Positions 1-64,000 of a stretch of DNA of 64,000 bases are shown here, piece by piece. The stretch is from Polymyxa betae A26-41 (Eukaryota; Protista; Endomyxa: Phytomyxea): contig RBZT01000729.1 of NCBI GenBank assembly GCA_003693705.1, positions 1 to 64,000 of the forward strand. The letters are read 5' to 3'. Every line of letters begins with the position of its first letter. Positions within the stretch are counted from its first letter, which is position 1. The translations under genes and the position numbers were made by a program. Under the pieces are notes generated by a model. That model ran no database searches and was not told where the DNA came from. It saw nothing but the letters and a program-made list of their open reading frames with translations.

Positions 1-1276
1 TTTCAGCATATTCGCTATGGCAGACATAGATTTCGAATGCCTCGCCTGATTTCAGAAATTTCGGAAACCACTGCTGGTTGAGCTCGTTGTAAAGAACGCC
101 GTATATAAGTTCAAAGACCTCCATCATTCGATCTGACTCGAATAGTTCGGGATTATGCACGGCTGACGCTAACATCTCCAAAGCATAGTCAGGGATATCT
201 TTTGTGAAAATCGGGTTCCATCCGACGACAGGCTTGTTCGGAACCACCATTCCTTCCGAAAAGTTCGATTCTTTCTGTATCACAGTCAACAAGTTGCAAT
301 GACATCCCGATACTGGCTTGCAATCGCTTACCGATACAGAAAGAGGAGATTTCGAATTTTCGTTGACAATCTGGTGGTCGATCTTAATGCGCTCGATCGA
401 CTTCTCAATGTCAATAGGATTTGGCTTTACCGAAGGCCGTTTGCTAAGATCCTCAACTTCTGTTTTCATGTCCAAGGAAGATTGCAAATGACCAGCCTTA
501 TGATCCCTGAAATGCAGTCAGACAGGTATGATAGCGAAATGTCATCGAAATACTGGGTGTCGTCTTCTGATTCTTCCAGGGATAGCTGGTTATGATGTGG
601 ATGCGATCCCTCTTTGTTACTGTAAGTCTTTTCCTGGTCGCCTTTAATCTGACGAGCTCTCATCTGATTGGCATCAGCGAATCACAATAATATTCAGCCA
701 AAATGACCAACATGATCTGCAGAGCCACTGGCAGCATTGATGCTATCCTGAGGTTGTGCCAGCCTATTCAGAGGAGGCGAGGCTGAAACCGACAACTTTT
801 CGTGGATGGGTGGCTGATTTGACTTCGTCGATTCCGAGGCCGGATCAGAGTCAGCATGGTTTACTACATTGCAAATGTTTATACAGACTGCATACGAAAC
901 AATCCACCCAACCTCGAACAGTAATTGCGGCCGGGTTTAGGGCGACCGGGACTCCACCTTCTTCCGACAAGCAATTCACGATTTTCAATCCTCTGTTTCG
1001 CTTGCTTTTGCCGCTGGCGCCTCGAATCAGCCGAATATCGGTGCATATATTAAGAAGAGCGTCTTTCTTATTTTTCGAGAGGAAGCGATTGAAGCAATGT
1101 TTGCCCAGCGGTTCCTGAAGCAAACTACTGAGCGTTAGCTCAGCTAGAACGCGCTCTGTATAGGCATTGAGCTCAGCGAACGGTTTTGTTTTCAGAATGA
1201 TGGGCTCGGATTCTCCCATCTGGGCCTTTAACAATAGCGCATTGGCTACTGTTGTCTCGATCGCATCAAAAGCCAT
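1..1276 (-). CDS. G protein-coupled receptor kinase (GRK)-like protein, N-terminal helix plus RGS-homology domain; runs off the window start
   Basis: The N-terminus MAFDAIETTVANALLLKAQ resembles the GRK alphaN helix (GRK5 MELENIVANTVLLKARE). LSSLLQEPLGKHCFNRFL resembles the RH-domain start. The exon at 1-210 reads VFELIYGVLYNELNQQWFPKFLKSGEAFEIY, like the RH end that precedes the kinase domain. The kinase domain itself is not in the window. Confidence 0.7.
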
Positions 1277-1690
1277 CCCGCTGGACGCGGGACGTATTTC
1301 GTCAATCTTGGCACGAGGGCTGTGAGACCCCAAGTCAGACGACAGCGACCGTAAAGGACTAAAGCGAGCCGTCGCGAATTAGATTTCCAGAGATAAAGGG
1401 GTGTACGCGATCGGCTCGATAGAAGACCGATTATAGTGAGATATCTCACCTGCCTCATCTGATCCTCTGGGTTCGGTTGAAAAGTACTATGTTTCGGCGC
1501 TTCGCCACGATCCGAACCTTCCCTGGACGCGACAATCTGAATTGAAATCCAGTGCCGCGAGCCGACGACCACACTGATATTCCTTAATGAACAGGGCAAT
1601 TGCAATTCTTTATTAGAATGAGATGAGTTGTGGAACACTCCAACCACAGGTCAATGAGGCAGTGCCACTGTGCCAGCGGTGGCCTCCTGC

Positions 1691-1731
1691 CACTGTCATG
1701 GACATTCCCATTGGGAATGTCCATGACAGTG
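1691..1731. repeat. Perfect inverted repeat, 20-bp arms with 1-nt spacer
   Basis: cactgtcatggacattccca-t-tgggaatgtccatgacagtg read directly from the sequence. Confidence 0.95.
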
Positions 1732-1783
1732 TATCTGGGGCGCGGCCAACCGAAGTTCCTTATTTCGACCCAAAATTCGTGTC

Positions 1784-2540
1784 TCATTTCATTTTCTCGT
1801 TATCGTTATGGCGAACGATTCGTTCAAACAAGGAAGCCAACGATTCGCGCCCACTGCCCGACTTAATCGTGTTCTGGGCAAGATCTAATAGGTTGAGGAG
1901 GTCGTCGGCGTAGTTCGATGGGTAACCGGTCCAGTCTTCATTGACAACGGCGGTGATGCTGTCTTGGATCTTGGGGACTTTCAGCACCCAAAACTGGTTT
2001 GCGGTGTTGTTCATCATCAGGAATAATAAACATGTAACTGCCAGCTTTTTCTGTTGACAATTTGTTAGCTTCAAGAGCATCATTGTCTGCAGCAGTACGT
2101 TGTACCATCTTTTGTCGTGGATGCGAAGTTAGATCGATCAACAGCTCAAGCCAACCGATCTTTCGCATACGATCTTGATTAAGCTTCGACCGATAGCAGA
2201 TGACGATCATGAGCTCGATGACGGCCTCGTGGTAGCGAACGATCTGCTTTTCGGAGGTCGGTGTAAACGGCGTCGTCTTGTTCTTGATCCAGGTATAGAG
2301 CTGGGGGAATAGGTTACTGGCTGTAATCGTAGCCTGGACAATAGGGCCGCCCATCCAGCACATTAATGTCAGCTGTGTGATGATCTCCAGCGATTGTTCG
2401 AAATGATGCGTGCTCATCGCCGAGAAATGCAACAGTTGACGTTTGGCATCCTTCAGATATCCGTTTTCGAAGTCTTCTATATTGAAAGACTCGGCGCCAT
2501 CGTCTGACGAAACGCTCGATAGGCGACGTCTGGGTTTCAT
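1784..2540 (-). CDS. Hypothetical alpha-helical (ARM-like) protein, 2 exons
   Basis: ORFs 1938-2540 and 1784-2083 join through a GT...gctaac...cag intron (QKM|KKLAVTCLL). NQDRMRKIGWLELLIDL is ARM-like. Confidence 0.6.
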
Positions 2541-2836
2541 AGTGAGACAACGACACAGGTACGAAGCTTGATCGATCCCTTTGTAGTTTATACCCGACTT
2601 ATGTCAGAAAAAAATCAATTTTTTTTTCAAACGGTTACTGAAGTAATCAAATTCATTGCCAAACTGCAAGGTATCCCGCGTCGTCTTCCAAGATATAGCT
2701 CTCTATAGTTCAGCTTCTCCTGGACCATTGGCGTTACGAATGCAAACACCTCATCCAGTCGTAATGAGGCAATACATGTTTAAGCCAAGCGAACTAATCA
2801 GCTGATCAGAACAGTTTATCATTAATTTCCATGAGT

Positions 2837-5800
2837 TTATAGGATACTTTTAAAGATCTGACTGACAGCATCATAATCAAAGGTTTTCATGACTTGTTCC
2901 AAATCTGACAGACTGTTCTTTGGAGATTTACCGCGAAGTTTGTGGATATCAATAAATAACTCGGTGAGCACCTTCCTTAAAAAATCGAGATGCTGCGGCG
3001 TAGATTCAATCTCTCCTAAACAAAAACACTGAACTCGCTTAGTGACAGGCATTTTAAAATCTTTTACTTTGAATTGATTCTGCATTGTTCAGAATATCAC
3101 AGTATTCTGTCGAGAGAAACTTTATGCAATCCTCTCCCTAAGTAACAATCATGAATTGCTAAAGATTACATATTAACAGATAGAATACCTCCTGTGTATA
3201 AATCTCTTTCAAAGCCGCTATCTTATCAAATTTCTTGACTAGGCTCGTCAACCGCTCTACTTTAGGTCTAATACGCTCAATTAAAGTGACAACGGATCCG
3301 TCACTTATGTCTAAGTCCATCGTGAGTTGAACTTTATCATTTGTGGCTTCCTGTAAAGCATGAAGTTCGCGAAGCAAAGTGGTAACTTAGCTCACTCTGG
3401 TGATGGTTTCTTTAACAATGGAAATCGTACTGCATGAATCCGATGTGAAGATAGCAGATCCTTTTCTGAAGACACAGTTCACTGGTATTCTATCATAGAA
3501 ATTTGCTGACATACTCGTATTCACATATTAGATGACTTTCTAAAAACGAGTTTTTGAAAATAAGATAGCCCGAAGTCTGTGCACTGCTGGCATGCATTTC
3601 GGGCAAGCAGGCGGCTATCCAGGAATGAATCTGGTTGTAATCAGCAAACTTGCTGTTAAGATTAGAATCCACTCAATACCTGAGAAAACGTGAACGATCC
3701 CGTGAACTTGATCTTATTCAACGAATTTGTCCAGGACGGAGCAAGAGGAACTTTCTCATGGAGCGACAATGGCTTGATTGGAATGACAGTCGTCTGGTCA
3801 GTGTTAATAAAAAAATGGTCTCTTTAAATGGAACATTTACTTGGCAGGTTTTGGGATAAAGTTTCGGAATAACCCAGACGTTCAACTCTCCGCTTGGACC
3901 CTCGATTGTTTTGATTTGGGCAGTAATTTTATTACAGGATTCCGGACATCGTAGAGTGGCAAGCAAAGCACTTTGACTATCTGGGTTCATGCTGAATCAT
4001 AGGATCGTCGAATCTGTAGATTTACCATTCTCGGAAGTCAAAACGTTTACGATGGCTGAAGACTGAGTAATCATTACTGCAACACTTATCAGGTAATGCT
4101 GTTGATATAAGAAGCGGTACTTACATGGAACATTAGAACACAGGATGCAGACGTCTAATGGCATTTCAATTTCTATTGAAAGAATGCAAGCTGTAACAAT
4201 GATAAGAAACGCAGCGGTGCCTACAAATATACTGATAATAATACATGCGCTTTCGTGGTCAAGTCGAAAGGAAGAGTTCACATGAAATTGAGTCTCAACA
4301 GCAACCAGCTCTGCACTCTGCTGCTGATACGCTGCGCGTTTCTGATTTAACTGCTTCGTTATATTGTCTAATTGCAGACGAAGTTCGGCGATTTCTTCAC
4401 TAATAGGCAACGGCGAAGACTGCAAAATTGATCCCACCTGACGCGCAGAGTTAACTTGAAGCACAATGGCTGATATAAGAAATGAGCATACGCTGCTGGA
4501 GGCTCGTTTAAGCAGTCCTGCTTTCGAAGTAATATCGTCTGAGGCCAAAGATTTCACCAATTGTTTTAGGTTAAAAATGTTGATAGACCCAGAATATCCG
4601 ATTGCGACGATCTGATGGAGTGTAAGTTGCCGAGATTTCCACATAAAGCAGCATACTGATTTCGATGAAGTCGAAATAATATATCCAATATGTACCGAAG
4701 AAACTGATTCGCTTAATTTGAACGTTGCTGACACGACCAGAATCGATCCTAAAGTTTGCTCTAAATGAGAAAACGTCAGCACAGAGAGGCGTTCCAACCT
4801 TCAGTTCCTTCTTCCCAACTACATACGTTGATGGTTCCGCAATCGTGGCCAACAACAATATCATCGCAGTAGGGCTGAGATAGAAGTTCAGTGATGCGAT
4901 ACAACTCGGGCTATGACATTAATGATTACCTTTTCAAGATCACCGTATCCTATGCAGTTGACAGCGCCAGCTTTGAGGTCGAGCAGGCAATCCTGCTTAA
5001 TGAGTAACCCGTTCTGGTCCATTAATACTTGTCCTTGTTCTCATTCAAAAGAAGGTTCCATAAAGAATCCAGTAAAATACCGATCTGTCCACGGGATGTT
5101 CCAAAAATTATTCGTCGTACTGATCTGTAGCATTCTGGATCCACATGGTTCTCCACAGCATAATAAGAGCCTAATGTTTAGGTATGAACTACACGCTGCA
5201 TAACAGGGGTTTTCAGATACTTGCTGTTGGATACGAGATTACAAACATAACTGGAGCGCAGACCATCAGTTCGGATAACACATCTTGACCTAAGCGGAGA
5301 ATAAAACACTGCAAATCGATAACAAAATTCAGTACCGCTAACGACGCGAACACAGCTATCTTGGCATCCTAAAATAGCTAGTAGGTTCGGTGGTTGTTGT
5401 AAATCGAGTTCGATCGTGAAGTGATTGATCCGATCATTCGACATGTAAAACCCGGCATCAATACAGTTTTCGAACCGATTCATGATATAATCACCACAAA
5501 TCCAGATCGTGGCGTTGTCAACAAACATATTTTTAATATCCTTTTATCTACGTCAATAAAGGACCCATGGTCGAAGGTTTCAGCGTATCTGACCTCGTTC
5601 AACCCGCAGCTAAACGTTAAGAAGTCTTTTCCATTTTTTTTAAAGCCAACTATCGTATTGCCAAAAGCTACAAAGATCTTGTCTTTGTGAAGTCTTGGGC
5701 CACCAAGTGCAAGTGCAGTGACCTCCCTTTCTCCAGGTTTCGAAGCAAACACTTGCTACAAATCGAATCAGTTCAGAATTCTAACTGAAATATGATCCAA

Positions 5801-5968
5801 TACCTGCGGTTCTTTCGGGTTTTTCAACCTCCAGCATGTCACGATGCCAGCCCGATCACCGAAGGCGATCTTCTGCTCTTTTTTCTGGGCCGAGGGCAAT
5901 AAGACTGCAGCATTGCGTCCGATCGACGATGATTGCCCGGGATGACATTGGATTCGGCTCAACTCCAT
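2837..5968 (-). CDS. BBS7: Bardet-Biedl syndrome 7 (BBSome subunit), multi-exon
   Basis: QKIAFGDRAGIVTCW, LALGG..KDKIFVAFGNTIVGFKKNGKDFLTF, ILGCQDSCVRV, IEGPSGELNVWVIPKLYPKTCQV and C-terminal LTELFIDIHKLRG match BBS7. Confidence 0.9.
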
Positions 5969-6156
5969 GTCTCTAGCAGCCAGCCCAGCTTAATGCAATG
6001 GACGAGTGAAGCTGAAAGATTGTTGTCGGGCTCGACCCATCACAATATTGTAACGTAAAAAGAGACACTGTATATAGGGTGCTGGGGTTTGCAATCCCAT
6101 TACCCCAAAAGGAACGTAAATCAATGATACGAACAGCATGTTTTCTTCTTTTCATT

Positions 6157-7752
6157 TTAAAGAGACAGGCTTTCTGTATTCGATAGGATATTATCGAATT
6201 CGGGATTATACTTCCGGTCTTTATCGAAGGCGTCTCCGTCGCAATCCGCCCTGTTCATAAACGCGGTGTCCTTGCAGAGATCATGGAATAGAGTACGGAC
6301 GGCGGCTGCTTTGAGATCGAGGTCCGAGGTGAAGCTTGAATGGCCAAAATCGATCCGTCTAAGGCCTTCGCCTTTGTGCTCTGTAACAGATTAGCAAAAC
6401 AAATAACGAAGTTTGCAAAACCAAGGACCTGAAGGCCGACGAGGACATTCAGTAAAAAAGATCGTAGCCAAACGGTTTTCTTCCGGCATAAACCGATCCA
6501 GAGCAGGTAGCAAATCGCTCTTGGGGTCATCTGTTTGTAATGTAGAAAAGTACAAGATGAAAGCGCCTTTCGGAACACAGCCAGATGTCTCATCAACCTA
6601 AATATAGAAGTGTCAGTAAAGACTCCACAGGAAGGCTGCGAGCACCATCTGATACCTGGAGCACTTTGATTGCATTTTTGAACACGCCAGGTGGGATCAC
6701 TAAGAATGATAAAGGATCTGAACACTCAATTGGTTTGCTGCAAACACATACACAACGAGACAATTTGTTTTTGCCATCATTATGCGCATCATCATCGGAA
6801 GGTTCCCCATTTCTGACGAACACATCACAGGTGATACGCTGTGAAGTTGAAAGCAAAATGGAGTCATCTGGTTCCAGCGATGCTGAGGTTCGTAAAAGAT
6901 ACGTCGTGCCAAAAACCGCAGCAAAACGGGCGAAAGCTTGAGGGAAATCGCCAGTGCCATACACAGGATATAGCAGTGCACCGATATCAAATCTGCCAAG
7001 CGAATTGACAAACTTTTTCAAAGCCTGCATTCCAGAAGAGGTTGAGATATCTGGCGAATCAGACAGGCACAGCGAATAGATGATGATATCCTTCGCTATC
7101 GGCGAGAGCTGTAGTTCATCAAGGTATTCAATAAATGGCCTATGCTCATACAGTTCCAGCTGCTTTACGTCCAGCGCATTGCTGGGAGCGTCATTCAACC
7201 TGTCATCGCTTAACACTAGGTGCATTAACTTCATTAAGCGACGTTTGTCAGGTCGAGTTAGATACGGGCACTGGAAGATAGCTGGTTTCGATATTGGGAC
7301 TTGAGCGATTTGATCATTAATGACAATCAAATACGAATTGATAGCTCGAAAAGTCAAATAATTGTGGGTACCGCTTCGAATCATGTCTTCAACAAGGTCG
7401 GAACGGGCATAAAGCAAACCTGGTTGCAAATCGATCAAAAATCTCGAACTAAGCTGATCTCCGCCAAGAACCGAGAAATGCTCGTAATGACGCAAGGCTT
7501 CAACAGCTTGGGCCCAAGGGAGCGTAGCATGATCATCACCATAATAATCGTTCGGATCTACATTCAACACTTTCTTCCCAGCACATGCCAGAGTCCTGAT
7601 TTGGTGGTTAAGCCAACTTGAACATCGCTCTGTACAACTCTGTACCCAGCCAGCAGGCAGTTTTCGAAGCCGGTTCCACAGATGACCACATCGAAGTAGT
7701 CCTGATCGAGGCGATTCTCGGTATCCAAGCAATTGGGTCCTTCTACAGTCAT
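6157..7752 (-). CDS. Rab escort protein (REP/CHM; GDI superfamily)
   Basis: FDVVICGTGFENCLLAG, GKKVLNVDPNDYYG, FLIDLQPGLLYARSDLV, YPVYGTGDFPQAFARFAAVFGTTYLL (REP-type rather than GDI-type). Confidence 0.85.
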
Positions 7753-7822
7753 GAAGCTGAAGGATCCTTGCAGGTACCACGATAGAAGCAAGCGGCAATT
7801 TGCATCTGCGAGATCCGAACAG

Positions 7823-7843
7823 AAACCCTAATCCCTGAAACCC
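7823..7843 (+). promoter_or_regulatory. Telo-box-like motif AAACCCTAA with degenerate follow-on repeats in the divergent promoter of REP and the GTPase
   Basis: aaaccctaatccctgaaacccc about 70 bp upstream of the REP ATG; function is inferred. Confidence 0.35.
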
Positions 7844-8213
7844 CAGTTGCCGAGTTCAGACTGGCCAATGGCATTTCTAATGATGGGAGCAATGGAAGGA
7901 TTATGACAAGGCATGAAACAGAATCTTAAATTGAGATGATTTCACTATCACATTTTTGGCAGCCAGAATGATCAAGCTCATCATGGATTCTACAGAACGA
8001 AGAAACACCGCTTTCTTATAGAAAGGTTATATTCTGTTCCTGAATGATATTCGGATACATTGAAACGACACACCCATCTGCCATGATTCCGGTGCAGCTC
8101 CATTCATGATGTTTCTTGACCCAGCACAGGTCTCAATCAAATCCATCTGTCGAATATCACCGCTATCCGGATTCCGACCTGTTCCACTCCAGATTTAGCA
8201 TTCTAATCCCAAA

Positions 8214-10156
8214 ATGGCTCGAGCAGCAGATTCCAATCCCGATACAAGAGTCGTCGAAGACATTGTCGCCCATATTCATTCGCTATATGCCAATGAAAAT
8301 CTGGGACTGCTCCCCATGTCGAAGACATTAGGCATCGCGATCGAGGCACCGCGCTCGAAGGTCACAGCCATGCTTGTTGGCAACCATTCAGCTGGCAAGA
8401 GCTCTTTTATAAATTGGTAAACATGATCGCTGTTCTGTTGCATTTTTGCTGACCATTCCATTCCTCAGGTATATTGGTGAATATGTTCAGGTCGGCTTCG
8501 AAGAAAGGTTTGTTTAAAAGCAGTACTGACAGTTAGCTTTAGCTGGAAAGTGCTGCCATGGAGACAAACTCGTTCACCTTCGTCTCATTTGGCAAGAAAC
8601 GCGACACCTTCCGAGTATGCTGCTGCTGCGTTTTGCTGCCACGATGCTGATCGACGATTTTCAGGGCCGGGCTACAATCAAGCACAAACCATGGCTGACC
8701 GAGATCGAATCCTTCCCAGGCGCTGTCGACAACCTGGCCACACAGATCTCCTGCTCCCGGCATAACATGTTTGCTATGTGCGACTTTATAGACACGCCTG
8801 GGCTTACGGATGGCTCTCTCAAATATCCATATCCAGGTTGACTCTATTATCATCTATCACCTCTATAGCTAACTGTGTGCCCTTATTTAGGTTCGTCGCG
8901 GTATCGTCTATTGCCTCTTGGTAGCTAAATCTTCATAGTCAACAACATCCTGGAATGGCTAGGAAAGAAATCCGACTTGATTTTCGTGTTCTTCGATCCT
9001 CATGGCCAGGCCTTGTGTGCTCGAACGTAAGCGCCTGGTCTTGATTGGAATCTGGTTTTAATCTTTAACACAGCATGGATGTTGTCAATCGCCTAAACCA
9101 GACTTGTAAGCCCAAAACGCATTACTTCTTAACAAAAGCAGATCAGGTTATAATCTGAACATGTCTCCCGATGCATTATTACTGATGGATTCAATAATAG
9201 ATTCCTTCCGAGAAGGAGCGCTCTAAAGTGATATTGCAGGTGGCCCAATCGCTGAGCCATGCTCAAGCACGTCCCGTCCTCAGCGCCCCAGATCCGGATT
9301 CGAACCGAGATTCGGAGACGTGGCTGGGGGAGCACGCCCTCAGGTACAAGCGTCGTGGCTATATGGTCAATCGACTCAGTTTGACGTAGGGTTCGACCCA
9401 TCTTCATCCCTGATAAGGTCGGCGACCGCCCCGATCTGGATTTCAACCGCATCGATGAAGTGCAGCGGATGATTTCGGATGCTGTCAACCAGAACGTGCA
9501 GAACCATATTGAGCGTCTCGAGAATGATAGCAAGACGCTGTTAGCACCAATCGTCGAACAACTGACCAGGTCCGAATTCTTGTTTATCGTCCTGTCTGTT
9601 TCGTTGAATTTCGGTTCAGGTTTGAGAAGCGGCAGAAAATCAATCGCTTTATTGACGGTATTCGAGCTATTCTGCTGCTGCTGGCTTGGCTGATTCCTCT
9701 CACCATCTTGACTGTCATATTCTATCAACATCATCATGCCATCATTCCAGAGTAAGTGTAAACAAACATTAAACAAACTCTTCATGCTGAAATTTTTGAT
9801 AGGGAAATGCTGAATGAGCACTGGTTCATGAAGGTGATCGGTCTATGTCGAGTGGTTCATGATTTTGTCACCTCGCTGATGGACGAGATTGTCGGCAATG
9901 ATCGTTGGCGATTCGCCGCCCAGATCGGCGTTGTGTTTCTGTTCTGTGTCCTGACAGCGGCCGTCTTCAATCGCCTTCGTCTGACAAACTTATCATCCAC
10001 ACAGGCCAAGCAGTTATACAGTTGGCGGGCTCAGCTCGATCTCGTTATCAAAGGTCGGATCTTCTACAGACGCCGTTATCGTAGTAATTTTTGTTGTCTT
10101 CAGACGAGGTGCCGCTACAATGGAAACGATTTTTTTCAGAGTCTGTTTACGAATAG
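8214..10156 (+). CDS. EHD/dynamin-superfamily P-loop GTPase with C-terminal transmembrane segments, multi-exon
   Basis: G1 MLVGNHSAGKSSFINWY; G3 FIDTPGLTDG; DLIFVFFDP; G4 FLTKAD; hydrophobic C-terminal segments. Confidence 0.8.
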
Positions 10157-10515
10157 GTTACTGTTAATAAACAACATCGAGCTGTCATGGAAATGTCTTC
10201 ATCAAAATAGTGGCGAGATCTTAATGATGCTCGGCATTAGTTCTGCAACGGACTCTCCATTAGACTTTGAAATCATCATTGAAGGCTTAACTCAAGAGCA
10301 GTTAGAAATGTATGTTAAGCAGGTCACAAACATGCACGACAGAGAAGAGAAGCAATGGAAATGTTGAATGCTGTGATTCAAATAAGCGCAATCCGTGAAG
10401 CTGACAATTACCCGCCACATTATCGCTTAGAAGTTACTGCCAGAAGTAGTTGTGCTCCAGGCGCTAGAGCCATCGCGGGAGACATCGGGCCCTTTCATGG
10501 CTTGCCAGTACTGAT

Positions 10516-13500
10516 ATGGAAATACTCGATAATGCCAGCGATCGCGCCTCGCTGTTCTTCGCTGCCCCGGGTAATTACGTCCCCAGCGATTGGTTGGACT
10601 TCTTTCTTAAACATCGCCAGAAACACAATTAGAGACGATTCGTCGCCTTCGTGATTCCATCGACTCGGTTATATCTTCGAATCCGGGGCGATATCGTCAA
10701 ATCCTGGAAGATGTCATTCCTGTCTTGATCGCAGTCCTGAAAGGCGGCTCTCCTCAGTTCGTACCAAATACAGTTCAATCTATCAGGGTATTTGAACGTT
10801 AGCAATCTATTCGCGGCAGGAAACCGATCGCATTTCACAGGCCACGATTCTCGATTTCTTCAATCAGCTGCCGGTGAAGCCCGAATTACGTGATCATGTC
10901 GAGAGCATCTACAATGCCTTGATCGATGTCTTAAACCGCGATAATGAGCTTAATGCATTGCAATGTTTATCCATGGTTATTTGCTGTAATCTTTTTTTCA
11001 CCATTTGTACCAATGTGATATTCACAGATTTTCGACTATCATAAAGCTTTCCACCCGTATCTAGAATCAACAGGTAATCTCGGCACAAAAATTTGGTCAT
11101 TTCAGGCTGATTGCTCAAAAGTGCCTCATTTCATGTCATTCTATTCGTCCATGTACAACAACTTGCCACGAATTGTCGCTTCAACATTTCCAGTTCGGGT
11201 AGGGCGTGTTTATTGACATTTTCAACGTTAACAGCAATTCAGCCGGGAACGCCAAGCACGCCGGCGCCGTCACCGAACTCATCGATGCTGGCGATGGCGC
11301 GAGCGTCGTTCCGGGTCTTGGCCGCTTCCGAACGAATTGTTCGACTGTTCATACAAATCTACCCGAAGTTCGCCGACATCTATCTCGGCCAGCTGATCCC
11401 GGTAATGATTAAGGTTAGAAATTATCGATATCGTCTTTGTCCCATATTGACGTTGGAACCGTTCAGGCGTTGCGATCGGAAGTCTCGGATCGTCACGCTC
11501 AAAAGATGGCACATCAGTTCACCGATTTTACCATTGCCAGAGTGAAGACATTATCGTTCTTAGTCTTCATATTACGAGTGTGTCCAGATCGTATGATTCC
11601 TCATACTGATGATCTGTCAAAGTGAGTTTCTACACCGAAAACGTTTTTAATGATTGCTCTCTTACTGTGTCGTTTTTCCTACGAAAGCAATTCTTCTCAT
11701 TTGAACCTTTAGGAGCGTGTTCGCATTGCTTCGCAGCTGCCCTGTAGATGCCGCAGCCGTTCGTCGCGAGCTGCTCATCAACATGCGACAGATGGTGTCT
11801 CTGGAACCCTTCTGCCGTAATTTCCGAGACAAGACCGACGTTTTCCTCAAGATGTACCCTCAGCTGATGATCGGCCGAGGCAAAGCCGCCCAAGGCGTTC
11901 TGCGACCGCTGGCCGCCTCCATTCTCATTGATCTCGTCAGTAATTTAAGGTAACATCACAGCTGGCTCAAGCAACATTCGCTGCTGGGATGACAACATGC
12001 GTTTTTTTAGGGGAGAATTATCCCTCGATCAGCTGGCTACTGCTGCAACCATATTTTGCCATCATCTGCACGATCCGTTATTGCCATTCGCACTGCAAAC
12101 GTCCAGTGCTAAGCTTCTGTTCAATCTGGTTGATCCGATCTATCAAAGAGATAAAGAAGACATCGGCCGACCTCGCAAGGTAGTGTTCGTTTTCCTTCTA
12201 AACATCGCGCTCATTGAGCTGGCAGATTTTCATCGCTGTTCTGTACTCGCTCGTATCGAAGTTTTCTTCGCTGCAGTCGCTAATTCCGTCACTCGTAGAA
12301 TCGATCCGGAAAATGAACGAATCGAAGACCGGGTAACGTACACTGCTGCAGTGGCTCAACCGTACTTACGTTTCATTCAGATGCGATGACGAGCCCGTCC
12401 CCGAACAGGCGCTGTTGAACAGTTCTGTGTTTCGGCCAGAGAATGTGTTGTTGGAAGCATCACGTAATCCATCCGCCCTTTTTGATCTGCATCGCGATAT
12501 TAAAGTAATATTTTCTGCATCTACCTGCGTGGCTTTGTCTTTACAATGATGTTTCTTTACGTATTGTGAATTAAAGTTTATTAATTATATAACATGGCCT
12601 GACTTAGTATTCTGTTATTTATGATTTGATAGGTCCTGGTAAGCACGATGCTGTTTGGCTTGAAAACCGTTGTTTGGTCGATCAAGAACTCGGCCTCAAC
12701 GATAGCGGGCGGTGGCGATGACAACCAAGTCGAGATGTCGCTAATCAGCGATTTTCTAATCTACGTAATCAGAGCGCTTCCTGTGTTCGCTGCATCTTTG
12801 GACCAGGTTCGCCAGGATCCCTATCGCTTAAAGAAATCTAAATGCTGTTATATAGAATGCGTCAAAGCGAGAATCGAACAACGATGCCTTAAGTACTGAT
12901 GCGATGAAACCGGCAACCGCATCCAACGAGACTGTTTTGGACAATTTCGCGTCGATATTCACTGCGTTGGAGACTCGTCAATTCCAGTCGATCTTCAATG
13001 AGCACATTGGCGATGTCATCGCTTTCCTGGACACTTACGAGCTGGAGCTGCCCGTGTTCGCTTTCGCGCAGCATTTCTTGCAGAACGCCAGCATGTGTAA
13101 GGTATGATACGGTCCATTATCACTCGCCATCAAGTTGATGACGTCACTTTCTGCAGCCATTTGCGGATTTACTGCTCTGTCATCTACTTCAACCGGAACA
13201 GCTCAAACGTCTTTCGGATTCCAATTCGGTCGCGGCCAAGACGCGCCTTAATCTGTTTCGAATGATACTGCGTAATTTCCCTTTTCACACAGTTACATTT
13301 TTTCGGTTGCATTTGTCGTTTTATGATGTGTTAGGGTTTAGGGTTCTAATCCATGTGCTTCATTTGCAGATGCTCTCACTATTTATACGGACGTCGAGTT
13401 CGTAATTCGGCCACACCTCTGCCGGATTGTATCACAAAGTCTCGAACACATTCTGTCATCGGATGATCCTCGCGCCTATTTTCTTGTCCTACGAGCTCTG

Positions 13501-16500
13501 TATGGCACCGCCGTCTGCAATTTCGCACCTGTACTGACTCAGTCCAGGTTCCGGAACATTGGCGGAGGCACATTCGAGCGGCTCTATAAAGAATTCTTGC
13601 CGGTCATGCCCGAACTCTTGACGGGGTTGCTGACGGTACAATCATGGCTGTTGATCGTACTGGTCGGGCCCGGTCGTCTGAAACCCGATCCGTCAGGTAA
13701 TTCGATCGGAATGCGCGCGCGATGTTCGAGATTTCGCTGTGGAACTCGGCCTGACCGTACCGGCCCGCCTGTCGTCGCTGCTTCCGTTCATTCCGAATTT
13801 GATCGAGATTGTTGCGTTTGCGCTGAAAAGCCGTACCGATAGCATCATCAAACTTGGTTCGTTGCACAATCCTGGAAGATTGCTCAGCTGAATGTGTTTG
13901 TGCAGGTCTTCGAACGTTGGAGTTCTGGATTGATAATCTTGAGCTTGACTTTCTGTATCCACTCATTGAAAAGTGAGCTGTAGCATTTTATTGGTTTTCA
14001 GTTTAATTGCCCTTTTTTCACCTGGAAGATAATTCCGATTCTGGTTGCGACGTTGATTTTTCTCTTTATGGCCCAAATGTGACCTGTTCTCAGAAATCTG
14101 AAAAACATCATGTTGGGTCTGTGTGCGTTAATCAACCAGCACACGACGCAATTTGGTCCGGCTGCTGCTCGTGTTCTCGGCGGTCTTGCTGGACGCAGCC
14201 GTCACTTCCTCGTCGATGGCCTTCCCGACTGTCTCACATACGGGTATCTGATTTTGCTTGTGTTGCCTGTCGCGGTCTGAACCAGCTGTCTAGAAGCGGG
14301 TGTACTGGCCCCCGGGTCTTCATCTCGGATGGCGTCACTATCACCATTCGGCACGCTGTTCGGCGTCTGTATCGAATCTTGTTTGAAGAGGAGAAGCAGC
14401 CGCTGCCTGTCGTGACGTTCGCCGCCAACATGGCTGAACATATCATCTATGCACTTTTAGCTTGTCATCAACAAGCTCGAAGACGTCCCATGTATGGTTT
14501 GCTTAGAAGACGTCCTCTCACCTATCTCATGCAATCGTGTAGTCATGAGTCGGATATGCTGATTGACGCCATCGGATATTCGCCAGATAATGGCGGTGCG
14601 TCACGGGTCGAAGAAGAGCGAATCTTTTCGCAACTGGTCACCTGCATGATCGCCGCCTCGGCTCGATACAAAATCGCATCGGTGCAGACATGCCTGATCG
14701 GTCTTGATAAGCACTTTGCTATTTTACTAGGAGATCTGGTACTAATTGGTTTCATTGCCTTTCTTTGTGTTTTTTCATCAGAAATTTGGGACCTTTTTTG
14801 TCGCAAATCATATAATGAAAGCGTTGTATCAGGCTCAATCGAATCAGCGGTTTGATTCGCTCGTCTTCCTCGACGTTCTACTCAACTGTGTTCGCTCTCA
14901 CGATACGGCTGTCTCTTCAGTCGCCTGGCAACATCTGACATCGTTCCTGGACGATCTCTTCGACGTCGCCGGTGCCGACGCTCTGTGTCGGTCGCATAAC
15001 GCCATCCAACACATCTTTTTGCAGGCCGGTCATTTCTGCCATTACGCAGGCCGACATGTATGGGGACCTGTATTGTGCTATCACAAATCGAACTGAGTTT
15101 TCTCGCTTAGGCGCGCCTCGCTGGAGCTCGTGTCATTGCGGAACTCGCCACTCGATTACCGGCTCCATGGCTTCACTCCAATCAGGTATCGATGTCGGTC
15201 GCCCTCTGTTGAACGCCGCCTCAATCATCTTCTAGAACGATCTGATCCGCTCGCTGCTGTTCGCATTGCGCGACTCGAAATCCGACATCGATCTGGAAAT
15301 TCGTCGGGTGACCACCCGAACCTTAGAACAGGTTCGATCAGGTTTTATCGACGATTGCTTTTGCTGATAATCGACGCAGACGATTCGAACATGCTCTCAA
15401 ATCGATTCCGATCTCACCTTGCTCGTCAACAATCTCGCCTCCGAACTCACTTCAGCGACCAGCGCCGTTCGCGAATGCATTCAGAATCTGCTCGAACTGG
15501 GTACGTCATCGACACCGTACTGACCCAGCTCGCTTCGTGCGCATTAACTTGCCTTGGTTGTGTGTAGTGTCGCAATTGTGCCACACGTCCATATGCGACT
15601 TGCTGAAACCGTTCCGAACGAATCTGTTGACTCCGGTCCTGTCACGTCGTTTGCATACGCTGGCGCCATCTACACGCATCGGTTACATCTCGGCCACGGC
15701 ATATTCGTTATCGATTGAGCCGCCTCTGCTCGATGTACTTCTGGAAATCGTTTTTGGTCTCTCGTTGATATGAGTTAGGTATCGTCCGAATTCTTCGAGT
15801 TGTTGATGTCCCTGGCGACTGAAATTCGACACGATGAATCATCGGCGCTGTATTGTTTTTGATCGTAATCATTGCTATGGTTGGTATCATTAATCTGGGT
15901 GTAGGGCCGGGAATCCATCTGTGAGTCCGTCATCAAGCCATTCGGGACGATCACGTCTCCTGATGCTGCAACGTGTCGAATCCATCAAATTGTTATCGGC
16001 CGCACTGAAATCGCCTCAACTACAGCGTCATGCTACGGTTGCCACACCGGTACCATTATTCTTTATTCATTGTCAATTCCATTTTGCGATTTTGTAGACT
16101 GTTCTACTTTTGCGTTTTTAATCGTCGGATTTTGTCGTTTTTTTCATCGCCCTTGTGAATGGTCGTATATTTATTAGGTGACACCGGATCCATCGCTGTT
16201 GATTGATTCAGTAATGTCTCCATCACCTGCCATTATCCCGGATGTTCTCACACCCGGACCCGGACCCGAAGCGGATGCCGTTGTCACCAACCTCCGCAAC
16301 CGAATCATCGCCGCCCTTTTCGAATCGCTGCGCTCTCCTCACGAAGAGGTGACCTTTTTCCTCTGCCTGTTGCTCGCCTCTCCTTATTGACCCACATCTC
16401 GCAGGTAGCACAAGCTGCTGATAGAGGGATGACGCTGGCGTGCGAACAGGAACGCCCTCCAAAGGCGCTGCTACAGTCATGTTTGCGTCCGGTTCTCTCG

Positions 16501-19500
16501 AATTTCGCCGAATATCAGAAACTATCGGTCCCTCTGCTCACCATGCTCTCACGTCTCCTCTCCGTCCTCTCCAAATGTTTCAACGTCACGCTGGCCCAGA
16601 AACTCTACGAACACCTGGAGAACTTCACGCGGGTCAGTTCGGCGCGCCGCCCGCCCTCCCACATCACTCAATCGTTCATGCAGATGGTTGCAACGATTGC
16701 TCGCGAGATTCAGCCCCCGCTGGTCCCGGATCCCGCCAATCCTGCTGGTGCGCAATCAACAGGTCGTACTGGCTCGGCTCTGTTGGGTTGTGCAGATTTG
16801 AGTAACGTTTCGTTGCAGGGGCGTCGGTGAACGGCGCACAACGATTTGGTCAGTGGAATGAGGTATTGATACCGGCCGCCATACTCGATACGTTCCATCT
16901 GTTGCCAAAACTGCCTCCCGCCTTTCTGCAGAAGTTAGTTGCGGCCGTTCTGCAACTCGAGACCATCTTTCCGATCTTACAGGTAACATTACATTTGATA
17001 CAGAGATGATTCATTGAGTATATTGATGATAGGTGTATGGTGGATGCGGTCATGGTCCTGGATCGCCTTATCGTCTACCTCTGGTCCGCTTCTTGAATCA
17101 TCCCGATTATTGTAATGACGCCGCCTTCTTCTTTGTCCAACCCGCCAATCTCTGTAATCCGGGACTATCACGTTTATTCAAAGATTGCCTCAAGATGGGA
17201 CCCGACTCGGAACGTCTCTGCAAGGCAGTTCGCGATCTGTTACCGCAAGTGCTTTGTAACGCTTTCGTGGTTCGACTCACTTCTGTATCGTTATTTTTGC
17301 AACGTTAACCATTTCCTTCAGGATCGTGACGATTCTGCTGAATCGGCCGAGCTGTGCTTCCAGACGATCTCCATCATTGATATTCTCAGTCAGGAATTAT
17401 TTCTGCCTCGATGTTGGTTGTTCTGATAAGCGATATTCAGCATCGTATGGAGTGAGCGGATGTGAGGTGGCACTGGACCGTCTCGTGCCAAAATGGGACG
17501 AACGGATGAGCGCAGCTCTCACAACTGATGCCGATCAGGACGTCGTTGTCGCCGATATCAGCTCGATCATCAATGGCCGTGAGACCCTCATGCTGGCCCA
17601 TATCTTCATTCGAGTACGCCCATCCGTTTTATACCGTCCCCTTAATTTTGTCCAAGCCTCAATTCAGTTTTTCCAATTTTACATCTTCTGTTTTTTGTTG
17701 TAGATTTGGACAATGTTCCGTATGTTTTATCTGATGGGGCGTCTATGCAGTTCTGTAAGGCTCATCCATTGAGTATCTCGGTCTATCTCTGGAAGCTGCT
17801 CTCCTTCCTGATAGTTCGACATCTCTCCGATCCAACCTTCCTGTTCGATTTCATCACTCGCGATGTTGTCCATGGCGATCAGGCCGAGATGGTCCTGCTC
17901 ACATTCCTGAATCAACTATCGCGCGTACCGGCTGCGTACGTCATCAAATCCAAGGCCCTCGACCTTGTCATCACTCCCGTCTTCCAGCGGTACGACAGGT
18001 CGTGCTGCTCCAGGATACTGCCGTACTGATCCCGATTTTTAGATTGGTCTCTGAACATCGTGATCTGACTCAGTACATTCGTATTGCGTCCAATGTTCTC
18101 CCACCGATTCTGACCGGGCAGAGCTCGCTACCAGATGTCTTCAATACTGCTCTGTCTAACTTAACCATTCACCTCATATTGCCATCCAGGTCGGCTCTCA
18201 ATACTTGGTTATCTCTCTTGAAATTCCGTTCATGTTGGACATCGATGATTCTTTTATTTCGAACATCTTTCCACACATTGTATTCATGAGAATCATTCTC
18301 ATTGATTGTTGTATGGCAGAAGCGATCCGCTGTTTCAGGCGAGTCTGCTGCAGTACATCTGGGCCAACACCCGCCACGAGAACACACAGGTCCAGCTAAA
18401 TGCATTCGTTGCTCTGGGCCGCTTCCTGAAGTCCCTCCCGCAAGGCACGTCTGCATCGCTCGATACGATCCGCCTGACACTGTTCGTCGCGATACTCGGC
18501 ATGCACCAGCCTTCGGTAATACTAGCCACTTACCGCCAACGGTACTCGAATAAACCATTGTAGGCACGATCGCATACGCACTTGGCGCTGAAATCGATCC
18601 TGCCTGGATTGACGGCCGCCAAGGCACCAGTCAGTACGATTCCCGAGTTCATCCGCTGGACGCGACGCGCACTCAGCACCGATTCGACGTCGGATTTTAG
18701 CTCGATCCGGCACACCGTTCGGATTGTCTGCACATTCCGGGAACATTTTGAACCTTTCCGGTCAGATTTTGTTCTCTCTTTTTATTCCTTTCAACCATTT
18801 GTAATCGGCATCTAATTGAGACTTATTTAGGTCGATGTTAATTCCGATCATGATTCCCGTACTGGACCGAATCGTGTTACCAGCTGCCTCCGATTCTGGC
18901 GAATCTATGCAAGTATTGAGTTAACTGAAACCAGGCTGTGAACACAATTCTGAATGTTTGATGTACAGCTGTCGTTAGATTGTGTCGCGACCATCATGTC
19001 GTGGGCACAAATGACAGATTCAACGACAAACACCATCGGCGACGATCGCGATCCGTTTGTGCCACCCAGTCTCGGAGACCTGTCGTTGCTTCCGGCGTTG
19101 CTTCAGATCGCTCCCGATTCGCCTTCCAACAAACGATGCCGGGTCTCGGTAGCATCGGAGTCGCTGATGGCTATCAGTCCGACTTCAGAACGTCATTACT
19201 CGCTGGAACCGATCGGAGGTGTTCTCGTTTCTATCATCATGAACACCGCCGATTCACCTTCCCTCAAATTTACACACTCGAGGGCACAGGTTCGATCATT
19301 TTTCCACACTTTCACAACATTTAATTTGCCGTTTTCACAGTACCGGTTTAAAACTTGCTAATTTTTGTTTGTGATGCTATTATGATCGTTTTTTGGTGTT
19401 GTAAAAATGTTGCTTTCTTTGGTCTGGGTTTAGGGTTTGTTCCACTTTCTGACCAATATAATGAACAGGATCAGCTTCGTCAATTCGCAGTCCAGCACGG

Positions 19501-22500
19501 CTCCGTGCTTGTCCGTCTTGATACTCTTGGGGCTATTGCCTCCACCGCCAGCATCACCGATCAGCAGCGCCTCAGCGGTCTGAATCTGATCGCCGATCTA
19601 GCGTCTTCGTCACCGGCCTCATGCCGTCAGGGCGCTGCTCATATCGTCCAGCTGATTCGTAGCTGTGCACAATCCGAGAACGCATCGGTACGACCAGCGC
19701 CCGCTGCGATACGTTACACTCATTCGAGGTCGTACAGGTCCGTCTCGCGATGTCGTCGGCGCTCACTGTGGCGTTGCCGTGCTTGATCGATAACAGCCAC
19801 GACTTCATGCAGATCGTCGAGGTCGGTTTGGCCCAGACCAATTATCAGCTGCATACGGCCGTTGAGATACTGCGATGTCTGGTGGCGGTAAAGCCGTCCT
19901 TAATCCAGGTACGATATTCTTAGGGTTTGAGAGTTCCAATGCAGACACTGCTCTTAGAACCAGATCGATGCGCTGTCGAAAGCGGTCGTCGTCCTGGCCC
20001 GGGACTGTCTTTCGCGCCAGGGTGAACAACGAGCTCCGGGATCCGGCCCGTATCGTGACGTTGTATCGGCGATGTTGACGTCGTTGCGACTACTGGCGGG
20101 GATCGCCCATCTTCCACCTGAACCTTATAGAGGATTGTTACAGACTATCACATTACTGACAGATAAGAGCACAGATCTGGAAGTTATTCAGGGGATCATC
20201 TCCGTTATCAACAGGTATCAGATTTTCTGTTATTTTGAATCCCAAGTAATGTTACTTCATTTTCTGGCTTAAATCTTGAATCGATTTCTCAATGGTTATA
20301 TGGCTTGCTTTTGGGCTTCATTGTAGTGACGATTGTTGGGTTGGCAACAGCTGGGTGCAAAATACACTCCATTTCGAATCAACTCGGAAAGATATTGAGG
20401 CCGTGATCGGTCGTCTGATTCGTTTCGTTACGAGCTCGACCAGGACACCCGCCTTCGAGTCCTCCTTCTTCCGTCTTCTGATGGCGTGCTCAGATGGTGG
20501 TCTATTGGGCTCCATGTCATTGATACCACCAATGTTACTCGGACTGGCTTCTACGGACGCCGCTCTTCGTGTCGAGTTTGTGTCGCGCATTCAACGTTAC
20601 ATGCTCATGAACAGTGCTGGTTCGTTACCTTATGTTACGTTACACTGAACTGATTGCGTTTCCAAGCCGAGGTCGATCAGAAATATTCGCTGTTGAAGTT
20701 CGTGTTCGGTGATGATAACTGGGAGCTCTGCTGTACAACGGTCAGTGCTGTTGGCTCTCCTACAAACTTTACAACCCTAATACCCTACCAGAGTCCGGGC
20801 CTCTGGATGGTGGCCGCCCTTCAGCTGATTCTATCAATGGGTTCCTTCAACGGAACCGCCCTCATCGATGACGCTGATAATGCTTCCTTTCCATTCCCAC
20901 AGAACGCTACCACTTCCGTCCTGCACGCCCATCGCCCCTTCATCGACGCCATCACCAACATTCGCGTATGTATCATAGAATATGGTGGCCAGTACGATGT
21001 ATCACAGGTCGCTGACGATGCCTGCGTAGCCGAAGGACGTTCTGGCACGCCTCTCCGACCTAATCGTACTCGATGCTGGTTCGGCCCGTTGCGTCTGGAT
21101 CGAGCTGTTCCCGCAGATCTGGGCCAGTATGCCGGAGGGGCAGCGCTCGTCGCTCCAGCCGCTTATCAACACGTTACTGTCGCGGGATTGGCATCGACCT
21201 CATCAGTCCGCTCAATCTAATCTCGTCCAGGTTCGCTTTCCCAACCGTCTTGTTTCTTACTTTTCCCTCGCTTGTAATGATGGAATCTCGGTTTGTTGGA
21301 TTTTATACATTCAATTTGTGAAGAGTTTTCAACATCAATTTGTAATGAAAGCTGGTCGATTGTTCAATTGACAGTATCATGGTCAGATTATGCTGGAAGG
21401 TTTCGTAGCATGTCGTCCAGATAATACTCCCATAGTACCGGGTGAACTTCTTGGATATCTGGGACGGACCTATAATGCCTGGTATCCAGCATTAGCATTA
21501 TTACATAGACAGACACCACAGATAGAAGCGCATGCTGCTATCGCACAAACATGCAGTCTGTTAAACGAACGTGATATCCTGGCCGGTCTCTGGTATAATA
21601 TCGCTCAGGTTAGAACCCCAAACCCTAAACCCTAACCCGTCTGATTCTTCCTAGTCGGATATCACCAAATCAGCTTTGGCTCTACAACAGTTCGGTTTAT
21701 GGCCACGAGCTCAGACGATGTTCTTCGCCGCCCTGGCGGCTATCAATGGCCATAGCTCCTCGGCACCTGATATCGGGGTCCCTCTACCTGAACAAGGTCA
21801 AGTGTCAGCATTAGAGGCGAATATGTGGGAGACAGAATGGACACATGCAGCATGGCAACTCGGACAATGGGATGCTTTATCAGCATGTGCTATGAGCCAG
21901 CACGACCTCAATACCCATGTACCAATAATCACGTTTCATGACGCCGGGTTTCCTGAATTTGTTTAGGTGGTTGCAATGTGTAAGCTCGGTAATTGGTCGG
22001 AATCGTTCGAGAGAGCGCCGTCCAATAGTGATGAATGGCTCTATAAGCTCTGTCTCTCCATCGTCAATAAAGATGATGATTTGGAGCGAACTGCAGAACG
22101 AACCATGCAGGTAATGTTTGTGCCGGTGCTGCATTGTTGGGCGACATGATTCTGACGGTACCGAGCAGGCCCTGTTGGCCAGCTGGGTCTCGTTACCATC
22201 AGTTGTATCGCAGGCGCACGTCCCGCTACTGGCTCAGTTCCACGGATTCGTTGAGGTTCAGGAGTCGAGCGCTATGCTCACAGATGTCATGCAGGCTAAA
22301 GCGCAGAATAAGCCTGTCGATCTCAGCTCATTCATCAAGATATGGAGACAAAGGTAGCTCGCTTTTTCAACAAAAAATTGCTTTTGCCGGAACTCGGCGC
22401 TGATGGTTGCGTTTCAGATTACCGAATGAATGGGAGGACTTGTCGTTCTGGATGGATCGTATCACCTGGCGTCTGAAAACGTTCGATATGATCCAGTATC

Positions 22501-25500
22501 AGATCGCCTCAACCGGTGCCCTACAGACCAACTCGAAATCCCAGATTCCATCGGTTTGTAAACGAGATTGGGTGTCGGGGGGGGGGGCGTACTGACCCAC
22601 TGTCGGTTTATTCCAGACCGATGATCGTATGTGGACGCTGCTGACGCTGTCGAAAGTGGCTCGAAAGCAGCAGCTCGGCCCGCACTGTCTTTATGCTCTA
22701 TCGCAGACCGTACAATGTAATGTCTCGCTGTTTACTGCTCTCGCTGTTCAAACGAGTTCTGTTACTGTCTCGAGCGAGAAGTTTTGAGTTTGGCGTCAAC
22801 GATTCGGTGGCCTATATACATTAACGGTTTCCACACAGATTCGGAGAATCCGATCACCATCAACGACGCATTCACTCGTTTACGCGAGCAGGTTCGTGTC
22901 TGTATGGGTACATCGATCCAATACAAAGAAGCGCTATCCCTGCTCAACTCCTTGAATATCGATTATTTCTCACCCGATCAGGTCGGTCGTTTATCTGTCC
23001 CTCGCTGTAAACTGATATCAGAGCGCAGAAAGCCGAACTGTTTCGTTTAAAAGGTGATGCATTACAACATCTGGGCCAAGGCGACGACGCCAACGCCTGC
23101 TTCTCTACCGCCTTATCCGTTTGCGAAACACATGGCAAATCATGGCTGTCATGGGCAAATTTCTGTGATCGAGGTCGCCCCTGTCTTTTTTCACATTTCT
23201 TTGTTTTGCTTTCACTCTCGCTTATCTAATTCATCGTAATATTTCTCTTCAATTTTTTTTGCTGTTATCGATCTTTATCAAGAGTTTCATCATTGACAAT
23301 TTCTTTTAGTATTCGCGATGAAGAAAGATCGTGAATGGGCGACCTGGGCGGTATCCTGTTATATGAATGCGATCGCATATGGCGAGGCGAGGGCCCGGCT
23401 TATGATCACCCGCGTCATCTGGCTCCTATCGTACGATGCCGAAGATCGATCGGTGGTGAGCGCCTTCGAACGTGCCTCGGAACAAGTCCCATTATGGACC
23501 TGGTTATTATGGCTACCACAATTATTGACCTGCCTGGCACGACCGGAAGGCGCCGCTATCAAATTAATCCTGCAACGAATCGCACGAATCTATCCGCAAG
23601 CGTTGCATTATACGGTATGATGGCCTCAGGCATCCAATTAGATTTAGCAATTTTCTTTTTCGATGTTTTCGATTTTGGCCGTTGCTAATAGTCAATTTTG
23701 TGCTGTTTTGATGTGATTTCTGACGGATGGATATTCTAGGTTCGAGCGTTTCTGTTTGAAAAACGCGAACAGCATGCGGTCAGCACTAAAGATGGTTCAA
23801 GCCCAGATAAAGCGTCGTCGGACACATCGTCGCTGGTGCTGGTCGAATCGATCGTGCTGGCGATGCGCGAGAACCATCCGTCTCTGGTGACCGAGATCGA
23901 GAATATGCTCGAAGAGATCAATCTGCGATTTCAACCGACACCGCACGAGGAGCTGCTGGCCTCAGTTCATTCACTCTATCAGAAATGCTTCAAACAGGTT
24001 CGACGTTGAGCGTTATCGTTCAAATGTTCTGATTCTTGAAACCAGGCCGTCATGGTATCGGGATTATCCGGACCGATCCCGGAACCGTTGGCCAGCGTAC
24101 TGGCCCGCCTGTCGCGGTCGTTCTTCAACAGTCCGAAACACGTCTCAAACCCGGTCCAGAGCGAGTTCGTCCGCCGATACAAGCAGGCGTTCGAGGCAGA
24201 TTTTAGCTCAACGGGCCGCATAACGCTCGCCGTCCTCTTGGGACGTCTGTCCAAATGGAAGAGCCACCTCGAATTTCACGTAATCGACTTTTGATTGATC
24301 TTCGAACTTGGTTGCAGTTTTCTGCAAAATTGTTCGAATTAGTTTTCTCAGAAGAGATGTTGAAACTGGTTCTAGGTGACACAACGGCGTCGAATGTCGC
24401 TTCGGCTGGAATCACTCAGCCCGTATTTGATGCGATTCCAAACGTACGAAGTTGAGGTCCCGGGCCAGTATCTCATCGATAAAGAGCCATCGACCGATCA
24501 GGTTTGTATTTCTATGAACCCGTTCCAACACGGTCTGATCTACTCGTAGAATGTCCTGATTGTGCGATTTGAACCATCTGTGGCCATAGTTCGCCTATCT
24601 CATACGTATCTGTATCGACGTTTATCCTTGTTAGGGACCGATGGTGTCACCTATCATTTCTTGGTTCAGGTCGGTGACAAAATAGCTCCCATTTTAATGC
24701 AGGTTTCTGAATCTCGGATTTTCAGTACTCTATCGCGCATATCAATAGAAGCGACGAGCGCATGATGCAACTCTATACGATCATCAATCGATTGATGTCT
24801 CGATATAAAGAAACTCGACGACGGAATCTAATGTTCGCTGTGCCTCTGGTCGTACCACTAACACATCGTCTACGTCTGATGGAAACACACGACGATGTCA
24901 CCAGTTTTGAGAAGGTTCTGCATTTTAATGACAATCTGCTTCCGAACAATGTATGATTTTGTTGGCAGGTTTATGAGCAAAGTTGCACAGCGCAAGGCAT
25001 CTCTCCCGACGCCCCATTTTCTGTTGTTATCGAAGAACTTAGTCGTGTTACGGAACTGACGCCTGCTAATATTCGAGCAAGTCGGCTGAGTTCGTTTAAA
25101 CGTATCATGGGCTCGGTTATTCCCAAAACCTTGCTATCAGACTATTTCCATACCGTTATTGCAGATCAAGAATTGCTATGGGTATCCCGCTCATACTGTT
25201 AAATCCGTTCTGTTTGACCTCTGTTTTAGGCATTTAGAAAACAGTTTGCTCAGCAAATAGGACTGAATTGTTTCCTGTCATATATTTTGTCTATTGGCGA
25301 TAGATCGTTGCATAAAATCTTGCTGCAACAGCAGGATGGCCAAATCACTTTCAATGATTTCTACCCATCCTATAATGTTCACAATATGATCGAATCCAGC
25401 GACAATGTCCCATTTAGGTTGACTCCCAATATCTCCACTTTCATCGGTGAGCTTCGCTTGAGACATTTTGTATTCGTTTTTGACAGATTATATAGGCGAT

Positions 25501-25914
25501 TATCTGATCCATGGCATTACCGCTGCAACATTGGTTTCGTTATCAGCCTGCCTTCTCAAACATCAAGATGTGCTGAAGAATTATTTATACCTTTTTGTTC
25601 GCGATGATTTGCTGTCTTGGCATGCCACCAAAAAGACGGTACAAACGGATTCTGCCCAGCGAGCCCTCGAGTATGACGTTCGCTTGCAAATTTCCTCGAA
25701 TACTTTACAGGTTTGACCGGTGCCACTGCTTTGCATTCTTGCTTATCACTGTGAACAGATTCTTCGAGGCATTCAATCTTTTATGGCGACTTCAAAATCA
25801 GAAGGAGAAGAAGGTCATGAACCAATCAATGCTAAGGTAGCCCAACTGATCGAGCAAGCCATGTCCGAAGACAATCTCAGTAATCAGCTGCCTACATGGC
25901 ATCCTTGGTTCTAA
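10516..25914 (+). CDS. TRA1: TRRAP/Tra1 PIKK pseudokinase (SAGA/NuA4 scaffold), many introns
   Basis: RRELLINMRQ, LRPLAASILIDLV, LFGLKTVVWSIK, CLRPVLSNFAEYQKLSVPLL, RLPNEWEDLSFW, WTWLLWLPQLL, YPQALHYTVR, degenerate kinase motif IGDRSLHKIL, VPFRLTPNI and FATC end LPTWHPWF*. Confidence 0.93.
21614..21638 (+). repeat. Short telomere-like array (AAACCCT)n inside a TRRAP intron
   Basis: aaccccaaaccctaaaccctaaccc; related motifs at 13331, 19426, 19920 and 20773. Confidence 0.75.
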
Positions 25915-25994
25915 TTATTTATTTGATAAATCACTGTCAATATGTATCTCTATAAATCATTTAATCAAATGGTTATAGATGTTGTGAGTGCATT

Positions 25995-28405
25995 TCAACG
26001 AAGTAATGTGTTCGATCTGGCACTCCATATATCTGTCCATTCTTTTCCCGGACCTCTCTTAGCTGTAGAGAAAGGGGCTGGTGAGTAGTCTGACCTCAGC
26101 CCGAAGCGATGACGAGAATTCGTCCTTCTTGGATGATGACGAGGAACAGAAGATGATCTCTGCCCTTCTTCATCCCGTCCAGATTCATAAACAGCAATTA
26201 GCTCCTATATTATCGTTTTGGAAGCCATTTTTATGTAATTACAACTGTTTCGATACCTTCAAGGACCGACCACCAGGTGCTGCGACACCATTAGATATCG
26301 AATGAGCTAAACTTTGTGCAACAGAATATATTGAGCTAACAGATCCTGTAGGGCTTGAAGGTCTTGCATGAGCGATATCCGAATCAAGATCTCGCAGTAA
26401 GTCATCCCGAATTAACTTCTCCTTCTTAAAAACGTCATCGTCCCAAGCGTTGATTGCCTTAGGCTTCTCTATTTCTGTATCTTCATTGTCTGCCTTGAAA
26501 TAAGGTTTCGCCACAACTGAAAGAGAACCTTCAACTGCAATGTCCGGGTGTACAGATTTGCTGCGGTTAGTGCCCTGGAGTGGTAATTAGTCATATAATT
26601 ACCAGATATAACAGTTGCCACCGTATGATTGGAAGAATGATGAAGTTCACCTCTGTATCGTACATGACGCGACCAGGCTTCTAAGAACTGTATTGCACGT
26701 CAATTTTCCCTCCTCTGCGAATTTGTTCTGTGGCAGTACCTCAACAGGATCAAGTTCCGTCTGCTGTGTTTTTAAGAAATCCTCCAGCCAGTTGATTTTC
26801 AGCATTTGTTGGTTCAAGTCCACATTCTCTGCAAGAATAATGCTGATCTAACAACACGGTTAAGTCAACGCGAGTTAAGGAGTCCCTGTACCTTCTTGTC
26901 TGTCATCTGCTTTAACGTGTTGATAGCTGCTTCAGCTTTTCTTAAAATTTCTGCCTCTACTTCTTTAGCGTTCAAGTTTACAGCCTGAAGCCTCTTATTA
27001 AGTTTGTCTTTGCGTTCGATTATGGACGCCTGGGTTGAGTTTGAAATCATGGATTTGCCGTCAAGTTCAGAGCAATGAAACCTTTCTTTCAAGTAGGAAA
27101 GGGTCGTCTTTACTTGAAGCCATAATTGCTAGCTCATAAGCTTCTTTAATGACAGTTAGCTTGTGAGTGCTTGCTTCGCCAGAACAATGGCTTCCGACCA
27201 TTTTGCAGCTGATACAAACCGGTACCTGTAGGACTTTAAACTATTTCAAGCATCGAATGAATACGCAAACCTGGCATAAATGGCAGTAATATGTGAGCAT
27301 CTGTTCAGGATGATGACTGCACTTTCCGAAAGTAGTTATCGGTTTCTGGAAACAGTTTAGTTTTTCTTTTAACACATTCACTGATGGAGATATTACTTCA
27401 GCAATCGGGATTCTTTTATGCTTCGTTAGAAGTCGATTTCCTCCATGCATGGATCTGTCGCAGTGCTCACAGAGACTATTTTACAAAATCAGAGAATCGC
27501 CAAGAAATAAATCTCGGGCGCACCTGGCATTATCAGCCTGGCAATAGACAACCGCCCGCGATGATTCACAAGCATTGCAAAGTTCAGTCTATGACGTTGA
27601 TATAAGAACGACCTCAACAGATTGACCCATTTTACATTTCTGCCTTTTGATTGCTTGATTTCGCAAGATACAAAGTAAGTTGGAAGTATCAAATCAGAGT
27701 CTTTTAGCAGAAATTTCTGTTGATAAACGGATTCGGCAGTTGGCAGCTCTAAAACAATCAGCAAATCATGGTATGAGACAAGCTGTGATACCTTGTTCGG
27801 ACTTTGTATTAATCTTATCTGGATGAAGATAGATACAATCGTATCCATCGGGAACTACAAGTTCCGAATCGTGATGTGCAGCCTCATGTGCATCCATGAC
27901 ATAGGGAACCCCGATTGCCACCTGCCCATATGAAATTAAGCAGTGACATTTTGTATAGTTGATCGCAGAACCTGACAGAGGATAAATTGCTTCACATTTG
28001 AGTTGGTATAGTGTGGCAGATCGATCGAGCCATGATTGAACACAAAACCTTCATTCCCAATAGCAAACCCTTGATTAACCACACTGGATAATGAATTCTT
28101 TCCATCAAGATCGTCGACATTGACCCAGCATTCAATTACACAAAGTCCCCTGGTGCGCTTCTGGAACCGAAGATTCAAATGTGGATTGCTGACAGCCTTA
28201 ATATCCTCAATCTCTGCCCGATTGGCTGTTCCATGCAGGCACATTTGCAGAATGTATTCGACTCTAGCACGCTCCTAATATCATTAACAACCATAATCAA
28301 TCCGGCCACGAAAACCGCCACCTCACTATCAGCCGGTAGACCAGCTTGCTTGGCGAGATCGGTGGCGACCTCGCGATGACCGTGAGAGCCTTGTAATGAC
28401 TCCAT
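25995..28405 (-). CDS. B-box zinc-finger/coiled-coil protein with a possible N-terminal PARP-like domain, multi-exon
   Basis: CSHHPEQMLTYYCHLCQ|VPVCISCKMVGSH..H is a B-box2; a coiled coil follows; N-terminal IEDIKAVSNPHLNLRFQKR. Confidence 0.7.
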
Positions 28406-28676
28406 TCTGACCGAATTTGAAGATGGTGAAATGAATGGAACTTTAACTGGCTGTGATGACTATGAGACCAAAAGGAAACCCTAATGTGTTACCATACTGC
28501 AGTACAGATTCTATAAGAGGTAACCTTTATCACCATGACAATTTCATGGTATGAGGTGCTATAAGAATGGCAGGCTTTCAAACAATTGTATGCACTTTGG
28601 GTAAACAATAATATTAATATACTTTATGATTTAGATACGCAGAGCCGTCGTTTCATAATCGCTGCTAGCGATTGGT

Positions 28677-30051
28677 TCATAATGACTGACCTCTGTTTAC
28701 TGAGGCCCAGCTTTTAACACTGACGGAAAGAGCCAATGGGCATTGAGCTCGAACACACTTGATTCTGGCCATCTCTTCTAACTCAAGACTGTTCGTAATT
28801 ACAGTTAGAATGAGTTTGGTTAGTGGAGCTTGTATAGCCATTAAGACTTCAGAGGAGCCATTCCTTTGCCTGCAGATTCCTGGCGCGACGACTCGGAAGA
28901 AATCCTGGATGGTTTTTCGTGCTAAACCCCGCCTGCGGAAACACCGACGAACGTAGATTCCATTCAGCATAGCATATACTCCATAATTAGCATCCATCCG
29001 TACAGAATACGTACAGAATCCAGCTGCTGCGGTGCCATTCCATATTATTCTGGCACAGCCGTCCAGCTCTTCAACTTGTAAGGATCGTCGGCATTCCTCG
29101 AACTCTAGACGATTTTCCTTAATCGTTAGAGCGGATTCGATTTGTTCCTCAGAAGGTTGGAGCGGCGTCGGCAAGTTCGGTGAAGGATTATTGCATTCAT
29201 TTTCTTGATTGCTCCTATCGTCATCTACTACCTGCTGTTTATCCAACTTCTTGGCATTCTGTTGCCGTTCGCATTCTTGGGCGAAGTCGTCGTACGGCTT
29301 CAAAATTCTGAACAGAACAGCCAATGTGATTCGTGTTAATGTCAAACCAGAATCAACTTCAGTGACTGTTTCTGTCCTCTTTGGATCTCGCATCAGAAAC
29401 CACGACACAGGTCGCCACTGTCGTTGTACGTACAATGCTGTCAGCAATCCAGCATGTTCGAAGGTCATTCCATCGCCGTATTTAGGTTTGGCTTGCAGAC
29501 CCAATTGCCTTCCAGGGCAGTCTAAGTTCCCGCAATGCATGGCTGGAAGGAGCCATTCGGGCGTGGCAGAAATAACAAAGACCGGATAGACATGTGCATC
29601 AGATAAAAGCGTCGGAGGTGGTTGAGTAAGATGGTCACAGCACCAGCATTTTACTGGATCGTTGTTCATCCTTTCATCCTGCAACTTGAACAATTCCTGT
29701 TCACTTAGCCGATCGGCCATCCGCTCCAGGACTGCAGTCTGGATCTTCCCGATCACTTTAGGTGACAGAATCTCTTTCAACTCAACAACATCTGGACGGA
29801 TGGCATCGGCTAGTCGAAGCACATCGCTATCAACAACGGGTAAAGGACTACTGACAGAGTGTTCTTCGACAAATGACACAGAACTGGCATCATGCGATTG
29901 CACAAGAGACCCATTTTCATCGTCCTGGTACGAGCTTTGAGATTCAAGTTCACCCGTTGTGTTTGGCTTATTCCTGGTTGACCTCGTTATCGGTCCTGAT
30001 GCTTGCAGCATCATTGCGATGCAGAAGAACAACACTGAGAAGGCTGGACAT
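28677..30051 (-). CDS. FAM169-like GNAT-fold protein
   Basis: RIIWNGTAAAGFCTYS and GIYVRRCFRRRGLARKTIQDF (acetyl-CoA-binding R-x-x-G-x-A motif). Probable ATG at 30051 followed by a short first intron. Confidence 0.65.
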
Positions 30052-30518
30052 GCAGGAAACGTTAAAGTAGCGCGACCTCGTCAAAAGTGGGAAGAAAAGA
30101 AGAAAAACGGATTGAATAAAGAGGCCACGCTAGTTCAGAACAAATCAATGAAAGCAAGATGATTTCAACCGACGTCTTCAATTCTGGTGCTAATCTGATA
30201 TTGGCTATCTTGTATTAGTGTTAACAGCCAAACAGTGGATAATGCTTATCATCAATCACGTTGAATGCAACACTTGAGCAGCGTGCCATTTCGACCCTGG
30301 TACTGGTCGGATATTTCAAATCTTGCTGTGCGTATTCGAACAGGTCGGTAATGAAGGTCGCAGGTTTTGGCTGCTTCTGATATGACTCTTAGTAGCAGCT
30401 ATTCCTCCGCGCTTCCAGCATTTCGTAGCTCGAGCTTTAAGCGCACTGCGGACTCTGGCCTTTACTGATTCCTTTCTCTGCAAATCTCATATCCAGACGA
30501 CTGGCGAGACTGGCATTC

Positions 30519-31931
30519 ATGGATTATCACGATCGCCATCGTCATCGTCGGAGATATGATGATGACGAGCAACTTAATGGGCGACGACACCATGATGATT
30601 CACACCGGCGACGACGAAGTATTGAACGTGCAACGGCCATTGCCTTTTGTTAAAATCTCGCTCAGGGTCACATAGAAAACGCTCAGAAACTGTGTCGTCT
30701 TCGTCTGAATCGGATGAGGACCAAAAGGGGTTAATTGAGTTCAAAAAGGGCGAGAAAATCGACGACCGTTGTAAGAAAACCTTTGTAATTGAAGTACTTC
30801 GCTATAACTTATTTAGACGAGATCGTTCGTGTCGCTGGTCAAGGTACATTTGGGACAGTCCTTGAATGCCTTGATCATAAGCATGGAATGAGGAGGGTGG
30901 CCGTGAAAGCAGTTCGATCTGTAGAAAGGTATCTGGACGCTGCGGGCATTGAGATTGAGATTCTGCAAAAAATAGCTGAGAAAGATATCGACGGTTCGAG
31001 CCTATGTGTGCGGCTGTTATCTTGGTTTTCAGCCCGACATCATCGGCGGGAGCACATGTTTCTTGTATTCGAATACCTTGGCAGAGATCTGTATACATTC
31101 ATGAAACGAAATCGACATCAAGGCTTCTCTATCCAAAATGTTCGATCTTTCGCATTTCAACTGCTTAAAGCAGTTTCGTTCTGCCATTCACTCAAACTGT
31201 GTCATACTGATTTAAAGGTAATGGTACATCTACAAAGGAACCTCGAACTGATACTGAAACTTCTTTTGCAGCCTGAAAACATTCTTTTATGCTCTAACGA
31301 TTATACGGTATGCCCCGGATCTGGCTATCGATCGCCTGTTTCGACAGCCATTCGTTTGATCGATTTTGGAGGTGCTACGTTTGAACACGAAAGACACTCT
31401 CGTACCATTGCTACAAGACAATATCGGACACCAGAAGTGATATTTGGCTTACCCTGGTCTTATCCTTCCGATATCTGGTCTTTAGGCTGCATATTTGCAG
31501 AATTGATTTCTGGAAGCTTACTGTTCAATACGCACGAAGATTTGGAGCATCTTGCCTTAATGCAACACGTTCTTGGTAAAGAATTCCCCAAAGCGATGGT
31601 CAGTCGAGCATTAGAACGGTTTCGAGCTGGAAACCATTCTGCTGAGCAAGCATCACGGCAAAGGGGATCAAGGCGCGGACGATCAGACGAATCCGTTGCT
31701 ATAGACCTATTAAGTATGTCCAGATTGCAATTACGGTGGCCAGAAAGCGCTTCAAGTACTGAGAGCATAAAACATGTCACTTCCTATCCTGTTCTGGATG
31801 AGATTGTGCCTTATCCTCTACTTGCTGATCTTATCAGGAAAATGTTGCAGTTTGACCCAACTGAACGTCTTACGGCCAGGGAAGCTCTGCAGCATCCATT
31901 CTTCACTGTGATTGATATGTCAAGCAGTTAA
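30519..31931 (+). CDS. LAMMER/CLK dual-specificity kinase
   Basis: GQGTFGTV, VAVK, HTDLK|PENIL, LIDFGGATF, TRQYRTPE, EHLALMQHVLG (LAMMER motif variant), Arg/His/Asp-rich N-terminus. Confidence 0.92.
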
Positions 31932-32010
31932 TATAAATATATATCAATCCAGTGCGACTGTTTTCAAATGTAAATGAACCGATAACATTTAGCAGCAATC
32001 CATCAAGCAA

Positions 32011-32464
32011 TCAATTTTCTCGCCATAATTCTTTGACGGTGTTAATGAGGCCCGGTCCAGTTGTTGAAAGCTTTATCAGGCCCAAAGCTGAAACTCCACA
32101 AACTGCAAACCATGCTGCATTGGCCAGTGTCTGCCCTGCACGCGGAACATAGTCTTCGATAACGCTTTTCCCAGCAAATGCAGAATGAACCGGCATGGAG
32201 ACCGCTAATGCCAAATCAACAGGAACACTAAGAATGGATGGATTCACAGCAACAGCGACTGGAACCAGAACCGCCAATGCAGTACTAGAATGATGCAGAA
32301 TTTTAGGGGAGCTCAACGCCGACGCTGATGGAAAATCATCACATTGCCGATTACAGACTTTGCCTAAGCTTACCCTTTGACAGGATCGAAGCAGGAGCCG
32401 TTGTGCTGCTTGAGGCGAATCGGGCGGAGAACCTCAAAGCAACCTGACGGCTGTTGGATAACAT
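32011..32464 (-). CDS. SDH4: Succinate dehydrogenase small membrane anchor (CybS/SDHD)
   Basis: Mitochondrial-type presequence MLSNSRQVALRFSARFASS; VDLALAVSMPVHSAFAGKSVIEDYVP (conserved His and DY); GPGLINTVKELW. Confidence 0.85.
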
Positions 32465-32768
32465 GGCGAGGCAATGCCAGATAGAATCTCCTTTAAACCA
32501 CAACGAGATGAAAGCAGACCGACAAACGAAGTGGGTCCAGCACCGTGTGTTACGCTACGGCAGTGACCATCTTAACTCACTGCTCTGCGTCTACAAGACT
32601 TGTTTTGAAGCAATTTTATTGAAGTCATTCTAACAGTACGAAATCAATAAGACCTCTTCGAGCATAAAATTAGATATCTGAAGCGATCCGAAGACACTCT
32701 AATCAACGCTTAACATATCAATATGTGTTGTTCCGTAAAATTCAGTCGAAAAATGAAAGAGCGATGTT

Positions 32769-33241
32769 TTAGTTGGCACTAGTTTTCGGAAGATTGGGCC
32801 TAAGACCCTTGCCAGTGTGGTAGACAAAGTGTGAGCTTGACGCCTGCTTGCCAGGATTCAGTGCAAATACTCGATTTGTACGCTTCAAAGCGGTTAATAT
32901 TTTTTTCAGTTTTTGCCCCGAAGTTACAGAACAAAGCGGAGAGTGGGGATTTTCTTGCTGTTTCTGTTTGACAACCTCCATAAGCTTTGGAAACGTCACT
33001 GGAGCACTCTCGTTGACGACCTTATGATGATTTGTAATCACTTTCTTGATTCTAAAGAAATCACCCGGCATACCTTCAATAAAGCTTTACAAGCCGTCTC
33101 TGGACGTTCCTTGTTATATCGCTGTTGGCGACGTTCACGACAGGTCAGACCGACGTGAACCGAAACGGATTCGGCATCAACTGTAGCGGCAGTGAATAAC
33201 GACCTTAGTCGAATTGCTCGAGTAATGACAGCGCTGATCAT
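32769..33241 (-). CDS. Hypothetical small basic protein with a mitochondrial-type presequence, 2 exons
   Basis: MISAVITRAIRLRSLF...KALLK joins VVNESAPVTF... through a gtatgc...cataag intron. Confidence 0.55.
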
Positions 33242-33735
33242 TGCCAAATAACCAGATAAAGAGATTAGGCGGTCACTTGAAATGCCCGCAACTTTTGTAG
33301 ACTTTGTTGCAACTGCAGTTTTTGGACATTTTGGCAGCTGATGAAATGAATTCAAAACGTCGACTTTGATTTCGGGATGTGATCATTTTAAATCTAAAGA
33401 GGCAGGGCTGTATTGCAGCAGAAGTTCGGTTGGCTGCGCTAGGAATTGCTTTGATTTATTGAGATTGAAAGAGTTTGCATTCTGCCCACATTACCAAAGG
33501 GTATGTTAAAAGCTAATACAATGGTCTGTTTCGTTTCCTGCATTTCTACCAGTTCTCTGTGATCGAAGATTCCATTTTCAATCTCAAGTGGCATGCGAAT
33601 ATGATCTATATAAATCGGCTTCTCTGATATTCACGATCAGATTCTAACTGCGATATTATCAAACGACACGATTCCTTTGATTCGTTCTGAATCTGTCATC
33701 AAATTCATTTTTAATCTTGACTGATATCGACCATT

Positions 33736-36243
33736 ATGAATACTTTGGCTTTGGTTATCATCACTGTTTCCGCTCTGCTGTACGAAACTGATGCTGATAT
33801 CTATATGGTATGCTAAAGTTGTCTCAAGAGGCTCGTAATCTAATTCTGGTACAGCAAAATCCTCGAGGAAGCAATGACCGAAATCGAGAGCAGAATCAGA
33901 ATCGTAACAATGCTAATCGCCTATTTAACTCCCAGAATAACGCTAAGGGAGGATATGCTTGGGCTGGTAACCCTACTTTGCAAGGCACTCCTGATCCACT
34001 CATGTTCTATGCAAAATCGAAACTTCGCCTGGAATGGACTGTCCAGCATGGATGTGGCCCAAATGCTAACGCTGAATGCGATTTCATTATCCAGTATTTG
34101 GCTGTAGATGCAGCATCAAATGCTCTCAGAGATGGATATCCTACCGGACCCCTAACTACTCGAGCAGCTGGCTATCAGTACGCAACGTTCACCGATTCGA
34201 AACAGAATGCCGACGGAACGAACGAATTCCCGCTTCCACCTTCGTTTCCAGGAGCATCCGGAAACCAATTCAATGGCAACGACGCAGACTTCGGGACCTC
34301 AGTGAGTGCCGACCGCCTAGCCAGTAACCTCGACACGTTCTGCAACGGCGGCGCTGTCGGCAACCATAAAGGCATTGAATTCGGATCTCACGAATCGTGT
34401 GCGAGCTATCGTCGTTGTACGACAACGACCCGGAACAAAGGCCTATATACTGCCGATCGGGCTCTGGGAGGCGATAGTGCTCGATTCACACGACAGAATA
34501 ACAATGGGCAACGTTACGGCCTGGAGTGCCCTGAAGAGAGAGGTAACATAACATTTTGTTTCGTATTTATATACCTATCGAGGTAACATTACGAGTATTT
34601 CATAACACTAAAGCTTTGCTATTAACAGACTACTATCCATATTGGCGCCCAAGCGAATGGCGAGATATTGCAATCTTGACATCAAACTCCTCCTGGTGCG
34701 CATATGCCCAGCAAGAAAGCCAGAATCTCAAGTCGAAGTTCTATTGTCAGATGCCGACCGGGTCGACAGCCCTGGCTCCCATCACGAAAACTGGCTGTGA
34801 TAAAGTGCAGGGTACCTGGACTGAAGTCACATCTTGGGGTTTAACAGCGCCTGATTGTGTTATCCATGCAACCTCTCGTGATAATCATCTTGGGAATACA
34901 GCAGTTGATAATTTCGGTGGCCATGTTCAGCCAACAACAGCTCATTATGATTGGACTATTCCAGAATCATTAAAAGGCAAACGTGTATGTCCTAATACTC
35001 AACTAATCGCCTGTGTAAATCAGATGTTGTTAGGTGGTGTTGAGATTCCGATACAATATGTCTGCATCGACGTATGAATCCCATTCTGATTATATGCCGA
35101 ATCCAGGACGAATGACCGATGCGTCGCTGAACTGCCAAGCCGGGCAGACCGGTTTAAATGGTGGCGCTCAATGTGGAAATGATCTGATGAGGGACGGCCC
35201 TGTTGCCCTTTATAACAATCCTTACGTAAAGCTCTGGAGCGGTCAGGACGATGTAAGATTTCCTCTGAAATGGCTTCCTTTTTCGTCGAAGTGACATTCC
35301 GGAGGTGTACCTAGCCCTGGCGGTTAATACGGCGCAAGTCGGGCGAACGTTTCAGGATAGATCGTTCGTTTTCCAGGTCCGAAGTGAATCCGCTAGCTGT
35401 CCTGGACAGGTGTATAACCTCAACATTCGAGGAAAACGAGGAAATATCGTGCAAACATATCGTAACAGCGTAATCTGATTATGAAATACCACACTAATTC
35501 GTCATTACCAGCTGCAACTGAGTATGATTTTGTGCCGAGTATGTTAGAAATGGGAACCCAGGATTGCATTGATTTTCAGTGGGCTGGTTCCGATTTTAAT
35601 GCACAAAATCAAGACGGTGGGTTTTAATGCTGGTTTTGCCCGTAAAATCTCAGAATTTGTGGATATAGGTGAAGGCGCAGATCAGACCGATCGTCATAAC
35701 TTCGTAGAAGTTCGTTCTTCAAGTTTAGACCCGAATAGCCCCGACTATTTCCATCTGATTCCACAGGCCGGCCCACGAGTGACAATGTTTTCGCAAGATG
35801 ACGCTAAGATGCTCGCCTATGCCAATCAAACGCTTAGTGCATGTGCCGCTTTGACCGCTGATGACAACAACAACGATGATCGTGCAGATAACTGTGCTAA
35901 ATTAAACGCTGCCCCGAACGTCTATCGTCATCCGACGTTGTTGACATTCTCGTCTGGGGCTTATGCGGCAATATCCACCAGGAACAATAACTTCTCGAAC
36001 CGTCAACAAAAGTTCCATCTGATCGTATCAAGTTCTGTCAACACGGGCATCTATATTGCCATTGGTGTTGTCAGCGCTATTGCTGTTGCTGGAGTTGCTG
36101 CTTGTTGCGTTGCCCGCCGTAATCCCAAGAGCAATTTTGGACGAGCTGTCAATGCAATTTTCATGGGCCGCCGAGCTTTCAAAGACACTTATGTTGATGT
36201 TGAAGCACGTCCCCTACCTGGAGAAACTCAAGCTCAGCCATAA
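33736..36243 (+). CDS. DD3-3-like secreted/type I membrane protein
   Basis: Signal peptide; DIYM|[86 protein letters not shown]; C-terminal TM helix. Confidence 0.85.
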
Positions 36244-36434
36244 TTTATCCATGTTTGCGATGCCAGCGTTCCATTTCATGTTTCAATCATTGACAATAAA
36301 TTGTCCCTCAGTTTTGTTGTTGGCAAGGTACCATTGGAAGTGGATGGAAGGAAAGCACATCTCAGCATGACTCATTCGAATGATTCAAGCGACAACGTGA
36401 TGGTTTCGTTCATGGTATCGGAATTATTGTTATA

Positions 36435-36689
36435 ATGAGCTGGAAGATAATATATTTGGGGGCTATTTTATTTATCGGGTGCGTATTACAGACGAAATCT
36501 GCTGTATTCCCAATTAAATCCGGCAGCAAGATCGACTGCGACAGACTATCGTGGACGACATGCTCCGGTGCCACCTATGATCAGTGTAAATGCTGGGAGC
36601 ATTCGAAGATCCCTTGTAAGTGGGACCACAAGGTCAAGCAGTGTGTCATTCGGAGGCCAAGACCTCAACGAAGCCTTGCCCACATCTGA
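36435..36689 (+). CDS. Small secreted cysteine-rich protein (candidate effector)
   Basis: 84 aa, intronless, hydrophobic signal peptide, 6 Cys in the mature region. Confidence 0.65.
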   Translation: MSWKIIYLGAILFIGCVLQTKSAVFPIKSGSKIDCDRLSWTTCSGATYDQCKCWEHSKIPCKWDHKVKQCVIRRPRPQRSLAHI

Positions 36690-36931
36690 GATTAAGTACA
36701 AGGCTTAATAAAGAAGTGAACGATCCATCTGTACTGTTGCCACTACTGCAACGAAGTTGTTTCAAACCGGTTGGAAGCTGGGTTTTGCTCGCATCCGTCG
36801 CGATTACTTCATGTCTAAAACTCCAGATTTAAGGCCGAAATCTGTAATTTCTATAACAGCAAACCTCTCAGTCATTGATAAAATTATAGGCTCCGCAAAG
36901 GAGGGTTAGATGTAAGTCGTCAGAACCCTCA

Positions 36932-37387
36932 ATGCGTGACATTCTTCGGGGAACAGCGATTGCCGAAAAGCCATCGAACAAGCAAACTGTAGAGCAGAGC
37001 GTTGGCACTATTAAACGTCCAGTAATAGCTCCAGGCGATCGCGCCGGAATTTGTCAATACACGATAGAGAGAAAAGGCATCGCTGTCATTAGACTAGAAG
37101 CAGTGCCGCCTATGCAATGGCAGTTGCAGCGTCAAAAGCAGTTCATCTCCATGTCAACATTTCCATCTGAGACTGATCGGAATGAAGGTGAAGTTAACCA
37201 GGCACCAAAGCCAAAGGAGTTTGCGTCTCGCGTCCACTGGATCCAGATGCAGCAGAGACGAAGATGCCAGAAGCAGACCCAGCGACCGAAAACAACCCCT
37301 TCGAAAAGACCGGCAGCGCGACATAAAGACTTCATCGAACGATTTTCAGAACAGTTAATGACCCCAAGAATGCTATTTTCTAAATAA
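36932..37387 (+). CDS. Hypothetical basic protein
   Basis: 151-aa ATG-initiated ORF filling an otherwise empty gap; no recognisable motif. Confidence 0.4.
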   Translation: MRDILRGTAIAEKPSNKQTVEQSVGTIKRPVIAPGDRAGICQYTIERKGIAVIRLEAVPPMQWQLQRQKQFISMSTFPSETDRNEGEVNQAPKPKEFASRVHWIQMQQRRRCQKQTQRPKTTPSKRPAARHKDFIERFSEQLMTPRMLFSK

Positions 37388-37439
37388 TCGACTGTCTTTG
37401 AAATCAGAATATGGTAATTACGCGCAATCCTGGTCTAGA

Positions 37440-38550
37440 TTATAACTGGAATAAACCATCATGCTGTAGCTTGACCTGTTTGAAACATCTTTTGATCTGA
37501 GCTGTAACATTCTGGTAGTTCTCAGGATGATGTACGACCTGGTCTGCAATTGCATTGAACAATTTGGTATTACCAGGAGTGACTGCAGTAAATGCCGAAA
37601 CGACCATCTTGAGCTCGGTTTCTTTATACATCGGCAACTGCCTCAAAACCTATAAAATCCCGAAATCAGCACACATTATCTGTCCATGACGCTTACGAAC
37701 CTGCTCTGACATTTTATCGAACAAACTCGTCAGGTCTGAGGCACGAGATGCAACTTTTGATAGTGACAAAGCAATTCTTGAAAGAACGCTTGGATCCAAA
37801 CTCAGAGCGCGAGGCTCCAAATATTTGATGACTTGCTCATAGAATTTTTGGTCGCCCTGTTTCGCTCGACTAACACCGTAGAGACATTGTGCCACAGATA
37901 GCTGATCCAAATACGGAAGCTGCCTGAATAGACGTATTAATAGCGACTAACCAGTCGTGAATGATTCTTGCGAGTCGACCTTTCTATAAGTGTAGTGACA
38001 TTCTTCCATGTCGCGTCATTGTTGATACCAAGATCGGCAAGAACAGGAACTGCCCGGGAGAGGGTTTTGTACGCCAAACGAGGTTGATCAAACAGCCTCT
38101 TGGATAGTTTCTCAGGCCATTCCTTCGGGTAGGCCCATCGCCAGTTCTTCAGCGACATTAATAACGATGCAATCGAAGGAACCGAAAAAGTATACAAATT
38201 CCTGGCAGCAATATCAACGACCGTAATTGAGTTCAAGAAACTTCGAACTTATCAATGAGACTCAAGGCGATCGGCTTCAAAGCATCGTTTTCCACTTCGA
38301 AACGTTGCTGATGCAACTGGCCGATTTTATATGCAACCAATGAGACATGTTTAGGCTCTATTGCAGCCTGATCACAGCCAGCCAGAGCCGCTTGCAGCTG
38401 CCCAAGATCAGCCGCTTTCGCCAGCCCATCCACGAATCGTTTCGATCGCATGTATTCGACCGCCTGATGGTCCTGGTCGCGCAGCAGGGCACGATGGGCA
38501 GCAACGGACCGGGTCGACAACGACCTGAATACAGCCGGAACCCTCAACAT
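37440..38550 (-). CDS. Mitochondria-targeted helical-repeat protein (FASTK/OPR/HPR-like)
   Basis: Presequence MLRVPAVFRSLSTRS; repeated units such as FSVPSIASLLMSL, LDPSVLSRIALSLSK, YKETELKMVVSAF. Confidence 0.6.
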
Positions 38551-38749
38551 AACGATGAAGACAATGAGAGACTTCCACGGAGGCAAGTGAGCCCTTGCCC
38601 ATTACCCCATTTCCTATTCCGCCCCAACACACCTTTCTTAGTGCCATTCAAATCGAACCCATCATCCCAGCCGGCTCGACGTAGGTTACGTTACATCGTT
38701 CAATTGAGGTTCCCAGATCACCCCGCTGGCCTTCATTTGTCTCTATCGA

Positions 38750-39274
38750 ATGGCATCGACATGTCTGGCTGCGGCGCTGCTTTCGTCGTCAGGGTCAGTG
38801 ATTGCCAAGCTCGCTTTCAGTAGAATTGTCGTAGATCGGCACCTAGCCGGCGTTGTATGTGGTGCTGGCGATGGCATCTGTGTCGATGTTTGTGTAAATT
38901 CGGGACACATGATCTTGCTTTCTGAATGTTTAACAGATCTGTTTCAGAGTATATTTTGTGATCATGATCGTGATTATGATCATTTTAAATTCGCTTGGAA
39001 TCTCGTTCTTGGTTAAAAGCATGAATCGAATGTAATTGTGAAACCTAGCTTAAAAGCCTCGAAATTTACATTTCTGAACAGCGGGTCGACGGCGGCGACT
39101 ACTGTCATTTCATCGCTGCAGTTTGCCCTTTCTGGACTTTATGGACATTTTTTGTTCAATGAATATGTTAATTCGTTATGGATTGCAGGTATCAGCCTGA
39201 CAATGGTGGGTGTTGCTCTGATAACCCGATCCACTAAACCACCAGAAGCGCCAATAAAACTGCATTCTTCCTGA
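38750..39274 (+). CDS. TMEM42-like small DMT-superfamily membrane protein
   Basis: GSVIAKLAF; STAATTVISSLQFALSGLYGHFLFNE..SLWIAGISLTMVGVALI. Confidence 0.75.
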
Positions 39275-39309
39275 GTTTTTCTGTTCGTGTACACTTTATT
39301 GCTGTAGCT

Positions 39310-39692
39310 TTATTCAGATTCAGCGCCGCTCATTTTCTCTATAACTAGTTTAACCAATTTCGAAGACCGTAAGCTCTGCAATTTTGGTATGGCGTTCAGC
39401 ATTCTACAGGCTGCTCTAAACTAAATTGCAAGAAAAAAATACAATGTTGCTGTAAGCTGAACATGCTGACATTTCTGGAATCGAATTCGTCGCTCGGCGC
39501 TGTGGGTTTAACCCAGTGGACACTTTATGATCTGAAACCCACTTTACAGATCAAAAGCTGCTCGAGCTGTGGCCAGTGTTTGACAGCGGCAAATGTAGCA
39601 TCACCATTCGAAACTTCAGCAAGCTTCAAGGCGCGAGCAGACAAACTTGGGGGCGTCCGCTGTTTTATTTCTTTCAAAAACAACAGATGCCG
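39310..39692 (-). CDS. Candidate spliced ORF (3 exons, no start codon found)
   Basis: Two ~48-nt GT-AG introns keep an ~95-aa frame open to TAA, followed by AATAAA. Confidence 0.3.
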
Positions 39693-39767
39693 CTATCAGC
39701 AATCCCGGTGTTAATACGGCAAAATATTTTCTGAAAATTTTTCGCAAACTTTTTGCTGCAATTCTCA

Positions 39768-41926
39768 ATGGCGAGGGGCAAGCGACCTGACCGCAAGCCA
39801 GTCTCCGGCCATCAGAAGCGTCGCAGAACGCAAGACACTGAATGCGTTCTGCCTCAGGCCGCTTTGTCGGAATCGTTTCGTCAATTGCTGGATGAAACTT
39901 CAAATTTAAGCAGACAGGCGCGGGCATCCTGGGATGAAGTCGGTATTACCGAGTTCATCACAAGTGGTCAGCCGGTTGCTGCTTATATCAAGCAGCGATT
40001 CTCCGATTTTATTGTCAAGTAAGCGTCAGTTCGAGTCGGTGTCTTTTCTTTGATTTATCTCGTCATGTAGTGAAATCGATCAGAACGGCACCGTTGTTCG
40101 CCTGACATCGTGCTTGAACCCGAACCCTATCGAAGAAAAATCTCTCTGTGAAGATAGGCCCAGCGACGAAGAGATCCTCGATCAATTGAAATCTTTGATC
40201 GACGAACACGATGGGTTCGTTGAATTCGTGAAATCGGAGGATTCAAAGGAATTCACGCTGGGTGACGTCCCTGAGAAAGATAAACGCAGTCTGATCCATT
40301 CTCTTCTAAAGCAATACCAGGCCGTCAGTTTATTCAGCCAGACGTTTTGCAATGACGGACTGAAGACCGTTAAAATCTGCAAAGGCCGTCCGCCATCCGG
40401 CAACAAATTCCAGGGCCGGAAATTCTCAGGCGATCGCCCTTTTTTGCAGGTAAATAAGCAATTATTTCAATTGCAATTGTTTTAAAACGTTCGCCAGATG
40501 GCTCTTCATCAAGAGAACGTCGAGACAATGAAAGCGATCAACGCCGTATCGCAAATCGTTCGTCTTCCTGTCGGGCGATTCGCATACGCCGGCAATAAAG
40601 ACCGTCGTGGCATCACAACCCAGCTGGTGACCGCCTTCAAGTTGGACGCCGAACAACTGATCGAAGCTCTACCACGCCTTCGTCCCGATGTTCGTGTCGG
40701 CAATCTTCAATACGTCGATGACGCCCTGAAACTCGGCTCGCTGTCCGGTAATCGATTCGGCGTTGTGCTTCGCGATGTCCAATATCCCGAAGCTTTTTCC
40801 GATAACGACCTGGTGCCTTCACTGGAATCTGCCTCAGATCGAGGATTTGTCAATTATTTCGGTCTGCAAAGATTTGGAACCGGGGCCGTTTCGACGCATC
40901 GAATCGGCGAGGCGATTTTGCAAAATCGGTTCGACTTAGCGATCGCTTTGATTTTGACACCGCAGCCGACCCAATCCGAGGAGCTTCGTGTCGCCCTTCA
41001 ACATTTGGCCGAAACTGGCGATATCAACGGTATTGGAAGATAGCGTTAGATTGCAAACTTTCCTTTTGAATATTCGGAAGGAACGCTGGGGCTTCTCGGG
41101 AAACGTGATTTCATCGAGCGGACCGTGCTGCAATACTTGTGCCGATTTCCGACAAACTATTCGAACGCGCTGGACCGTCTTCCTCGCAATATGAAGACCC
41201 TATATGTCCATGCATACCAGAGCTGGATATGGAACCTAATGGCCTCGCATCGGCTCAAGGATTTCAATCGTGAACGTCCCATCATTGGCGATCTTGTAAT
41301 GGACCCATCCGATCCGTAAATATGGTCACGATTGTGGCTAGGCACCTTCGTCTAACCGGTGCTTTCAGGGATGGCAAACGCGTCATCATTCTCGGCGAAG
41401 AAAGCGTTTCAAAATACTCAATTTTCGACATCGTCTTGCCCTTACCGGGACACTCGATAATCCTGCCCGATCACAGTGTGGGCCAGTACTGTCGAGAGCT
41501 ATTGGCCTCGCATCAGCTTTCTCGTAAGCGACAGCAAACAGATCATATGTTCGAACAATTAATCGACCCGTGTTCATTGCAGTGGACAGTTTCGATCATC
41601 GCGTTCGCGATTACAAACTGGCCGGGGCATACCGACCGGTGTTCGTGAAACCGGACAAGATGCAGTGGCAGTTCTATCGCTACAATGATGCCACGATACC
41701 TCTGCTTCGATCCGATACTGATTTGATGAACGGCGTAGAAGAGCCCAGATCGGTTCCCGATGGCGAGAAGATCGCTTTGTGCCTGCAGTTCTCCTTGCCA
41801 CCTTCGGCGTACGCGACCATGCTGATTCGCGAGATTCTTAAACGCGAACCGTTGAATTGGTTCGCTAAAGACGAACATGCCCCCGAAGAAATCGACGAAG
41901 AAACCGCTGACAAGCTAACTGCCTGA
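39768..41926 (+). CDS. PUS7: Pseudouridine synthase 7 (TruD family)
   Basis: IKQRFSDFIV, YAGNKDRRGITTQ (catalytic Asp), LSGNRFGVVLR, GFVNYFGLQRFG, LYVHAYQSWIWN, FSLPPSAYATMLIRE. Confidence 0.93.
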
Positions 41927-41994
41927 TTGTTACAGTGATGCTGTTTAGATCAATATATTGTCCAGATCGGTTCAGTCATTCGGTATGCCGGCTA

Positions 41995-43632
41995 TTAATC
42001 ACGTTGCTGAGACTTCTCGTCTTCGCTAACTGGTAGATACCGGGAGGATCTATCTTCTCCTTCAACACTCGTGAGAATTACGCCTTGAGGTGGTCTACAG
42101 CAGCATGATCTCAGTTCCGAATATTTCTATAACGCATACTCACTTTTTAGGTAGTTGTGGCACCAATATGGCCCGCATCTTCAGTACAGACGTCAAGTTC
42201 TGTGTCCATCCAGCTATCGAAATTGACATCAATAGCAACCTATTTCAGCGCTAATGTGAGATGAGGCGTTATTTTGATCCAAAACGAAACCTTGGCGAAC
42301 TGTGATAGGTCCATATTGCTGTGACAGCAAGGACTATCAAATCCAGCGTCATTGCCATGGCACACTGTAGCAGCCGAATTGAGACCTTCTTTAATATCCA
42401 GTTATTATCTTCATCATGGCCTTGAATCCTTCGGAACGATATCGAAAGTTTAATAGCAGATATTAAAAACAAAGTCACCGTTCCTGAGAGCGGTTTCGTT
42501 TCATTCGAATTGCACAATACTTTGAAAACTGTGTTACCGATCACCATAACCATCCAGATTTGCCCTATTATTGGAAGACGCCATTGATCGTTTCCGGTTT
42601 TCCTTGGAATGATATTGTAGACGTAATGCAACACAAAAATGACAGCGCATCCAACAAATGTCAGAAGTTTAAGATAATTATTCAATGGCGGCTTCTGTTT
42701 CATCAATTTGCAGTACATATCACGTAATGCTAGACCTGTTTCTAACAATCAGGATTAAAAGCCAAACAGATAGATAGCACTGACCTAGAGTTAAGTTCGA
42801 CATTGTCCAAATCACGATAACTAGATTGATGAGCAAAATGAAATGCTCGAAGCTGAAACCCCGTCCTTCTGTCATTCCCAAACCGAAGCCAAGAGCACTA
42901 AGGCAATTTTCTGAAATTATTCAATTTGCGATTTGAACCATGTTTACCTTCGAAACCCAAGCTCGACGCTCTCTGCTGTAACCAGAGCGACATGCATAAT
43001 TGGAATCGATCGCCAGGTAAGCACACCGCCCATTTTTTCTTTGATTTTCAAGAAGTTCAAGACCCCAATACATGCGGCAGCAGACGCTGCAAAAGAGGAT
43101 TAGAGCAAACTTAAAACGTTGATTCAAAACATTATGTACATGGCATCGTCATAGCCCAGATGAATTCGCGACTCTCAAAGTACTCCACCCACTCGTTGAT
43201 TTGATAGGAGTCCATCGAGACCGAGAGTTGCTTGCCATTCAATAATAAGTCATTGATATAGACTCCATCGGAATTAGAGACTTCTGAAATGGGGGTTCGA
43301 TCATTTCGATGCGATAGCACCAAACCAGGCACACCATACAACGTGTGCAATATCAACCCAGCACAATGATTGCTCTCACACATATCTATCCAGTCACGAA
43401 TCGTGCAAGGTGAGTCCACCATCGTCACCAGGACCACCTTCATTTGGTTCTGGGAGTCCATACTACACGATTGCCACTGCCCCATCGGCAGCGACACCGA
43501 TACTCGGCTGATATTGAATGGCAATGACAGCGGGCTGGTCGCCGACCGCATCTCCATCACCGTATTCGCCTGCACGTCCAGCAATTGCAACCCATGGACA
43601 TGGCTGATAACCAGAAGCAGGATGACGAGCAT
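41995..43632 (-). CDS. Signal peptide + PA-domain-like ectodomain + multi-pass (about 7 TM) membrane protein
   Basis: MLVILLLVISHVHG signal; KVVLV...C..CAGLIL...TPISEVS PA-like pattern; several hydrophobic helices in downstream exons. Confidence 0.55.
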
Positions 43633-44224
43633 GGAGTCAGGTGGCAATGGATCTCAATAAGCACATGATAGGATGATAAACATTGAAAGAGTGAGGTGGA
43701 TGAGCTATGACGATGACTGTCTCCCTGTCTAATGACATGGTAGCTGGTCACTCATGTGTGGCGGAGGCCCCTAAACCCTGGTTGATACAATAACGTCTAT
43801 TGATCAGTATTGGAGTATGGACCCTAAGATCGGTCTTCGCCTGTCCTGGCTTCTATCGTCATCAACGATGGGCGACCCGAGTCGGTCTCTCGAGTTTGGT
43901 GTTTGGTTGAATATCACTACAACACTTGATTCTCGACGAATAGTTATTTTGCGAAACGCAGAACCTCGATCAATTTCTATTGCCAAATACAATTGCAGTG
44001 CTAATTTAATTATTCAGCAAACAATGAGTAAATCTCAAACATTTGATAACTTAATAAGTAGAAGACGGGAAGTGTTTTGGTGTGTCATGTGTGGGGTTGG
44101 CTTAGTGCGAATCTTCGGTCACTTCATCACTCCTAAACGGGTTCGTTTCATCTCTGTCATCATGTTGCCAGGCGTGTAGATTGGTCATACCATCAGGATC
44201 GTCACGACCAGCTCCCGATCGGGA

Positions 44225-45104
44225 ATGGTAGCCACACTGCAATGTCCAGCCACCTGTTTTGGTTCGTCTGCTGGTCATTCGGCTGAGCAGTCCAACATTA
44301 TGCTTGCTTGTAGATACGCTGATTAGTCATTTTAACGTTGATGGGCAAAATGATGCTAAGCGGCTCTTGCCTTCTGGGGAGTAGTATGATCAACCATTCT
44401 GAGCAAAAACAAGTTACTGACTGCATTTCTTCCAGCCCGTTATTCGTCACATGGAAAAAGAAATCTTTATTTGATGACTGCTATACATTGAGAGGTTGTA
44501 TAGGCACGTTCTCGCCTATTGATCTGGAGGTATGTCTATCATTATCGTACACAATAAGCCTAATGAAAGCTGTCTATAGAAAGGATTACAGGAATACTCA
44601 CTAACTAGCGCATTAAGCGATAAACGATTCAATCCAGTTCGCGCTGATGAGATATCTTCCCTTCAATGTGGTATATCTGTTCTGTCACATTTTGAAACTG
44701 CATCCCATGCTTATGATTGGCAGGTGAGACCTTGCTAGAACTCATTCTTTTTCATTTTGTTGAATTATCTCTGTTCTCCAGATTGGTACACATGGCATAA
44801 TGATTGAATTCACTGATCCGCTCAGTTATTGCTTCAGGAAAGCGACATACCTTCCTGAAATTTGCCTAGAGCAAAGTATGTTTGAAGAATCACGCAACAT
44901 TTTCTGATGACAATCTATGTTTGTATAGATTGGAATCATCAAGAATGCATCCAGTCGTTGGTTAGAAAGTCGGGTTTTAGTGGTTACGTTAACGAATCGT
45001 TGAGAAGCCGTTTAACGGTAACAAGATATCAATCATCAAAGGCTATTTTAACATACGACCAATATCAAGCTCTTAATGATCCTACCGATGCAGACGGGTT
45101 ATGA
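44225..45104 (+). CDS. AMMECR1 family protein
   Basis: PLFVTWKK, LRGCIGTFS, SALSDKRFNP, IGTHGIMIEF, ATYLPEI, DWNHQECIQSLVRKSG, VTRYQSSK. Confidence 0.92.
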
Positions 45105-45124
45105 CTATTATCTTTATTGTTCGA

Positions 45125-48100
45125 TTACGACTTGGATAGTGATTGCCTCAAAATAAAATACGATATTGTACGATCTATAAATACATCAGTAAAAGTTTTC
45201 GTACTTGAATAGCAATGTCACAGGTGACTTACACATAACCAGACATAGGACGATGCCAATCCAAGCTTCTTGCATTCCATCGCCAAGCTTGTTAAACCCT
45301 AACAGAGAGAGGACCTGCTCCCCAGTTCTGTATCCACATGATGAAGGATCAGGGCAATCAAATTGTAACCCGCGAAATTCTGCAATCCCTTGAAGTCTTG
45401 CAGAATAACGGTTTATTGAGGCATAGTTCAAGCTGTTCAAGACTTGGGGCATATCGAGACTAGACAAAACATGGTGAGCAACAGGATCATGACGTGGGAC
45501 AACATACCTCAAATAACCTGCCATAATTGACATGATGCTCAAGATGGCACTCATGATTTGTACCGAGAAACCAGGTTCCGCTAACTAAAAAATATTAATG
45601 ACAAACGACCCTAACTTGTAGGATAAGCTTACGAATGAACAGAACGCGATACCAATACTTTCACCAGCGTTGACTAAAGCAAATCCTGCAAACATACAAA
45701 CGAAGAAGTTTATCTTCAATCCAGCTGCATAGATTAAAATCACTGCCCATAAAACGCTGCCGATAATTTCTGTTGCGGCAGGAATTATCATCAAAATTGA
45801 ATAGGCACCGAAGAGATTACCGAATGGCAGTTCATTGGCAGTGTAGGTTAAAAAGAAGGTCAGAGCAGAGTAAGTTCGATCTTGGTGTTCGAACTTGAAG
45901 AGTTTTAGTTCCTGAGGGAAAACCGCAATACAATTCAGCATTCCTACGAATACCAATGATCCGGTTTGCTGCTAAAGGAAGATCAGCTAGAACCAGAGAA
46001 ATCATCTTAGTGAATAATACCAATATTCCAATGCGACTTGTTATCGATTCCTGGGATGTTGAGAGAGGAGCAAAGTACGCCGCCAAGATAAGACCCAATG
46101 TCAGCATCTGCATAATTCGAGAGAACAAAATTTCTATTTGCCTGCAAAGATTGCGGAACGAGCGAGCAATAAGCAAAGGCAACGCACGAAATGAAGAGAG
46201 AGAATGAAGGCTGTGAGAAGCTACAATTAGAATGGGGTCTTCCAGTTGTGAAATCTCGACATGGCCAATAGGATGCTCTTTCCATGCCTCGACTAGAAGT
46301 GCTACTCGATTTTTTGACGATGTTTCAGAAACCTGATTTCGCGAATCGACCGATGTAAGATCGATTGCAAAATCAGCTGGATTTGTAAACTTTGGGATCC
46401 GAAAGTTCAAGCTGGAGAAATGCAGAAGCATGTCCTGGACGGAACCTTGAAAAACAATATGCCCTCCTTTAGACATAAGTAGTAAATTATCGATTAGATG
46501 CATTATATCGGAACGAGGCTGATGGATTGTACAGATCACTGTTCTGCCAGAAGATGCCACTCCTCTCAACGTCAATATGACATTTTTAGCTGTTGCGGCG
46601 TCAAGCCCCTGCAGATGATTAGCCAATGTTAATCACGAATCGATCAAAATACCGAAGTTGGTTCATCAAGAAGCAATACAGCAGGATCTGTGAGCATTGC
46701 CATGCCGATTGAAACTCGTCTTTTTTCTCCACCTGAAAGACCCTGTTTTGATATAAGCAAAACGTCATACCATGCTTTGCGACATTGCCGACTTTGACTT
46801 TAGGCCCGCCGATCGCGATATTAGCACAGTCGGTCAAACGAAGCTCTGAGATGATTTCCTCGACCCTTGCCGAGCACGCCGCTTTTGACAAATGCGGTAG
46901 CTTTAGCTGGGCAGCATATTGCAAAGTTTCTCTAGCAGTTAAGGCAGGCAATAAATGTGAGTCTTCTTGACGAACAGACGCCGTTATAAAGGCAACATCA
47001 TTCCGAGTTAGACTTTTGCCGTTATGGAGAATTTGTCCAGTTTGGTTTAACTCCAGACGTGATCCATAATTAGGATAGCGAGCATGCAGAACATGAAGTA
47101 GCGTCGTCTTTCCGGAACCTGAAGTCCCCATGACTGCAGTTAGTTGCCCAGGCAAAAAATTTGCATTAACTGAGTCCAAGATCACACTCTTTGACTCATT
47201 CTTGGAGCGCCTTTTAGAAGATAAAGAGAGCGAATAATTCTGGACTGTAACCAGAACATGGTGAACTTTCATTGGAGGGATATCAACACTCAAGGGAGCT
47301 TTCAAATTAGTCAAAGCTGACGATGAGTAGGAATTAGCTTGCTTTATCCCAGTTTTGGGGAAAAGTTGAAGAACAATGAACGTCAATAGCATAAATACAG
47401 AGAAGATACAGAACAATCCTATTAATGGGATCGTGATTCCCGGTGTAAACCCTAGCTGTTTGATAACATTGTTCCCAACACATATTTGTGCCCCTTGCAG
47501 TGATTGCACACACGAAAACGTTCGGTCTTCAAATTCGTTCGTAGACAGGATCCTTAATCCATATGTGACGTAACCAACATATTGAAACCATCTCAGGTAA
47601 ACTGGAATAATATCGACGGCGATGAAGAAACCTGAGGACATAGAAATGAAGGTGAAAATCGCATCTAAAGATGAAATTCAGAGATCCGTTAGGCTCAATT
47701 GGGCCCATTTACTTCCGACTAAGGAGGCCAGAGCAAAGTCGCGACTGATAGAAACACAGAAATAAGCAAAAGAGATCCTGAATATCAGTTTAGACGTATA
47801 GACAAGAATATTTAGAGTCTTATGTAGTCTTACGTTACAAATTGCAATGCAACAACACAAAGGCAAAATATCAGAAAATGCCAGGCCATATGATCGGATC
47901 TTAAACCAATCATGGAATAAACTATGATTGAAAAGAGGATACAAAGCGCCGCGTACAAGGCAGTATTGACAGCAAACCACGACAGCAAATAAGAAGGAAT
48001 TGAATACATCCGGTCGGCTCTTTCACGATCGAAAACAAGCATTCTGATCAAGTCTGTCACCAAAACGCACTCGAATACATTTAAATTACCACATTACTCG

Positions 48101-49556
48101 CTTGATAATTTAAAGATCATAAACATCAATGATAAATAATTATGGAGCGCGCATATAGAGTATAGCGACGATTTACGACTCATTATCCCTGCCTAGTATG
48201 AGAATTCAGATATCAAGCCAGCTGTAACCAATAGAATCACATTACCGGAGTATCTGCTAACTGAAAGTACATCCAACCTAAAGCAAGGCTTAGGCAAAGG
48301 ACTTCACCAATAGATCCATAGAGTGTTAGACGATCTTCTTTCATATTGGTTAGAAACCTCAAAGCCAGAACTCGGGTTAGCTCTAAGAATGAAGGGCCCT
48401 TGTCGACAAAGAATTCTTCACCCTTCGGTTGATTTACATTTTTTTCTACAGATAAGGTAGGCACATTTCGTGATTTCGCTGCATCAATGATGTGATCAAC
48501 TCTGGGTCTAGATGCAGCCTCGGTTTCTTCATTCCGGTTGTCCACAGTTGTAATGTCGATTAGGAAATCGGCACCGTTGATGTTTTCACCTATAGGATAC
48601 CCCAAACGAGAAAAATATTCCAGAACTGAACTCTGGTCACCAGAATAAGCCAATCGTCCCTTACTCAACAGGGTTATCGAAGCGAAAATATTGAAGATAT
48701 CAGATCGAGGTTGATGAATAGACAAGATGACTGTGCGCCCTCGTTTGCTTAGAGAATCTAAAGTTTCTACTAAAGAGAAAGCCGAGAATGCATCCAACCC
48801 TGTTGTAGGTTCATCCAGGACAATTACGGAAGGGTTCGTTAATAACTGCACCCCAACGCTAAATTAAGCCAATAAATGAATTTGAATACTTCCTACTGCA
48901 GAGCCACAATACCTGACTCTACGCTTTTCCCCTCCAGAAACCCCTTTCCGCCATTCATCTCCAATTAAGGTATCCGCTTGGTCTTTCAGGCCAAGTTCCT
49001 GTATCACTTCTTCGACTAAAGCAAATTTCTCTTTCTTAGAAAGAGATCTTGGGAGGCGAAGCTGTGCAGCATATCGTAAAGTATCTCGAACAGTAAGATA
49101 TGGCAACAATCTTTGATACGGAAAATTCAACGGAAATGTAAAGAATGACTCTTATTTTACCTATCATGCTGCTCAACATAAGCGAGAGCCTTCTTGTTAA
49201 TGAACTCCTTCGCTGGACCATTATTGAATGTTATCTGTCCAGAAACTGAAAAACCATCTGTTCTGCCTGCGATCGCATTTAAAAGAGTGGTTTTCCCACT
49301 CCCAGATCCGCCCTGAAAATAGTAGGTTCACCAACTATTGTCGACGACGTAAAATACTAAAAACTACCATAATTGCCATTAGGGTTCCAGCAGAAATATG
49401 CCTATTGATTTTATCCAAAAGCACAGTGGAGTCTTTAGTCTGAATAGTTAAATCTCGTACTGAGATATGTACAGGAGAAACTTGGCCAAATGCCATAGGC
49501 GGCGAAACCGCCACCAGGTCTTGCAGCTCGACCAGGACGGCATCGGCAGAAGTCAT
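45125..49556 (-). CDS. Full-size ABCG transporter (NBD-TMD-NBD-TMD, YOL075c-like)
   Basis: Two canonical NBDs ([35 protein letters not shown] and [26 protein letters not shown]), each followed by a TM domain. Confidence 0.92.
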
Positions 49557-49804
49557 CACGAGACTCCTGACAATGTGATATTGCGTCAATTGCGATGGAG
49601 GGTCCCTTAACTGCAGGCTGTTACAGTTAGGGGCTCATCGTATGGGGCTTATGAGCATTGATACCGGTAACTGGAGCTTTAGCTACCCGTTGGTAATCAA
49701 AGCCCGGCTTGCCGGAAACAGGGCAAAGCGATAGAAATAGGCAGAAACGTTTGCTATAATATGAAAGGTTTACTGTGGGTTTATGACTTTGATGGCATAA
49801 ACAG

Positions 49805-50703
49805 TTAGGCTTTCTCGTCATCAGATTCGTCCATCTCTTCTCGAGCCTTTTCCGTTTTAGCCTGTTGAATGGCCTCCTGGCGCACGTCATCAGGGACACG
49901 AACGTGCTTGCGATTGGAGGCGTCGCAAACCCAGCTCATGTCGAGCTCGAACTCTTTGTCCTTCACGTCATCGTGCAGTTTGTAGATGATTTTAGCAATG
50001 AGTTTAACTGCCTCTTTAACAGTGATTGAATCGAACTTAATTTTTTCGAGTTCGCTGCAGGCACCGTTTTTAGCCTTTCCAATTGCAGTAGCGAAATACC
50101 GGTGTCCGACACCAGATGGATCGATCTGATAAAGCTGTGGACCGTCCCGATCGTAGACTGCGATCAAGACCGATGTTCCGAATGGTCTGTAATAAGCGAA
50201 TTGGGTGTAATTGTGGAATTCGGCACTAAGAACTAAGAGTTAAAACGTTTTCGTCAAATTAAACGAATGGCATACGCGAGGTTCTTGTTTAAGACGTGAC
50301 CGGGGATGGGACTACCGAACTGGTCGCGATATTTGCTAGACTGGGAGCGAGAAATCTCTACCACTTTACGGGCATCGGCAGCAAATCCAGCCATTGCAAC
50401 ACCGACGTGTTCATCTACAGTGAAGACCCTTCGATTTCCACCAGGCAATAGCATTTTGCTCTGGATAGGATTTTCAACTCCAAGAACAACTCCATCAACG
50501 CATCTAATGCCAATTGCAGTCCTGCAAACCGTTTAAGTTTTGCATGCAGCAGCTCATTATTTCGTAATTCCAAAACAATTCCGGATTAATTCCCAATGAA
50601 ACTCATACCCGCTTTTTTCAACCGCTTTGGCAGCATATTCTACTTGGAAAATTCGACCATCGGGACTGTACGTCGAGGCACTGAGATCGTATCCACTGGA
50701 CAT
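49805..50703 (-). CDS. PSMA3: 20S proteasome subunit alpha type-3 (alpha-7)
   Basis: [53 protein letters not shown], acidic tail. Confidence 0.93.
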
Positions 50704-51460
50704 GGCGAAGGAGTCGGTCGACTAGGTCGATCAGACGAGTTATGTATGTTGAAGTAGAGAAAGAGGCTGAAGACACCTTATTGTAACACGCACAAACCTT
50801 CAAACCCTTCTCTTTCGAATTGCTTCACTTTCAGGCCGCGCATCGTCTCATCAGTTCAGTCCCAACTCCAACTTCCTGCTGATCTCGTCGTTGATTCTAA
50901 TAATTGATTTCGTCACATCCAATGCAAGTATGCTTTTTTGAATTTACTGTACATAAAAATAACCCTTAGTTAAATCGAAACATCGCCGAATTTGGGAGCC
51001 AGTTCCAGTTTTATTCAATCCGAAATGCAAGAGGCAGCTGGTGTTACTGCGATTTTGCCTGATCTGGAACAATTGTATTTTTCTAGAATAAAAACGCAAG
51101 AAATCGTCCACAGAAAAGAGCAACCCACCGATTATTAGTACACCACTAATAACCACTGATATCCGATAGTACACTTTCGCTGTCAGGTCAAACTTCAAGT
51201 AGCAGACTAGCAAGCGGAGGTTCGCGTGCCCGTGAGTCATCACAAGTGAACGATCTTGATTGTCTATCATTTGGTCTCTGTGTACCCTAAAATCGATTCG
51301 ATCATTATCTGTGTTCGGTTCTAGGTGCAAATCCGTTCGTGAGACCAGTGAAATTGCCGAACAGCGACAAGCCCTTATCGTCGACATCTCTATCGCTGTG
51401 AATAGCAAATAGGTACCGTCCACAACCAGAACCGATAGAGCTGCATACTGATCGAGGACA

Positions 51461-52409
51461 ATGCTTGAACCACCGATAGAGAACCGAATTCGAATCAGGA
51501 CGCTTTCTTGCCAGAAAGTGCAGCAGGTCTTCGTCGTGCAATGGAAACTAGATTCTTCACTAGGCAAGCGGCCGAGGGAAATCATTCAGCTGGAAAACGT
51601 CCATGCTAAGCGTCGTCGCAAGCTATCGATGAGCTATCAGGATTGCAAGACGCCAGGTAATCAAGGTCGCTTGGCAACTAAGAAAGTTGTGATAAATCGG
51701 CAAGCGGAGCATGCCGAAGAAGGTCCAGATCAGCTCAGTGCGCTGAGTGATGACTTATTGGCTCAAATTTTTCAATTCTTGGATTTTCCCTCTGTTTCTC
51801 GGACTGTCCCTCGAGCTTCAAAGCGACTTCACCAAGCTTCTCTTAGCAAACAGTTCACCAATTCTGTCAATCGTTTAACAATCAACGGGCCAGCTTTACG
51901 CTGGTTTTCTTCGCTATCTTTATGTAGGTTGCTTTCGAGGCTAGGGCAACTTCGCGAACTACGATTCACTGGATGTGGAGATGCTCTTGACGATAACGTG
52001 ATGAATGCGATAGCTTCAGGTGTTTCACGCCAACTTAAAAACCTTGATGTGGATTGGTGTGGTTCCGTTTCTGACGTAGGCGTAAATGCGGTGGTCAAAG
52101 CATGTCCCAACCTGGTCTGCTTTAACTTATTTAAGGGTCGTTCTGCGTCACGTGATGGACAAGATGTCACAGACGAGGCATTGCGTTTGATAAGCAAACG
52201 TTGCCCAAAGCTGAGGCGTCTTTGTTTAACGTATACGCAGCTGACCAAAAAAGGTATTCACTCTTTTGTACAGAGATTCGAACGTACTTGACTTATCGCT
52301 CTTAGGTATTAAACTGTTTGCTGAGGACACTCGTATGGTAGTCGTGAAATTGTTGTCTAACCGCTCTTTGTCGTGGGGGCCAACCTGCACCTTATTAGAA
52401 AAGAGATGA
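51461..52409 (+). CDS. F-box/LRR protein (start uncertain)
   Basis: F-box LSALSDDLLAQIFQFLD; Cys-containing LRRs (LKNLDVDWCGSVSDVGV, CPKLRRLCL). Confidence 0.85.
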
Positions 52410-52564
52410 CGTTTGCTTTTAATTTCGTTTTGTTACGTAATATGCATTAGATCTACAAATATTTCACCGAAGCGATAAAATATGAATAAAATATACAAAT
52501 TTTGCGACGCATTCCACGCTTGGTAATGACTGATGACTGATGACATTGCGGAAGGTTCCTTTTA

Positions 52565-53895
52565 TTATTGCGATAAGCACTTTCTAAAGAACCCAAATTC
52601 CTTGACGAAGTCCTTTTCGGAAAATGTACCAAGTAAGAATTCGGCTGTAAGGCGACTGGTGCCAATTAAAATCCGCTCAGCAGCGATTTTGGTTTTATGC
52701 AGGAGCTTAATGACGATGGGCGAGTATAAGTAAAGATCGCTGAAAGAAGCATGCCTTGCACCTTCGATTACCCAGACATTGATATTGGATTTATCTTTCG
52801 TGCTGGAGACAAAGTCACGGAAATAGTCGCTATCAGCCCATAACGAGGAGACAATGTGCAGCACTGGAATTGACTGCACTCTGCTTTCTTGAGAGAAGAC
52901 TTCTTTCCTTACTGGTTGGGCCCAAAGATCCAAAGCTACCGCAGCCACAAACCTGTTGTCAATGTGGGCGGTGGAGATAGCAGCAGCAGCTCCGAAAGAA
53001 TGTCCAACGACAAAAACGCGATTGGGATCGATCCTTGACCCAAGATCAAGGGCATTACTTCGGTCTTGCAAGATGGCAGTAAGAGCGCTGCGAAGCTCGC
53101 CAATTCGTTGGTCTAATTGAACCTTGCGATGTTCTAACGCTAAAGAATCCTCTTGTGGATGCGTGTAAAGCAGCAGATCTTGCTGATCCGGCAGCCTATA
53201 TGCAGCTGCGCTGCCATCGCTGTGGTTTACAGCAACAACAATGAATCCTCGAGACGCCCACTCCTCAATCAATGAGGAATAAACCTCGAAAGTTCCTCCA
53301 AGTCCTATCGGAAGGCAATAAGGACAGTGGATAAGTAATACAAAAATTGTTAACCGTGGCTGAACATTATCAGAGGACAACGATCTTTCAGGTTCGAATA
53401 GAAAGGAGCTTCCCTATAAGCTCGCAAACGAAAAGACGGCATATGGGATAAAAGAAAAGCTGGAACCCTTCCATATCTTGCCATTCCCATTGGTGTGTGA
53501 CCTTCCCATTCTAGATATCGAATGCTTTGTTCTTCTTTTTCCGGTTTCGTGCAAGGATAAAAGATCCGAGCGTCAACTCCAGATAAACGAGTTGTGATGC
53601 AGCTGATACGATACTGTCCCGATAGGTCGGGAAATCGTGCGATAGGGTGAACCAAGATGAAAAGAAGCGTCAATAAAAGAAGAAACAAACGAAACTCTTT
53701 TAGATGCCGGATGAATCCAAAACGAGAAAGAACGCCCAGCCCAGCGGAGACATAAAACGATGACAGCGCACGCCTCCATTGATGATGCCGAAGTAAAATA
53801 ATAATGGCAGTTGAGGTTATCACTGATGCCGCTTCTAGCAGGTCAACAAACCCAAGCGCTAAAAGCAGGTATTCCATCCATCGCGGTTCCAGCAT
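52565..53895 (-). CDS. PAF-acetylhydrolase-like alpha/beta hydrolase with N-terminal TM segments
   Basis: PLIMFSHG|LGG, ASRGFIVVAVNHSDGSA, GHSFGA nucleophile elbow, ALDLW, GARHASFSD. Confidence 0.87.
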
Positions 53896-54230
53896 CGGTG
53901 CCTAACAGTAATACGTGCTTAACCAACTGGCTGCGCAACGATTATTTTCTTCAAGGCTTTTGTTAGCGCCGGGGAGGAATTGCTTCATGACTGCTTCCTC
54001 AAAATGCTATCACCTGCAGCCAGCTATTCTTGCATGGCGTTCTGTAATTGCAAACGATCAAGTGATTACAGATATTCAGATTGTTTGTAACAATTTAGCA
54101 ACACGTTACTGTTTCTGTACATCAGTGTGGTTGCGCGACCTGCTCATGTTCCCTTTTTTATCCTCTCTACAAGAGGGCGAAGCCAAAAGTGTGTCGGTCG
54201 GGAGGTTCTACTGGCGTACGTGAGCAATCT

Positions 54231-55342
54231 ATGAGGATAGTTATCTGCCTCACGGCCTCGATTGGAGTCATTATTTCTGGAAGTGCTTTGTTAGCGATCT
54301 GGTGGGCGAAGCACTCAACCAAAAGAAAATGGCAGCGTTCGCGCCATATTCTCATTGTCAACGAAGAGGAATTTAATGAGAAGAAACAGATTTTATACCG
54401 CTCTGGAAAATCGTCGCTCCAGGTAATGAATCAGGCATTTTGGGCTCCCCGCGATTTGTTAAGCGATTTCAAGGTCATTATGGACTTTGATTATACGATG
54501 ACCCAATATTACACTCCATCTGGTCATATAAGCACCAGCACGCATGGTGTATTTAGCCGATCAGGACTCTTACCACAATCTTTTATCGAAAAGGAAGCTT
54601 ACCTGTTCGAGAAATATTTCAAGTATGAAACGGATCCAACCCTGTCACCCGCCGAGCGTTTTAAGTATATGGAAGAATGGTGGCATCAGGCTCATGCCAA
54701 TCTTGTTCAACATAAGATGACCAAATATTTATTACGACAATGCATGGGGCCTCAAAAATCGACGATTTTATTAAGGCAGGGATGCCGAGAGGTTATCGAT
54801 TTGTTAGAGAAGCACGACATTCCTCTTTTAATATTCTCAGCTGGTATCGGCGACGTCATCGAAGAATTCTTCAGAAGGGATAACGTTCAGCCTTCGAATC
54901 TGCATATACTAAGTAATCGGATGGTGATGGATGACAATGGACTCGTAACCGGATTTCAAGAGCCGGTTGTACATCCAGGTAATAAAGCATTGCTGGTAGA
55001 CAGAGCTGCTCATGTTTTACATCCTGAAAGAGCTGCTTTCATTGTGGTTGGTGACCATATTCATGGTAACATTCCGTTGCTTTCCTTATAGAAAGAATGC
55101 TAATTTCTCTTAGATGCTTTAATGTGCGATTCCATTCCGTAAGTAAAATCGTGATAAGCGCCGCTTCTTCGTTGCCTTATTTGTACCGCAGATATGCTGA
55201 GGTTCACCTGAAGATCGGATTGCTCAATACCGACATCGAGGCCAGGCTCGATCACTTCAAAGAAGTCTATGACGTCATTATTATTGACGACGGCCCGCTA
55301 GACTTCCTCTATGATATTGTCAAAGAAATTATAATGAACTGA
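54231..55342 (+). CDS. Cytosolic 5'-nucleotidase III / pyrimidine 5'-nucleotidase (HAD), with N-terminal TM anchor
   Basis: VIMDFDYTMT, MEEWW, LLIFSAGIGD, ILSNRM, VVGDHIHD, LKIGLLN. Confidence 0.9.
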
Positions 55343-55510
55343 TTTATGGATTCCTTGAATGTACAGTGTAATATTATTACCCTTCAATCAATGTGTTGCT
55401 TTGATGCAGCAAGTGTTATTATATTTATACTGTATTATGTACTAAACAGCGCACTAAAGTGAGAGCAGTAGCACCATAATCGCTGTTACGTCTTCGGAGC
55501 TTATTACGCG

Positions 55511-55552
55511 TCTTTCATTGTCAAACTCATCTTCTTTCATTGTCGAACTCAT
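55511..55552 (+). repeat. Near-perfect 20-nt direct repeat just upstream of IDH
   Basis: tctttcattgtcaaactcat / tctttcattgtcgaactcat. Confidence 0.8.
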
Positions 55553-55564
55553 TGTATAAAGCTC

Positions 55565-57305
55565 ATGTCGTCTGCCCGCATTACCAGCGCCATGCGCCGA
55601 GGTGAGTTTGGAAGCGAAATATATAGTAGCCTGCTCTGAAACATAGCTTTTTAGGATTCTCGACGCAATCTAAGATTGCAGTCGCCAATCCAGTTGTTGA
55701 GCTTGACGGTGACCTTAATGAAAGTTTTAAAATCTTTGCAATGAAACATGTACAGGTGATGAGATGACCCGTGTCATTTGGGCCTTGATTAAGGAAAAAT
55801 TGATTAACCCGTATCTGGATCTGGAAGTGAAATACTTTGATTTAAGTATCGAGAACCGTGAAGCTACTAAAGATCAGGTTACTGTTGATGCCGCTAAGGC
55901 CATCCTAAAGCACAATGTCGGCATTAAATGTGCTACAATTACTCCTGATGCCGCCCGTGTCAAGGAATTCAACCTGTAAGGATCGTTAATATTTGATTTG
56001 CCGCTTCTTGATAAAATGTCATTTGTAGCTCTAAAATGTGGCCAAGCCCAAATGGAACCATTCGAAACATTCTGAACGGAACTGTTTTCCGTGAGCCAAT
56101 TGTTTGTAGCAATGTCCCACGTTATATTCCCGGTTGGAAGAAGCCTATCGTCATCGGGCGTCATGCGTATGGTGATCAATACAAAGCCACTGACATCATC
56201 GTTGACGGTATCTCAACCAAACAAGTATAACTTCGTTCTGAAAACGCTCTAGGAAAGGGACGATTGGAATTGACTTTCACCCCAGAAGGAGGAAAGCCTC
56301 AGACCATGAAAGTATTCGACTTTCCTGAAGAGGGCGGTGTTGGTATGGCGATGTACAACACTACCGAGTCGATCAAGGGATTTGCTCATTCGTGTTTCCA
56401 ATACGCTCTTATGAAGCAATGGCCATTGTACGCTCATTCTTGTCGAGTTGTTCAATGTTTGTTCAATGTCTCATGATCGTGTGCAGATATCTCAGCACTA
56501 AGAACACTATCCTGAAGAAATATGATGGACAGTTCAAAGATATCTTCGAGGTAGCTTTAATTGTCTTGATTATTTCAGTTTTCTCATGTGCCAAAGGAAA
56601 TCTACGAGCAGGACTACAAGAGCAAATTTGCTGAGCTTGATATCGAATATCAGCATCGCTTAATCGATGACCAGGTCGCCCAAGCCGTCAAAAGCGAAGG
56701 AGGGTTCGTTTGGGCTTGCAAGAACTATGATGGAGACGTCCAGAGCGATATTGTGGCCCAAGGATACGGCTCGTTGGGATTGATGACCAGTGTTCTTATC
56801 ACTCCTGATGGGAAGACGATGGAATCCGAGGCTGCCCATGGTACTGTCACCCGACACTGGCGCTATTATCAGCAAGGCAAAGAAACCTCGACGAACCCGA
56901 TCGCTTCCAGTTAAGGACATGATCCAAATTGTTTTCCGATTTTCAAATGCCTGTTAGTCTTTGCCTGGACTCGAGGGTTGGCTCATCGTGCGAAACTTGA
57001 TTCTAATGATCAACTGATGAAGTTTTGCACCACGCTTGAAGATGTACACGATCTCATGCTTTTTCGTTAGTGCAGTTTGTTAATAAGATTGGTTAGGTGT
57101 GTGTTAAATCGATTGAGAACGGGCAAATGACGAAGGATTTGGCATTGTTGGTTTACGGTCCCAAGATGTCTCGCAAGAACTACCTGTAAACGCTTAGAGA
57201 CAATGATATCTATTTCGTCTATGCTAATGTTTGTTGTTCAGGGAAACCAAAGAGTATCTATCCGTTTTGGGCGAAAATCTTCAAAATGCATTGTCTGAAC
57301 AGTGA
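55565..57305 (+). CDS. IDH: NADP-dependent isocitrate dehydrogenase with a short presequence
   Basis: [83 protein letters not shown]. Confidence 0.96.
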
Positions 57306-57352
57306 TTTTACTGATTACAGCTCCTTTCTTTGCCCTTCCTGATAGCGCTGTC

Positions 57353-57780
57353 TTAAAGCATGTCGTCAAATGCCGATTTTGTTATTGTAGTGTTTAGACT
57401 GAAATTGCGATATGTGAAGTGGAATTGCTGAGCCATTTCAACTAGATAGAGCATGATACCAACCTTTTACCAACCTTTGTGAACGAGTTCGATTTTGGGA
57501 CGTAGCGGAAGGGCATCGTTTCCTGTCAATTGTTTAGCTCTGATATTCGTAAAACATAATCGTCAGTACTGATGTCATGGGTGTGTTTCCGATAATATTG
57601 CTAGACGTTTCGTACAGGGGATGCTGCCGTGGTCGAGTTATTGAAGGTCCTTGCTCAACTGAACATTCACATCGTGAATATTGCTTGTATTAGCGCATTC
57701 CGATTGATCTTACCTAATTTGGCGAATCGGTTCGGGAGCTGAATCTCGGCATTCTTCTTGGTATTCTGCTCACTTTCCAT
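57353..57780 (-). CDS. PIERCE1/2 (FAP182, DUF4490)-like ciliary microtubule inner protein, 4 exons, absent from the ORF track
   Basis: Splicing three GT-AG introns gives MESEQNTKKNAEIQLPNRFAKLVEQGPSITRPRQHPLYETSSNIIGNTPMTSETMPFRYVPKSNSFTKQFHFTYRNFSLNTTITKSAFDDML*. LP.RF, HPLY.TS...G, MP..Y.PKSN.F and YRN.SLN match PIERCE motifs. Confidence 0.8.
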
Positions 57781-58274
57781 AATGTCGGATTGGAACAAGA
57801 TTCTTACCGATCGTCAAGTACCAGCTGGGTGGAGTAATCGGTATAATGGTTTAATAATTAGATTTTTAGCGGTAAATTACTTTTTTGGCAATATTAAATG
57901 AGATCAAATCTGTTTACGATTTCATCTGAAACCATGAATTAAGTGGAAGATCCAAAATCTGCTGCAATTGTCATCGCTCTCAACCTAAATATATATACCA
58001 TGCAGCCTCTTTATCACCCGCCGACTGTTGGCAAGCAAAAAACGACCTGAGAGTTACCGTTTCCAACTGGAATTTCAAAATATATTTTGGGTATTTCTTC
58101 GCAAGACATCACTTTTCTAAGTTAAAAGATTCGAGCAACCCACAGAATTTGGTATAATGCCATTGGAGATATTTCTCAGAATCCGCTCTGATTAACGTGA
58201 CCTTCCCAGATTAGGCACGCGTTCAGCAGTCAATTTACCAATCTCGTTGCTGTTGTTCAGCGTATCGTCCAAAG

Positions 58275-60768
58275 ATGGCGCAGAACAACACCAACGGGAA
58301 GATGCCTCTGTTCGAGCGCATGCTGACTTTAGATCCAGCCGATGTCGTTCAGCCATTAGCCATGAAAGCGAACGCCCTGTATCTAGCCTTAACACCAACC
58401 AGCATTGCCCAGGCCGCCACCGATGTCGGCGAGAACGATACAACAGGCGCCGTCTACGATATGCTGCGCGATTGGAAGGTTTGCTGATCATTATCATTTT
58501 TTCACAGCTTTAAAAGCGTTGCAGTACACAGAGCAATGGGCGGAACGAGCCATTCTGTCGTTTCGACGCTCGGAATCGGAGCAGCAGATGGCTGCAGTCG
58601 AATGGATCGCGTCGCTGATGAGGACCTGCAAAAGTGCTGGCGATCTACACCATGCTTCGGCCCTTCTGGCCGCCTTGCAGCACCCTGCCATAATTAGGCT
58701 GCCGGAGGTTCATGATGCCTTTAACTCCCAGCTTGGTAAAACTCAGGTCGGGATATTACCCGATTAAACGCCTCCAATAACCATTTTTAGATGCAAGCAA
58801 CGGTTGACATTATCACGAAGGACAAGGCGTATGTAGAATATCTCCAGCGACGCCTCGAGAAGCATACAGCGACGACACCGATCCTACGCATTCTAATGGA
58901 TCACCTGCGAGCGATAGCGCGACGTAACTCTGTCCCGGAAGACGGCAAGAACTCGAAGCTGATCAGGATGTTTGCGTCTTTCCATGGCAATGCCGACGAG
59001 CACCCGAGCCAGCGAATTGATCAATTCCTGTCCTTCCAGACGTTTCCATTCGAATCGGCGCTGCAAAAGAAAGCGTTTCGGCGACGATCTGTCGAGAACT
59101 CGGCGACTGCAGCCGTCGCCCAATTCTTGAAGGAATCGTACGACGTTGGCGAGCAGACTTACGCCCAACCAAATCTGATCCTATCACTCTCCAATCGCCT
59201 TCTTCCTTGGCCAGAGGCCTTCACTAACGACACTCCTAACCGGCATCTCGTCGGTCGCTACATGTCTTCTATGAAACTGTCCAAGGCCTCCGTAGGTAAG
59301 AATCATTAGAGGGCTTGATAATGGAGCGCGGCCCTCCATCTGTTAGGGCCCTTCCTTTAGAGTCCAGACAACCTCGCCCAGTCTTCATTTTTACATTTGC
59401 TATTCAGGGCGTCATGGGAGTCTGTCTGCCGACGCGCGTTCTGCAGTCGAACGCTCGATATCGCTAAGCAACGAATCGCCGCTACATTCAATGTGCCAAT
59501 GCCTCTGGGGTGAGGATGGTAGCACGGCGAGCGCCAAGCGTGCCGCCCTGATCCCCGTCCTGGATGATCTTGTTATGCAGGCATCGCAATCGCCTTCTCA
59601 TTTCCCGACTGGCGAATGGGAAGCCGCTCTGATCGAGTCGTTGGCTATTCTCGAGCCCGAAGACGAGCGCTCATTCCGCTTGCTGGTCATCGTCGAGTCG
59701 ACCCTTCTCAATTGGCAGTTTGAGAATCGGGTCGGTGGTATCGCCGACCGACTTCGGTCAACATTCAACGAGCTCGTTGCGAGATTCGGGGCTGTTGACG
59801 ACGTCACCGACGTTCAACGGTTGATCTTATTTTCGTTGTGTTCTCGAGTATCGCATCATGTTGCTGATTGGAGGAACAATCCCGACAGTCCTCAATGGTC
59901 TAATTTGAAAGAACTCATGCAGTTTGTAATTGGGGTCGTATTCGTTGAAGACGGTCCGCTCGTATTTGCTTCAGTCGATGCCCTATACGATCAAGGTCGG
60001 TGCTTGGATGAAGGCCTGCTACTGATCTGCAACGATATCTTATATAAGGCGCTTAAGATCAACCTCGACTCTTCCACCGATTCTCGCAGCCATTTGCGAA
60101 AGAATTTGGCGGCTCTACGATCATCGCAAGCTGTCATCAAAGAGTCAGTTGCGACATTGGAATTTATTAAATCGATCAAGGCCGAAGATCGTCAGTCAGA
60201 GCTTTTTCCCGCTGTTAAAAACATCCGGCGAATTCTCGTTGAAAGCCGCAAATCGGTCGACCACACAAGCGGCGTCGCCGCTCGCCTCAAAAATTTGATT
60301 CCTTTCAAATCATCGTCGTCGCCTGTTGCGAACCGAAAGGAGGGTGATCCAAAGGCGAAGCGGGGCTCGCTGGTGATGTCGCAATCGGGGACAATAGGGA
60401 AGTTGGCAAGGCAGGCGCTGGCTGAGAGTATCGAACGCCATCGAAACCATCGAAATGCACCTGCTGTGATCAGAAGAATATCGCAGAAGCGGGATATCCG
60501 AAGAAAGTCGTTAAGCGAAATTGAGCAACCAGCGGCCGCGTCGCCGCCGACCGTTCATGAGCAGCAGGCGGAGTCGCCATCGCAGAATTCGCAGACTCAT
60601 TCCACTCATTCGCGACGACGATCATCATTCCCGAATCGGATCGTGTTGGATCTTCCTGCAGCGAGCAGCAGTATGTCAGATGATGATGTTAGCGACTCTG
60701 AAGAGGACGTTACCGCGAAGCCACAGGCGACATCGGGCAATGAAATTGCCATGCTCCTTTTGCAATAA
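58275..60768 (+). CDS. Protein with a divergent N-terminal RasGEF (CDC25-like) domain, helical middle and Ser-rich tail
   Basis: LTLDPADVVQPLAM..LY; WIASLMRTCKSAGDLHHASALLAALQHPAIIRL resembles the RasGEF SCR2 (NNFNSLMAIVSAL..SPISRL). Confidence 0.6.
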
Positions 60769-61638
60769 ACCACCTGCTGCGTTCATACCGAAGATCTCTG
60801 TTCCAATACGCTTTGAGGAAGGATGCCGAACATCATGCTCCGGAATTGATGCCTCAATCGACTCATTATATTTGTTCTAGCTACCAATACGCATGGCTTC
60901 GAATGTCTGAATTGCTTGCTGATGAACTGACACTCAGAGTTTTCCAGCACGCGACGATTTTGGCTAGAAAGATACGCGTCAATTCACGAGGTTCATTGTT
61001 GTCTTTGCTGGCCCGTTTGGTTTCTTCTTCAAAGCTATGCAACAGAATTGGCAACAGCGAGTACCGCGTTTCTGATATAAAGCTAATCGAAAACTTGACA
61101 TGTTACAGAATGTGATAAAGAATTTAAAGCCAAAAAGAATCCAAAGCCAATGGAAATGATGAATCGAGGTCGTTGATTTTATGGAAGAGCAGTATCTGGA
61201 TTGAGATCACTCCAGAAGGTGAAGCAATTCGGAGATCAACAACACTACCTAAGCGCATAGATTGCCCAATGGATGCATTCGAGATTGCCTCATTGAGGAC
61301 ATCACGCAGACGGCCGAGGACAGATGAATGGTGTTGAGATTTTACAGTTTACAAGGTTGAGGTTGAGGTCCAACATTTCTTGATTCTTTTAAGCCATTGA
61401 GGATCGATGACGAGGACCGACAAGCCTCAACATTAGTTACTTCGACTGGAATTTGGATTGTAATCTCGACATTCTATGTCTGTGGATTGAACCGACTTTC
61501 TGAAGTAATTATCGATATAAAACTGCTAGATTACACTCGCAATCCAACCCCAAATCGAGGCTTCGAATTTCAATTAACGATAGAACAAGCGGCTTGCAAG
61601 CATGAATTGCAGCGACCTTGGTTTGGATCGGAATAAAA

Positions 61639-62814
61639 ATGGAAACAAAATCCACCAATCTTGTCCATCGTCGATCGATCGGCCAAATATCTTCCGTTCA
61701 AAGGATGGAACGCCTCAGCGACCCTCAATGGATCTCGAGCGTCTTCGACGAGGCCGGGGTCGAGTTCGAAGTCGTCTCGTTATTAACTCCCGATGTCCTC
61801 CTGAACGAGAACCTACGCGACAAAGTCGGCGAGGAGATCGCCTATATGATCCATGAGCATCTCGAGCTCGAGATGCGCTACCGATCGTTGCTAGGTGAAT
61901 CGGATGACGCCGGCTTACGTCCCAGCGATCAGCTGTTCGATTGCTCGCTACAGCTTTGCGATTCGCTGCGAGCGTTATGTCGGCGATTTCGAGCTGCACC
62001 TCATCTGTTGAAGAACATTGATCGAACGAGACGCCCTCATGACGCGTCCTGGTATACAGTTCTGCAACAGGTCGCCAAATTCTTTCAAATGACACGAACG
62101 AAGCTGCTTTCATACGCCGACGACGAGAATTCGTCAGCCGATAAGCAGCTGGACGATCTGAATGCGACAATACACGAGGAGCGGCAGCGCGAGCATGAAT
62201 TAACAAAGTCGTTGATGAAGCAGAAATCGGAGCATGGCATCAAAATGGCACAATGCACAGCGAATATCGAGAAGCTACAACGAGAGATACAGAAAGCCAA
62301 GTTAGCGTTGACCAACCGCTCGACGAGATTGGAAAACGAGACCAAGACCGCATTGAATGACCTGAATCAAGAGAAAGAGGGCGATCAACCGCGAGTAGTT
62401 CAGGTTCAAGAAATTACAAAGAAGGCGGAAGCGTTGAAGGTTGAAGGTATGGAACGCGAGAATAAGCTGAGAAAAGAGATCAGGCGAGTCTATCTGGAGA
62501 CCGACGATCATATCGCCAAGTATGACGAAGCCATGATCAAGATGACGGCCGAGATCGAATCGTTAACGGCAGCATATGAGACGGATATGGTGAAGGTGAA
62601 GGAGATGCGGACTCTGGCCGAGGCGTTAATCAGGGAGCGAGAGACATATGAAGAACAGATTCGAGAAATGAAGAGGAAGATTGAAGAGGAAGAGCGATTG
62701 CGGAATGACAGCGCTGTTAAGATTCAGAGCTTGTATAAAGGATGGAAGACACGCAAAGACCTCGCCAAAGCCAAATCCAAATCGAAAGGAAAAGGCAAAA
62801 AGAAATCCAAATGA
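61639..62814 (+). CDS. DRC10: Dynein regulatory complex subunit 10 (IQCD)-like
   Basis: QWISSVFDE..EVVSLL, SLRALCRRFR, long coiled coil, IAKYDEAM, IQ motif KIQSLYKGWKTRK, Lys-rich tail. Confidence 0.8.
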   Translation: METKSTNLVHRRSIGQISSVQRMERLSDPQWISSVFDEAGVEFEVVSLLTPDVLLNENLRDKVGEEIAYMIHEHLELEMRYRSLLGESDDAGLRPSDQLFDCSLQLCDSLRALCRRFRAAPHLLKNIDRTRRPHDASWYTVLQQVAKFFQMTRTKLLSYADDENSSADKQLDDLNATIHEERQREHELTKSLMKQKSEHGIKMAQCTANIEKLQREIQKAKLALTNRSTRLENETKTALNDLNQEKEGDQPRVVQVQEITKKAEALKVEGMERENKLRKEIRRVYLETDDHIAKYDEAMIKMTAEIESLTAAYETDMVKVKEMRTLAEALIRERETYEEQIREMKRKIEEEERLRNDSAVKIQSLYKGWKTRKDLAKAKSKSKGKGKKKSK

Positions 62815-62899
62815 GACGTAGTTCGTTTGCTGCTAAAATTACAAATAAAACAACACTTTTCGAAACTTCATGAAGATCTGTACAAGATGATGACAAGAT

Positions 62900-64000
62900 T
62901 TATTTCGTTGGGAAGGCAAACGGTTCCGGTCGCAACAGTTGAGCAGAGGTCAGTCTAAGCTGATCAACAGCTAGCGTCTGCTGTTGTGATATGATCCGGC
63001 TATACTTGCACACCATCTGGTCATACGACTGCTCAAGCAGCGACAATTGCCACATGCACGTTGAGAAGGGTTTCAGCTGATCGGGATCGATGTCGCCATC
63101 CGCACGCAGCATCGAGTTCGAACCGCAAGTTTCGTTATCGAGAAGACGGGAGCATGATGGATACCTGCCTAGAATCTGGTACATTGTATGAAGACATGCC
63201 TTCGATAGGGTGCCAGGTAAATTCATTGCAAGATCGGCTATCTTGAGGGAAAAAGCGGCGACGCGTTCAGCAGAAACTTCTCGTCTTTTGATAAACATTA
63301 AATCAAGAGCAACCAGCAACGTCCCGATCAGCTCGTGGTTTTCGATCCAGGCAAGGTGGTCCATTTCATTGTACAGTCGGGCATAGAACCCGCGGGCATC
63401 AATAACGACAGCAGAGCCCTGCGCATGCAACATTCGGAAAGCGGCCACAATGCAATTCAGGATGGATCGAAGCGGCAGGTCCGGAACCGACATCAACTGA
63501 TCCAGCGACGCTAACAGATCGAGCAGCAGTTCAACGTTGACCAGATGGGCGAATTTCGCAAGCCCTTCTAAAACGGGAGGAAGCACGATCGATGACGGCG
63601 ACGATCGCAAGACCGTGAAATAAATTCGAAAGACTTTCTCCAGCAGAACCCGCTGTGTACGATTCACTTTGGCGGCCGATGGGGCAGCTTCGGCGACCTG
63701 CAAATCGCGCTTCAGATCGGCATCAATCTGGGCGCCCGTCTTCGATTTCTGAACTGGAAGAGACTTATTCAGAGGAAGAGCAGAGAGAAGGCGAACCAGA
63801 GAAGGTTGGATTTGATGTCGGTCATCGACAATAATCTTGCAAATCAGCGATACGACGTCGACAGCATGGTCAGCATTCGCTGGCTTGCTGACGAGCTCCG
63901 TTAAAGTCTGCGAAACCAGGGATCGAATCTCTTCGGAAAAAGGGTGATTCGCTAATGGCACAAGCGATTTGATGATGAGCTTGCAGTGATTGAAATGCGA
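62900..64000 (-). CDS. NOC3: Nucleolar complex protein 3 (CBF/Mak21 domain), C-terminal part
   Basis: VFRIYFTVLR, LPPVLEGLAKFAHLVNVELLLDLL, FYARLY, VSAERVAAF, DPD...WQLSLL. Confidence 0.88.
   Translation of the reverse strand, partial: SHFNHCKLIIKSLVPLANHPFSEEIRSLVSQTLTELVSKPANADHAVDVVSLICKIIVDDRHQIQPSLVRLLSALPLNKSLPVQKSKTGAQIDADLKRDLQVAEAAPSAAKVNRTQRVLLEKVFRIYFTVLRSSPSSIVLPPVLEGLAKFAHLVNVELLLDLLASLDQLMSVPDLPLRSILNCIVAAFRMLHAQGSAVVIDARGFYARLYNEMDHLAWIENHELIGTLLVALDLMFIKRREVSAERVAAFSLKIADLAMNLPGTLSKACLHTMYQILGRYPSCSRLLDNETCGSNSMLRADGDIDPDQLKPFSTCMWQLSLLEQSYDQMVCKYSRIISQQQTLAVDQLRLTSAQLLRPEPFAFPTK

What the first reader, a model, noticed from the sequence alone, without database searches (positions are those of the whole stretch)
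8837..8938. Two complete short introns back-to-back with a zero-nucleotide exon (candidate recursive splicing in a tiny-intron genome)
Seen in the sequence: in the EHD/dynamin-like gene the 102-nt intron splits cleanly into 8837-8890 (54 nt; GTTGAC...gctaac...tttAG) and 8891-8938 (48 nt; GTTCGT...gctaaa...catAG), joined at AG|GT. Each half has the window's typical intron length and its own branch-point-like motif. Removing both gives YPYP-V-NNILEWLGKKSDLIFVFFDP in frame. Keeping either half gives an in-frame stop, and the only alternative microexon (10 nt) shifts the frame. Established: recursive splicing at AG|GT ratchet points is known mainly from very long animal introns. Inference: a spliceosome tuned to ~50-nt introns may remove double-length introns in two steps, or this may be an intron-gain or exon-loss intermediate.
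Basis: partly seen in the sequence, partly recalled or inferred. Interest (0 to 1): 0.75.

Follow-up and report, generated by a model that had tools for sequence, protein, structure and literature searches.

The report
Twin short introns, no exon between
In a GTPase gene of a clubroot-pathogen relative, a 102-base intron consists of two similar intron-sized halves that likely arose by duplication; RNA shows the second half cut out on its own as well as the whole removed, so the cell likely removes it in two cuts, second half first, a pattern known so far from longer introns of animals and fungi.

Summary
Observation confirmed. 8837-8938 splits at AG|GT into 54- and 48-nt units with ordinary splice scores; only removal of all 102 nt restores a protein colinear with 120 of 120 homologues. 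The host is a plasmodiophorid-like protist. RNA contigs show the 102-nt junction in 2 of 4 runs, the downstream unit removed alone (8890^8939) in 2 of 4, and the upstream unit alone in 0 of 4; all direct evidence comes from one study. The units resemble each other more than 99% of intron pairs in the window, which points to tandem duplication, not exon loss. Best reading: two cuts, 3' unit first; the second cut is inferred. Against a need for two cuts: 125- and 156-nt introns without an internal AG|GT are spliced here. Rivals: a dead-end alternative donor, or RNAs starting inside unit 1 beside a spliced antisense RNA. Zero-nucleotide exons are published for Drosophila, Cryptococcus (375 nt) and S. 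pombe (336 nt). This scan noted similar abutting mini-introns in other genomes, mostly without RNA. New variant of a known kind.

The parts
8214..10120 (+). Host gene (end approximate): 462-aa P-loop GTPase of the dynamin/EHD-like superfamily, ten intron positions; 270 of 458 aligned residues identical to a Plasmodiophora brassicae G-domain protein (P0001)
   Evidence: P0001 matches Pfam Dynamin_N and MMR_HSR1 above cut-off. Six downstream introns are RNA-supported; the first three (8417-8468, 8491-8542, 8615-8664) rest on homology only.
8665..8836 (+). Exon 4, ends in CAG; holds the DTPG motif
   Evidence: 8700-8836 is covered by RNA contigs
8837..8890 (+). Unit 1, 54 nt: donor GTTGAC, branch motif GCTAAC at 8868-8873, acceptor TAG; a stop codon follows in frame at once if it is kept
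   Evidence: Retained in the 8890^8939 contigs of X2 and X4; never seen removed alone (0 of 4 runs)
8888..8896 (+). TAG|GTTCGT joint, the zero-nucleotide exon; use as donor shown, use as acceptor inferred
   Evidence: table 5 (skip 48, GT..AG)
8891..8938 (+). Unit 2, 48 nt: donor GTTCGT, branch-like GCTAAA at 8924-8929, acceptor TAG; spliced on its own
   Evidence: X2 (side 27 letters) and X4 (side 31 letters, own contig, depth 8.47)
8848..8872 (+). Core of unit 1 that aligns to 8902-8928 of unit 2 (21 identical of 27 columns, 2 gaps); period 54-56 nt
8939..9026 (+). Exon 5, encodes the conserved DLIFVFFDP motif
8391..8808 (-). Spliced antisense RNA over exons 1-4 (ends approximate), with minus-strand introns 8647-8699 (4 of 4 runs) and 8526-8577 (1 of 4); no long ORF
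   Evidence: (CT..AC joints); no Rfam match at E<=1

Best explanation
The 102-nt intron is two abutting intron-sized units that likely arose by tandem duplication of one ancestral intron of about 50 nt; RNA shows the downstream 48-nt unit spliced out from the internal donor, and the remaining 54-nt unit is likely then removed as an ordinary intron, giving a two-cut, 3'-unit-first route to the mature mRNA. Shown: the internal donor is used, and the full 102-nt junction exists. Inferred: (1) a duplication that included the exon-4 end or slipped on the AG at both intron ends would place an AG directly before a second donor without needing exact breakpoints; (2) a spliceosome that pairs the nearest sites picks the internal donor, which leaves a stop-containing unit 1, so selection would keep unit 1's own branch motif and AG; (3) unit 1 is removed more slowly than the gene's other introns, which is why the half-spliced RNA is visible. 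Direct one-cut removal probably runs alongside.
For: Junction 8890^8939 in X2 and X4, junction 8836^8939 in X1 and X4, both in X4. After unit 2 is gone, unit 1 scores as an average intron: donor 47th, acceptor 44th, branch 36th percentile, length 54 against a median of 50. A strict CTRAY lies before 56 of 224 predicted acceptors, but before only 4 of 75 donors preceded by AG and 1 of 50 internal AGs of long introns; unit 1 has it. A both-strand scan of 64 kb for YAG|GT with that motif and two 42-64-nt halves gives 2 sites, this one and an ordinary predicted acceptor (thresholds set after seeing the target). Unit similarity: global score 39, reached by 125 of 17,020 pairs of short introns and by 0 of 142 neighbouring pairs; local score 23, reached by 24 of 17,020 (both counts include two overlapping duplicates); shuffles that keep the splice signals reach it in 110 and 194 of 20,000; the best self-split of the 102 nt falls exactly at 54, scoring 0.76 per base against at most 0.59 for 23 long introns. 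Length 102 lies in a gap of the predicted distribution: 198 of 224 up to 69 nt, 3 at 70-111, 23 at 112-188. In the depth bins that hold five downstream introns (9027-9802), no retained form is implied in any of 4 runs.
Against: The second cut is not observed: the final junction is the same by any route, and contigs hold no lariats. Both direct junction types come from one study (P1). In X2 the contig starts at 8861, and in X4 at about 8832 by depth arithmetic, so no contig links the half-spliced form to exon 4 by 31 letters. Introns of 125 and 156 nt are removed without an internal AG|GT, so two cuts are not forced by length. AG precedes 33% of donors here, so the joint's AG may be donor context only, and unit 1's branch motif may be a leftover of the duplication. 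Tandem Repeats Finder reports nothing at score 30, the first 11 nt of the units are poorly alike, and unit 1 is low in complexity, so the duplication is probable, not certain. The length gap comes from a self-trained gene model that matched RNA in 4 of 5 checked stretches and over-called introns in the fifth.
Confidence: 0.55

Rival explanations
1. One-cut removal of 102 nt is the productive route; the internal site is only a competing alternative donor that yields a stop-containing dead-end RNA, and unit 1's 3' signals are unused leftovers of the duplication.
For: Longer introns are spliced without an internal AG|GT. Use of the internal acceptor is seen in 0 of 4 runs. AG before a donor is common (33%). 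The half-spliced form is common enough to form contigs, unlike retained forms of five downstream introns, which suits a stable product more than a fleeting intermediate.
Against: Once unit 2 is gone, unit 1 is an average intron by every score. Its branch motif is the better of the two and is rare before ordinary donors (4 of 75), although the units have diverged elsewhere.
Confidence: 0.2
2. A promoter in or near unit 1 fires both ways: it makes the spliced antisense RNA leftwards and a shorter sense RNA rightwards, whose first intron is the 48-nt unit. The 8890^8939 RNAs would then not be intermediates of the full mRNA.
For: The antisense RNA does not cover 8892-8935 in X4, so it likely starts left of there. 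X2 has no cover from 8809 to 8860 between contigs of depth 15.6 and 25.3. X4's half-spliced contig begins at about 8832.
Against: The tool states that contigs cannot show starts and that holes prove nothing. X4's contig still holds the whole of unit 1 plus 4-5 exon letters. A short RNA would lose the GTPase motifs of exons 1-4. This reading does not explain unit 1's branch motif and AG.
Confidence: 0.12
3. Classical 5'-first recursive splicing is the main productive route: unit 1 goes first and regenerates a stronger donor, so the intermediate is too short-lived to assemble; the 8890^8939 form is a side route.
For: The internal acceptor scores at the 98th percentile in genomic context, and the regenerated donor rises from the 46th to the 73rd percentile. 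Co-transcriptional order would favour it (established knowledge).
Against: 8836^8891 is in 0 of 4 runs while the opposite intermediate is in 2 of 4; unit 2's acceptor is weak (9th percentile), which would slow the second cut and make the intermediate visible.
Confidence: 0.1
4. The 8890^8939 joint is a DNA allele that lacks unit 2 (collapse of the tandem pair on the shared TAG), read as unspliced RNA.
For: Three letters fit either side of the joint. No DNA run was laid. An earlier, unchecked note reports copy-number differences of such units between DNA samples in another genome.
Against: The skipped part has GT..AG ends and normal intron length; unit 1 would still have to be retained far more than the gene's other introns.
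Confidence: 0.03

Closest known systems
Recursive splicing at a zero-nucleotide exon in Cryptococcus neoformans BOT1 (bioRxiv 10.1101/224170; passages read)
   Same: One coding-gene intron made of two introns joined at a zero-nucleotide pivot in a short-intron microbe; partial and final junctions both seen.
   Different: 375 nt = 210 + 165 there, 102 = 54 + 48 here. There, junctions and branches of both events were mapped; here only the downstream event is seen. The passages read do not discuss an origin by duplication.
Zero-length exon in Schizosaccharomyces pombe SPNCRNA.445 (bioRxiv 10.1101/226894; passages read)
   Same: A 3' splice site directly next to a 5' splice site inside a short intron.
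   Different: 336-nt intron of a snoRNA host RNA, conserved among Schizosaccharomyces; here a coding gene, a third of the length, conservation untested.
Drosophila ratchet points (bioRxiv 10.1101/006163; passages read)
   Same: AG|GT joint with no exon.
   Different: Introns of 11,341-132,736 nt with segments of 2,596 nt or more, detected as upstream-exon-to-ratchet junctions; that junction was not seen here.
3' recursive splicing as defined for dystrophin (PMC4829307; passages read)
   Same: [quoted passage not shown]
   Different: Human introns averaging 28 kb; here the remaining unit carries its own acceptor already in the genome and does not depend on the first cut to create it.
Fungal stwintrons and stwintronisation (PMC7138796; parts 1-2 of 5 and passages read)
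   Same: Short U2 introns removed in consecutive reactions under intron definition; donor duplication proposed as origin; a one-step alternative exists in Lipomyces starkeyi.
   Different: Stwintron units are nested, the inner one interrupting or lying next to the outer one's donor, branch or acceptor element; here the units are head to tail and neither interrupts the other.

Membership tests
Zero-nucleotide-exon recursive splicing | Acceptor directly followed by donor (AG|GT) inside a larger intron | tested here: met
   8890/8891
Zero-nucleotide-exon recursive splicing | Whole intron absent from the mature mRNA, no exon included | tested here: met
   Junction 8836^8939 in X1 and X4; 120 of 120 homologues colinear
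Zero-nucleotide-exon recursive splicing | Internal site used as donor | tested here: met
   Junction 8890^8939 in X2 and X4
Zero-nucleotide-exon recursive splicing | Internal site used as acceptor (junction 8836^8891, the classical ratchet intermediate) | tested here: inconclusive
   0 of 4 runs; contigs drop rare forms; X5's rows were cut
Zero-nucleotide-exon recursive splicing | Two lariats, one per segment | not testable with these tools
   Only assembled contigs were offered
Zero-nucleotide-exon recursive splicing | Conservation of the internal site in relatives | tested here: inconclusive
   The metagenome scan gave 61 loci with best segments at 32-65% identity, none close enough to compare the intron; no eukaryote genomes on hand
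Stwintron (strict sense) | Inner intron interrupts the donor, branch or acceptor element of the outer intron, so that its removal is needed first | tested here: not met
   Both units have uninterrupted donor, branch-like and acceptor elements in the genome
Lost or skipped microexon | Residues present in homologues are missing at the junction, or an in-frame microexon exists | tested here: not met
   120 of 120 homologues have 21 residues across the 21-residue span; 4- and 10-nt microexons shift the frame
Tandem duplication of an intron | The two units are more alike than unrelated introns, in register | tested here: met
   Top 0.7% (global) and 0.14% (local) of 17,020 pairs; best self-split at 54; below Tandem Repeats Finder's threshold
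Tandem duplication of an intron | A single-unit intron at the same position in relatives | not testable with these tools
   No relative's gene DNA was obtained

The most novel reading that the evidence does not exclude
A whole short intron was duplicated head to tail, and both copies are now kept as working introns that are removed mostly in reverse order, with slow removal of the upstream copy acting as a throttle on the mRNA, perhaps tied to the antisense RNA that starts beside it. This would be recursive splicing with 54- and 48-nt segments in a rhizarian, caught with its origin still readable, and a model for the abutting mini-intron arrays noted in other compact genomes.
Probability: 0.3. 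Interest if true: 0.7.

Novelty: new variant of a known kind. Interest (0 to 1): 0.45.

Why it matters
Published zero-nucleotide exons that I could read about lie in introns of 336 nt or more. A 54 + 48 case whose halves are still recognisable copies links two open questions: where ratchet points come from, and how tandem duplication of an intron is tolerated. It is small enough to settle with RT-PCR and lariat mapping, and it adds RNA support to a pattern that this scan has mostly seen without RNA. It remains one intron, the second cut is unproven, and the mechanism class is known.

Tried and rejected
No whole genome is held, so the genome-wide enrichment test could not be run. No listed run is on record as RNA; the five holders were of unknown kind, and the four laid proved spliced. 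The 20-kb lay showed 15 of 80 joints, none at this locus, so X5 is unread here. Absence of spliced junctions for introns 1-3 is not used as evidence: contigs show presence only, and the sense and antisense paths across 8615-8699 differ by 3 nt, which an assembler may merge (inference). Contig ends in X3, the second study, at 8836 and 8936 fit a fork between forms but show no junction; not counted. The metagenome scan gave no close relative. The RNA fold of 8827-8948 is not more stable than shuffles (z -0.91). Rfam over 7900-9300: 0 matches. Tandem Repeats Finder: 0 rows; the pair is not among the 20 of 51 repeat families shown. The first gene model fused genes and was replaced. One search used a wrong end for intron 5 (9074), so its microexon rows are void; corrected. 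A model allowing zero-length exons chose 8 zero-exon splits, this one included. Of the other 7, I read 4: in three the first half is open in frame (one encodes the kinase catalytic loop), and 34543-34628 stays a candidate. Three were not read. A nested reading of the 179-nt intron at 19290-19468 (51 nt + 5 nt + 123 nt) does not keep the frame and was dropped. Paper searches: 'recursive splicing' with 'Rhizaria' gave 1 listing, on an unrelated gene family; five of six terms on whole-intron tandem duplication gave 0; searches listed no abutting pair of about 50-nt introns by title or abstract start. These are word searches of an open-access library only. Supplements of the bioRxiv papers were not seen and may list shorter cases.

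Full report
What was checked. The finding says that the 102-nt intron at 8837-8938 is two complete short introns joined at AG|GT. The sequence shows a 54-nt unit (donor GTTGAC, GCTAAC at 8868, TAG at 8888-8890) and a 48-nt unit (donor GTTCGT, GCTAAA at 8924, TAG at 8936-8938). Removing all 102 nt gives a 462-aa protein. Removing either unit alone, or including a 4- or 10-nt microexon, ends in a premature stop after 157-200 residues.

The gene and the organism. Exon 4 searched alone finds one protein, from Plasmodiophora brassicae, at 88% identity; over the whole length 270 of 458 aligned residues are identical. The window is therefore from a plasmodiophorid-like protist other than P. brassicae (inference); no genome is held. 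P0001 matches Pfam Dynamin_N and MMR_HSR1 above cut-off and has 850 relatives among the 7,996 candidates scored, the listed ones at 33-46% identity, many from animals. All 120 fetched homologues have exactly 21 residues across the 21-residue span around the junction, so no exon is missing. P. brassicae is reported to have on average 4 introns per gene of 60 bp (PMC4471660, passage).

RNA evidence. Five runs from two studies hold about half of the sampled words. Four were laid on 7800-10300; all records were at least 99% alike and skip GT..AG introns, so they are RNA assemblies. The full junction 8836^8939 is in X1 and X4. The junction 8890^8939, which removes unit 2 and keeps unit 1, is in X2 (27 letters on the short side) and X4 (31 letters, a contig of its own at depth 8.47). 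The junction 8836^8891 is in none of the four. X1, X2 and X4 belong to one study; X3, from the second, shows neither junction. By depth arithmetic X4's half-spliced contig covers about 56 letters ending at 8887, so it starts near 8832 and holds all of unit 1; X2's starts at 8861. In the six bins that hold five downstream introns, the implied cover equals the spliced length in all four runs, so retention is specific to unit 1 among those. Contigs show presence, not absence, level or start. X5 was laid, but only 15 of 80 joints were shown, none here.

Is the split more than chance? I trained a two-strand gene model on the window and scored sites against its 224 introns, 24 of them RNA-supported. 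Both units score within the normal range, unit 2's acceptor being weak (9th percentile). In 20,000 simulated 102-nt introns a central AG|GT with passable sites arises in 1.8-2.8%, and one as good as observed in 0.05-0.14%. AG precedes 33% of donors, so the AG alone says little. The branch motif says more: strict CTRAY precedes 56 of 224 acceptors, 4 of 75 AG-preceded donors and 1 of 50 internal AGs of long introns. A window-wide scan with post hoc thresholds finds 2 sites, the target and one ordinary acceptor.

The halves resemble each other. 8848-8872 aligns to 8902-8928 with 21 identities in 27 columns, and five of the seven letters before each donor match. The global score is reached by 125 of 17,020 pairs of short introns, the local score by 24, and by 0 of 142 neighbouring pairs (global). 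Shuffles that keep GTT, GCTAA and TAG reach it in 110 and 194 of 20,000. The best self-split of the intron is at exactly 54 nt and exceeds that of all 23 long introns. Tandem Repeats Finder does not call it. I put duplication at about three in four (judgement). A duplication spanning the end of exon 4 and most of the intron, or slippage between the AGs at both intron ends, would create AG|GT by itself; the data cannot tell these apart.

Is two-step removal needed? No. A 156-nt intron (21231-21386) is a direct junction in 4 of 4 runs and a 125-nt intron (23615-23739) separates adjacent pieces of an X1 contig. Contig arithmetic matches the model's intron sums in 4 of 5 stretches, which supports further introns of 122-179 nt; in the fifth the model over-calls (580 against 447). 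Only 1 of 23 long introns has an internal AG|GT leaving parts of 38 nt or more. The predicted lengths are bimodal, with 198 of 224 up to 69 nt, 3 at 70-111 and 23 at 112-188. The 102-nt intron lies in the gap, but a self-trained model can deepen such a gap.

How it most likely works. Shown: the internal site acts as a donor, and the whole intron can be removed. Inferred: pairing of the nearest sites removes unit 2; what remains is an average 54-nt intron with its own branch motif and AG, and I see no reason why it would not be spliced. This gives a 3'-first two-cut route, probably beside a one-cut route (confidence 0.55). Rivals: a dead-end alternative donor (0.2); RNAs that start inside unit 1, opposite a spliced antisense RNA whose minus-strand introns at 8647-8699 and 8526-8577 appear in 4 and 1 of 4 runs (0.12); classical 5'-first ratcheting with an unseen intermediate (0.1); a one-unit DNA allele (0.03). 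These are not fully exclusive.

Comparison with what is known. Zero-nucleotide exons are described in Drosophila introns of 11 kb and more (10.1101/006163, passages), in C. neoformans BOT1, 375 = 210 + 165 nt, with both junctions and branches mapped (10.1101/224170, passages), and in a 336-nt S. pombe intron (10.1101/226894, passages). Human lariat data extend recursive splicing to smaller introns, where conventional lariats dominate below 1,000 nt (PMC10156609, passages), which favours a mixed route here too. The order seen here matches the definition of 3' recursive splicing (PMC4829307, passages). Fungal stwintrons share consecutive removal and a proposed origin by donor duplication, but are nested; that defining feature is not met (PMC7138796, parts 1-2 of 5 and passages). 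So it works like a zero-nucleotide-exon recursive intron, but membership is incomplete because acceptor use and two lariats are unshown.

Novelty and verdict. My searches listed no such case in Rhizaria and none with units of about 50 nt (open-access word searches, bioRxiv supplements not seen). Earlier notes of this scan describe abutting mini-introns in Rozella and fungi, several as tandem copies and mostly without RNA; these are unchecked AI notes and are not counted as support. The feature is real, and one of its two cuts is shown in RNA from one study. New variant of a known kind; interest 0.45.

Noticed in passing
window 8391-8808, minus strand: A spliced antisense RNA overlaps exons 1-4 of the GTPase gene; its introns 8647-8699 (4 of 4 runs) and 8526-8577 (1 of 4) lie largely on sense exons. 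No long ORF, no Rfam match. It may run towards the upstream minus-strand gene with a Pfam GDI match (ORF 6593-7855).
   Followed up: partly
window 34543-34628, plus strand: Second candidate twin: 86 nt = 40 + 46, both halves beginning GTAACAT, joined at GAG|GT; removing both keeps a frame open, removing only the second gives a stop. The middle acceptor is not YAG, and no RNA was laid there.
   Followed up: partly
whole window; e.g. 15963-25978: Predicted intron lengths are bimodal (about 50 nt and 112-188 nt, almost none at 70-111). Many long, T-rich introns lie in one large gene with a Pfam Tra1_ring match; 125 and 156 nt are RNA-supported.
   Followed up: partly
window 19290-19468: A 179-nt intron (model plus contig arithmetic) holds an intron-like 51-nt first part, 5 nt, and a 123-nt intron-like rest; no split keeps the frame. 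It shows that unit-like signals can occur in a long intron without a zero-exon joint.
   Followed up: partly
window 21609-21654: RNA-supported 46-nt intron containing about three telomere-like AAACCCT/AACCCT units from 21620.
   Followed up: no
window 9129-9842, minus strand: A 237-codon stop-free frame antisense to the 3' half of the GTPase gene, crossing its introns; no Pfam match.
   Followed up: partly
window 25755-26260: Contigs of X1, X4 and X5 run without a gap from the plus-strand Tra1-like gene into a minus-strand gene, which suggests overlapping 3' ends.
   Followed up: no
window 19530: One G>C difference in the run of the second study, X3.
   Followed up: no
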